A DNA stretch of 46,151 bases, from IMG/VR virus record IMGVR_UViG_2861079508_000006. The stretch is one strand, 5' to 3'. Numbering within the stretch: position 1 is the stretch's first letter; each line of letters begins with the position of its first letter. This stretch comes from a virus (taxonomy: Duplodnaviria > Heunggongvirae > Uroviricota > Caudoviricetes). A program made the translations under genes and the position numbers. This document shows, piece after piece, positions 1 through 46,151 of this stretch. The notes under the pieces were generated by a model. The model saw only the letters and a program-made list of their open reading frames with translations, was not told the DNA's origin and did not search any database.

Positions 1-750
1 TCAGTCAATTGTTTTGTTTATTCCATCTGTGACGCCGATTATTTTCTCAAAATAATGAGATGGCGTGACACCATAATAATCTTTAAATGCACATATGAAA
101 TATGAAGTACTGTTATAGCCACATTTCTGGGCTACGACATTGATAGAATAAGAGTTTGAAGTTATGAGTTTTTTTGCATACCTCATCCTAGTATCTCTCA
201 ATATTTCAGTAAATGACGTTCCTTCATCCCTTAATCTTTTTTTTATTAAACTTTCACTCGTATAAATCAATTCCGCAATATCTTTTAAATGCCATTGCCG
301 CTCAATATTAAAACTGATTATTCCAGTAATTTTACATGTAAATGTATTTATATTTGTTAGTATAAATGAATTTACACTTTCGTGTTTTTTGAACATGGCA
401 AGTAAGGATATACATAGTCTTTCTTTTAACCAAAGGGAGTGTGAGTCTGCTATTTTAATCCCTTCAAACAGAGAAAAAACAAGCGATAATGGAGGTTCCT
501 CTTCAGCAATATAGCCATTCTTATCAAGAGTAAATTTGCCAGGCAACTCATTATTCACGTCGATAAAAAAGGATAAACATGTTTTCTTATCTATATCAAC
601 AATTCTTAGTTTAGAGGGGCATACTGGTAACTCTCTTCTAATTTTGTCGCTTACAATAAACAATGAATTTTTTTTGAACGAGATAACTCTCCTGTTTATA
701 ATTAAATCAAATGATTGACAGATGAAAACTACGGAGCAAACATAATCCAT
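1..750 (-). CDS. appY: AraC-family transcriptional activator AppY
   Basis: Complete 249-aa ORF; translation matches recalled E. coli AppY and has a C-terminal AraC-type HTH region. Confidence 0.85.
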
Positions 751-1320
751 CTTGCACCTATCATAAAATTAAAACAAGTTGATAGTAGTCAAATAACAGC
801 CAATTAAATACACAATCATAATCAGGATGATGTGCATTTATATTTTTATACACAAAATTATAGTTTGCAAATTTTAATAAGTTTCATTTAAGATTAAATT
901 ATTATATGTATATTGTTTTTTATTCTAACGTATTTCAAAGTTACATTTTTCAACGCTTACTATGCTTTTTATTAACATAAACTCACTACAACGCACCTGA
1001 AACCTCTTGCTATATATATGTCAACCGTTTGAATTTAAAATAAAAAGAGTATCATTTTTACTTGCATTTCTTATCAAGTCACATTCAACAACAGTAAAAA
1101 AACATTATTAGAACCATTCAATTAACAAAAAACCAACATCCAGCTTGCTTAATTTTTCTTTATTAAACGATATTGAAAATCAATTGATAAAATACATCTA
1201 AACAACCTTTTGGGGCGCAAAAGCATAACATCAAACAAACAAATAACACACCGAAAAAACTCACAATTAATAACCTATGATATACATACTGTTTATTATG
1301 GTTGAATAAGCCACTCGATA
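751..1320. promoter_or_regulatory. AT-rich intergenic leader upstream of appY
   Basis: About 570 bp of very AT-rich sequence with no convincing ORF; resembles H-NS-silenced leader regions. No promoter elements mapped. Confidence 0.3.
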
Positions 1321-1425
1321 TCTGGTGCTACGGAAGTGTCCACACGGTTTAGCAGCACCCGATACTTTTTCCAGGCTTCCAGCAACGAGTTTTCTTCCTC
1401 CGTTGCATATACAGCTCACCTTTTT

Positions 1426-1719
1426 TCACCCACGATTAACCAACAGCCAGACCAGCAGACACGCCACCACCGGCACAGCAAAATCCATCAGGCTTGCCAC
1501 ATCCCACGCACGCGGATCAAAACCGCCCCACCACGGCATATTCATACGCTTGCCATGCCCGAACATTTCAATCCAGCGATATTCTGCCTGGGTATGTTCA
1601 CGCGCAATGAAGAACGTACAACCAGCAATCGCCCCGTAAGCCCAGTTTCCGGTAAAAAGACCAACCAGTACCTGCGCAGCCACAGCACAAAGTGCATGAA
1701 GGAAAGGTGTTATATCCAT
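1426..1719 (-). CDS. hypothetical small membrane protein
   Basis: 97-aa ORF with hydrophobic N- and C-terminal segments (AVAAQVLVGLF, VVACLLVWLLV); not recognised. Confidence 0.4.
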   Translation of the reverse strand: MDITPFLHALCAVAAQVLVGLFTGNWAYGAIAGCTFFIAREHTQAEYRWIEMFGHGKRMNMPWWGGFDPRAWDVASLMDFAVPVVACLLVWLLVNRG

Positions 1720-1729
1720 TACGCCTCCT

Positions 1730-2434
1730 TTATCCGATATCGCTTCGGGAAACGGATAACAACTTTAATTCTGACTCAAGTTCATCAACTCTTTCAGTCA
1801 GCTTCTGGATATGGTGAATCAGTGGAACAACCAGACGTTCGTACATTACACCTTCGGCAACAAGGCCATTGCTGGAAATAGCTTCAGGAGCATCATCTTC
1901 GTTAGCTGGTCGCCAGTGTACAAACTGAGGGGCAATTTCTCCTACTTCCTCGGCAATCAATCCGTAGAATCCCCAGTCACGCCTGTCATTTTCGCATTGC
2001 GACCTGTACCACACAGGGCGCATCCTGAAAATGAGATCGGCGTGCTCTGAATCTATCGTCTCTACTGAATGTTTATAGCGAATAGACGATGTTGACCGCA
2101 GTACAGACGAAATTGCAGAGTCAGGATTAAGATAAAGGTTTGCCGCCGCTGTAGTCGTGCCCAATCCCCACATATAAAACGCTTCACGGCCAGTCAACGG
2201 GTAAAAATCTCCACCATAACGACCGCTTTCCAGATCGTTCACTTCCAGTTTGTTTTTCAGCTTATTATCAACTTCAGTTTTTGTGTATCTGGTGCTGATA
2301 TCCTGCTTTGCACTGGTCATATCAGTCTGAAGCGTTGATACTTTTCCGTTAATTGAGGAAATATCTTCCTTAGTTTTACTGACATCTCCCTTTAGCGTGG
2401 TGATATCTCCTGGAATTACTGTCGATGTAGCCAT
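1730..2434 (-). CDS. tail-fibre-tip-like protein with C-terminal intramolecular chaperone (peptidase S74-like) region
   Basis: 234-aa ORF; N-terminal heptad-like repeats (TTLKGDVSKTKEDISSINGKVSTLQTDMTSAKQDIS) and a C-terminal stretch (GLIAEEVGEIAPQFV, ERLVVPLIHHIQKLTERVDELESEL) resembling auto-chaperone domains of phage fibres. Assigned by motif resemblance only. Confidence 0.5.
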   Translation of the reverse strand: MATSTVIPGDITTLKGDVSKTKEDISSINGKVSTLQTDMTSAKQDISTRYTKTEVDNKLKNKLEVNDLESGRYGGDFYPLTGREAFYMWGLGTTTAAANLYLNPDSAISSVLRSTSSIRYKHSVETIDSEHADLIFRMRPVWYRSQCENDRRDWGFYGLIAEEVGEIAPQFVHWRPANEDDAPEAISSNGLVAEGVMYERLVVPLIHHIQKLTERVDELESELKLLSVSRSDIG

Positions 2435-2443
2435 TTGTCTCCC

Positions 2444-2725
2444 TCACATCCAGCCACGAAGTTGATGCTCAACAACAACCGCGTATTTATCGAATATTGA
2501 CGATTTTTTTACATCATTAATGATGCGCACGTTTACAAAATATCCGTCTTCCTTAACACATACCGGTTCGCCATCTTCAGTCAGTTCTCCGGTTTCTTTG
2601 TACACGTTACCTATCACGTCAATAAGAATATCATCCTGCATCGACTCGTCATCATAATAGCCAATACTCTCCATAAAGGCCGAAAAGTCGGCCCTGTCTG
2701 CAAATTTGAGTGTTAAATCTTTCAT
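2444..2725 (-). CDS. hypothetical protein in tail-fibre-assembly position
   Basis: 93-aa ORF immediately downstream of stf with a 4-bp overlap; does not resemble recalled lambda Tfa. Confidence 0.4.
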   Translation of the reverse strand: MKDLTLKFADRADFSAFMESIGYYDDESMQDDILIDVIGNVYKETGELTEDGEPVCVKEDGYFVNVRIINDVKKSSIFDKYAVVVEHQLRGWM

Positions 2726-5076
2726 TTAATACTCTCCCCCATTTGCGCATCAGTTAATTCTTTATGCCAGATACGCAGATTACGGATATGACCAAAAAGA
2801 TGATACTCCCCATTAGTGCCCTGCCCTCCAATTCGCAATACTGCCCGTGGAACAATTGAAGTCCATGTTGTTTTTGCCGCAACAGATAATTCACCATTAC
2901 ATACGGCCTGAACATCTCCATCAGCGCCACAACGGAAGCCTGAAATGATTTTCCTCTGGGTTGTTGCCACATATTTATTACACCCTCCCATAGAAATAAA
3001 AGGAGAACCGGCATCAGAGAAATTATTACCACGGAATCCATGCGTGAACAGACCATTTTCCTGATAATCTTTAACATTAAAGATTAATGGTGATTTGCTG
3101 GGAGGGATATCCCAGTTTTTATTAACTTCAACAAGAGCACTGAATGGTAATCGGTGAATATTGTTTCTTACAGGTATTGTCACCATGTCGCTGGAGCGAG
3201 TGCCAGGAGCCCCTTCAGTAATGATAAATGACGTCCTGTACGACCCAATCTCCGCCTGAGGCATCGCAATATCTAACGTAGAGCCATTGGGGATAATACT
3301 GATTCCAGGCATCGCCAGGATTTCAAATCTTGAGCTGATTATCATTTCCGCATCTGCAAAAAGAGTGGCGGTAAACAACCACCATTCACCGACTCTTTCT
3401 GCCGTCACCGTCACATTATTTCCATGAACAACATTTCCCGTAACAGGATCCAGAACTGCATCTGAATGAAAAACAAACGCACCATTATCAGACATTTTTC
3501 CGAACCTTGCACGACACCGGGAATTATCACTTTTCGTCAGACACGATATCGTCGTATAAGAACCTGCCGGGCAGGTGTAAGCATCATTCGTGTTTACAGC
3601 AATTGCCTGATATCCTTGTGCTGTCGGATTTTCATTAATAACAGTTATCCTTCCATAGTTAAACCCCTTATCACTGTCGAACGACTCAACAGACACACTA
3701 CCCGTGTTATTCCATGCTTCTGGTGTATTTGAATTTCTGAAATAGTTTGTTCTCTGTCCTTCAATCAGCAAACCTTCTCGTTCAAATCGCGGTTCGTCAA
3801 CTTCAGCAACGGTTAATACACCTGATTTATTAATGTATGTTGCACCTGATGCGCGTTTGAAGCTAACAACCTTATCGGATGGCATTTTAATAACATCATC
3901 ACCTACGGTTATTTGCTTATAACCAGGCGAAAAGCCAGCAAGCATATCCAGTGAATCGTTAAACGGTATCCACACATCAGGCAGTGGCTGTAAGACATAT
4001 TTATACGGCTCTGCTGCCTGGCTTGCATACTCTCTGGCTGCATCCTCACTTGCTTTAGCTGCTGTCTGGCTTGCTGCCGATGCTTGCGCCGAGTTCGCCG
4101 CTGCAGTCTCGCTTGTCTTTGCATTGGTTTCACTGGTTTTTGCAGCTTTTTGACTGTTTGCTGATGCAGTGGCAGAAGCAGCCGCCGCACTTGCAGAACC
4201 AGCTGCAGCACTCTCGCTTTCGGCTGCTGCATCCTGACTGCTTTTCGCCGCAGTTTCGCTGGCTTTGGCATTTGTTTCGCTGGTCTTCGCTGCCGTCTGG
4301 CTGGACTTTGCGTTAGTTTCGCTCGTCTTCGCTGCTTTCTGGCTGTTAGCCGCAGCAGTTGCTGATCCAGCTGCTGCAGTCGCAGAACCGGCTGCCGCGC
4401 TCTCGCTTTCGGCTGCTGCATTCTGGCTATTTTTCGCCGCAGTTTCACTGGCTTTGGCATTCGTTTCGCTGGTTTTCGCTGCCGTCTGGCTGGACTTTGC
4501 GTTGGTTTCGCTCGTCTTTGCGGCTGTCTCGCTGTTTTTCGCGTTGGTTTCTGATTTTTTGGCTGCTGTCGCGGAGTTTGCCGATGCAGTCTGCGAGGAC
4601 GCTGCCGCCTGTGCGCTGTTAGCTGCATTCGTTTCTGAGGTTTTCGCCGCGTTCTTCGATGATGCCGCTGCAGTTTCGGATTTCTTTGCCGCCGCTGCGC
4701 TCTGAGAGGCGGCTTCGGCGTTGCGTGCCGCTTCTTCCACCATTGCCTCAAAACGACGCAATGCCTCCGGCATGACATCATCTTCCGTCATGGCACCGAG
4801 AAAATCATTCAGCGTACCTGGTCTGGAACCTTCATAGACGGTAATGGTTCCGGCATGTGAAGGCGGAAAACCTTCAACCAGCAGGGTGACGCTGTACTGG
4901 CCATGCTCAACATCCATGCTGTAACGCCCGGCTTCATCCGGATTTTCAGAGGCCACCGTGTTCACCAGTACCGTGGTGCTGTTACGCTTTGCCTTCAGTT
5001 GAATAGTGCAGTTCTGTATTGGTTTTCCCGCACCATCTTTCAGCACACCTGAGATTTTTACTGCTGCCATATCCAC
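2722..5076 (-). CDS. stf: side tail fibre protein Stf
   Basis: 784-aa ORF with a long Ala/Ser/Thr-rich repetitive central region (AAKTSETNAKSSQTAAK units) typical of lambda/Rac Stf; positioned after J and lom. Confidence 0.8.
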   Translation of the reverse strand: MDMAAVKISGVLKDGAGKPIQNCTIQLKAKRNSTTVLVNTVASENPDEAGRYSMDVEHGQYSVTLLVEGFPPSHAGTITVYEGSRPGTLNDFLGAMTEDDVMPEALRRFEAMVEEAARNAEAASQSAAAAKKSETAAASSKNAAKTSETNAANSAQAAASSQTASANSATAAKKSETNAKNSETAAKTSETNAKSSQTAAKTSETNAKASETAAKNSQNAAAESESAAAGSATAAAGSATAAANSQKAAKTSETNAKSSQTAAKTSETNAKASETAAKSSQDAAAESESAAAGSASAAAASATASANSQKAAKTSETNAKTSETAAANSAQASAASQTAAKASEDAAREYASQAAEPYKYVLQPLPDVWIPFNDSLDMLAGFSPGYKQITVGDDVIKMPSDKVVSFKRASGATYINKSGVLTVAEVDEPRFEREGLLIEGQRTNYFRNSNTPEAWNNTGSVSVESFDSDKGFNYGRITVINENPTAQGYQAIAVNTNDAYTCPAGSYTTISCLTKSDNSRCRARFGKMSDNGAFVFHSDAVLDPVTGNVVHGNNVTVTAERVGEWWLFTATLFADAEMIISSRFEILAMPGISIIPNGSTLDIAMPQAEIGSYRTSFIITEGAPGTRSSDMVTIPVRNNIHRLPFSALVEVNKNWDIPPSKSPLIFNVKDYQENGLFTHGFRGNNFSDAGSPFISMGGCNKYVATTQRKIISGFRCGADGDVQAVCNGELSVAAKTTWTSIVPRAVLRIGGQGTNGEYHLFGHIRNLRIWHKELTDAQMGESIK
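4060..4700. repeat. tandem, near-identical repeats of roughly 195 bp inside stf
   Basis: Nucleotide blocks around 4240-4330 and 4430-4530 are nearly identical; the protein shows repeated SETNAK/SQTAAK units. Boundaries approximate. Confidence 0.6.
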
Positions 5077-5081
5077 TCCAC

Positions 5082-5108
5082 AAAAAAGCCCGCCTGAACC
5101 GGCGGGCT
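5082..5108 (-). terminator. putative rho-independent terminator downstream of lom
   Basis: Stem agcccgcc / ggcgggct with a 6-nt loop, followed on the minus strand by a T run (A run 5082-5087 on the plus strand). Confidence 0.45.
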
Positions 5109-5134
5109 GTCATAACACTGTGTTACCTGGCTAA

Positions 5135-5734
5135 TCAGAATTTATAACCGACACCCACGATGAAACCGTCAGTGCGCCAGTCACCACTGCCGGAACCTTC
5201 ATAAGCAAGGTCAATGGCCACGGATTCGGTCGGGTTAAACTGCACGCCAGCCCCCCACGCCAGAGACGTGTTGCTGTGGCGACCGTCATCACTTCCGGTC
5301 AGCACATCGTGCGTTTTCCCCTTGTTGTCAGTTACGCGGAGATAATCCCCGGAAAAAGTCGAAACACGGCTGTAAGCCATACCCGCCATCGCATACGCGC
5401 TGAACCATTCATTCACGCGCACAGACGGCCCCGCCATCACGCTGAACCAGCGGTTACGCACGGAATCTTCATGCCAGCGGGTATCGCTGTAATGCGTTTT
5501 TTGCTCATCTTTGGCATTGGCATAACTGAATGACGTCACCAGCCCCAGCGTGTCCGTAAACTCATAACGGTATTTCACGTTAATGCCCTTCAGGTCATCG
5601 TTGCCGGGCATATCAGTATGGGTCTGAAGATACCCGGCGCTTAGTGTGGACTGATGCTCTGCTGCGCTCGCTGGCGTACCAGCGGCGACCAGCCAGACTA
5701 CTGTGGACAGAATAACAGCACATAATTTACGCAT
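5135..5734 (-). CDS. lom: outer membrane protein Lom (Ail/Lom family)
   Basis: 199-aa ORF with signal peptide and C-terminal GVGYKF beta-barrel ending; matches recalled lambda Lom. Confidence 0.85.
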   Translation of the reverse strand: MRKLCAVILSTVVWLVAAGTPASAAEHQSTLSAGYLQTHTDMPGNDDLKGINVKYRYEFTDTLGLVTSFSYANAKDEQKTHYSDTRWHEDSVRNRWFSVMAGPSVRVNEWFSAYAMAGMAYSRVSTFSGDYLRVTDNKGKTHDVLTGSDDGRHSNTSLAWGAGVQFNPTESVAIDLAYEGSGSGDWRTDGFIVGVGYKF

Positions 5735-5757
5735 AATTACCTCTCGCTTTTCTGCAA

Positions 5758-5782
5758 TAAAAAAGGCGCCATTTCTGGCGCC
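5758..5782 (-). terminator. putative rho-independent terminator between J and lom
   Basis: ggcgcc / ggcgcc stem with a 6-nt loop, followed on the minus strand by a T6 run. Confidence 0.45.
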
Positions 5783-5801
5783 CGTATCTGGGTTATAAAA
5801 T

Positions 5802-8800
5802 TCAGCTAATCGTGATGCCTGCAGTGGCTTTCTTCATCACAACAACCAGCAAATCGCTGATACTTGCTGTGGGATACCAGCCATTTACCCACCATGCTGA
5901 TACAGAAAACTCCAGTGTCATTACGCCACTGCCTGCAGGCATATCAATAACACCCGTGTAAATCAGAGTATTATCCAGAGCCGTTCGGTTATAAATTTCA
6001 GCCCCGTTTTTCTTCACTATCAGGCGGCATGACGAATAAGTATCGCTATTCTCCCGTTCATGTCTGGCACCGCTGAAAGCCACCGCTGGAATAACAATTT
6101 GCCGGTCAAACGGCTGATCGTCATAAACCCTGACGGTAATGGTCCCTGATGGCCACCGCTCCGGTGCACGGGAGTCCCGGGGGAAAGCTTTGCCCACTGT
6201 TTTAACGAGATCGCCTTCAATCTGGTTCGCGGACAGTTTTCCCAGAACCCGACAGTTCTCGTTAATCGTGACGTTGTTGAGCGTCCCGGAGTTCGCATTC
6301 ACGCTACCGCTGATATCGGCATTTTTCGCCGTCAGCCGCCCGTCCGGTGTCAGGGAAAATGCCGGAGGATTACCGCCGCTGGTAATGGTGGGAGCCGTCA
6401 GATATTTCAGGAACACTTCGTTCATGAATATCTGATCGCCCTGACCAACAAACATCGGCTTTGTGTTGCCATTCGCAGGATTAACCATCGCAATCCTGTC
6501 CGCCGCCAGCAGCACCTGACTCTGCATGCCGTCAGGGGTGTTCTCAATACCGGCACCAATACCCGCGATATAAAGGCGTCCGTCCTGCATCTGCTGCAGC
6601 TTCACAGCCCACATGCTGTTCAGGTTATTATTTGTATCAACCTGAACCTTCTGTATCTGCTGAATTGCCGCACTCTGGTCTTCCAGTTTCTTATTGACGG
6701 TCTGCGTGATTTCATTGCTGACATCCGTAATGGACGTCCTGATTTCAGCCAGGTCAGGCGCAAGCTGACCGTTATCAATCTGCGTCCACAGCTCCTGAGC
6801 CAGATGGCTTTTCCCTATCTCGCCTTTGAAAAAATCCAGATAGCCGGATGCATCATCACTCGGCTGGCCAACAGCCTCCACAAATGCCGATTTGCCAACG
6901 GTGTTCACACTGCGGATGTAAAAATAATAATCATGGCCCGGTTTGATATTGATACTGGCAGCTATCCAGTACAGCGCCGTGCCAAGATAGCGGGCTGTGG
7001 TTTCAACCTGCCTGATATCCGCAATCCGCTTTTCCGAGAACCAGAACTCAAACTGTACCGTCGGATCATAAACGGCAAGATGGGGCGTGGCGGTTATCTG
7101 AAAATAGCCCGGCGTCAGCTCAATCCGCGACGGCGCTGCCGGTGCGGCAATACGGAACGATACCGATGCCGGATCGCCCTGCTGCCCCCAGGCATTTGCC
7201 GCCCGGACTGTCAGCCTGTAGTTCCCTGGCGCCAGTTGCGTGAAGCGGTATGTGGTTTCCGTCGTCCGGGCCGTGCTGACCAGCCGCTCACTGCCGTCAT
7301 CCGCTGCCACGGTCAGGCGAAGCATAAAGCTCACACCCTTCACCACCTTCGGCGTATCCCAGCGCGCCAGCACCTGGTATTCCCCGCTGTCTGCGGTGAC
7401 TTCTGCGGTCAGGTGCTGCACCGCTGGCGGCGTGACACCATTCACCGTGCCGCTCTGGTCGCCGTCAAAGTGCGCCCCGTTATCCACGATGGCCTCTTTC
7501 TCCGGCACATGCTGCACAGCGGTGATGGCATACGTGCCGTCGTCATTCTCACGGATACTCACACAACGGAACAGGCGCTGGCGCAGCGTCGGCAGCTTCA
7601 GCCCCCACACGCTGTACTCGGCAACGCCGTCAGGAACCCGGCTCACTTTCACCTTCACGCCGTCGGTGACGGACTGGACCTCCACGCTGACCGGATTCCC
7701 CTGCCCGTCAACCAGGCTTATCAGCGTGGTGCCGGAGGATGGCAGCGTGATTTCACGGTCGAGCGTCAGCGTCCGGGTCTGGCTGTTCACCGCCAGCACA
7801 CGCCCGCCGATGCTGATCCCCGCATAGTCATCATCACAGATTTCAATGACATCGCCCGGTACATGGCGAAGCCCTTCTGCGCCCACGCTGAAGTCCACGG
7901 TCTGCGTTTCCAGCAGCTCCGTTTTAATCAGCCACAGCCCGGCGCGGTGTGCCTGCCCCCGGCTGGTACAGCCAAAGGCATCCATCTTCGTGACATTACG
8001 ACCGTAACGGAGAATGGCCTGCGTATCCTCCACAAGCTCTGTTGCCGTCTCCCAGCCGTTATCCGGGTCAATCCAGTTCACCTCAACGGCATTATGGCGG
8101 TCCTTCAGGGCGCTGAAGCTGTAGCGGAACGGCGCGCCATCATCCGGCATCACCACATTACTGCGGTTATAGGTCCACACCTTATCCGACGGTCGGTCCT
8201 GCACGAACGTCAGCGTCTGCCCGTTCCATACCGGCATACAGCGCATCGCCGAGCAGAAATCACTGAGCACATCCCACGCCTTACGCTGCGTGGTCAGGTA
8301 AGCGTTACAGGTGATGCGCGGCTCCGTGCCGCCAAAACCGTCCGGCACCGACTGGTCGCAATTCTGGCCGATGACATACAGCGCCCATTTATCCACATCT
8401 GCTGCACCAAGACGTTTCCCCATGCCGTAGCGCGGATGGGTCAGCATATCCCACAGACACCAGGCCATGTTGTTGCTGTATGCTGGCTTAAACGTTCCGT
8501 CCCAGATACCGCTGTATTGCCGCGTCTGCGGGTTATAGTTCGACGGCACCTGCAGAATGCGCCCGCGAAGATGATAATTACGGCTCACCTGCTGACTGCC
8601 GAACTGCTCTGAGTCCACCTGTACGCCAACCAGTGCCGTGTTCGGGTAGCACTGTTTCACATCGATGATTTCGGTGTATGACGACCAGAGCGTTTTGTTC
8701 TGCAGCTGGTCTGTGGTGCTGTCCGGCGTCATCCTGCGCATCCGGATATTGAACGGGCGCGGCGGCAGGTTATCCACCACCACCGAGGCCAGATACTGCG

Positions 8801-9281
8801 AGGTGGTTTTGCCCTTAATGGTGATGTCTTTTTCCGTCACCCAGCCACCGTTACGCTGTATCTGAACCAGCAGGCGGACTTCCGACGGATTCCTGTCTCC
8901 CTTTGAGGTGGTTTCCACCAGTGCCTGTACACCGAAGGTAAAGCGCAGACGGTCGATGTTTGCCGACGTGATGGTCCGGGTGATCGGCGTTTCATATTTC
9001 ACTTCCGTACCCAGCACCGTCTCGGAACCGGAGGATTCAAATCCCTCCGGCGGTGACTGCTCCTGCTCACCTGCCCGGAACACCACCGTGACGCCGGAGA
9101 TATTGGTATTCCCCTCACTGTCCAGCACCGGCGTACTGTTCAGCAGCACGCTTTTTAATCCATCCACCGGACCTTCAATCGGCCCTTCGCTGATGGCATC
9201 AATCGCACTCAACAGCTGCGTGGATTTCAGGTTGTCCTTCGCTTCGCGCGGGGTATGCCCCTTACTGCTGCCTTTACCCAT
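5802..9281 (-). CDS. J: tail tip / host specificity protein J
   Basis: 1159-aa ORF in the lambda J position; recognised by size and recalled sequence. Confidence 0.9.
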
Positions 9282-9303
9282 TCGTCATGCTCCATAAACG
9301 ATA

Positions 9304-9324
9304 AAACCGCCCGGAGGCGGTTTC
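9304..9324 (-). other. perfect 8-bp stem-loop in the I-J intergenic gap
   Basis: aaaccgcc cgga ggcggttt, followed by T-rich sequence on the minus strand; function not established. Confidence 0.3.
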
Positions 9325-9341
9325 ACATAAAACGTTTTTCA

Positions 9342-9983
9342 TCAGCGACCAATCACCACAACCTGACCACCATCACCTTCATCTGCTGTGCTGATCTCCT
9401 GAGATACCACACGTGATCCCACGCGCATTTCACCGTACAGAACGGGCAGAACATTGCCCTGGGCAACCATATTATCCAGTGAAGAAAAATAGGTGTTCTG
9501 TTTGCCGTTATCCGTTGTCTGTGTGCGGGGGGTTTTGGGTTTAGGGGCCAGCATCTGTGCAACACCGCCAAGCGTCATACTGGCACCGAGAGAAAACAGC
9601 AGATTACTCGCCATAATTCCTACCCCCGGCATCCATATAGCAACCGCCATAACAGCCGCCCCCAGCACAGCCTGAAACACACCGCCACTTTTGGCTCCTG
9701 CCAGACGCGGCACGATATGGATCACAGCACCATTTGCCAGCGGTTCATTAAGACGGGCTGATAATTCCGTTTCACCTGTATCACGCCCGGCAATCCGTAC
9801 CTGATACCAGCCGTCGCTCAGTTTCTGACGAAACGCCGGGAGCTGTGTGGCCAGCGCCCGGATAGCTTCAGCCCCCGTTTTCACACGAAGGTCGATGCGG
9901 CGGCCAAATCGTTGTAAATCCCCGTAAAGGCAGATGCGCGCCATGCCCGGTGACGCCAGAGGGAGTGTGTGCGTCGCTGCCAT
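9342..9983 (-). CDS. I: tail assembly protein I
   Basis: 213-aa ORF overlapping the 3' end of K, as in lambda; gene-order and recall. Confidence 0.8.
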   Translation of the reverse strand: MAATHTLPLASPGMARICLYGDLQRFGRRIDLRVKTGAEAIRALATQLPAFRQKLSDGWYQVRIAGRDTGETELSARLNEPLANGAVIHIVPRLAGAKSGGVFQAVLGAAVMAVAIWMPGVGIMASNLLFSLGASMTLGGVAQMLAPKPKTPRTQTTDNGKQNTYFSSLDNMVAQGNVLPVLYGEMRVGSRVVSQEISTADEGDGGQVVVIGR

Positions 9984-10624
9984 TTGTCGGTATACCTCTC
10001 TCGTTTGCTCAGTTGTTCAGGAATATGGTGCAGCAGCTCGCCGTCACCACAGTAAATGGCGGCATGATTCGGCACCGATGAACCAAAACAGCACAGCAGC
10101 ACATCGCCCGGTTGTGCTGATGACAACGGCACCTGATACAGCCCTGTGGCCTCCAGATTATCCAGATAGAGATTCTGACCGTGACGCCACCAGTCATCCC
10201 CGCGATGAAAATTCGGCATCTCAATCCCCGCCAGATGATAAGCATCCCGGAACAGCGTGTAACAGTCCGTCACCCCGTGCTCAAAGCGCCGCCCGGTGAG
10301 ATGCGGCACACAGCGGAACTTGTGAATCGCCCCCCGGCAGACCAGCCACCACGGCAAATCACTCTGCACCTGCAGCCGCCGGTCAGCCTCACTCAGCCAG
10401 GGCAGACCACCGGGATGGCTGTGGACCAGTGCCACAATCTCACCCTGCATCTCTGCCTGCAGCCAGTCCTCCGGAGCCATCCGGAAATAATCCTCCGGCT
10501 CACCGGAAATATTCACGCAGGGAAAATATCTTTCCCCCTCCGGCGCTCTCACCACGAAGCCGCACGACTCCGCTGGCGCACATCGCCGGGCGTGCGCCAG
10601 AATCGCTGATTCTGTCTCTGTCAT
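9881..10624 (-). CDS. K: tail assembly protein K (JAB/MPN plus NlpC/P60-like)
   Basis: Contains HSHPGG metalloprotease-like motif and a Cys-containing NlpC/P60-like region. Start placed at the internal Met (MTETES); the upstream ATG at 10666 is also possible. Confidence 0.75.
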   Translation of the reverse strand: MTETESAILAHARRCAPAESCGFVVRAPEGERYFPCVNISGEPEDYFRMAPEDWLQAEMQGEIVALVHSHPGGLPWLSEADRRLQVQSDLPWWLVCRGAIHKFRCVPHLTGRRFEHGVTDCYTLFRDAYHLAGIEMPNFHRGDDWWRHGQNLYLDNLEATGLYQVPLSSAQPGDVLLCCFGSSVPNHAAIYCGDGELLHHIPEQLSKRERYTDKWQRRTHSLWRHRAWRASAFTGIYNDLAAASTFV

Positions 10625-10628
10625 GGGA

Positions 10629-11327
10629 TTACTGCGAAAGTTTGTTAATGGAAAGGAAGCCGCCAAAGTTGCCGACGTTATTGCGAAACTTACAGCCGCT
10701 CAGGCATTTGCTGCATTTATCCTTCGTGATATCGGACGTCGGCTGGTCATATTCATCCGCGACTGCCGGACCGTGATAACCGCACTCATCACCGCGATAG
10801 GTCCAGGTGCAGGTGTTGGCCAGCATGATACGTCCCGGAAAAACAGCGCCATCCGTTTCCGTCGGCGTGGACAGTACAAAGGAGGCACTCACCGCGCTCA
10901 GTTCGCTGCACTGCTCGATGCGCCAGCGGCTGATCACCTCCTGCTCCGGATCGGCGTCACTGTTTCCGTTGACGAAGTTCACCGCATCCAGAAAACGGGC
11001 GTAAACCTTACGCCGGACCACCGTTCCGCCGACCAGACTCTGCAGATCTTCCGCCATCCCGGTGACCATACCGTACAGGTTAGAAACCGTCAGCGTGGGG
11101 CGCGTACTGGTGCCTTTGCCATTCAGTTCAAAACCGCTCCCCTGAATGGGATACGGCTGATACTGTCGCACCTGCCAGGTGACCGGCTCACCTTTTTCGT
11201 TCTGCTCATTACAGAAAAAATAACGTTCTCCACCGACCTCTGTCAGGTCGATTTCCCAGAGCACCACGCTGGCCGACTGCTCCGCACGGGTGCATTCATT
11301 CAGTGTTTCCTGCCGGATATCCTGCAT
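10629..11327 (-). CDS. L: tail tip protein L
   Basis: 232-aa ORF matching recalled lambda gpL. Confidence 0.9.
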   Translation of the reverse strand: MQDIRQETLNECTRAEQSASVVLWEIDLTEVGGERYFFCNEQNEKGEPVTWQVRQYQPYPIQGSGFELNGKGTSTRPTLTVSNLYGMVTGMAEDLQSLVGGTVVRRKVYARFLDAVNFVNGNSDADPEQEVISRWRIEQCSELSAVSASFVLSTPTETDGAVFPGRIMLANTCTWTYRGDECGYHGPAVADEYDQPTSDITKDKCSKCLSGCKFRNNVGNFGGFLSINKLSQ

Positions 11328-11656
11328 CAGTTCACCACCTGTTCAAACTCTGCGCTGAACTCAACACGCAGCATACTGACCCGCGACGACCATTTTGCGC
11401 AGGTCACCTTTATCTGCCGCCACTCATAAGGCGGCGTCCACAGAAAGGCTTTCCAGCCCCCGTGCTCTTCCAGAAACGACTCCAGCGCCGTGGCCTCCCA
11501 ACGGGGGACAGAAAGCGTCACGCTGTACGTTTTCAGGTTGGCATTCAGCCCGGCAGGCGCTCGCTGGGAATAGCCATCACCAAAGCGCACCTTTCTTACA
11601 GAAGGGGCCGAAGCCACATCCATACCGGGTTTCACTTTCCAGCGGAAGGTTTTCAT
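11327..11656 (-). CDS. M: tail tip protein M
   Basis: 109-aa ORF matching recalled lambda gpM. Confidence 0.9.
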   Translation of the reverse strand: MKTFRWKVKPGMDVASAPSVRKVRFGDGYSQRAPAGLNANLKTYSVTLSVPRWEATALESFLEEHGGWKAFLWTPPYEWRQIKVTCAKWSSRVSMLRVEFSAEFEQVVN

Positions 11657-14214
11657 CGTCCACCTCCGGAGAACAGGCCACCATCGCGCATCTGTGCCTG
11701 GATTTCATCACGGGCACCCTTGCGGGCCATGTCATACACCGCCTTCATCATCTGTGGACCTGGCAGACCATTCGTACCGTCGTTCTGAATCACCACGTTG
11801 TTGTTCTGCTCAAACCTGATACCCTCTGAACGCCGCATTTGCGCCGGACTTCCGGTGCCACCGACATAACCGCCGGTGGCATAGCCGCGCATCAGCCGGT
11901 AGAGATTTCCCACGCCAATCCGGCTGGTTGCCTCCTTCGTGAAGACAAACTCACCACGGTGAACAATCCCCGCTGGCTCATATTTGCCGCCGGTTCCCGT
12001 AAATCCTCCGGTTGCAAAATGGAATTTCGCCGCAGCGGCCTGAATGGCTGTACCGCCTGACGCGGATGCGCCGCCACCAACAGCCCCGCCAATGGCGCTG
12101 CCGATACTCCCGACAATCCCCACCATTGCCTGCTTAAGCAGAATTTCTGTCATCATGGACAGCACGGAACGGGTGAAGCTGCGCCAGTTCTGTTCACTGC
12201 CGGTCAGCATCGCCGCCATATTCTGCGCAATACCATCAAAGGTCTGCGTGGCAGCACTTTTAACCTGCGACATACTGTCCGTGGCACTCTCTTTCCACTC
12301 GCTCCAGCCGGACCTGAGGCCTGCCATCCAGTTCCCGCGAAGCAGGTCTTCAGCCGCCCAGGTCTTTTTCTGCTCTGACATGACGTTATTCAGCGCCAGA
12401 GGATTATCGCCATACTGTTCCTTCAGGCGCTGTTCCGTGGCTTCCCGTTCTGCCTGCCGGTCAGTCAGCCCCCGGCTTTTCGCATCAATAGCGGCCCGTT
12501 TTGCCCGTTGCTGCTGTGCGAATTTATCCGCCTGCTGCGCCAGCGCGTTCAGGCGCTCCTGATACGTAACCTTGTCGCCAAGTGCAGCCAGCTGGCGTTT
12601 GTACTCCAGCGTCTCATCTTTATGCGCCAGCAGGGATTTCTCCTGTGCAGACAGCTGGCGACGTTGCGCCGCCTCCTCCAGTACCGCGAACTGACTCTCC
12701 GCCTTCCACAAATCCCGGCGCTGCTGGCTGATTTTCTCATTCGCTCCGGCATGCTTCTCCAGCGTCCGGAGTTCTGCCTGAAGCGTCAGCAGGGCAGCAT
12801 GAGCACTGTCTTCCTGACGATCGCCCGCAGACACCTTCACGCCGGACTGTTTCGGCTTTTTCAGCGTCGCTTCATAGCCCTTTTTCGCTGCCGCCATCAG
12901 CGTGTTGTAATCTGCCTGCAGGATTTTCCCGTCTTTCAGTGCCTTATTCAGTTCCTCCTGGCGGGCGGTATATTTCTCCAGCGGTGTCTGCAGCCGTTCG
13001 TAAGCCTTCTGCGCCTCTTCGGTATATTTCAGCCGTGATGCTTCGGTATCGCTCTGCTGCTGCGCATTTTTGTCCTGTTGACTCTGCTGTTCAGCCTTCT
13101 TTCGGGCGGCTTCAAGCGCAAGACTGGCCTTTTCACGATCATCCCAGTAACGCGCCCGCGCTTCATCGTTAACAAAATAATCATCCTTGCGCAGATTCCA
13201 GATGTCGTCCGCTTTCTTAAACGCAGCCTCTGCCTTAATCAGCATCTCCTGAGCGGTATCAGGACGACCAATATCCAGCACCGCATCCCACATGGATTTG
13301 AATGCTCGTGCTGTCCTGTCTGCCCAGGTTTCCAGCGTGCCCATGTTCTCTTTCAGGCGTCGGGTCTGGTCATCAAACCCTTTCGTTGCGGCCTCGTTCG
13401 CCGCCTGCAATGCCCCGGCTTCATCGCCGGAACGCTGCAACTGAGCAACATACGCAATCTGTTCCGCCGTCACGTTATGGAACTGGCGTGCCATCGCCGT
13501 CAACCCCGACGTCGGGTCTGTGGTCAGCTTCCCGAAGGCTTCAGCGACCTTGTCCACCTCCACACCGGATGCAGAGGAGAAACGCGCCACACTCTGGCTG
13601 ATGGACGCAATCTGAGCCTCACCGCTTACCCCCGCCTTAACCAGTGCGCTGAGTGACTCGCTGGTCTGGTTAAACGTCAACCCTGCCGCCTGCCCGGCTC
13701 TGGACAGGACCAGCATACGATCTGCCGTCAGACCCGACTGATTACCGGAAAGGACCAGCGTTTTGTTGAAATCGGACAGGGTTGAGTTGCCCTGATACCA
13801 GGCATACGCCAGCGCACCGGTCGCCACCGCCAGCGAGGTGGCCCCCACCATCGGCAGGGTGATCGCACCGGCAAGCCCCCTGAACATGGGGATCATCCCG
13901 CCGAAGGAGTCCTTAACCTGACCACCCTGTTGCAGCAGGATCAGCCACGGACTTTGCCCGCCTGCAAGCTGCGTGGCCACGTCGGTGAACTGCGCAGGCA
14001 GCATACGCATGGCGGCTTTGTACTGCCCGACGGAAATCCCCGCTTTCTGTGCAGCCAGCGCCTGTCGGCTCAGCGACTGTTCAACGACTGCCGCTGTTTT
14101 TTTCGCATCACTTTCCGTACCGGAAAAATGACGCCTGACTCTGGCCATCTGCTCGTCAAATCTGGCCGCATCCAGACTCAAATCAACGACCAGATCGCCT
14201 ACCGGTTCAGCCAT
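11653..14214 (-). CDS. H: tape measure protein H
   Basis: 853-aa ORF, same length as lambda gpH, coiled-coil rich. Confidence 0.9.
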   Translation of the reverse strand: MAEPVGDLVVDLSLDAARFDEQMARVRRHFSGTESDAKKTAAVVEQSLSRQALAAQKAGISVGQYKAAMRMLPAQFTDVATQLAGGQSPWLILLQQGGQVKDSFGGMIPMFRGLAGAITLPMVGATSLAVATGALAYAWYQGNSTLSDFNKTLVLSGNQSGLTADRMLVLSRAGQAAGLTFNQTSESLSALVKAGVSGEAQIASISQSVARFSSASGVEVDKVAEAFGKLTTDPTSGLTAMARQFHNVTAEQIAYVAQLQRSGDEAGALQAANEAATKGFDDQTRRLKENMGTLETWADRTARAFKSMWDAVLDIGRPDTAQEMLIKAEAAFKKADDIWNLRKDDYFVNDEARARYWDDREKASLALEAARKKAEQQSQQDKNAQQQSDTEASRLKYTEEAQKAYERLQTPLEKYTARQEELNKALKDGKILQADYNTLMAAAKKGYEATLKKPKQSGVKVSAGDRQEDSAHAALLTLQAELRTLEKHAGANEKISQQRRDLWKAESQFAVLEEAAQRRQLSAQEKSLLAHKDETLEYKRQLAALGDKVTYQERLNALAQQADKFAQQQRAKRAAIDAKSRGLTDRQAEREATEQRLKEQYGDNPLALNNVMSEQKKTWAAEDLLRGNWMAGLRSGWSEWKESATDSMSQVKSAATQTFDGIAQNMAAMLTGSEQNWRSFTRSVLSMMTEILLKQAMVGIVGSIGSAIGGAVGGGASASGGTAIQAAAAKFHFATGGFTGTGGKYEPAGIVHRGEFVFTKEATSRIGVGNLYRLMRGYATGGYVGGTGSPAQMRRSEGIRFEQNNNVVIQNDGTNGLPGPQMMKAVYDMARKGARDEIQAQMRDGGLFSGGGR

Positions 14215-14641
14215 ACCGGACTCCTCCTGCGATCCCTTCTGATACTGTCATCAGCATTACGTCATCCTCCGTCATGTCCGCCACATCCGGGGAAACGGGG
14301 ATAACTTCATTCCCGTCCGGGCCAAAACGAACGCCTCCGGCAAGCCCTGCCGCTTTCTGCATCAGCACATCATCTTCAGGCTCTTCGTCAGCCTCGCGCC
14401 GGTTCAGCAGACTGAAATCCAGCGGATGCATCTCCGGATCGCTGAAAAACAGGCTGAGCACGGTGTACGTCAGCCCGGAAAAGTGCATATCCAACAGAAC
14501 ATCATGAAAATAATGGGTACTGTAAAAACGGTGCCAGTCGGCATACTCCGTGGATGACATCCCGGCAAGCATGGCACGCCAGTCGGGTCGCCCCATCTCA
14601 CGCGCCAGTTTCAGGGCAAAACTCAGCTCACCGTCGAACAC
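14207..14641 (-). CDS. T: T segment of the G-T tail assembly chaperone (made by -1 frameshift from G)
   Basis: 144-aa ORF overlapping the end of G in the -1 frame; slippery heptamer at its 5' end. Confidence 0.8.
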   Translation of the reverse strand: MFDGELSFALKLAREMGRPDWRAMLAGMSSTEYADWHRFYSTHYFHDVLLDMHFSGLTYTVLSLFFSDPEMHPLDFSLLNRREADEEPEDDVLMQKAAGLAGGVRFGPDGNEVIPVSPDVADMTEDDVMLMTVSEGIAGGVRYG

Positions 14642-15045
14642 TTTCCCGCAGAAACAGGCTCTGCAGGCCCGGCGTCCTCTGTCTGTTCAGGGGCATTATT
14701 CACAACAAACTCATACATACCAGACAGCCGGTACACCACGTTTTCAGCATGAGAAATTGCCTCCGTGGGCCAGGTGGTAAGCACTTCCTGCTCAATCTGT
14801 TTAACGGCTTCATTCATGGAAGGCAGCTTTGTCTTCTGCGGATGGTTATGCCACAGGGACATCGCCACCACAAAAGCACCGGTTCTGATGGCGTCTTCCA
14901 CAGTAAACTTCCGGTTGCTGTCTGACTCCGCCTGTTCTGCCTGCCGTTTCATCAGGGCGAGATGCTCAATACGCTGCAGGGCTGACAGTTCAGAAAGCGT
15001 GACGGTCACACCGTTATGTTCAAATGATTCGGTTTTCAGGAACAT
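14623..15045 (-). CDS. G: tail assembly chaperone G
   Basis: 140-aa ORF matching recalled lambda gpG. Confidence 0.9.
   Translation of the reverse strand: MFLKTESFEHNGVTVTLSELSALQRIEHLALMKRQAEQAESDSNRKFTVEDAIRTGAFVVAMSLWHNHPQKTKLPSMNEAVKQIEQEVLTTWPTEAISHAENVVYRLSGMYEFVVNNAPEQTEDAGPAEPVSAGKCSTVS
14641..14647 (-). other. G-T programmed -1 frameshift slippery heptamer GGGAAAG
   Basis: Plus strand reads ctttccc at 14641-14647, which is GGGAAAG on the coding strand near the end of G. Confidence 0.75.
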
Positions 15046-15060
15046 CGCTGACTCTCCGGA

Positions 15061-15801
15061 TTAACTGGCGGTGACGTTGATTTCTGCAACCGCAGCAAGT
15101 TCACCATTACCGGATACGACCGGAATGTTGACCTTGCCTGCAGCAACGCCGTTCACGGTGATGGTCATACCACTGACCGACACGGTGGCTTTTGTTTTAT
15201 CCGCAGACACCGCACGGAAGCTCTTGTCGGTTGCGCCTTCCGGCTGGAATGCCACGGTCAGCGTCGTGCTCTTCCCTTTCACCACCGAGGTGCTGGCAGG
15301 CGTCACGGTCATGCCGGTTGCCGCTGTTACCGTGCTGCGATCTTCTACCATCGACGGACGTCCCACATTGGTGACTTTCACCGTGCGGGTGATCACTTCC
15401 TTCGCCGTCACCGCCTTACCGATACTGCTGACCCAGCCGCGGAACACATCGATCGTGCCGTTCGGGAAGCGGATTTTATAGGCACGGGTATCACCTTCAT
15501 TAAACCACGCCAGCAGCGCCTGCTGCCCCTGCTCTCCGGGCATCCACGCCAGCGTGAAGCTGGTATCTCCGGCAGATTTCTGCCCCTGTCCGGTCGCGGT
15601 CCAGTCCGCATCTTCATCATCGAGATAACTGTCGTCATAGGACTCAGCGGTCAGTTCGCCGGGCGTCAGGTCTTTAACCTTTGCCAGACGCGACCAGTCA
15701 TTGTCTGAAAGCGGGTTTGCATAAGGGTCGCCGCTCCCGTTATAAACCCACAGTGTGGTCCCGGCCCCTTTCACCGGTGCCAGAGGATTTGGTGTTGGCA
15801 T
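15061..15801 (-). CDS. V: major tail tube protein V
   Basis: Start placed at the internal Met (MPTPNP) to give 246 aa as in lambda gpV; C-terminal Ig-like region present. Confidence 0.9.
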
Positions 15802-15808
15802 ATCGTCC

Positions 15809-16204
15809 TCACATTTCATAGGTAATGACATAAGTCAGATCAGCTGAACTCCACAGGCCCGCATCATCGTCGCGCCGGTAGTCATAGCCACTGGCCACCA
15901 TACTGGTGATCAAATCTGACAGTGCCGGGATATCGCTCATCACCGGATAAATCCGGGACTCCATCCACGCATCCAGCTCTGAATCCGGCACCTGAGCAGG
16001 CAGGAAAACTTCAATATGCAGCTCCGCCTGCCAGGTATCGCTGTCCAGCTCTTCGCCCGTGTATTCAGCGCCGGTGAGATAAACGGCAATTGCCGGAAAA
16101 TCTTCCTCATCAAAAACAGCGGGGCGACCATCAAAAAGCGTCGCCCCGGTGTCATGCTTCTCCAGTGCATCCAGTACGGCTGCACGGAGTTCAGTATGTT
16201 TCAT
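15809..16204 (-). CDS. U: tail terminator protein U
   Basis: 131-aa ORF matching recalled lambda gpU. Confidence 0.9.
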
Positions 16205-16779
16205 CGCTTTATTACCATTCTCAGTTGATGCTGCAGCGCATAGCCCAGCTCTTTCGGAAGACGTTCACGCCGTATCCGTTCAATATTCTGTTTAAACGCC
16301 GTGGTCAGCGGCACCGCCATCGGGATTTTCACCACATCAATGGGGTAACGGTTTTTCCCGGCCACACGCTGCATGACATGCCACCGGCCATTTTTCAGTT
16401 GCTGAATAAACGCGCCGGGAATACGACGGTTTCCCACCACAAGCACGCTGCCGCCACCTTTCAGGGATGAACGCTGCCCCTTTTTACGACGTCTGCGGCG
16501 GGAAAGGACAACCCGCGCGTTACCCAGCTTGATTACGGGCAAATCCCCCCGGTTAACCCTGATTCTGGCCTGCGGATTTTTGACCGTGGCCCTTTTCAGC
16601 CTGGCCCTTTCCTTTACCAGTTTCCGGCGTACCTTTGTCTCACGGGCAACCTGTGCCACCGACTGCGATATCGCGGATGAAGCAACGCGGTTAATGGCCA
16701 TTGCGGCGGCACCGGGCACCGCCGTTCTGCTGATACGGCTTAGGTTTTCAACGGCCTGCTCAAGACCTTTTATGGCCAT
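16201..16779 (-). CDS. Z: tail completion protein Z
   Basis: 192-aa ORF matching recalled lambda gpZ. Confidence 0.9.
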   Translation of the reverse strand: MAIKGLEQAVENLSRISRTAVPGAAAMAINRVASSAISQSVAQVARETKVRRKLVKERARLKRATVKNPQARIRVNRGDLPVIKLGNARVVLSRRRRRKKGQRSSLKGGGSVLVVGNRRIPGAFIQQLKNGRWHVMQRVAGKNRYPIDVVKIPMAVPLTTAFKQNIERIRRERLPKELGYALQHQLRMVIKR

Positions 16780-16790
16780 ACATCCCCCTT

Positions 16791-17144
16791 TCAGCGGCGA
16801 CGGTTAACGGCAGGCGGTACGCCCCGCCCAAGCCAGAGATGACAGCTTCCGCCATCATCCGGCGAAATCCGGTCTATCCAGAAGTTTTCCTCACCGATGG
16901 TCAGCGTGTCGCCGCGCCGCAGCTGCCGCACCTCATCAGTCCGGACAAACAGGGACGGGCTGGAGCCTTCAACGCGCACGCCCTGTCCGGCATAGCTGAT
17001 ATTTTCAGGGTCATCAAAAACACCACGTATCACAGCACCGGACTGCTCACCGGATGTCATGGTGGCTGACGTTCCCATGTACCCGCGTATCGTTTCATCG
17101 GCGCAGGCAATGGCAGCATCGAACAGGTTATCGAAATCAGCCAC
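16791..17144 (-). CDS. FII: head-tail connector protein FII
   Basis: 117-aa ORF matching recalled lambda gpFII. Confidence 0.9.
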   Translation of the reverse strand: MADFDNLFDAAIACADETIRGYMGTSATMTSGEQSGAVIRGVFDDPENISYAGQGVRVEGSSPSLFVRTDEVRQLRRGDTLTIGEENFWIDRISPDDGGSCHLWLGRGVPPAVNRRR

Positions 17145-17155
17145 AGCGCCTCCCG

Positions 17156-17551
17156 TTATTGCATTCTGGCCAGGCCGCGCTCTGTCATTTCAGCTGCCAC
17201 ACCGGCAGAGACACGGAACGCCGTTCCCGGCAGCACAAATGCCACAGCCTCATCCCGCGTGGCGTGAAGTGCATCAGTATGCAGCGTCACCAGTGCCACA
17301 ACCGTGACCAGATCAGCCGTATCAGTCACGGTATCCGGCTGCGCTGATACAACCTCATTTTCATGTCCGGTCAGCACATTTTCCGGGCTGAGAGGGGTCT
17401 CCTGACCGGCAGTGTCGCCCGTGTCATCAAGCTCTTCTTCCAGCTCTGCCACACGGAGCGCCAGTTCTTCTTTCGTCCCCGTCAGGCTGATATCACGGTT
17501 CAGTTGTTCACCCAGCGAGCGGAGACGGGCAATCAGTTCATCTTTCGTCAT
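17156..17551 (-). CDS. FI: DNA packaging protein FI
   Basis: Start placed at the internal Met (MTKDELIARL) to match lambda gpFI. Confidence 0.85.
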   Translation of the reverse strand: MTKDELIARLRSLGEQLNRDISLTGTKEELALRVAELEEELDDTGDTAGQETPLSPENVLTGHENEVVSAQPDTVTDTADLVTVVALVTLHTDALHATRDEAVAFVLPGTAFRVSAGVAAEMTERGLARMQ

Positions 17552-17592
17552 GGACTCCTCCACAGAGAAACAATGGCCCCGAAGGGCCATGA

Positions 17593-18618
17593 TTACGCCA
17601 GTTGTACAGACACGAACTCATCAGGGTCAGCCAGCAGCATCAGCGGTGCTGACTGAATCATGGTGAACTCACGCGCCGGGTCGCCGGTGGTCACCCAGTT
17701 TTTCGGGTAACGGGCAGAGGCGTTAATGCCTTCGCGCTGTGCGTCCGCATCCTGAATGCAACCATAGGTGCGCAGACCGCGTGCCTGAGTGTTCCCCAGC
17801 ACCATCGTGTTGTCCGGCAGGAAGTTCTTTTTGACGCCGTTTTCCACGTACTGTCCGGAATACACGACGATGGCCACATCGCCATACATTCCCTTATAAG
17901 ACACCGCTTTGCCCAGGTCTTTTACCGCTGTCTCCAGCTCGGAATGAGAGCCGCGACGGGTATCCAGCTTCTCCCTGACGGCCTTGAAGGAACGGAACAG
18001 CGCCCAGCCTTTCGGATCAAACACGATGATATTCACCACACCGCTGGCGTTCAGCGCGTAGGCTTCGATATCGTCGGTCGGGTCATACGTGGACTTGTCA
18101 CGCTTGCTCCACTCCGTGCCGCCGGACTGCGTGATGTTATTCGCCGCACTGCGGCCCATATCCACCTCAACCGGATCGAAGGCTTCACCGGTCATGGTGT
18201 ATTTGCCCTTAAGCACGGCAGAAACTGCCTGCATCTCTTCGACCTGGGCAATCGCCAGATTTTCATCCAGCATATTCTGCCGAATAATACGGCGACGACG
18301 GTAAGCCGGGTCAGCCAGGTTCTGCGGATCTTCATCCGGCAGGCGACGCAGGGTCATCTGCGGATTCACCTCATGCTTGGGTTTGACATAACCCGGCGTA
18401 AATTCAGAGGTGGAGCCGCCACGGGATCGGATAACCTCACCGGAAACAATCGGCGAAACGTACAGCGCCATGTTTACCAGTCCCGGAATTTGTGAGAGAT
18501 AGACTTTTTCCGTGGTGAAAGGATAGGTTTCACGGAAAAACAGGCGCAGAAACAGCGGATCGAACTTAAAGTGATGCTGGGTCGATGCCAGTAATTCTGC
18601 AGTTGTATATACAGACAT
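17593..18618 (-). CDS. E: major capsid protein E
   Basis: 341-aa ORF matching recalled lambda gpE. Confidence 0.95.
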   Translation of the reverse strand: MSVYTTAELLASTQHHFKFDPLFLRLFFRETYPFTTEKVYLSQIPGLVNMALYVSPIVSGEVIRSRGGSTSEFTPGYVKPKHEVNPQMTLRRLPDEDPQNLADPAYRRRRIIRQNMLDENLAIAQVEEMQAVSAVLKGKYTMTGEAFDPVEVDMGRSAANNITQSGGTEWSKRDKSTYDPTDDIEAYALNASGVVNIIVFDPKGWALFRSFKAVREKLDTRRGSHSELETAVKDLGKAVSYKGMYGDVAIVVYSGQYVENGVKKNFLPDNTMVLGNTQARGLRTYGCIQDADAQREGINASARYPKNWVTTGDPAREFTMIQSAPLMLLADPDEFVSVQLA

Positions 18619-18673
18619 AAATTATTTCCATAAAAAAAGCCGCACAGGCGGCCTTTGTTGATGAAGGGGAAGA

Positions 18674-19006
18674 TTAAACGATGCTGATTGCCGTTCCGGC
18701 AAACGCGGTCCGTTTTTTAGTCTCGTCGCTGGCAGCCTCCGGCCAGAGCACATCCTCATAACGGAACGAGCCGGACTTGTAGAACGTCAGTGTGGTGCTG
18801 GTCTGGTCAGCAGCAACCGCCAGAATGCCAACGGCTGCACCGTCGGTGGTGCCATCCCACACAACCAGCTTACGGGTAGTGCCATCCAGCATCAGCGGGG
18901 TCATTGCAGGCGTTTTCGCACTCAATCCGCCAGGCGCAATTGCTGTATGAGCCGGATCACTGTTACCCAGCGGCTGGTAATGGTTAAACTCTTCTTTTGT
19001 CGCCAT
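18674..19006 (-). CDS. D: capsid decoration protein D
   Basis: 110-aa ORF matching recalled lambda gpD. Confidence 0.9.
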
Positions 19007-19015
19007 AACTGCCTC

Positions 19016-20327
19016 TTATACCGGTAAAGCTTCAGGTGTATTAAGTAATTCTTTATTGGTATCAGATGCCAGGTTACCTGCAGCCAGCGGTGCCGGTGCA
19101 CCCTGCATCAGACGATCCAGCGCAGTGTCACTGCGCGCCTGTGCACTCTGTGGTGCTGCAGCCAGAATGCGGCGGGCCGTTTCCACGGTCATTCCGGGGG
19201 TTTCGGCCAGAACGCGCGCCTGTTCTTCGCGTCCGTGAGCCTCCTCACAGTTGAGGATCCCCATAATGCGGCTGTTTTCTGCCGCAACCGCTGCGGTGAT
19301 CTGCGCGTTCACGTCCGGCTGCGCCGCGCTGGCGTTTTCGCCCTCCGTCGCTGGCACCACGTCAGTAACGTCAGCCTGCGAAGCAGTGGCTGAAACAGTT
19401 GTTGATTGAGTCTCTTTGGTCATTCGCCCTCCTGAGAGACGGGATTTACGCGCATCCAGTGCATCACGCATGACGGTGATCGCATCGGTGCTGTTAACAA
19501 GTTCATCAGCCAGTCCGGCATCAATGGCCTCCTGACCGCTGTACACTGCAGCCTCGGTATCCAGCACAGCCTGCACAGACAGGCCGGTATATGCCGACAC
19601 CTTCTGCGCAAACATCTGGCGGGTTGCGTCCATCCGGGACTGCAGTGTCTCCCGGACGTCATCCGGAAGATGGCTGTAGGGATTGCCATCCACCTTATGG
19701 CTGCCGCTGTAAATCAGCGTGATTTCCACACCCTGTTTCTCCAGGGCAGCACCGTAATTACTGTGAGCCATCATGACGCCGATGGAGCCTGTCCGGGCGG
19801 TCTGCGTGACCAGACGCCGGGAGGCGGCACTGGCAAGCAGCTGACCTGCACTGCAGTTCATGTCGTTGGCCAGCGCCCATACCGGTTTTATGTCACGCAC
19901 ACGGGCGATGATGTCAGCGCAGTCAAATGCCCCCGCCACCATTCCGCCTGGCGTGTCCATATCGAGCAGAATGCCGTCCACCATCGGGTCGCTGGCAGCC
20001 TGTTGCAGACGGGCGATAATGCCGTTGTAACCGGTCATCCCCGAGTACGGCTGCAGCGCCCGCGTCCGGCTGACCAGCGTGCCGGACACCGGCAGCACGG
20101 CGATGCCGTTCATGACCTGATAACTGCGGGCCTGTCGTGGTCCGTCATCATCACCGGATAATGCCAGCGTCGCGAGTGCCTCCTGGGCAGTCAGGCTGTC
20201 GCCGGACACCGCATCCGTCAGGCGGCTGATCCCAAGCTGGCCTGCAAGCGCACAAAAGAAAACCCGCGCATAGGCGGGTTCAAGCATCAGCGGCTCATTA
20301 AAGGCCATGCTGGCAATATGCGGGAGA

Positions 20328-20347
<20 letters not shown>
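19016..20347 (-). CDS. C: capsid assembly protease C (with nested scaffold Nu3 reading frame)
   Basis: Start placed at GTG (rc of 20345-20347) to match the lambda gpC N-terminus; overlaps the 3' end of B as in lambda. Confidence 0.85.
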
Positions 20348-24029
<3,682 letters not shown>

Positions 24030-24055
<26 letters not shown>

Positions 24056-24575
24056 TCAGCAACCCCGGTATCAGTTCATCCAGCGCGGCTGCTTTGTTCA
24101 TGGCTTTGATGATATCCCGTTTCAGGAAATCAACATGTCGGTTTTCCAGTTCCGGAAAACGCCGCTGCACCGACAGGGGGATCCCGTCGAGAATACTGGC
24201 AATTTCACCTGCGATCCGCGACAGCACGAAAGTACAGAATGCGGTTTCCACCACTTCAGCGGAGTCTCTGGCATTTTTCAGCTCCTGTGCGTCGGCCTGT
24301 GCACGCGTAAGTCGGTGGCGTTCGTACTCAATAGTCCCTGGCTGGAGATCTGTCTCGCTGGCCTGCCGCAGTTCTTCAACTTCCCGGCGCAGCTTTTCGT
24401 TCTCAATTTCAGCATCCCTTTCGGCATACCATTTTATAACGGCGGCAGAGTCATAAAGCACCTCATTACCCTTGCCACCGCCTCGCAGAACGGGCATTCC
24501 CTGTTCCTGCCAGTTCTGAATGGTACGGATACTCGCACCGAAAATGTCAGCCAGCTGCTTTTTGTTGACTTCCAT
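24030..24575 (-). CDS. nu1: terminase small subunit Nu1
   Basis: 181-aa ORF matching recalled lambda Nu1. Confidence 0.9.
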
Positions 24576-24752
24576 TGTTCATTCCACGGCCAAAAACAGA
24601 GAAAGGAAACGACAGAGGCCCAAAAGTTCGTTTTCAGCACCTGTCGTTTCCTTTCTTTTCAGGGGGTATTTTAAATAAAAACATTAAGTTACGACGAAGA
24701 AGAACGGAAACGCCTTAAACCGGAAAATTTTCATAAATAGCGAAAACCCGCG

Positions 24753-24764
24753 AGGTCGCCGCCC
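24753..24764 (-). other. cos: cosN cohesive-end site (cosB lies between it and Nu1)
   Basis: Plus strand reads aggtcgccgccc, the reverse complement of the lambda cohesive end GGGCGGCGACCT; the sequence from here to Nu1 resembles the recalled lambda left end. Confidence 0.75.
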
Positions 24765-24963
24765 CGTAACCTGTCGGATCGCCGGAAAGGACCCGCAAAA
24801 TGATAATGATTATCATCTACATGTCACAACGTGCATCTACGCCATCAAACCACGTCAAATAATCAATTATGACGCAGGTATCGTATTAATTGATCTGCAT
24901 CAACTTAACGTAAAAACAACTTCAGACAATACAAATCAGTGACACTGAATACAGGGCAACCTC

Positions 24964-25197
24964 ATGTCAACGAAGAACAGAACCCGCAGAACAACAACCC
25001 GCAACATCCGCTTTCCTAACCAAATGATTGAACAAATTAACATCGCTCTTGATCAAAAAGGGTCCGGGAATTTCTCAGCCTGGGTCATTGAAGCCTGCCG
25101 CCGAAGACTGTGCTCAGAAAAAAGAGTTTCGCCTGAAGCAAACAAAGAAAAGAGTGACATTACTGAATTGCTCAGAAAGCAGGTCAGACCAGATTGA
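24964..25197 (+). CDS. hypothetical small protein, possibly ribbon-helix-helix DNA-binding
   Basis: 77-aa ORF with a basic N-terminus followed by an IRFPNQMIEQINIALDQ segment; weak assignment. Confidence 0.35.
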   Translation: MSTKNRTRRTTTRNIRFPNQMIEQINIALDQKGSGNFSAWVIEACRRRLCSEKRVSPEANKEKSDITELLRKQVRPD

Positions 25198-25254
25198 AGC
25201 AATTTAGATAATCGTGCAGACTAGGTACCTTCATATCACATGGAAGGTACTACA

Positions 25255-25665
25255 ATGGCTCAGGTTGCCATTTTTAAACAAATATTCGATAAAGTGCGAA
25301 ATAATTTAAACTATCACTGGTTTTATTCTGAACTAAAACGTCACAATGTCTCACATTACATTTACTATTTAGCCACAGAGAATATTCATCTTGTTCTTGA
25401 AAACGATAATACGGTTTTAATAAAAGGACAGAGTAAGGTTGTAAATGTAAGATTTTCAAAAAATAAATGCCTTATAGAAGCCACCTTAAAAGGATTCAAA
25501 TCAGGAGAGTTATCATTTTACGAATACAGGAAAAATCTTGCTACAGCAGGGGTTTTCAGATGGATTACAAATATCCACGAAAACAAAAGGTATTACTATA
25601 CCTTTGATAATTCATTACTCTTTACTGAGAACATTCAGAACACCACACAAATATTTCCGCACTAA
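25255..25665 (+). CDS. ybcV: YbcV-like protein (DUF1398-type)
   Basis: Start at the internal Met ([11 protein letters not shown]); AT-rich; resembles recalled DLP12 YbcV. Confidence 0.55.
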
Positions 25666-25922
25666 ATCATAACGTCCGGTTTCTTCCGTGCCAGAACCGG
25701 ACTCGCTGGCATGATGAAATATGTGTACCCGGTAACCCCGGTGTGCATCGTTTTTGATTATTCCCGCACACTCGCGCAGAAGGAGTTCCCCGTCGGGCTA
25801 CGGTCTCTGTTAATACGGGAATACGGCGACGATACAGCGCATGATGTGTCAGGCTTGAATACCTTTATCCTTTAAAAGGGATATCAGTTAAGTTATCCCG
25901 TGTAGGGTATAAGCCATTATCA

Positions 25923-25950
25923 AAGCCACTCTGTAGGAAGTGGCTTTTGT
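25923..25950 (+). terminator. putative rho-independent terminator
   Basis: aagccact / agtggctt stem followed by tttgt, downstream of the plus-strand ORFs. Confidence 0.4.
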
Positions 25951-26156
25951 AATGGCAATAAAAAGCCCCGCGAATGCGAGGCTAAATCCTGGTATTTGTA
26001 ATGACTGGCTCTTATCTCAACGCAGCCCCTTACCGCGCGCAAAATGCTCAATATCAAGCATCAGCAATGAGATGTTTAATCTGGATTCACTCCAGAAGTG
26101 AGCACCACCCTGTCTACAGAGCCAGATGTGAAGGATGATGAGTAAAATTATCGCTA

Positions 26157-26624
26157 TCATCGAAGGCATTGCGTCCTGATGTATTCCTGAAGCGTTCTCA
26201 ATGCTGTTTGGTCGCGGATAATTCCGTCCCGGATACCGAGAACGTTTCGTCCAGCAACTGGAGAGAGTTCGACGGTGGCATCATTGCCCATGCCGGAGGC
26301 GCTGGAGGTTTCGGCTGAGGATGGCACAGGGCATTTTCCTTTGACGAGCACCCGACCACCATTATCAAGCTTGCGCCGAAGAGCATCATTTTCAGCTTTC
26401 GCATCAGCTAACTCCTTCGTGTATTTATCATCGAGTGCATCAGCATCACGCTGGCGCTGCTGCATGTCAGTAATGGTGGCGTTCGCCTTCTCCAGTTCAC
26501 TGGCCTTGTTATCGCGCTGTTCTTTGTAGGCGATTGCATTATCACGGTAATGATTAACAGCCCATGACAGGCAGACGATGATGCAGATAACCAGAGCGGA
26601 GATAATCGCGGTTACTCTGCTCAT
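26157..26624 (-). CDS. rzpD: i-spanin Rz
   Basis: N-terminal transmembrane segment and charged coiled-coil region; directly downstream of the endolysin; start placed at MSRV. Confidence 0.8.
26198..26404 (-). CDS. rzoD: o-spanin Rz1 embedded in the +1 frame of Rz
   Basis: Embedded ORF with a hydrophobic leader, a VVGC lipobox-like motif and a proline-rich segment ([16 protein letters not shown]); true start is probably an internal Met. Confidence 0.6.
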
Positions 26625-27118
26625 TGTTTCCCCCACAAACAGACTTCACGCTCAATCTCACGGCGAGTCATCAGTCCTTTCCATTGATTACCGCCAGCGT
26701 ATGTCCAGCGCCGTAGCTGATCACATGCGCCTTTAATATCACCCTGGTTTATTTTGCGAAGAAGCGTCGATGTTCTGAAATTGCCAGCACCCACGTTGTA
26801 GACGAACGAGTAAAGAGCGCCGCGCGTTGTTTCCGGTATATCGACTTTGATGTACCGGTTAATTTGTCTGGCGACAGTGGCAAGGTCTTTATTCAGGAGG
26901 GCTTTGCACTCTGCTTCGGTATACGTTTTACCGGGAATGATGTCTTTTCCTGTATGCCCGTAACATACAGTCCATACACCAACTATGTCTTTGTAAGGAT
27001 TATGTCTCACACCTTCCAGACCATCGTTACCACTTGGGCCAGTGATTAACACAGATGCTATAGCAATAGCCCCGCCACCAATAGCAGCAGCAACAGCTTT
27101 TCGTAATGATGGAGGCAT
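26621..27118 (-). CDS. rrrD: endolysin (phage-21-type lysozyme with N-terminal signal-anchor)
   Basis: 165-aa ORF with a hydrophobic N-terminus and lysozyme-like core; matches recalled DLP12 RrrD. Confidence 0.85.
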
Positions 27119-27333
27119 TATTCACCTCTCGCAGCCTTGCGCTTATCTTCTTTAATCTTGAAATAAAGGTTTGTCAGGTACGTCAGCAGGCCAAATACCA
27201 GGCTACCCAGCACACCTATTGCTGCCCACTGTGAGGGCGTGACTTTATCGAGCAGCTGTAAAAACCAGTACCCGGCACTACCTGCTGAGGTGCCATAGGC
27301 GACACCCGTTGTTAACTTATCCATGGATTTCAT
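27118..27333 (-). CDS. essD: holin (phage-21 S-type, dual-start MKSM)
   Basis: 71-aa ORF with two transmembrane segments and dual Met starts typical of holin/antiholin pairs. Confidence 0.85.
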
Positions 27334-27905
27334 AACCCCACCTCGCAGACAAAGCGGGTGTAAATTGAGGGAATACTACGAAACGTAACAGACTCGGAGT
27401 CAGTGAATAACTCAGGTATTGGGTTATCAGCTAATATCGAGACTCAAAAAATGGAAAAACCCGCTCGACGGCGGGTTTAAGCTGTGTGACGAAGTAACCA
27501 CTCTTAACAGCATAACCAATTTTTTACGTACGTAAACCACTAAATGATATTTGCGAGAATGCTACCGAGTATTGAAAACACCACTACAAATACATAAGCA
27601 AATCTCAACAAATAACCAACAAATAATTTCCAGTGTTATTTTTAGCCGGTTTAAATTGAACCTTAAAATTATAGAGCACTTATAAATAACAGCCGTTAAT
27701 ATAAATTGGCTAATAGATTTATTTTTATTCAGCCAAGAGCCATGAATAGGATTCGATAGAAAAAAATTCAGATAAAAATAGAGATCTACTTCACAAATCA
27801 AACGAGAAACCAAAACTTACATCTTGAAATAATCACATTGATTAGATGAATATTTATCGCGCAGTGACATCATTTTTTAATAATAGTTCAAAAAAAGGGC
27901 TCACG

Positions 27906-29003
27906 ATGAAAAAATTAACAGTGGCAATTTCTGCTGTAGCTGCATCAGTACTGATGGCGATGTCTGCTCAGGCAGCTGAAATTTATAATAAAGACAGTAA
28001 CAAGCTGGATCTGTACGGGAAAGTTAATGCTAAGCACTACTTCTCCTCTAATGATGCAGATGATGGTGATACTACTTATGCCCGTCTTGGCTTCAAAGGT
28101 GAAACCCAAATCAACGATCAACTGACTGGTTTCGGTCAGTGGGAATATGAATTCAAAGGCAACCGCGCTGAATCTCAAGGTTCCTCCAAAGATAAAACCC
28201 GTCTTGCCTTCGCTGGCCTGAAATTCGGTGACTACGGCTCCATCGATTACGGCCGTAACTACGGTGTAGCATACGACATCGGTGCGTGGACTGACGTCCT
28301 GCCAGAATTCGGTGGTGACACTTGGACTCAAACCGACGTGTTCATGACTCAACGTGCAACTGGTGTTGCAACCTATCGTAACAACGACTTCTTTGGTCTG
28401 GTTGATGGTCTGAACTTTGCTGCTCAGTACCAAGGCAAAAACGATCGTAGCGATTTCGATAACTACACTGAAGGTAACGGTGATGGCTTCGGTTTCTCTG
28501 CTACCTATGAATACGAAGGATTCGGTATCGGTGCAACTTATGCGAAATCTGATCGTACCGACACTCAAGTTAATGCAGGGAAAGTTCTTCCTGAAGTATT
28601 TGCTTCCGGTAAAAATGCAGAAGTTTGGGCCGCAGGTCTGAAATATGACGCTAACAACATTTACCTGGCCACTACCTATTCTGAAACCCAGAATATGACT
28701 GTATTTGCTGATCACTTCGTTGCTAATAAAGCCCAAAACTTCGAAGCTGTTGCACAATATCAGTTCGATTTCGGTCTGCGTCCGTCCGTTGCTTACCTGC
28801 AATCTAAAGGTAAGGATCTTGGAGTATGGGGCGATCAGGACTTAGTCAAATATGTTGATGTAGGTGCAACCTATTACTTCAACAAAAATATGTCTACTTT
28901 CGTTGATTACAAAATCAACCTGCTTGACAAAAATGACTTCACTAAAGCACTCGGTGTAAGCACTGATGACATCGTTGCTGTAGGTCTGGTTTACCAGTTC
29001 TAA
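27906..29003 (+). CDS. nmpC: general porin of the OmpC/NmpC/OmpD family
   Basis: Signal peptide [23 protein letters not shown], porin beta-barrel repeats and terminal YQF. Start placed at MKKLTV rather than the upstream ATG at 27846. Confidence 0.9.
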
Positions 29004-29020
29004 TCTGATTACGAAAAAGA

Positions 29021-29100
29021 TATGTTGCGGGAGGCGTTGCCTCCCCAACATATAAGTGGCTCCCTCAAGCCACTTCCTTTAGAAGCACAACCTTGCTTCT
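29021..29100 (+). terminator. cluster of three hairpins downstream of the porin gene
   Basis: atatgttgcgggaggc...gcctccccaacatat, aagtggct...agccactt and agaagca...tgcttct. Confidence 0.5.
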
Positions 29101-29192
29101 AACTATATAAACCTTCTGTTATATATTACCCTTTATTTTTGGGGGCGTCTCAACGCCCCATTTTTAATAATTTTTAGTAAACAATTGGCATA

Positions 29193-29591
29193 TTAATTAG
29201 AGTTATTAACAACGATATCCATCTCTAACCGGATATCTAATGCCATTAACATCCCTTCAATTATGCCCTCAGCCTTTTGTAACCTTTTCCCGATATAACC
29301 ATCAGAGCAGCAATGCTTACCTGCCAGTGACATGAATGTCATACCGACTACATAATAATCTACTAATAAATCGTGCAAATCGCTGTTGTTCTTTTTCAGA
29401 CGGGCCATGCACCCGCAAATGATCATCGCGTCATCGTCACAACATTGCGGGCGAGATTTTACTTTTGAAGGAATTAATCCCTTAAAACCGGCGGCAATGG
29501 ACGACCAGGTCACATCTTCATGATTATTAGCCGCCCACGCTCCCCAACGCTCAAGAACCATCTGAATATCACGCATCAACTTACTCCACAA
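29193..29591 (-). CDS. quuD: late-gene antiterminator Q (phage-82/DLP12 QuuD type)
   Basis: 132-aa Cys-rich ORF upstream of the lysis cassette; matches recalled QuuD. Confidence 0.8.
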
Positions 29592-29798
29592 AAATCAGAC
29601 CAGAACGCCAATTACAAGCAAAAATCAACAAAACAGTATTAGTTGATTGTTATCTCTGACTTCATACTCCTGCTCCTGTCAGGGTTTTGGCGTAATTCTT
29701 CAGTATTCGGTAATCGGTCAAAACAGAACCGGGGAAACGATATAAGCGCAGATGCCCCCAGCGGTGGCGAAGAAGTTCTGCCATATAAAACTCAAACA

Positions 29799-30161
29799 TC
29801 ATTCATTCCCCATTTCGGTGATGGTCAGTTCCAGCCTCCCACCTTTGGTAACAGGCATCTTCACAACGCGGTAATCAACGACCTGAGCATCATCCAGCCA
29901 GAAACCTGCTTTAGTGAGTGCGTCAAAAGCGGCTTTTTGCAGATTATCCAGGTCACGGCGACGGCGATCCGGCATGTGGCACTCAATGCGGATTTTCACA
30001 GGCATAGCCAGGCCGATATCCAGCATTGCGTTTTTAATGATTCGGGCGACGTTATCGCGGTATGCCTGCCCCTCTGCGCTGACGTGCGTGCGCCCGCGAT
30101 TATGGCGGTAATAGCGATTATTGCTCGGAGGCCAGGGTAATGTGATGCTGTAGGTATTCAC
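29799..30161 (-). CDS. rusA: Holliday junction resolvase RusA
   Basis: 120-aa ORF matching recalled RusA. Confidence 0.9.
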
Positions 30162-30448
30162 GCCTTAATAACCCCCTCTTTCAGCCAGATAACCTGTGTT
30201 CTCGCCATACCTTCCAGCGCGCATTCTTTTGCATATCCAGCGTCAACAAAATGCGTGCGGCGGTCGATTTCGTCGTGGCAGGCAGAACATGCAATGGTGG
30301 CAATCAGGTCTGGCAGTTTCGTACCGGTGCCGCACAATCCAGTCAGCCGGATATGTGCCAGTACAGACGTTTCAGGGTTGCCATTACATACGCCAGGGAT
30401 TCTTACCTGGCATTCCCGACCACGCGCTGCTTTTCTCAAATCAGCCAT
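30158..30448 (-). CDS. ybcO: YbcO-like protein (DUF1364, putative nuclease)
   Basis: Start placed at the internal Met (MADLRK), giving 96 aa; Cys cluster present. Confidence 0.7.
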
Positions 30449-30611
30449 GACTCCTCCTTGCTGCCAGTCGCAACCATTTTTTATCAACCAAGCTGGCGGT
30501 ATATCCGAGCAGTGTTGGTATTTCGGATGGCTTCAGCTCAGGTTTACGCTTACGACGATTTGGTACTCTGTAGATGTGTCCGTTCATGACACGAATAAGC
30601 GGTGTAGCCAT
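30441..30611 (-). CDS. ninE: NinE-like protein
   Basis: C-terminal ...TASLVDKKWLRLAARR resembles the recalled lambda NinE terminus; start at internal Met. Confidence 0.55.
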   Translation of the reverse strand: MATPLIRVMNGHIYRVPNRRKRKPELKPSEIPTLLGYTASLVDKKWLRLAARRSHG

Positions 30612-31066
30612 TACGCCTCCTGCTTGTCGCGCAGCAGCTGGAACTCGCAGCTCTGTGGAATAGTCAGGTGGCAACCAATATTCATCGCCCAGGCTTCAAC
30701 CTTACACAGGAAGACATACATCTCTCCGGTATCAAGATCGGAGGTATGGCGTAACGACTGGATAGTGGTGATATCACCGGTTAGGACATCAACCAGGTCT
30801 TTGGTTTCATAACCGAGATATGTGTGTTTGAGAGCATCTTTTACCCAAGCTGGAGTGGCGAACGTTTTACCCCTGCTGATGAGGTATTCACTGATTTCGC
30901 TGTACCACATGTGGCTGAGTGCATTCTGGGAAAGACTGCGTTTCTCACGCCACGGTTTAAGCACCATGCGAAAGCATTTGCCCTCCTCCAGATAAGGCTG
31001 GATCTGCCGACCGATAGCGGTGAAGTTGCCGCGATGTAATTTGATGCCGTCTTGTGAGAGGTTCAC
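30611..31066 (-). CDS. ybcN: YbcN-like DNA-binding protein
   Basis: 151-aa ORF matching recalled DLP12 YbcN. Confidence 0.75.
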
Positions 31067-31280
31067 GCTTCCCCTCCGCAGAGGTCAAACGCTAGATGCA
31101 AAGAATTGCAGGTGCATTTCTGCATCTGTGAAGGGAGAAGAGAGTTTGGATTGTATGTGCGCATAAACGTCCCCGTTTAGCGCAGAAGTCACCGGAGTTG
31201 TTCAGGCTCCGGTGACATAATTATGCCGTGTTGATTTCCCAAAATCAAAATCGATAGAATTGCTCCTTCTTAAAACACTT

Positions 31281-32078
31281 TTACTCTCTGGAAGCTTTTC
31301 TTATCTCTCTTGGTGTTATATTAAAACGATTATGAAATCTTTCAGTAAAACGAGAAGGACACTTATAACCATTTTCTCTGGCAATCTCGCTTATAGGTTT
31401 TACCGTCGTTTGTATAGCAGACAACGCATTATTTAACCTCACATCGTCCAGTATACTTTGGAAACTTACCCCCTCGCTTGCTAGACGGCGATGTAATGTA
31501 GAAACAGAAATGTAGAGATATCGAGCAACCTTGTTTGCTGTCCATTTTGTGCCGGGTTCGGATAGCAGCAGGTTATAACAACGACTTATCAATGATTGTT
31601 TACTATATGATAAAAGTAAATGATTAACATGATTCACTCCTAACGAAAGTAGAACGCCCATTGCTAAGTGCTCCTGAATTTTAGTTGAGAAGCCTCGGGA
31701 AACAGATGTTTTTAGTTGCTCCCAACAATATATTAACTCAGGATTCTGAGGTAAAAAGAAACTTGTTTTGTTACGTATTTGATCAGTTACCGTATAAAGT
31801 TTTTGGAAACTCTCAATTAAATCAATGGGTAAGTAAAGCATTTCTGCAAGATAAAGCCCTGCTTCAGGATAATTCTCAATATAAAATTCATAACCACAAG
31901 GAAATAATATTATTTGATTATTATCAACAGTTAAAGTATGCGTCTCCCAATTGATAACTTTCTTTCCCTGACGGATACGACACAAAGCTGGCATAAGAGG
32001 CTTAACCCTATGAATCTCATGATGTTTATGCATCCGTATTTCTTCGATCTTTAAGTTAGTCTTACCTCTTGCCAGCAT
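31281..32078 (-). CDS. ybcM: AraC-family transcriptional regulator (YbcM-like)
   Basis: 265-aa AT-rich ORF with a C-terminal AraC HTH. Confidence 0.8.
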
Positions 32079-32087
32079 ACTCTCACC

Positions 32088-32639
32088 CTACTTTATCTCA
32101 TAAACTGGTGTTATCTCAGCGGTTGCGATTTTATTAGCATTAAGCATATAACCAACTAACGCTCCGCTGGAGTTAGAATCTACAGGAATCTTTTCAGTTT
32201 TTAGAGCCCATACTTTAAACTGGTAATGATGTGGTTTATCTCCTTTAGGAGGACATGCGCCACCAAACCCAGCATAGCCAAAATCATTTCGGCCTTGAAC
32301 AGCACCAGTCGGCAGTTTTGTTCCATCACGTCTCCCTGCATCAACGGGCAAATATGTTACTGTTGCTGGAATATTAACAACAGTCCAATGCCACCAACCA
32401 CTGCCTGTAGGTGCATCTGGATCATATACAGTTACGGCAAAGCTTTTGGTACCTTCAGGAACACCAGACCAGGTTAATGAGGGCGATGTATTACCACCTT
32501 CACACCCAAATCCAGAAAAGACATGAGACGTTGTAAGTTGCTCTCCTGTTTTTATTTCATTACTAGTGACCTGAAATGCTGCAGCCTGCGCAGAAAATGT
32601 TATGAATGCCAATACAGTTGAAACGATAAGTGTTTTCAT
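32088..32639 (-). CDS. ybcL: periplasmic PEBP/YbhB-family protein (YbcL-like)
   Basis: 183-aa ORF with signal peptide and PEBP-like motifs (DPDAP, HHY). Confidence 0.8.
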   Translation of the reverse strand: MKTLIVSTVLAFITFSAQAAAFQVTSNEIKTGEQLTTSHVFSGFGCEGGNTSPSLTWSGVPEGTKSFAVTVYDPDAPTGSGWWHWTVVNIPATVTYLPVDAGRRDGTKLPTGAVQGRNDFGYAGFGGACPPKGDKPHHYQFKVWALKTEKIPVDSNSSGALVGYMLNANKIATAEITPVYEIK

Positions 32640-33103
32640 AAAAACCTCTTTGTTATGACCTATCGTTATTTTATTTGATATTCCTTTATCTCATTATGCA
32701 TAAAGGCGCAATGTTCATGCAAAAGCAATCACAATTGTACCCCCAACCCAATTATTTGCCACAATATACACAAAGCACATTGATACTATCTAAAAACTCT
32801 GCTTTATTATTAGTAATACCTACGAAAGTCGGTGTTATTTTTTAACCTACCATTCAAAATACGTGACATACACCATTTTGCTCATAATAATTTGTCACGT
32901 ATTTTCAGTATTTGAATCTGCGACCAAGAGTTCTCACCTAACAAATGATTAAGATTGTATAGCTCATTTACTACCCCAATACAGCCGTACAAAACTCGCT
33001 TGTGGGAGCAAACAAAGTAATTACCCATTAAGTTTCGTCAAAGATAATTAATTCTGTCTTGGACTTTATCACCATAGCATAACTTAAAATCCGAGATCAT
33101 TAT

Positions 33104-34630
33104 TTAGAAATAAATCTCACCATCAACCATATATTTGAGAGCACTTATCGCCTGCTGGGCGGATATTACTTTCATTAAAGGATAGTGTTTAAAAACAATG
33201 CCATTCATAAAATAGATATCACAGGTTTTATTATCCGTATTAATTATGATTTTTTCGAATGTTTTATAGGCAAGTGTACGGCATAACTCTCGTCCATTTT
33301 TACTGGTTAAGTCAATAGCATAAAAATCACTGAATGAATTTACACCTTTACTCTTCAAAGTTTTCAATGATACCGAAGCCCTTCGTAATTCCTTATCTAA
33401 TAGTCTTATTTTCTCTGCTATAGCGGTAACTTCAGGCGCGACAGACAATGCAACGATTAAATTATTAATTTTCATCTGAAGCTCAATAATTTTTAACTCT
33501 AAAGTTTCATTAGCATCTTTCTTGTTTTCAACTGGTTGAATTTTGCTACAATTAAAAAGCAATTCATTAATGATATTATAATCAACCAAATCTCTTTTTA
33601 TTGATGGCCTGTCACATCGATGTAATCTTCTCATCGGACAAACATAATAGCCATGCAAACTTCCAGATACCGCATGAACAATCATGGTACTACCACAAGC
33701 CTCACACTTCATAACTGTTCGAAGTAGATTTATTAGCATAGGATTCTTGCTACTATTGCTAATACCAAAAGGTGCCAACCGAATTTCCTGTACAGCGTAA
33801 AACAAATCATCTGATATGACTCTGGGATAATAGCCAGCGATTTCACTTATCCCTTTCCCTCTTGCACGATATGAAGGTACGCATATACCTATCAGAGCTT
33901 TATTCGCTAATAATTTTTCAATTACAGAAGGTCCCCATGCACTTTCTTTTCCTGAGAAATTCTTTACAGCATGATCATTTAAATACTTGGCTATTGCATT
34001 CAATGAGCGCCTTTCCATCCTGAGTTTAAAAATTAGCTCAATAGTTTTCACCCTGTCGGGGTCTGGAACAAAAGCCGTTCTTTTGTCATCTAAGGAGAGC
34101 CATCTCGGACAAGACGCCGTCATAATCGTACCTGATTCCAGTGCATCCTGCCGTTTTTTCTTCCATGATAATTTAACCCGACTTGACTTTATCTCGCTTT
34201 CTTCATTTGCCCTTTGTGCTATAAGTATGGCTTTTATTAATGAATATGGCTCATTCAAAGAGTCAATATTATAGACTGTATTGTCGCAAAGAGTTATAAC
34301 ATCAATACCGTGATTCAAAATCAATTTCAGACGTTCAATCGCTTCACCGACTTTTTCTCTTGAAAGTCTGTCCAGACTTTCAACTAACAATGTAGTTCCT
34401 GGCAATATATAACCATGCTCTATAGCATCTAAAAATTCCGAAAAAGCTCCTGATTGTGCATGCTTTCCTTTGAATGCACTTAATCCTAAATCTTCATATG
34501 TTATGGTATCAAGATAATAATCACTATTTACCTTTAACCATTCAGCAATAAGTCTTCTCTGTCGGTTTAATGAGTCGCCAGACATCTGACCTGGTGATGA
34601 AAATCGCATATATGCTATGGCTTTTTTCAT
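33104..34630 (-). CDS. ybcK: large serine recombinase family protein (YbcK-like)
   Basis: 508-aa AT-rich ORF with an N-terminal resolvase-type catalytic region (candidate Ser in AYMRFSSPGQ). Confidence 0.75.
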   Translation of the reverse strand: MKKAIAYMRFSSPGQMSGDSLNRQRRLIAEWLKVNSDYYLDTITYEDLGLSAFKGKHAQSGAFSEFLDAIEHGYILPGTTLLVESLDRLSREKVGEAIERLKLILNHGIDVITLCDNTVYNIDSLNEPYSLIKAILIAQRANEESEIKSSRVKLSWKKKRQDALESGTIMTASCPRWLSLDDKRTAFVPDPDRVKTIELIFKLRMERRSLNAIAKYLNDHAVKNFSGKESAWGPSVIEKLLANKALIGICVPSYRARGKGISEIAGYYPRVISDDLFYAVQEIRLAPFGISNSSKNPMLINLLRTVMKCEACGSTMIVHAVSGSLHGYYVCPMRRLHRCDRPSIKRDLVDYNIINELLFNCSKIQPVENKKDANETLELKIIELQMKINNLIVALSVAPEVTAIAEKIRLLDKELRRASVSLKTLKSKGVNSFSDFYAIDLTSKNGRELCRTLAYKTFEKIIINTDNKTCDIYFMNGIVFKHYPLMKVISAQQAISALKYMVDGEIYF

Positions 34631-34884
34631 GGTGACACCTGCTAACGTATGCTTTTATAAACCTTAGTGGTGGGATATAATTTTTGTTTATTTTTTATTT
34701 AAAAAGACAATTAAGGTCACATTATCTTGAATATACAACAATAATCGTATTGCAATTTTCTTACGCCATAATCTTGAAAGCACAAAAGAATACATAAAAA
34801 ATAAAGACATTAACAAGAAGCATAAAACGAGGCTCATATAAATATAAGAGCCTCCATATTTTAGTCGTTTAGAAACAAATTATT

Positions 34885-35217
34885 TTAATGTGGTGTGCTT
34901 CGTGACAATAAATTAATAATCAACACACCGGCACAAATCAACATCATGCCTATAATGGCTGGCAGGTCCAGCCGTTGGCCGAAAAATCCCCATGACAGTA
35001 AGCTAATCAGGACAATACCGACTCCTGACCAGATAGCATAAGCAATCCCTGTAGGAATATAAGCCAGCGTCTGAGCTAATAACCAGAATGATGCACAATA
35101 ACAAATAATTGTACCAACAGATGGCCATAACCGTGTAAAACCTTCTGAAAACTTCATTAAGGTTGTACCAATGACCTCTGCAAGTATTGCACCACCAAGA
35201 TAAATATAAGGGTTCAT
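34885..35217 (-). CDS. emrE: small multidrug resistance efflux protein EmrE
   Basis: Start at the internal Met (MNPYIYLGGAILAEV), giving 110 aa with four transmembrane helices; matches recalled EmrE. Confidence 0.9.
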   Translation of the reverse strand: MNPYIYLGGAILAEVIGTTLMKFSEGFTRLWPSVGTIICYCASFWLLAQTLAYIPTGIAYAIWSGVGIVLISLLSWGFFGQRLDLPAIIGMMLICAGVLIINLLSRSTPH

Positions 35218-35284
35218 AGCATATTCTTTCCTGTTCAAACTGGAGAGAATTGTACTACAGTTTGAACTCAACTCACCTGTTTCA

Positions 35285-35587
35285 TCATTGTGTTCCCATT
35301 GATGTTCTTTTATATACCCTCAATACCCGTTTCATCGCGGCACTCTGGCGACACTCCTTAAAAATCAGATTCGTGCTCACCTTTCCTTCCCGTTCTTCTC
35401 TGGTAGCGAACCGGTAATACACCGTTCGCCAGACCTTACCATCAACGACCAGGATTCCTGCCCGCGCCATTTTAGCCGCAGCCTGATTTATGCTGGTTAC
35501 GGTTGCGCCTGTTACCGCGGCAACGTCCTGTGCACAGAAGCTCTTATGCGTCCCCAGGTAATGAATAATTGCCTCTTTGCCCGTCAT
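35285..35587 (-). CDS. ren: Ren protein
   Basis: 100-aa ORF matching recalled lambda Ren (MTGKEAIIHYLGTH...). Confidence 0.85.
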   Translation of the reverse strand: MTGKEAIIHYLGTHKSFCAQDVAAVTGATVTSINQAAAKMARAGILVVDGKVWRTVYYRFATREEREGKVSTNLIFKECRQSAAMKRVLRVYKRTSMGTQ

Positions 35588-36285
35588 ACACTTGCTCCTT
35601 TCAGTCCGAACTTAGCTTTAATTTCTGCGATCTTCGCCAGAGCCTGTGCACGATTTAGAGGTCTACCGCCCATAACAGGAAGTTGTTTTACTGGTTCAGG
35701 TATCGTCTCACCACGGTTAATTCGCGCTGTCATACAGGTCAGTTCATCGGCAGCCTTGCGCCGTAATTCCGCGTCAGTCAGCGCATTGGCCCGCATGTTC
35801 TGGTACAGGTTGGTAACCAACCAGTAGTGCGCGTTTGATTTCCATGGATAAGACTCTGCGTCCGGATACAGGCCACGCTTCCGGCAATACTCGTAAACCA
35901 TATCAACCAGCTCGCTGGCGTTTGGCAGCCCAGCGGTAACGGATGTTTCTTCCCGGCACCAGGCAACAAACTGCCCGGGTGATGGCAGGAATGGTCGATT
36001 CTGCCGACGGGCTACGCGCATTCCTGCGTTAACCTGTTCCATTGTGGTGATCCCGTTTTCCCGGAAAGCCAGAACCCACTGGCGGCGGATTTCGTTCAGT
36101 TCGTTCTGATCCCGGTTAGCCAGGCTCGCAGGGAAAGTTGCCAGTAACTGGCTGAACACACCATTGATGATCTGCGCTACCTGCTGTACCTGCGGCTTTT
36201 CGTCGTACTGTTCCGGCATATTGTTGGCGATCCGGCGCATCTGCTCACGGTCAAAGTTAACCATCTGTGCGGCGATGTTTTTCAT
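35584..36285 (-). CDS. P: replication protein P (DnaB helicase loader)
   Basis: 233-aa ORF matching recalled lambda P. Confidence 0.95.
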   Translation of the reverse strand: MKNIAAQMVNFDREQMRRIANNMPEQYDEKPQVQQVAQIINGVFSQLLATFPASLANRDQNELNEIRRQWVLAFRENGITTMEQVNAGMRVARRQNRPFLPSPGQFVAWCREETSVTAGLPNASELVDMVYEYCRKRGLYPDAESYPWKSNAHYWLVTNLYQNMRANALTDAELRRKAADELTCMTARINRGETIPEPVKQLPVMGGRPLNRAQALAKIAEIKAKFGLKGASV

Positions 36286-37211
36286 AAATCCACCCCGTAA
36301 ATCCAGTCAGTGTTCGTCAGGTCGAGTTTTGGTTTGCCGGCTGTCACGCCAGCCTGTTGCTTGTTTCGGTTGATTTCGAGCTGGGTCCACTTGTCGCGGA
36401 GTTTGGCCGGACTCAGCACGTTACCGGACCAGAAGTTGTCCTGGCATGCCCAGCGGAACAGCACGCACATGTCGCGGTGGTTACGTCCATCACGTTCACG
36501 CATCAGGCGGATATCGTTAGCCCACCCTGCAAAATTCGGTTTTCTGGCAGAGGGCGCGATGGTCTTCACCATGTCAAACATCCACTCTGCGGCGGTCAGG
36601 TCTTCTGCTGTCCCCCATTTGCTGCCGCTCTGAATTGCAGCATCTGGTTTCACCACAGGAAGATCGTTTTCTGGTTGGTCAGAGGATTCGCCAGAATTCT
36701 CGGACGAAAAAGGTTTTATATTGTCTTTTGTTAGTTTGTCTTTTGTGTTTACCTGATTCGGGTAAACGCCTTTACCTGATTTGGGTAAACTTTTCTTACC
36801 TGATTCAGGTAAATTTACCTCTTTCAGGTAAACTTTATTTTTCTTACCTGATTCGGGTAATGTTGCCCATTCACTGACCACATTATTAATACCGATATTC
36901 CGCCCGCTCTGAATCAAAATCCCACGCTTTACCAGAACACTTTTTGCAGCAGAACACTTGTGCGGCAATATCCCGGTCAATTCGGACAGTTGCTCGTTGC
37001 TCACCCAATCCAGTTTTTTATTAAAGCCATATGTTTTGCGCATGACAGCCAGGAAGACCAGAAGCTGGTGCTGTGTTAATCCGGCCAGCATCACAGCTTC
37101 CAGCAACTCATTTGCAATGCGCGTATAACCATCATCGAGATCTGCCACGCGCGGCTCCTTTTGTGCCTCATCCGGCACTGGAAAATTGAATATCTCAGCA
37201 GTGTTTGCCAT
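36282..37211 (-). CDS. O: replication initiator O
   Basis: Contains VADLDDGY and the lambda-O-like N-terminal domain. Start placed at the Met 22 aa before VADLDDGY; the ORF extends to 37301. Confidence 0.85.
   Translation of the reverse strand: MANTAEIFNFPVPDEAQKEPRVADLDDGYTRIANELLEAVMLAGLTQHQLLVFLAVMRKTYGFNKKLDWVSNEQLSELTGILPHKCSAAKSVLVKRGILIQSGRNIGINNVVSEWATLPESGKKNKVYLKEVNLPESGKKSLPKSGKGVYPNQVNTKDKLTKDNIKPFSSENSGESSDQPENDLPVVKPDAAIQSGSKWGTAEDLTAAEWMFDMVKTIAPSARKPNFAGWANDIRLMRERDGRNHRDMCVLFRWACQDNFWSGNVLSPAKLRDKWTQLEINRNKQQAGVTAGKPKLDLTNTDWIYGVDL
36750..36860. repeat. ori iterons inside the O gene (five copies of an 18-bp TACCTGATTCGGGTAAAC-like unit) with adjacent AT-rich tract
   Basis: Five near-identical units at about 36750, 36773, 36797, 36816 and 36843; AT-rich stretch at 36720-36750. 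Confidence 0.7.
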
Positions 37212-37297
37212 AATTCCTTCCGCAATGAGTGCGTTACGATTTGCACCTGAAAGTCGGCTCTGTTCCCGCAGACCGGCTTTCGCCATTTCTGAACCTG

Positions 37298-37843
37298 TCA
37301 TATTGCCCCCAGCATGGTGGTAACCATCGCCATTAATGGACCAGCCAGATCCGGGTCCACACGAAACATCGACACAATACCTTCACTCATTTCCTTCAGT
37401 TTCTGGTGGCGTGGTGCGTTGAGAATGACCGCCTGCTTTGCCTCACAGAGTTCCTTTTCCATTTCAGCCAGCCGAGCCATGAAGCTATCCTGCTCAACCA
37501 GGTGGCCGCGATATTCCAGCGGTAGTACCGCCAGAATTGCCGGGGTCAGTTCACGCACGTTATTTCGGTATTTTTCAGAATCGAATTTGTTATCGAGGAA
37601 GCGGAACAGCTTCTGGCGTGCACGGCTGACATCATCAGGGAAATCGATGGTGCCGCCGCCCTGCTCCCGATACTCATTCACAATGAGTGCGGCAACAACA
37701 TCCTGATTATCTGCAGCCGACCACGCGCGAACGGCATCACGGATTTTTTCGTGGCCTGGCACCTGTTTTATTTGAGAACGATTTATCACCGCAGTCGGGC
37801 TAAATCCGCTAGTCTGTTGGTATGTAAGTGGTTGCATAGTCAT
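37298..37843 (-). CDS. early regulatory protein in the cII position (not lambda cII)
   Basis: 181-aa ORF between the cro-like gene and O; unlike the 97-aa lambda CII; function unknown. Confidence 0.45.
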   Translation of the reverse strand: MTMQPLTYQQTSGFSPTAVINRSQIKQVPGHEKIRDAVRAWSAADNQDVVAALIVNEYREQGGGTIDFPDDVSRARQKLFRFLDNKFDSEKYRNNVRELTPAILAVLPLEYRGHLVEQDSFMARLAEMEKELCEAKQAVILNAPRHQKLKEMSEGIVSMFRVDPDLAGPLMAMVTTMLGAI

Positions 37844-37867
37844 TGCCTTATCAGTTAACGCCGCAGT

Positions 37868-38101
37868 TTAGGCGGCAGAATTACTCGCGTTAATCAATGG
37901 TGCAAGGTCGGGACGAATATCTGCTGGTTTAATCTTTCCACCAGTGGCTGAGACAATTTTCATTACATAGCGGGCATCAATTCCGCCACCGTGTAGCCAA
38001 CGCCAAACAGTGGGCTGGGCTACACCGCATAGATCTGCCAGTCGTTTTTGACTACCTGTAATACTGATTGCGAGTTGAATGGTTTGATTTGTCATTATCA
38101 A
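37868..38101 (-). CDS. cro: Cro-like HTH repressor
   Basis: 77-aa ORF divergent from cI with an HTH-like segment (SQKRLADLCGVAQPTVWRW). Confidence 0.7.
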   Translation of the reverse strand: MIMTNQTIQLAISITGSQKRLADLCGVAQPTVWRWLHGGGIDARYVMKIVSATGGKIKPADIRPDLAPLINASNSAA

Positions 38102-38205
38102 TTCCTATTGGTATTACAATGAATGGATAATAGCAATGCGTATTAATCCAATCAATAGCAAAACGTGTTTTGACCATCAATACGCAAGCGTATAAATTAA
38201 AACTT
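38102..38205. promoter_or_regulatory. OR-like operator/promoter region between cro and cI
   Basis: Divergent intergenic region with repeated CAATAGCAA / CTATTGG motifs and the palindrome ATACGCaaGCGTAT (38180-38193). Confidence 0.5.
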
Positions 38206-38898
38206 ATGAAAAAAGAAACTCTTGCTGATCGCTTAAACCTAGCGATGGAACAATCTGGAATGTCTCAAGGCGCTCTTGCAAAGGCGTCTGGCGTAGCTCA
38301 ACCCACAATCTGGAGACTGACAAGCGGCAACGCACGCGGCTCAACAAAAATTGTTGAAATAGCTAATGCATTGGGTGTTCGAACAGAGTGGCTCTCATCA
38401 GGCATAGGCCCGATGAGAAATGACGGTCAACAATCAGGGAAGCCTGCTGTCAACCATTCCAAATACTTCAAAATTGACGTTCTTGATATAGAAGTCAGTG
38501 CTGGGCCGGGTGTCATCAACCGTGAGTTTGTAGAAGTCCTACGCTCGGTTGAGTACTCGTTTGACGATGCTCGTCACATGTTCGATGGCAGGAAGGCAGA
38601 AAATATCCGCATCATTAACGTACGCGGTGACAGCATGTCAGGAACGATCGAACCAGGTGATCTTCTGTTCGTTGATATCACTGTTAAATCTTTCGACGGT
38701 GATGGTATCTATGCGTTTCTGTACGACGACACAGCCCATGTAAAGCGCCTGCAAATGATGAAGGATAAGCTGCTGGTTATCTCTGATAACAAGAGCTACT
38801 CACCGTGGGACCCGATCGAAAAAGACGAAATGAATCGGGTATTTATATTTGGGAAAGTTATTGGGAGCATGCCACAGACATATAGAAAACATGGGTAG
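38206..38898 (+). CDS. cI: CI-type repressor (HTH_XRE plus S24 LexA-like autopeptidase)
   Basis: N-terminal HTH (SQGALAKASGVAQPTIWRL) and C-terminal S24 region with GDSM serine and a downstream Lys. Start placed at MKKETL; the ORF opens at 38170. Confidence 0.85.
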   Translation: MKKETLADRLNLAMEQSGMSQGALAKASGVAQPTIWRLTSGNARGSTKIVEIANALGVRTEWLSSGIGPMRNDGQQSGKPAVNHSKYFKIDVLDIEVSAGPGVINREFVEVLRSVEYSFDDARHMFDGRKAENIRIINVRGDSMSGTIEPGDLLFVDITVKSFDGDGIYAFLYDDTAHVKRLQMMKDKLLVISDNKSYSPWDPIEKDEMNRVFIFGKVIGSMPQTYRKHG

Positions 38899-39004
38899 AT
38901 TATTAATGACAGATTTCATCAAGATAACCAGATGATGTTTTGGTGAGACATGCTGACATCCTCATAATTTATAGAATGGATGTTTCAAGCAGAGCTTAAG
39001 GTAT

Positions 39005-40612
39005 ATGGATATGTCAAAAAAAAATTTTGAATTCAAAAATTACCCAATAGTCTTTATTGGCTCAGGCATTTCAAAAAGATATTTAGAGAACTACCCAACG
39101 TGGGAAGAGCTATTAAACGAGTATTGGAAAATAACAAATCCCACAAATGATTTCTATAGTTATCTTTTAACAATAAAAGAATCACATAAAAATAACAGTG
39201 ATAATGATATCGATCATAAGATTTATACAGAGGCAGCAAGTAAAATTGAAAATGATTACAATCTATTGTTTAGGACTGGCAAATTAAAATTAAATGGACT
39301 AGATGCCAAGAGGGTTTTTAGTGAAGATATTTCACCATTTAAATACGCCATATGCCAAAGATTTTCTAATAACACAATCAGAAAGGATGTAAATCTTGAT
39401 GAATTAGCATCATTTAAAACATTAATAAAAAAGGCCAAGATAATCATCACTACAAATTATGATGCTTTCATAGAAAATTTACTTCAAGAGCAAAATGTAA
39501 CTCCAAAACTCTATATTGGAAATAATGGTTTTTTCGAAGATACTATTGGCTGGAGTGAGTTATACAAAATACATGGTGATATAAAGGATCCACACTCAAT
39601 AATCATAAATAAAGATGATTACGAAAAATATGACAACAAATCTATACTCATTAGTGCCAAGATACTATCTAACATGATTAAAAATCCAATAGTTTTTCTT
39701 GGATATTCTTTAACTGACAGGAATGTAAAGAAACTTCTTTCTGATTTTTCCTCACAACTACCTAGAGAAGATGGTCGAAAATCAGCTGAAAGAATAATTT
39801 TGATTGAATATAAAGAGAATGAACAGGAAGTAGTACCAAAACAGATTACCGATCAACAGCTACAAATTACATATACATCTGTTAAAACAGATAACTATAA
39901 ACAGATCTATGATGAGATCAGTGCTGTTGATGAAGGGCTCTCACCTTATGATGTTTTAAGGTATCAAAGAGCCATTAAAACACTTATCATTAATGAGGGT
40001 GAAAAAGGGCACTTAGATACTCTATTGGTTTCACCTTCTGACTTAGACAGACTTGAAGAAAGTGTTAAACAAGGAAAAAATTTAGTTGTTGCTCTAGGCG
40101 ATAAAAAGTATGTATTCACACAAGTTAAAGAAATAAATTATCTTGAAGACTACTTATTTAATAAAAATGAAATATCTAATAAATTAGCCATAGATTTCAT
40201 ATTAGGTTCAGTAAACTCATTACAACTTCCATTTTCAAAAACTATAACCTCATGTAATTTGAAAGAGTTAAGTTTGCCAGCTAAATATGTGTTAAAACTA
40301 AATCAACGCATTGAACGCCACGGAAAACTAGGCGACTTGCTCAATAAAATCACCTTAGATAAAATCAATGCAAATAAAATTTACACCAACATCAAAGATA
40401 TAAAGGATGCAAAGTTCAAAAAGTACAAAGAATTGTCTATAGTCATTAAGAACATAAAAAATATCCCCAAAGAGGAGATTGAAGATTATGTTAAAAAAGA
40501 AGCGTTTGTTCAATTCAAGGCATGCGACGTTGACAATTTAAAAACCCAGTATAGGAAACTATTTCTTGCCTACGACTTGTTGATTCATGGAAATGTTGAA
40601 AAGATAAATTAA
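39005..40612 (+). CDS. candidate SIR2-like (DHS-like NAD-binding) protein with unrecognised C-terminal domain; putative lysogen-expressed anti-phage effector
   Basis: 535-aa ORF, strongly AT-rich relative to flanks, co-directional with cI. Motifs: VFIGSGIS (aa 16-23), TTNYD (149-153), HGD (190-192), FLGYSLTD (231-238). A likely alternative start is the ATG at 39011, which has an AAGG about 9 nt upstream. Confidence 0.55.
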   Translation: MDMSKKNFEFKNYPIVFIGSGISKRYLENYPTWEELLNEYWKITNPTNDFYSYLLTIKESHKNNSDNDIDHKIYTEAASKIENDYNLLFRTGKLKLNGLDAKRVFSEDISPFKYAICQRFSNNTIRKDVNLDELASFKTLIKKAKIIITTNYDAFIENLLQEQNVTPKLYIGNNGFFEDTIGWSELYKIHGDIKDPHSIIINKDDYEKYDNKSILISAKILSNMIKNPIVFLGYSLTDRNVKKLLSDFSSQLPREDGRKSAERIILIEYKENEQEVVPKQITDQQLQITYTSVKTDNYKQIYDEISAVDEGLSPYDVLRYQRAIKTLIINEGEKGHLDTLLVSPSDLDRLEESVKQGKNLVVALGDKKYVFTQVKEINYLEDYLFNKNEISNKLAIDFILGSVNSLQLPFSKTITSCNLKELSLPAKYVLKLNQRIERHGKLGDLLNKITLDKINANKIYTNIKDIKDAKFKKYKELSIVIKNIKNIPKEEIEDYVKKEAFVQFKACDVDNLKTQYRKLFLAYDLLIHGNVEKIN

Positions 40613-40617
40613 ATAAA

Positions 40618-40644
40618 CGCCCCGTACAAAGCGATGGCGGGGCT
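40618..40644 (+). terminator. putative terminator hairpin after the SIR2-like gene
   Basis: gccccg / cggggc stem with a 13-nt loop; the following sequence is only weakly T-rich. Confidence 0.3.
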
Positions 40645-40885
40645 AATAAGTCATTTATGTATCATTTAACAACTGACTAAAAAAATACACATAAGAACTC
40701 AGACTACCAATATTCGATTAAATTTGCTGCCAACCTACCGAGCTCACCACAACCCGATGCCCCTCTGTCACGAGGCACATTAAAGCTGTACAAATTTCAG
40801 CCACACCAATAAGTCTTCATACTCTTTTTTATAAAAATTCATTTAATTATCAATCAGAACAAGTATATCAAACATTATCAATACT

Positions 40886-40935
40886 AATTGCTATTGACTA
40901 CACCAATAGCTATTGCTATTGTCATGCTATTGCAT
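40886..40935. promoter_or_regulatory. OL-like operator cluster (candidate pL)
   Basis: Four copies of GCTATTG within about 45 bp (40890, 40909, 40915, 40926); the same heptamer occurs in the OR region. Confidence 0.45.
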
Positions 40936-41116
40936 CGATGTTGGTATCACAAAATTTATAACTTCACCGTTGCGATGACCGCTTAGATCCGCAGCTTGAA
41001 TTTCAGCAGGCTCCGGGGAGTGCGAGGGGTGAAGCGGACGCGTGAACGTCGGTGTGACCAGCTGAAATCAACTCAACACTTCATACCTCAGTCGCTTCAA
41101 CGAGGCGACTTAGTTA

Positions 41117-41406
41117 TGACAACCGGCGGCCATCCACCGCCTGAATACGCGCAGAAGTCTCTATATGTTCAGCAGCCCAGCTTACGGGCAGGAGTTTTTA
41201 TGGTTCATCAACATTACGGAACGCAGACCGTTAATCGAGGTGCGGTCATGCCAGGAATGCTGGTCAAACACAAAGATGGTACCTGGACTGCATCAGCTAA
41301 TTTACGCGGACGGCTATATCTGCATCGCGGCATCGAGCGCACTTATACCCGTGATTTGCTCGTGGAAGTTTTTCTCGACGGACGCGGTAACGGCCTGAAT
41401 CACTAA
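41117..41406 (+). CDS. hypothetical early protein
   Basis: ORF 40996..41406; the internal ATG at 41117 has a GAGG about 10 nt upstream. Not recognised; coding status uncertain. Confidence 0.3.
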
Positions 41407-41481
41407 TCCCCTTTCCTGTTTTCCTAATCAGCCTGGCATTTCGCGGGCGATATTTTCACAGCCATTTTCAGGAGTTCAGCC

Positions 41482-41778
41482 ATGAACGCTTATTACATTC
41501 AGGATCGTCTTGAGGCTCAGAGCTGGGCGCGTCACTACCAGCAGATCGCCCGTGAAGAGAAAGAGGCAGAACTGGCAGACGACATGGAAAAAGGTCTGCC
41601 CCAGCACCTGTTTGAATCACTCTGCATCGATCATTTGCAACGTCACGGGGCCAGCAAAAAAGCCATTACCCGTGCGTTTGATGACGATGTTGAGTTTCAG
41701 GAGCGCATGGCAGAACACATCCGGTACATGGTTGAAACCATTGCTCACCACCAGGTTGATATTGATTCAGAGGTATAA
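41482..41778 (+). CDS. gam: RecBCD inhibitor Gam (short form)
   Basis: 98-aa ORF matching the recalled lambda Gam short form ([21 protein letters not shown]...). Confidence 0.9.
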
Positions 41779-41783
41779 AACGG

Positions 41784-42569
41784 ATGAGTACAGCACTCGC
41801 AACGCTGGCTGGGAAGCTGGCTGAACGTGTCGGCATGGATTCTGTCGACCCACAGGAACTGATCACCACTCTTCGCCAGACAGCATTTAAAGGCGATGCC
41901 AGCGATGCGCAGTTCATCGCATTGCTGATCGTCGCCAACCAATACGGCCTTAATCCGTGGACGAAAGAAATTTACGCCTTCCCTGATAAGCAGAACGGCA
42001 TCGTTCCGGTGGTGGGCGTTGATGGCTGGTCCCGCATCATCAATGAAAACCAGCAGTTTGATGGCATGGACTTTGAGCAGGACAATGAATCCTGCACATG
42101 CCGGATTTACCGCAAAGACCGCAATCATCCGATCTGCGTTACCGAGTGGATGGATGAATGCCGCCGCGAACCATTCAAAACCCGCGAAGGCAGAGAAATC
42201 ACCGGACCGTGGCAGTCGCATCCCAAACGGATGTTACGGCATAAAGCCATGATTCAGTGTGCCCGTCTGGCCTTCGGATTTGCTGGTATCTATGACAAGG
42301 ATGAAGCCGAGCGCATTGTCGAAAATACCGCATACACTGCAGAACGTCAGCCGGAACGCGACATCACTCCGGTTAACGATGAAACCATGCAGGAGATTAA
42401 CACTCTGCTGATTGCCCTGGATAAAACATGGGATGACGACTTATTGCCGCTCTGTTCCCAGATATTTCGCCGCGACATTCGCGCATCGTCAGAACTGACA
42501 CAGGCCGAAGCAGTGAAAGCTCTTGGATTCCTGAAACAGAAAGCCACTGAGCAGAAGGTGGCAGCATGA
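41784..42569 (+). CDS. bet: single-strand annealing protein Bet
   Basis: 261-aa ORF matching recalled lambda Bet. Confidence 0.95.
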
Positions 42570-43246
42570 CACCGGACATTATCCTGCAGCGTACCGGGAT
42601 CGACGTGAGAGCTGTCGAACAGGGGGATGATGCATGGCACAAATTACGGCTCGGCGTCATCACCGCTTCAGAAGTTCACAATGTGATAGCAAAACCCCGC
42701 TCCGGAAAGAAGTGGCCTGACATGAAAATGTCCTACTTCCACACCCTGCTTGCCGAGGTTTGCACCGGTGTGGCTCCGGAAGTTAACGCTAAGGCGCTGG
42801 CCTGGGGAAAACAGTACGAGAACGACGCCAGAGCCCTCTTTGAGTTCACTTCCGGCGTGAATGTTACTGAATCCCCGATCATCTATCGCGACGAAAGTAT
42901 GCGCACCGCCTGCTCTCCCGATGGTTTATGCAGTGACGGCAACGGCCTTGAACTGAAATGCCCGTTTACCTCCCGGGATTTCATGAAGTTCCGGCTCGGT
43001 GGTTTCGAGGCCATAAAATCGGCTTACATGGCCCAGGTGCAGTACAGCATGTGGGTGACACAAAAAGATGCCTGGTACTTTGCCAACTATGACCCGCGTA
43101 TGAAGCGTGAAGGACTGCATTATGTCGTGGTTGAGCGGGATGAAAAGTACATGGCGAGTTTTAACGAGATGGTGCCGGAGTTCATCGAAAAAATGGACGA
43201 GGCACTGGCTGAAATTGGTTTTGTATTTGGGGAGCAATGGCGATGA
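42566..43246 (+). CDS. exo: lambda exonuclease Exo
   Basis: 226-aa ORF matching recalled lambda Exo. Confidence 0.95.
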
Positions 43247-43425
43247 CGCATCCTCACGATAATATCCGGGTAGGCGCGATCACTTTCGTCTACTCCGTTA
43301 CAAAGCGAGGCTGGGTATTTCCCGGCCTTTCTGTTATCAGAAATCCACTGAAAGCACAGCGGCTGGCTGAGAAGATAAATAATAAACGGGAGGCGGTATG
43401 CACAAAGCATCTCCTGTTGAGTTAA
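43237..43425 (+). CDS. small early protein (lambda orf60a-like)
   Basis: 62-aa ORF directly after exo; position and partial recall. Confidence 0.45.
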
Positions 43426-43589
43426 GAACGAGTATTGAGATGGCACATAACCTTGCTCAAATTGGAGTCAGGTTTGTGCCAATACCAGTAGAAACAGACG
43501 AAGAATTTCATACGTTAGCCGCATCCCTTTCACAAAAGCTGGAAATGATGGTGGCGAAAGCAGAAGCAGATGAGAGAGACCAGGTATGA
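43398..43589 (+). CDS. small early protein (lambda orf63-like)
   Basis: 63-aa ORF; position and partial recall. Confidence 0.45.
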   Translation: MHKASPVELRTSIEMAHNLAQIGVRFVPIPVETDEEFHTLAASLSQKLEMMVAKAEADERDQV

Positions 43590-43665
43590 CAACCACTGAA
43601 TGCATTTTTCTGGCAGCGGGCTTCATATTCTGTGTGCTTATGCTTGCCGACATGGGGCTTGTTCA

Positions 43666-43881
43666 GTGACACCTCAGCAGGAAAACGCCCTTCGCAGCAT
43701 TGCCCGTCAGGCTAATTCTGAAATCAAAAAAGCCAGACAGCAGTTTCCGGATAAAAACGTCGATGACATTTGCCGTAGCGTACTGAAGAAGCACCGCGAA
43801 ACGGTAACGCTGATGGGATTCACACCGACTCATTTAAGTCTGGCAATCGGTATGTTAAACGGCGCCTTTAAGGAACGGTGA
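43666..43881 (+). CDS. small early protein (lambda orf61-like), probable GTG start
   Basis: In-frame GTG at 43666 begins VTPQQENALRSIARQ...; the upstream part of the ORF looks non-coding. Confidence 0.4.
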   Translation: MTPQQENALRSIARQANSEIKKARQQFPDKNVDDICRSVLKKHRETVTLMGFTPTHLSLAIGMLNGAFKER

Positions 43882-43979
43882 ACATGAAAAGCAAAATCCT
43901 CAGGGAGCTACAGGCTCCTTTTTTATTGTTCGCATTCACCCTCAAGCGTATTAACCAACAATTCAGGGATTAATGGAAG

Positions 43980-44201
43980 ATGGCAGACATCATTGATTCA
44001 GCATCAGAAATAGAAGAATTACAGCGCAACACAGCAATAAAAATGCGCCGCCTGAACCACCTGGCTGTATCTGCCACTCATTGTTGTGAGTGTGGTGATC
44101 CGATAGATGAACGAAGACGCCTAGCCGTTCAGGGTTGTCGAACTTGCGCCAGTTGCCAGCAAGATCTGGAGCTTATCCGCAAACAAAGGGGGATTAAGTG
44201 A
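43980..44201 (+). CDS. TraR/DksA-family C4 zinc-finger protein
   Basis: 73-aa ORF with CxxC...CxxC spacing (CCECGDPIDERRRLAVQGCRTCASC), typical of TraR/DksA-like factors. Confidence 0.7.
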   Translation: MADIIDSASEIEELQRNTAIKMRRLNHLAVSATHCCECGDPIDERRRLAVQGCRTCASCQQDLELIRKQRGIK

Positions 44202-44533
44202 TGGCTAACCTGCAACTTCCTGTTAAAAGTGAATTTTTCGATGCCATGATTCGCGGAGAGAAAACGGAGGAGTATCGCCTGTGTAATGACTATTGGAATA
44301 AGCGAATTATGTTCCGGGAGTATGACCGCCTGATTATCACAAAGGGATATCCGAAGCGCGACGATTCCAGTCGCAGAATTGATGTTCCGTATGACGGATA
44401 TGAAGTGAAGACAATCACACATCCACACTTTGGCGATAAACCGGTAAAGGTGTTCGCTATAAAGGTGAATATCAGCACTGAATATCAATCCGCACAACAC
44501 AAGGTCAAGAATGTTCAGAGTGATTTACCCTAA
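44198..44533 (+). CDS. hypothetical protein (ASCH/DUF3850-like)
   Basis: 111-aa ORF; weak resemblance to small phage ASCH-fold proteins. Confidence 0.4.
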   Translation: MMANLQLPVKSEFFDAMIRGEKTEEYRLCNDYWNKRIMFREYDRLIITKGYPKRDDSSRRIDVPYDGYEVKTITHPHFGDKPVKVFAIKVNISTEYQSAQHKVKNVQSDLP

Positions 44534-44789
44534 CACCTGGTACGTCGACCACCACGGCACTCCCTGCAAAATCCTGCGTTCTACCCACAACAAAGTTCAC
44601 TACATCCGAAAAGGCAGAACATGTATCGCCAGCATGTTCCGCTTTAATCATGACTTTGAACCTGTGAATAAAGCTGATGCAGATCGGATAGCAGAAGAGA
44701 TCGAAACGGCAGAACACATTAAGAAGTTACGTGACATGCGTTCAAAAAGCAGAGGTAACCATGGAATCATACAGCCTCACACTCGATGA
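44511..44789 (+). CDS. hypothetical protein
   Basis: 92-aa ORF upstream of the excisionase-like gene. Confidence 0.35.
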   Translation: MFRVIYPNTWYVDHHGTPCKILRSTHNKVHYIRKGRTCIASMFRFNHDFEPVNKADADRIAEEIETAEHIKKLRDMRSKSRGNHGIIQPHTR

Positions 44790-45132
44790 GGCCTGTCAGT
44801 TTCTTAAGATATCCAGACCAACCGCCACCAACTGGATACGAACAGGCCGCCTACAGGCAACACGTAAAGATCCAACCAAGCCAAAATCTCCTTACCTCAC
44901 AACACGGCAAGCCTGCATTGCGGCGCTTCAGTCTCCGCTGCATACTGTCCAGGTGAGCGCGGGTGATGGCATAACAGAGGAAAGAAAATGTCACTCTTCC
45001 GCAGAAATGAAATATGGTATGCCTCGTATTCGCTCCCGGGCGGGAAACGAATTAAGGAATCTCTTGGCACAAAGGACAAGCGGCAAGCTCAGGAGTTGCA
45101 CGACAAGCGAAAAGCAGAACTCTGGCGAGTAG
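44761..45132 (+). CDS. xis: excisionase-like HTH protein (AlpA/Xis family); 3' extent uncertain
   Basis: [31 protein letters not shown] resembles excisionase HTH. The ORF overlaps the int start by about 145 nt in another frame, so the true end may be earlier or the gene may be degraded. Confidence 0.45.
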
Positions 45133-46151
45133 AAAAGCTAGGGGATTTACCTGATGTCACTTTTGAAGAGGCCTGCCTAAGATGGCTTGAGGAAAAAGCT
45201 GATAAAAAATCTCTCGATTCAGATAAAAGCCGGATTGAGTTCTGGCTTGAACATTTTGAGGGTATAAGGCTTAAAGATATCTCGGAGGCAAAGATTTACT
45301 CTGCTGTAAGCAGAATGCATAACAGAAAGACGAAAGAAATATGGAAACAGAAAGTTCAGGCCGCCATCAGGAAAGGTAAAGAACTGCCTGTTTATGAACC
45401 AAAGCCAGTATCAACTCAGACAAAGGCAAAGCATCTTGCCATGATAAAGGCTATTCTCCGTGCTGCAGAACGCGACTGGAAGTGGCTGGAAAAAGCGCCT
45501 GTCATCAAGATACCAGCGGTCAGAAACAAGCGAGTCAGATGGCTGGAAAAGGAGGAAGCAAAACGCCTTATTGATGAGTGCCCCGAACCACTGAAATCTG
45601 TCGTCAAGTTTGCGCTGGCAACTGGTCTGAGAAAGTCGAACATCATAAATCTGGAATGGCAACAAATCGACATGCAGCGACGAGTTGCCTGGGTGAATCC
45701 AGAAGAGAGCAAATCAAACCGCGCCATTGGTGTGGCGCTGAACGATACCGCCTGTAAAGTGTTGCGTGATCAAATAGGCAAGCATCACAAATGGGTGTTT
45801 GTACATACCAAGGCGGCTAAGCGAGCAGATGGAACATCAACGCCTGCGGTCAGGAAGATGCGCATCGACAGCAAGACATCATGGCTATCAGCTTGTCGTC
45901 GTGCAGGAATTGAAGATTTCCGTTTCCATGACCTCAGACACACCTGGGCAAGCTGGCTGATTCAGTCAGGCGTCCCATTATCAGTGCTTCAGGAAATGGG
46001 CGGATGGGAGTCCATAGAAATGGTTCGTAGGTATGCTCACCTTGCGCCTAATCATTTGACAGAGCATGCGAGGAAAATAGACGACATTTTTGGTGATAAT
46101 GTCCCAAATATGTCCCACTCTGGAATTATGGAGGATATAAAGAAGGCGTAA
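44988..46151 (+). CDS. intD: tyrosine integrase (DLP12 IntD-like)
   Basis: 387-aa ORF with C-terminal catalytic motifs ([17 protein letters not shown]); att site expected just beyond the window edge. Confidence 0.95.

Follow-up and report, generated by a model that had tools for sequence, protein, structure and literature searches.

Phage lambda has 17-bp operators, three sites in OL, and carries rexA and rexB between cI and OL. In the Salmonella phage BTP1, RNA-seq has defined cI and bstA as one operon with a single start site, reads that span the gap and similar TPM values (PMC7067206). The cI–bstA slot is known as a mosaic hotspot (PMC8585504), and the slot between cI and N/OL as a mosaic hotspot of defence genes has already been described (rexAB, bstA; Degnan et al. 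2007, as cited in PMC8585504); the word 'operator' is absent from the main text of the BTP1 literature searched. In prophage CP-933P of E. coli O157:H7, YdaS has been shown to act as Cro, i.e. as a Cro analogue, and YdaT as cII, a paaA2–parE2 toxin–antitoxin cargo is co-transcribed with the repressor PaaR2, 5' RACE shows that the repressor mRNA has no leader, and OR contains four 18-bp palindromes (PMC8630535).

The locus studied here lies in a window of 46,151 nucleotides (IMG/VR record IMGVR_UViG_2861079508_000006; all positions are those of this whole stretch) and is very probably, as proposed, the immunity module or lysis/lysogeny switch of a complete DLP12-family lambdoid E. coli prophage. 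It is an ordinary lambda-like on/off control region with a layout already known from lambda (rexAB) and Salmonella BTP1 (bstA); conceptually there is nothing new, and the locus is an added case of a known region type rather than a new system. Four lines of evidence, which we count as independent, support the order cro ← OR → cI → cargo → OL/pL → early left operon: the same dyad stands on both sides of cI and is ranked top in the window by a matrix made from relatives only; this dyad follows the N-terminal DNA-binding domain of the repressor, with a second immunity type that has a different dyad at both places; the OL pair is fixed 83 bp before the early-left leader while the cI-to-OL distance varies; and the predicted promoters pR, pRM and pL overlap the dyads as in lambda. 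All four agree with the lambda layout put forward in an earlier note on this DNA, i.e. operator clusters flanking repressor plus cargo. The features are as follows.

37868–38095, − strand: cro-type gene, 75 aa, HTH of the YdaS family (Pfam YdaS_toxin, E=9.8e-15; weak P22_Cro match)
38099–38116, no strand: fourth operator-like dyad CAATTCCTATTGGTATTA, over the cro leader and Shine-Dalgarno sequence; PWM score 21.5, fourth best in the window
38128–38145, no strand: OR1-like dyad TAATAGCAATGCGTATTA, which overlaps the −10 of the predicted pR; PWM score 22.7
38153–38170, no strand: OR2-like dyad CAATAGCAAAACGTGTTT, which overlaps the pR −35 and lies directly beside the pRM −35; PWM score 15.9
38178–38195, no strand: OR3-like dyad CAATACGCAAGCGTATAA, inside the predicted pRM; PWM score 14.4
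38155–38150 (−35) and 38132–38127 (−10), − strand: predicted pR, TTGATT-17-TATTAT (promoter scan)
38170–38175 (−35) and 38193–38198 (−10), + strand: predicted pRM, TTGACC-17-TAAATT (promoter scan)
38206–38898, + strand: cI repressor, 230 aa, N-terminal HTH and C-terminal S24 LexA-like autoprotease (Pfam)
39005–40612, + strand: cargo gene, SIR2-domain protein, 535 aa (Pfam SIR2_2, E=1.3e-23)
40619–40643, + strand: GC-rich hairpin directly after the SIR2 stop codon (by folding), without a U tract on the + strand
40879–40896, no strand: perfect OL distal dyad CAATACTAATTGCTATTG, an exact match overlapping the pL −35; PWM score 24.0
40904–40921, no strand: OL proximal dyad CAATAGCTATTGCTATTG, a perfect 7-4-7 palindrome over the pL spacer and −10; PWM score 25.3, best in the window
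40894–40922, + strand: predicted pL, TTGACT-17-TATTGT, its −10 preceded by TG; transcription would start near 40929
40914–40935, + strand: 11-bp tandem duplication TGCTATTGTCA/TGCTATTGCAT, spacing 11, source of the last heptamer (40926)
40963–41199, + strand: conserved early-left leader, then kil (41200–41406), gam, bet and exo

The cargo gene, which in RefSeq starts at 39011 and encodes 533 aa, has a GC content of 0.27–0.34 (about 30%) compared with about 0.47 for cI. Its product matches the PADLOC family PDC-S25 (PDLC04967) over the full length (E=2e-235; residues 1–528 of 528 model positions) and is, as judged from its sequence, a SIR2 NADase-like PDC-S25 protein and a single-gene defence candidate, probably an NAD+-consuming anti-phage protein. 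In an alignment with ThsA (6LHX), its TTNYD and HGD fall on the corresponding motifs of that protein, and across 33 family members Asn N149 does not vary and at least 90% keep His H188; after ThsA, we take N149 (TTNYD) and H188 (HGD) to be the catalytic residues. A structural model of the protein matches DSR2, ThsA and KomC (Foldseek probability 1.00), and the PADLOC match to ThsA is limited to the SIR2 core, i.e. residues 147–288. Pfam revealed no domain other than SIR2_2, and no NCBIfam family was found. With cI and OL/kil as neighbours and neither a SLOG domain nor a TIR partner, the gene does not represent a Thoeris system. Homology to RexAB was rejected as well, with SIR2_2 as the sole Pfam match and, in PADLOC, PDC-S25, ThsA and further families that contain SIR2; the SIR2 cargo is a positional analogue of RexAB only. 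In prophages of Morganella, Kosakonia and Streptococcus, SIR2 homologues likewise follow immediately after repressor genes, and of 5426 complete E. coli genomes, 165 carry the repressor type together with this SIR2 cargo. Literature searches for PDC-S25 and for the phage names GevT and HipD turned up nothing useful, and we know of no functional test of PDC-S25.

In the lysogen, SIR2 is most likely co-transcribed with cI from pRM on an mRNA that would be leaderless at cI, which we infer from the 106-bp cI–SIR2 gap without terminator or promoter match, from the orientation of the cargo cassettes (20 of 20 like cI) and from BTP1, whose HTH and operators are the same and whose cI and bstA form a single-start operon (PMC7067206). 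The cargo occupies a rex-like position, i.e. between cI and OL, in cI orientation and with no terminator intervening. Alternatively, the layout may be as described but with SIR2 expressed mainly from a promoter of its own in the 106-bp gap or in the cassette and not tied to pRM; lambda rexB has its own promoter, pLIT. A cassette of foreign DNA, as indicated by its GC content (about 0.30 versus about 0.47 in cI), could carry its own signals, by eye a weak TTGGTG-17-CATAAT match (8/12) can be seen in the gap, and AT-rich DNA gives many promoter-like sites, several of which are called inside the SIR2 gene itself; yet there is no + strand promoter match at the scan threshold anywhere from 38198 to 39131. 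The lack of an intrinsic terminator-like hairpin in the 106-bp gap, the common orientation of all 20 cassettes and a BTP1 cargo that sits in the same slot without a start site of its own (PMC7067206) also make such an independent promoter unlikely.

Transcription from pRM through cI and SIR2 would also have to end before the early left operon. A canonical + strand terminator after SIR2 was not found, only the hairpin without U tract at 40619–40643, which is possibly a weak terminator of the cI–SIR2 transcript; the terminator scan at the SIR2 3' end gave a terminator-like site on the − strand only (40633–40618). Other cargos have canonical terminators at the position after the cargo (also PMC8585504). 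A C-rich, G-poor stretch (GC skew −0.23 to −0.32) only suggests a Rho-dependent stop before kil. With such an organization, the probable SIR2 anti-phage protein would be expressed throughout, as long as the prophage is repressed.

Among 81 loci (cI at least 98% identical; 20 cargo clusters), at least 20 different cassettes are found between cI and OL, five of which match PADLOC phage-defence-candidate families, with one more showing partial matches to the known defence proteins capP and RmrA. We tentatively propose, with the SIR2 part included, that the cI-to-OL slot behind DLP12/BTP1-type repressors might be a large and mostly uncharacterised hotspot of lysogen-expressed defence genes. All slot cassettes would then lie where the repressor promoter can drive them, the PDC-S25 SIR2 protein would be a single-gene NAD+-depleting abortive-infection system that recurs after prophage repressors from Enterobacterales to Streptococcus, and the SIR2 cassette, unlike the others, would travel with its own OL/pL allele bearing two perfect operators. 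What matters here is that a SIR2 candidate defence gene is placed for expression whenever the prophage is silent, a placement which makes PDC-S25 and the other slot cassettes worth examining for anti-phage activity.

On the left side of this module, the divergent cro and cI genes are separated by a multi-site operator region that overlaps both predicted promoters. The cro-type gene, for which RefSeq gives a CDS with identical coordinates, opens the rightward early operon, which here runs leftward. The dyads at 38128, 38153 and 38178 share a 25-bp register, and all four OR dyads are weaker than the OL pair, with two core mismatches each in the OR2-like and OR3-like dyads. Among 31 OR alleles, polymorphisms at the OR1-like dyad occur in the spacer and between sites, and the OR2-like dyad is near-invariant among relatives, BTP1 included; overlap with pRM alone could explain the conservation of the OR2-like and OR3-like dyads. 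The fourth dyad, at 38099, keeps its half-sites in the Kluyvera, Citrobacter and Raoultella relatives, with a variable spacer. The earlier note had seen a palindrome and several copies of the heptamer GCTATTG or similar motifs in this gap: the palindrome ATACGCAAGCGTAT is there (38180–38193, contained in the OR3-like dyad), but only a single exact heptamer exists, on the − strand at 38153–38159 (CAATAGCAA). CCTATTGG is present as well (38104–38111). CTATTGG, supposed to be a shared motif, sits in the variable spacer of the fourth site, where relatives read CCTAAAAG or CCTATGAG, so that its likeness to the half-site is coincidental.

A promoter scan of the region yielded nine sites versus 11.9 expected by chance, and our promoter calls therefore rest on position and conservation rather than on score. 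The predicted pR, pRM and pL do overlap the repeats. The pRM −10 ends 7 nt before the cI ATG, which points to a cI mRNA that is leaderless or nearly so; the predicted pRM would start at the cI ATG. A cI dimer would bind the 18-bp CAATA-N8-TATTG dyads (extended half-site CAATAGC); with the two cro-proximal sites of the register occupied, cro would be shut off and repressor would be placed beside the pRM −35, and the weakest OR site, inside pRM, may serve negative autoregulation.

On the right side, the two OL dyads are 25 bp apart. The half-sites of the distal dyad are invariant in the 15 sister loci, with variation in the spacer only, and polymorphisms in general avoid the 5-bp half-site cores. 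The heptamer copy at 40909 lies in a dyad spacer and reads GCCATTG in most sister loci, and the 11-bp duplication is common to all SIR2-type OL alleles. By eye, no third OL dyad in the 25-bp register was found on either side, in the window or in BTP1. OL allele A has a weak site, CAAAATTAATTCTTTTTG, 50 bp upstream. The design of pL, with its −35 taken from the end of the distal dyad and its −10 from the end of the proximal one, recurs in OL alleles A and C and in BTP1 and is also found in the other immunity type; in PhiR30_1, pL and pRM have the same relative positions. The predicted start at about 40929 replaces one previously suggested near 40940. Bound at the perfect OL dyads, repressor would cover the pL −35 and −10, and the kil–gam–bet–exo operon would be silent in the lysogen.

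The OL dyad pair is present in every one of the 81 loci with enough sequence and is located 83 bp before the early-left leader wherever the leader anchor matched exactly, with cI-to-OL distances of 659 to 1982 bp over the 20 cargo cassettes. From 40963, where homology begins exactly, to 41500, identity is 97.6–99.3% in phages of both immunity types; on the right, the exchangeable immunity module ends at the leader. Kil was identified by NCBIfam PRK11354 (E=1.8e-17). Phi80 and HK225 show partial similarity to the pL leader, and HK022 is absent from the 23 records that match it. A put-like or strongly structured RNA in the leader (40929–41210) was considered and rejected, with a fold no better than shuffles (z = −0.9), and an Rfam scan of 37700–41600 gave nothing relevant, just a chance snoRNA match (E=0.94).

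The repressor matches Peptidase_S24 (E=1.3e-18) and HTH_3 (E=1.8e-6) in Pfam, and an Ala-Gly (in VSAGPG) and the serine motif GDSM are visible in its translation; by domain and motifs it is predicted to be a self-cleaving (RecA-stimulated) repressor. It shares 85% identity with BTP1 cI, and the HTH stretch of the two is the same. The dyad is found on both sides of cI in the 81 loci with their 20 cargo cassettes and also in Salmonella, Kluyvera, Citrobacter and Raoultella. In Kluyvera georgiana, the repressor is only 56% identical overall but has 67 of 70 identical residues in the N-terminal domain, and dyads are kept at −106, −78, −53 and −28 together with the OL pair. Conversely, repressors that are 75–82% identical overall but share only about 37 of 70 residues in this domain have no CAATA-N8-TATTG sites and come with AACAAC-N4-GTTGTT at both OR and OL instead. 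By this co-variation, the operator sequence appears to follow the N-terminal domain and not overall identity, as would be expected for immunity specificity.

It might be argued that the repeats at 40879–40932 serve a different protein, such as a host factor or Cro alone, or that they were left behind by cassette insertion or by slippage during replication of AT-rich DNA. Among the five heptamers there, one indeed stems from the slippage-type 11-bp duplication, another is polymorphic, and the OL allele of the window has been seen with the SIR2 cassette only, which suggests that it arrived with the cargo. We regard this explanation as very improbable: the dyad is there with 20 unrelated cargos, in three OL alleles and always 83 bp before the leader, its type switches exactly when the cI N-terminal domain switches, its half-site cores are invariant while the spacers vary, and a conserved −35/−10 pair is embedded in the dyads.

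The exact heptamer occurs 11 times on both strands of the whole window, compared with 6.4 ± 2.4 in shuffled sequences, 7 of 100 of which reach 11; this total is unremarkable, but the clustering is remarkable, with five copies at 40890–40932 where about 0.006 are expected per 43 bp. All four copies reported earlier after the SIR2-like gene are on the + strand (40890, 40909, 40915 and 40926), with an extra one on the − strand (40904). With one copy only in OR and, in OL, one polymorphic copy and one that is a duplication, the exact heptamer was rejected as the functional unit. The real unit is an 18-bp dyad, CAATA-N8-TATTG with the ideal form CAATAGC-N4-GCTATTG; the heptamer survives as its extended half-site, shared as had been thought, but not as one of four direct repeats. 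Three of the five OL heptamers are half-sites of the two perfect dyads, which are the only exact matches to CAATA-N8-TATTG in 46 kb. Allowing up to two mismatches gives 32 matches in the window, nine of them inside the two clusters, where OR has five, including the overlapping registers 38093 and 38099. A PWM trained on 21 sites from relatives only, i.e. other phages and genera, places its best eight window matches all in OR and OL (scores 14.4–25.3; best elsewhere 11.8), although its training includes OR2/OR3 sequences homologous to those of the window and it is fully independent for OL and OR1 only; shuffled windows have a mean of 0.65 matches of at least 11.8. Heptamers at 27064 and 27079, considered as a third operator cluster, are a coding coincidence in an Ala/Ile/Gly-rich membrane segment of the lysozyme gene. 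That the cluster is a chance feature of AT-rich sequence, as the total within the shuffle range might suggest, has practically no likelihood and is already refuted by the local enrichment, by exact 18-bp dyads unique in 46 kb, by conservation of the sites across genera and by the PWM ranking.

Overall, our data yield a concrete, testable proposal for the operators and promoters of a repressor type shared with the epidemic Salmonella ST313 phage BTP1. Compared with described SIR2 NADases, the cargo protein has a similar SIR2 core to that of ThsA, with TTNYD and HGD aligned, but is about half the length of DSR2 and differs from ThsA, DSR2 and KomC in a C-terminal helical domain without clear match. 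With CP-933P the locus shares the YdaS/YdaT types, a repressor-linked cargo, a repressor mRNA that is predicted here to be leaderless and four 18-bp OR palindromes, whereas PaaR2 is unrelated to the cI studied here, the palindrome consensus and the cargo are different, and the CP-933P prophage is cryptic.

As in lambda, cI and cro are divergent, with several OR sites that overlap pR and pRM; beyond cI, pL has an operator cluster of its own; and an accessory defence gene, here a candidate, lies in the orientation of cI before OL is reached. Also shared are an S24 self-cleaving repressor with a predicted leaderless cI mRNA, and a site spacing of about 24–25 bp. In contrast to lambda, the 18-bp CAATA-N8-TATTG operators have no sequence similarity to lambda operators, OL has two sites, a fourth site on the OR side covers the cro leader, SIR2 replaces RexAB, cro and cII are of the YdaS/YdaT type, and no N gene follows pL. 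BTP1 differs in its BstA cargo, its OL flanks, an N gene after pL and a P22-like backbone. Besides its closely related cI, however, it has the same dyads at −78 and −53 from the cI ATG, a near-identical region of pRM and cI start, an OL pair 25 bp apart and a defence gene in the same slot, and from the shared HTH and operators BTP1 is predicted to be homoimmune with the phage of the window.

The window agrees in every coordinate with a complete E. coli lambdoid prophage of the DLP12 family in the appY-intD interval (NZ_CP042896); of 5426 complete E. coli genomes, 165 have its cargo plus right flank at ≥80% coverage. Over its whole extent (1-46151) it is a full-length relative of the cryptic K-12 prophage DLP12; DLP12-type markers (intD, emrE, ybcK-ybcO, rusA, quuD, essD, rrrD, nohD and the appY flank) are present, and head, tail, replication and immunity genes are all intact. 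The immunity region is arranged as follows, with promoters predicted by consensus scan and dyads named by their first position:

left of the cII-like gene, − strand: ren, P and O
37298-37843, − strand: YdaT-type cII-like gene
37868-38095, − strand: YdaS-type cro
TTGATT(38155)-17-TATTAT(38127), − strand: predicted pR; −10 overlaps the 38128 dyad, −35 the 38153 dyad
TTGACC(38170)-17-TAAATT(38198), + strand: predicted pRM; −35 abuts the 38153 dyad, spacer filled by the 38178 dyad
38206-38898, + strand: cI
39005-40612, + strand: SIR2 gene, 535 aa
between the SIR2 gene and kil: non-coding stretch, 590 bp
TTGACT(40894)-17-TATTGT(40922), + strand: predicted pL, with a TG upstream of −10; the distal dyad's end supplies −35, the proximal dyad's end −10
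41200-41406, + strand: kil, followed by gam, bet and exo

The genes at the cro and cII positions (37298-38095) are named 'YdaS toxin' and 'YdaT toxin' in Pfam, families that work on CP-933P has argued to be Cro and cII analogues and not a toxin-antitoxin pair (PMC8630535).

An earlier note had proposed that GCTATTG heptamers mark two operator clusters, OR between cro and cI and OL beyond the SIR2 gene. Both strands of the window hold 11 copies against 6.4 ± 2.4 expected, a number reached in 7 of 100 shuffles, so that overall density is unremarkable; yet five of the 11 lie within 40890-40932, namely the four + strand copies already described and a fifth on the − strand. OR contains a single exact heptamer (38153-38159, − strand), while the remaining motifs named in the note were all found. 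A further pair at 27064 and 27079, 15 bp apart (27064-27085), is a coding coincidence in the lysozyme gene, where it encodes an Ala/Ile/Gly-rich N-terminal membrane segment.

The shared unit is not the direct heptamer but an 18-bp dyad. Repeat analysis revealed two 18-bp palindromes at OL (40879-40896 and 40904-40921), 25 bp apart and mutually inverted repeats, which are the only exact matches to CAATA-N8-TATTG in the whole window; allowing up to two mismatches adds 38099, 38128, 38153 and 38178 plus overlapping registers. The heptamer is the extended half-site of this dyad, which makes CAATAGC-N4-GCTATTG the ideal site. Three of the five OL heptamers are true half-sites; that at 40909 belongs to a dyad spacer, where most sister loci have GCCATTG instead, and that at 40926 arises from the second copy in an 11-bp tandem duplication. 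This duplication (40914-40935, TGCTATTGTCA/TGCTATTGCAT) surrounds the predicted start of pL, gives rise to an orphan half-site, and is present in 15 of 15 SIR2-cargo loci and missing in other OL alleles. In OR, CTATTGG can be dismissed as a half-site because relatives have CCTAAAAG or CCTATGAG there; it lies within the spacer of a fourth operator-like dyad (38099-38116) over the cro leader and Shine-Dalgarno region. This dyad is 29 bp from the next site, as against 25 elsewhere, and across genera keeps its half-sites while its spacer varies.

A symmetrised weight matrix was built from 21 sites of other phages and genera only, leaving out the window and SIR2-cargo loci. Its top eight hits in the 46-kb window (40904, 40879, 38128, 38099, 40898, 38153, 38178, 38093) all fall into the two clusters, although the training sites resembling OR2 and OR3 are homologous to the window's own, so that fully independent results are those for OL and the OR1-like site. 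The next best score was 11.8, and shuffled windows average 0.65 matches at or above it. From the cro-proximal to the cI-proximal register site (38128, 38153, 38178) scores fall from 22.7 to 15.9 and 14.4, which fits the lambda logic of OR1 > OR2 > OR3, scores not being affinities.

The cro-OR-cI segment of the window recurs in phages 4A7, Perceval and PhiR30_1, whose cargo genes are different and whose OL region, though of another sequence, still has two such dyads 25 bp apart. Among 81 loci with cI at least 98% identical (three phage records, 77 IMG/VR contigs and the window), the pair was found in all with enough downstream sequence; cI and OL lie between 659 and 1982 bp apart, and in every exact-anchor locus the pair lies 83 bp upstream of a leader anchor, TTCACCGTTGCG (window 40963). 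Polymorphisms fall in N8 spacers and between sites, with the 5-bp cores almost invariant (47 OL and 31 OR alleles).

Across genera, the motif tracks the repressor's N-terminal domain, not overall similarity. This domain is common to Citrobacter, Raoultella and two Kluyvera prophages; the cI of Salmonella phage BTP1 is 85% identical with an identical HTH, and that of Kluyvera georgiana matches at 67/70 N-terminal positions although overall identity is only 56%. In these relatives the distances of the dyads from the cI ATG are fixed (−106/−107, −78, −53 and −28), and all but one have the OL pair, the exception being a Kluyvera intermedia locus with none within 5 kb downstream. Conversely, repressors 75-82% identical overall but only about 37/70 in the N-terminal domain are without window-type dyads. 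These repressors, a second immunity type, have AACAAC-N4-GTTGTT in the same geometry at OR and OL alike, a motif not found in the window's OR or OL. This reciprocal co-variation across variable cargo is the strongest argument, from comparative sequence, supporting a cI that would read both clusters. cI itself is mosaic: from 38342 to its stop it shows about 89% DNA identity with a repressor of a different immunity type, whereas the cro-OR-N-terminal-domain segment (37839-38341) is unrelated to that locus; immunity specificity is thus set by a module that falls short of the full cI gene.

Nine promoter-like sites came out of the consensus scan where chance would give 11.9, so that support for pL, pR and pRM is positional: their elements interlock with the dyads, and OL alleles A and C, BTP1 and the second immunity type show the same interlock. 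The predicted pL start lies near 40929, about 10 bp from the 40940 first suggested. The 270-nt leader (40929-41199) differs little between immunity types (97-99% conservation) and in part resembles phi80 and HK225; it has no N-like antiterminator gene, no unusual predicted fold (z = −0.9) and no Rfam match. Since the pRM −10 ends 7 nt upstream of the cI ATG (38206) and no Shine-Dalgarno sequence is visible there, cI mRNA is likely leaderless, as is that of lambda.

Co-transcription of the SIR2 gene with cI is inferred from gene arrangement and relatives. The 106-bp gap between them shows no terminator-like hairpin and no promoter match at scan threshold, although an internal promoter might still drive the SIR2 gene. 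Every substantial ORF in 20 of 20 cargo clusters has cI's orientation, and BTP1 cI and bstA have similar TPM across 17 conditions. The hairpin after the SIR2 stop (40619-40643) is without a U tract on the + strand, whereas in PhiR30_1, BTP1, Kosakonia and Morganella the cargo is closed by a canonical terminator (PMC8585504). Further on, around 40727-40769, the sequence is rich in C and poor in G (GC skew reaching −0.32); this stretch may, speculatively, be a Rho entry site, and Rho possibly keeps lysogenic transcription out of kil.

The cargo has a SIR2_2 domain (E=1.3e-23), and over its full length it belongs to PADLOC candidate family PDC-S25 (E=2e-235). In alignment with ThsA, the NADase of Thoeris, it has the TTNYD and HGD motifs in common, N149 being invariant among 33 family members and H188 kept in at least 90%. 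An AlphaFold model (pLDDT 80) matches SIR2 domains of DSR2, ThsA and KomC, with no clear structural match for the C-terminal helical half. Thoeris was rejected because a SLOG domain and a TIR partner are absent; the protein is not RexAB either. A GC content of about 30%, against about 47% for cI, marks the gene as acquired DNA. Homologues 62-74% identical lie directly 3' of second-type HTH-S24 repressors in Morganella and Kosakonia prophages, flanked by second-type dyads on both sides; more distant ones (42-44% identical) follow CI-like repressors of Streptococcus prophages at a distance of one to three genes.

Behind one repressor type, at least 20 different cassettes occupy the slot between cI and OL (compared loci L001-L094). 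Five match PADLOC candidate families (PDC-M63, M11, M66, S42 and S25) and that of L071 gives partial capP/RmrA-type matches; scanned proteins of L006, L017, L027, L037, L062, L065, L066 and L069 had no PADLOC match. The OL/pL allele of the window, with its two perfect dyads and TTGACT as −35 (40620-40962; loci L016-L049), accompanies only the SIR2 cassette (15 of 15), 18 other cargo clusters having one different OL allele in common and L080 a third. Judging from this distribution, the SIR2 cassette appears to have moved as one unit with OL and the ~33 nt at the 5' end of the pL transcript.

Overall, the analysis confirms the earlier observation and supports its lambda-like interpretation through the dyads, their co-variation with the repressor and the fixed OL position, with three corrections: the 18-bp dyad, a single exact OR heptamer and a predicted pL start at ~40929. 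The region belongs to an already known kind of regulatory module. Lambda has the same layout, OR-cI-rexAB-OL, without a counterpart to the fourth OR-side dyad, and the homoimmune-looking BTP1 carries bstA in the same slot; the word 'operator' is absent from the main text of the BTP1 papers searched. The literature already treats the cI-to-N/OL slot as a mosaic hotspot with defence genes (Degnan et al. 2007, and rexAB, cited in PMC8585504 and PMC7067206). The logic recurs in CP-933P, where YdaS takes the part of Cro and YdaT that of cII, repressor and cargo are co-transcribed, the repressor mRNA is leaderless by 5' RACE and OR contains four 18-bp palindromes (PMC8630535). Particular to this case are the operator sequence that goes with this repressor type, SIR2/PDC-S25 as the cargo and the number of alternative cassettes.

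Follow-up and report, generated by a model that had tools for sequence, protein, structure and literature searches.

The stretch of DNA analysed here, referred to below as the window, comprises 46,151 nucleotides and represents an essentially complete DLP12-type lambdoid prophage; in E. coli CFSAN061771, an identical stretch is flanked by appY/ompT on one side and by intD/tRNA-Arg(argU) on the other. Its immunity region is lambda-like: a cro-like gene on the minus strand (37868..38101; annotated as helix-turn-helix gene in the identical E. coli copy and as Cro in sibling phages) and a cI-type repressor gene on the plus strand diverge from a region of about 70 bp. This OR region (38127..38198) contains operator motifs of the CAATAGC type together with a PR-like promoter (38155->38127, minus strand, TTGATT-17-TATTAT with TG) and a PRM-like promoter (38170-38198, plus strand, TTGACC-17-TAAATT), both from a promoter scan; the OR elements are solely consensus matches, whose function we read from the lambda-like layout. 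The repressor gene (38206..38898, plus strand, ATG 38206) encodes 230 aa with an HTH and an S24 peptidase domain, and is annotated as an XRE family regulator, or as cI in the sibling phages.

Behind the repressor, on the same strand, lies a SIR2-family ORF of 535 aa (39005..40612), which was present in the ORF listing as claimed by the initial annotation of this DNA and which we assign to the PDC-S25 family. That annotation had placed it 107 bp downstream of cI; the location holds, but the distance from the cI stop at 38898 to ATG 39005 is 106 nt. A second ATG at 39011 is the likelier start (533 aa), because the NCBI annotation of the identical copy begins there and homologues align from its Met; counted to this codon, the distance is 112 nt. 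The intergenic spacer (38899..39004, plus strand) includes an AAGG Shine-Dalgarno motif at 38997-39000. A terminator scan detected no terminator-like element between cI and the ORF, and the RNA of this spacer folds no better than shuffled sequences (z = -0.6). Since the spacer is devoid of a terminator and the PL-like promoter further downstream points away, the SIR2 gene is probably transcribed in the lysogen together with cI from the PRM-like promoter, in the manner of rexAB and outside the PL early operon. A separate promoter within the 106-112 nt spacer is possible.

The ORF occupies the rexAB-like position that had been proposed for it, i.e. after the cI-type repressor, on the same strand and upstream of an OL/PL-like cluster. 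This second operator cluster, likewise predicted earlier, is real: five GCTATTG/CAATAGC copies are found within 43 bp (OL, 40890..40932, plus strand), overlapping a PL-like promoter (40894-40922, plus strand, TTGACT-17-TATTGT, promoter scan). The heptamer also occurs at OR (38153), with 11 copies across the 46 kb window. Beyond the cluster, the leftward early operon begins with a gene for a kil-type cell-division inhibitor (41200..41406, plus strand; named after the annotation of the identical copy), which is followed by gam (41482-41778), bet and exo. Just 3' of the SIR2 stop, a GC-rich hairpin (40619..40643, plus strand; fold z = -2.8) lacks a plus-strand U-tract and is flagged as terminator-like on the minus strand; possibly it acts as a weak or bidirectional terminator, or as an RNA-stability element. 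The interval between the SIR2 stop and OL is free of ORFs of at least 40 aa, of plausible small ORFs and of Rfam RNAs. Hence, the gene has no partner next to it and is flanked by cI on one side and the OL/PL-kil region on the other, in agreement with the earlier remark that neither TIR, HerA nor Argonaute genes are adjacent. An Rfam scan of 37.8-41.6 kb yielded nothing credible, and a structured antitermination RNA in the PL leader is unsupported (fold z = -1.0). An antisense promoter-like match inside the SIR2 ORF (40513->40485) is taken as noise, because the promoter-like matches of the region (9) are fewer than expected from shuffling (12.7).

Sibling phages with the same cro-cI-cII-O backbone delimit the acquired segment. 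According to blastn, homology to these phages ends at 38898/38905 and restarts at 40963; therefore, the SIR2 gene and a diverged OL/PL form a swapped cassette (38899..40962, plus strand, GC 0.308), and the diverged OL/PL retains the same operator heptamers as the siblings. The AT-richness of the ORF, initially judged by eye, is borne out by computation: GC amounts to 0.297 and GC3 to 0.262, compared with a GC of 0.463 for cI, 0.522 for kil-exo and 0.499 for the window minus the cassette. In the same slot, PhiR30_1 carries cargo matching PADLOC PDC-M63, phage 4A7 cargo matching PDC-M11, and PhiR5_1 a HipA/HipD-annotated cargo matching PDC-M66, i.e. every sibling cargo scanned is a PADLOC defence candidate; PhiR47_2 has a pair annotated GevT/GevA and arranged like that of phage 4A7. 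The slot behind cI is a defence hotspot. The PhiR phages probably stem from a 2025 study by Brenes and Laub that is said to deal with E. coli prophage defences.

The toxin-antitoxin names of two of these pairs (GevT/GevA and HipA/HipD) would also be in line with a non-defence accessory gene, for instance a toxin for addiction or stabilisation, a protein modulating the NAD metabolism of the host or one that brings about lysogenic conversion. We regard such a role as very unlikely, however: the gene is alone, with no antitoxin-like neighbour; its family has been flagged independently by its embedding in BREX/DISARM/RM loci; and the validated bacterial members of the SIR2 branch to which it belongs (SIRim, see below) are all antiphage proteins in a survey (10.1101/2024.09.18.613514).

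At the protein level, three parts can be distinguished. The first (aa 1-295; 39005..39889, plus strand) is an immune-type SIR2 domain (SIR2_2/'SIRim'), a predicted NADase with a helical lid at about aa 33-142. All four motifs reported earlier are located at the residues named, i.e. VFIGSGIS at V16-S23, TTNYD at T149-D153, HGD at H190-D192 and FLGYSLTD at F231-D238. The GSG loop is encoded at 39059-39067, and the codons of N151 and H190 are found at 39455-39457 and 39572-39574, all on the plus strand. Pfam assigns SIR2_2 (PF13289) with 84.1 bits against a gathering cut-off of 24.5 (aa 146-285 on profile positions 2-137 of 141), the only other Pfam match at E<=1 being unrelated and sub-threshold; an NCBIfam scan of the ORF returned no family. 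The SIR2-like character claimed for the N-terminal half is thus substantiated, and its fold is of the immune type. When a profile of 39 homologues was compared with solved structures, DSR2 ranked best (1.8e-14), followed by ThsA (~1e-12) and KomC (7e-12); the fold is closer to that of antiphage SIR2 proteins than to sirtuin deacylases. Furthermore, the domain has only one cysteine and hence lacks the Zn module of sirtuins. N151 and H190, previously put forward as the catalytic pair, align with N133 and H171 of DSR2, the residues mutated in a catalytically dead control (PMC10973363). Both are conserved in the 39 homologues: N151 is invariant and H190 is present in at least 90%, while homologues of 41-75% identity show no variation in the GSG loop, TTNYD and GYS. 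Within the SIR2 superfamily, the domain falls into the immune branch, named SIRim in a survey in which this branch holds all validated antiphage SIR2 proteins (10.1101/2024.09.18.613514), and the domain is predicted to hydrolyse NAD+.

The second part is a linker region that is well conserved in sequence (aa 296-385; 39890..40159, plus strand; mean pairwise identity 0.52), which AlphaFold2 models poorly both in the whole protein and in isolation (pLDDT 39-56 at about aa 320-370). The third (aa 386-535; 40160..40609, plus strand) is an all-alpha bundle that is confidently modelled by AlphaFold2 and constitutes the most variable part of the protein, with a mean pairwise identity of just 0.33, while the catalytic core reaches 0.66 and the lid 0.41; we propose it as the sensor or regulatory module. 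As noted initially, the C-terminal half has no recognisable motif: in its last 254 aa Pfam gives just sub-threshold noise (RBB1NT and DUF4047), and a PDB profile search with the C-terminal alignment found nothing below E=0.28 and no DSR2 chain at E<=10. A profile of aa 296-535 retrieved 105 matches from 1.84 billion representative proteins. In all full-length ones a SIR2 domain precedes the module, which occupies about residues 290-535; the shorter ones are fragments of the module; the sole exception, P0180, joins the N-terminus of a DegT aminotransferase to the module and is probably a chimera. Because the 105 matches share the SIR2 architecture or cover fragments, the module is private to the PDC-S25 family; a swappable sensor fused to other effectors is rejected, as none occurs among these matches save for this probable chimera.

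The caveat that the protein might belong to an already catalogued SIR2 family was right. PADLOC, one of the checks suggested in the initial annotation, returned a full-length match to the defence candidate PDC-S25: model PDLC04967 aligns with protein positions 1-528 on profile positions 1-526 of 528 (E=2e-235, 780.8 bits), and a second model, PDLC04968, matches at 9e-84. PHROG 2695, whose function is listed as unknown, likewise matches over the full length (1.4e-202), and NCBI names the family simply 'SIR2 family protein'. The PDC systems go back to genes found inside BREX, DISARM and type I RM loci, and number 145 'untested' candidates (10.1101/2024.01.29.577857). Our literature search found no paper testing PDC-S25, the sole textual mention being a passing PADLOC call in an O157:H7 preprint; the family is absent from DefensePredictor, a metagenomic selection paper, a language-model preprint, Vassallo 2022 and an S. 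thermophilus study.

The PDC-S25 gene is present in 166 out of 5426 complete E. coli genomes (~3%). All of these copies reside on the chromosome, share at least 99% identity and are linked to one and the same cI, whose 3' half is found in 2209 of the 5426 genomes; in the listed examples of the 2043 cI genomes without the SIR2 gene, homology is lost at about the stop codon of cI. In one copy, the SIR2 gene is split by an IS1 element. This disruption and the nearly monomorphic E. coli allele, which provides little within-species evidence of selection, would be expected of inert or decaying cargo, yet we consider decay extremely unlikely: the other E. coli matches have an uninterrupted ORF with at least 99% identity, and both the full-length architecture and the catalytic residues are kept down to 41% identity in two phyla. 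The enzyme is intact, of the immune type and selectively maintained. Outside E. coli, the family comprises at least 378 clusters at 90% identity, with an architecture of ~530-545 aa throughout. In a tblastn search of 50,697 phage records, homologues appeared in phages of low-GC Gram-positive bacteria only and in no coliphage; hence, that collection holds no isolated E. coli phage bearing the gene. The restriction of phage homologues to low-GC Gram-positive hosts, together with the 30% GC of the gene, suggests but does not prove that the gene is of low-GC origin.

The association with prophage lysogeny modules recurs across phyla. Homologues directly follow an S24 repressor gene in a Rac-like prophage of Kosakonia and in a lambdoid of Morganella whose replication module differs, and a CI-like repressor gene in Streptococcus phage SVep1. 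In Javan227, Carnobacterium and Listeria, the homologue lies between repressor and integrase, in Listeria near an Ltp-type lipoprotein gene of the same lysogeny module, while in Latilactobacillus it adjoins the integrase. In Bacillus it follows the lysis cassette of a PBSX-like element, and in E. faecalis it is found beside HepT/MNT and restriction genes of an ICE-like element. A seed-based screen of 33 species-representative genomes with a full-length copy places a recombinase no more than 1 kb away in 13 of them and no more than 10 kb away in 18, mostly just downstream and on the same strand; these counts are a lower bound.

No neighbour gene recurs in the contexts from E. coli, Kosakonia, Morganella, Listeria, Bacillus, Enterococcus, Latilactobacillus, Carnobacterium and Streptococcus, and the gene stands by itself in keeping with the single-gene ('S') class of PDC-S25. 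This bears on the question of whether the protein could be a signal-activated effector of the ThsA/KomC type, responding to a second messenger made by a protein that is encoded elsewhere in the host or by the phage. Against such an arrangement, the C-terminus is all-alpha and exhibits no SLOG, Macro or other known ligand-sensing fold, and neither TIR nor KomA/B nor any conserved neighbour was seen in about 12 contexts drawn from seven genera. What is more, the gene moves alone between phyla on prophages, so that reliance on an unlinked partner is unlikely. We consider signal activation from elsewhere quite improbable.

The initial observation is confirmed, and its interpretation as a candidate SIR2 NADase defence is supported. 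Our reading of the locus as a whole is a prophage-borne, lysogen-expressed, single-protein, DSR-like NADase abortive-infection defence of the PDC-S25 family, to which we assign a probability of roughly 0.6; the bare statement that the gene provides anti-phage defence through a SIR2 NADase deserves more confidence than this full version. According to this model, the SIR2 protein would be kept inactive at rest. A component of a superinfecting phage would be sensed by the C-terminal bundle and the linker, which would free the SIR2 domain; the oligomeric state would probably change at this step, in analogy to the tetramers of DSR2 and the filaments of ThsA, KomC and Avs5. DSR2 is known to tetramerise (PMC10973363), and the structure entries of KomC, BcThsA, Avs5 and FAM118B are helical or filament entries. 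The active enzyme would then hydrolyse NAD+, and the resulting depletion would halt the infected cell along with the phage.

The catalytic step could also differ from general NAD+ consumption. One alternative is a target-specific SIR2 chemistry, such as ADP-ribosylation or deacylation of a macromolecule from phage or host, or formation of a signalling product, which would serve defence or exclusion without depleting NAD+ throughout the cell; we give it a small chance. A further proposal, which is speculative and in our opinion rather unlikely, concerns the linker and bundle: they could represent a new minimal mechanism of sensing and activation for an immune SIR2 protein, for example in a half-size, single-chain pattern-recognition NADase that is tuned to temperate phages and coupled to the lysogenic switch via expression from the cI operon. 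Such a protein might respond to a phage feature, or use an activation route, unlike those of DSR2, which senses the tail tube, and of ThsA and KomC, which rely on nucleotide signals; more radically, its product might go beyond simple NAD+ depletion.

If the NADase defence reading is true, a compact (~535 aa) SIR2 defence with its own sensor module would join DSR, Thoeris, Nezha and Kongming, and the PADLOC candidate PDC-S25 would become a characterised system. The family is present in prophages of streptococci, enterococci, Listeria, lactobacilli and Bacillus, besides the ~3% of E. coli genomes; lysogens with the gene could resist therapeutic or industrial phages, including those of dairy streptococci and lactococci. 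The fixed post-repressor position in unrelated prophages of two phyla would provide a clean model for the coupling of defence to lysogeny and for the avoidance of autoimmunity at induction. The gain is incremental, because defence by SIR2 NADases is a well-known kind and this family has already been catalogued. New here are the placement in the immune SIR2 clade, the mapping of the catalytic pair and the three-part anatomy of the protein, as well as the finding that the C-terminal module is family-exclusive and evolves rapidly, the cassette boundaries and the link to lysogeny modules across phyla. For specialists this holds no surprise, but the gene is a good and cheap experimental target.

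In its genomic position, the gene can be compared with rexA/rexB of lambda, which are situated downstream of cI and expressed with the repressor in lysogens. Common to both are the slot after cI, the orientation on the same strand, and the location upstream of OL/PL and outside the early lytic operons; presumably they also share the logic of expression and a prophage-borne exclusion function. RexAB, however, acts through membrane depolarisation, whereas NAD+ consumption is predicted here, for a single gene that has no kinship in sequence or fold; no RexA/RexB homology was detected in the Pfam scan at E<=1. A documented precedent for a defence gene in a cI operon, and for the problem of autoimmunity at induction, is Tha (tail-activated HEPN) of the S. 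aureus prophage 80alpha, a single-protein abortive defence with lysogenic expression (PMC11087260). The effector of Tha is a HEPN RNase, unlike the SIR2 domain described above, and no counterpart of its antisense inhibitor gene was found at our locus.

With respect to the catalytic domain, several SIR2 systems were considered and rejected as identities of the protein. ThsA combines its SIR2 domain with a SLOG or Macro signal-binding domain and relies on the TIR protein ThsB as partner, both of which are absent here: the PADLOC ThsA profile matches the SIR2 part only (positions 106-218 of 478), the all-alpha C-terminus has no SLOG or Macro match, and TIR genes are found neither next to the ORF nor in the annotation of the whole prophage nor beside the homologues. 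KomC of Kongming consists of a SIR2 domain only (264 aa) and acts together with KomA/KomB, partners that are missing here as well. Weak PADLOC matches to Argonaute-associated SIR2 proteins (E ~3e-4) cover the SIR2 core only; with no HerA, Argonaute or KomA/KomB neighbour, SIR2-HerA (Nezha), pAgo-associated SIR2 and KomC can be discarded. AbiH of Lactococcus is a single-gene, sirtuin-like Abi protein (PMC13064643), and no AbiH match was obtained in PADLOC at E<=1. The relation to PADLOC PDC-S25 is one of identity: the family is the same and nothing structural differs, the catalogue entry itself being without mechanism or description.

A further comparison is that with DSR2 of Bacillus subtilis. 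Both are single proteins in which an N-terminal SIR2 domain of ~300 aa with a helical lid is followed by an all-alpha C-terminal region. DSR2, however, has 1005 aa and a 700-aa CTD of four helical subdomains (H1-H4) that binds the tail tube protein, whereas the part behind the SIR2 domain comprises 240 aa here and has no detectable sequence similarity to the DSR2 CTD. With half the size, an unrelated C-terminus and no PADLOC DSR match at E<=1, the protein is not DSR2, and the earlier remark that 535 aa do not fit the ~1000-aa DSR proteins stands. The SIR2 ORF is DSR-like in its logic, but it lies outside the DSR family.

The segment of the window from the cI stop codon to just beyond the left operator and promoter region OL/PL (38899-40962) is, judged by sequence comparison, a cargo hotspot. 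For this call it was set against the sibling phages (L004-L007) that share the cro-cI-cII-O backbone. Where the window carries the SIR2 gene, PhiR30_1 and 4A7 possess the PADLOC defence candidates PDC-M63 and PDC-M11, respectively, PhiR47_2 a gene pair annotated as GevT/GevA, and PhiR5_1 the candidate PDC-M66, annotated as HipA/HipD. Compared with the siblings, OL/PL lies inside the exchanged segment and has diverged, yet the same operator heptamers are kept.

At the 3' end of the cargo, a GC-rich hairpin (GCCCCG...CGGGGC, 40619-40643) begins 7 nt past the stop codon of the SIR2 gene and is significantly stable (z = -2.8). The plus strand has no U-tract, and a T-run is found on the minus strand. 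The hairpin may act as a terminator, either weak or bidirectional, and insulate the cargo from OL/PL. The leader between the PL-like promoter and kil (40923-41200) is about 270 nt long and GC-rich; it contains no N-like ORF, its predicted structure does not rise above that of shuffled sequence (z = -1.0), and a search of it against Rfam gave no match.

Besides the SIR2 cassette, this DLP12-type prophage has two markedly AT-rich islands: one with appY (1-1500; GC 0.29-0.32) and one with the ybcL/ybcM/ybcK/ylcJ/emrE block (32500-35500; GC 0.34-0.38). Both are acquired morons, additional to the SIR2 cassette. The prophage also encodes a porin and an Ail/Lom protein.

The SIR2 gene occurs in 166 E. 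coli genomes; in one of them, that of strain PSJ-14, it is split by an IS1 insertion (locus L102, 1612-3990) and annotated as two pseudogene fragments. Among 1.84 billion proteins searched, the C-terminal module has a sole non-SIR2 context, the metagenomic protein P0180 (341 aa), in which a DegT/DnrJ aminotransferase N-terminus (aa 20-155) is fused to the module (aa 149-334); this protein is probably a chimera that arose in assembly or gene calling.

A lysogeny module of Listeria monocytogenes (locus L013, 3154-7605) contains a SIR2 homolog together with an Ltp-type lipoprotein gene. In Streptococcus thermophilus phage TP-J34, the Ltp family is known for superinfection exclusion; hence, two exclusion or defence functions may be stacked in this single module. 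In the window, the PRM-like promoter (TTGACC-17-TAAATT, region 38170-38206) ends 7 nt upstream of the cI ATG at 38206, and therefore, from spacing alone, a cI mRNA starting from it would be leaderless, as is the cI mRNA from PRM of lambda.
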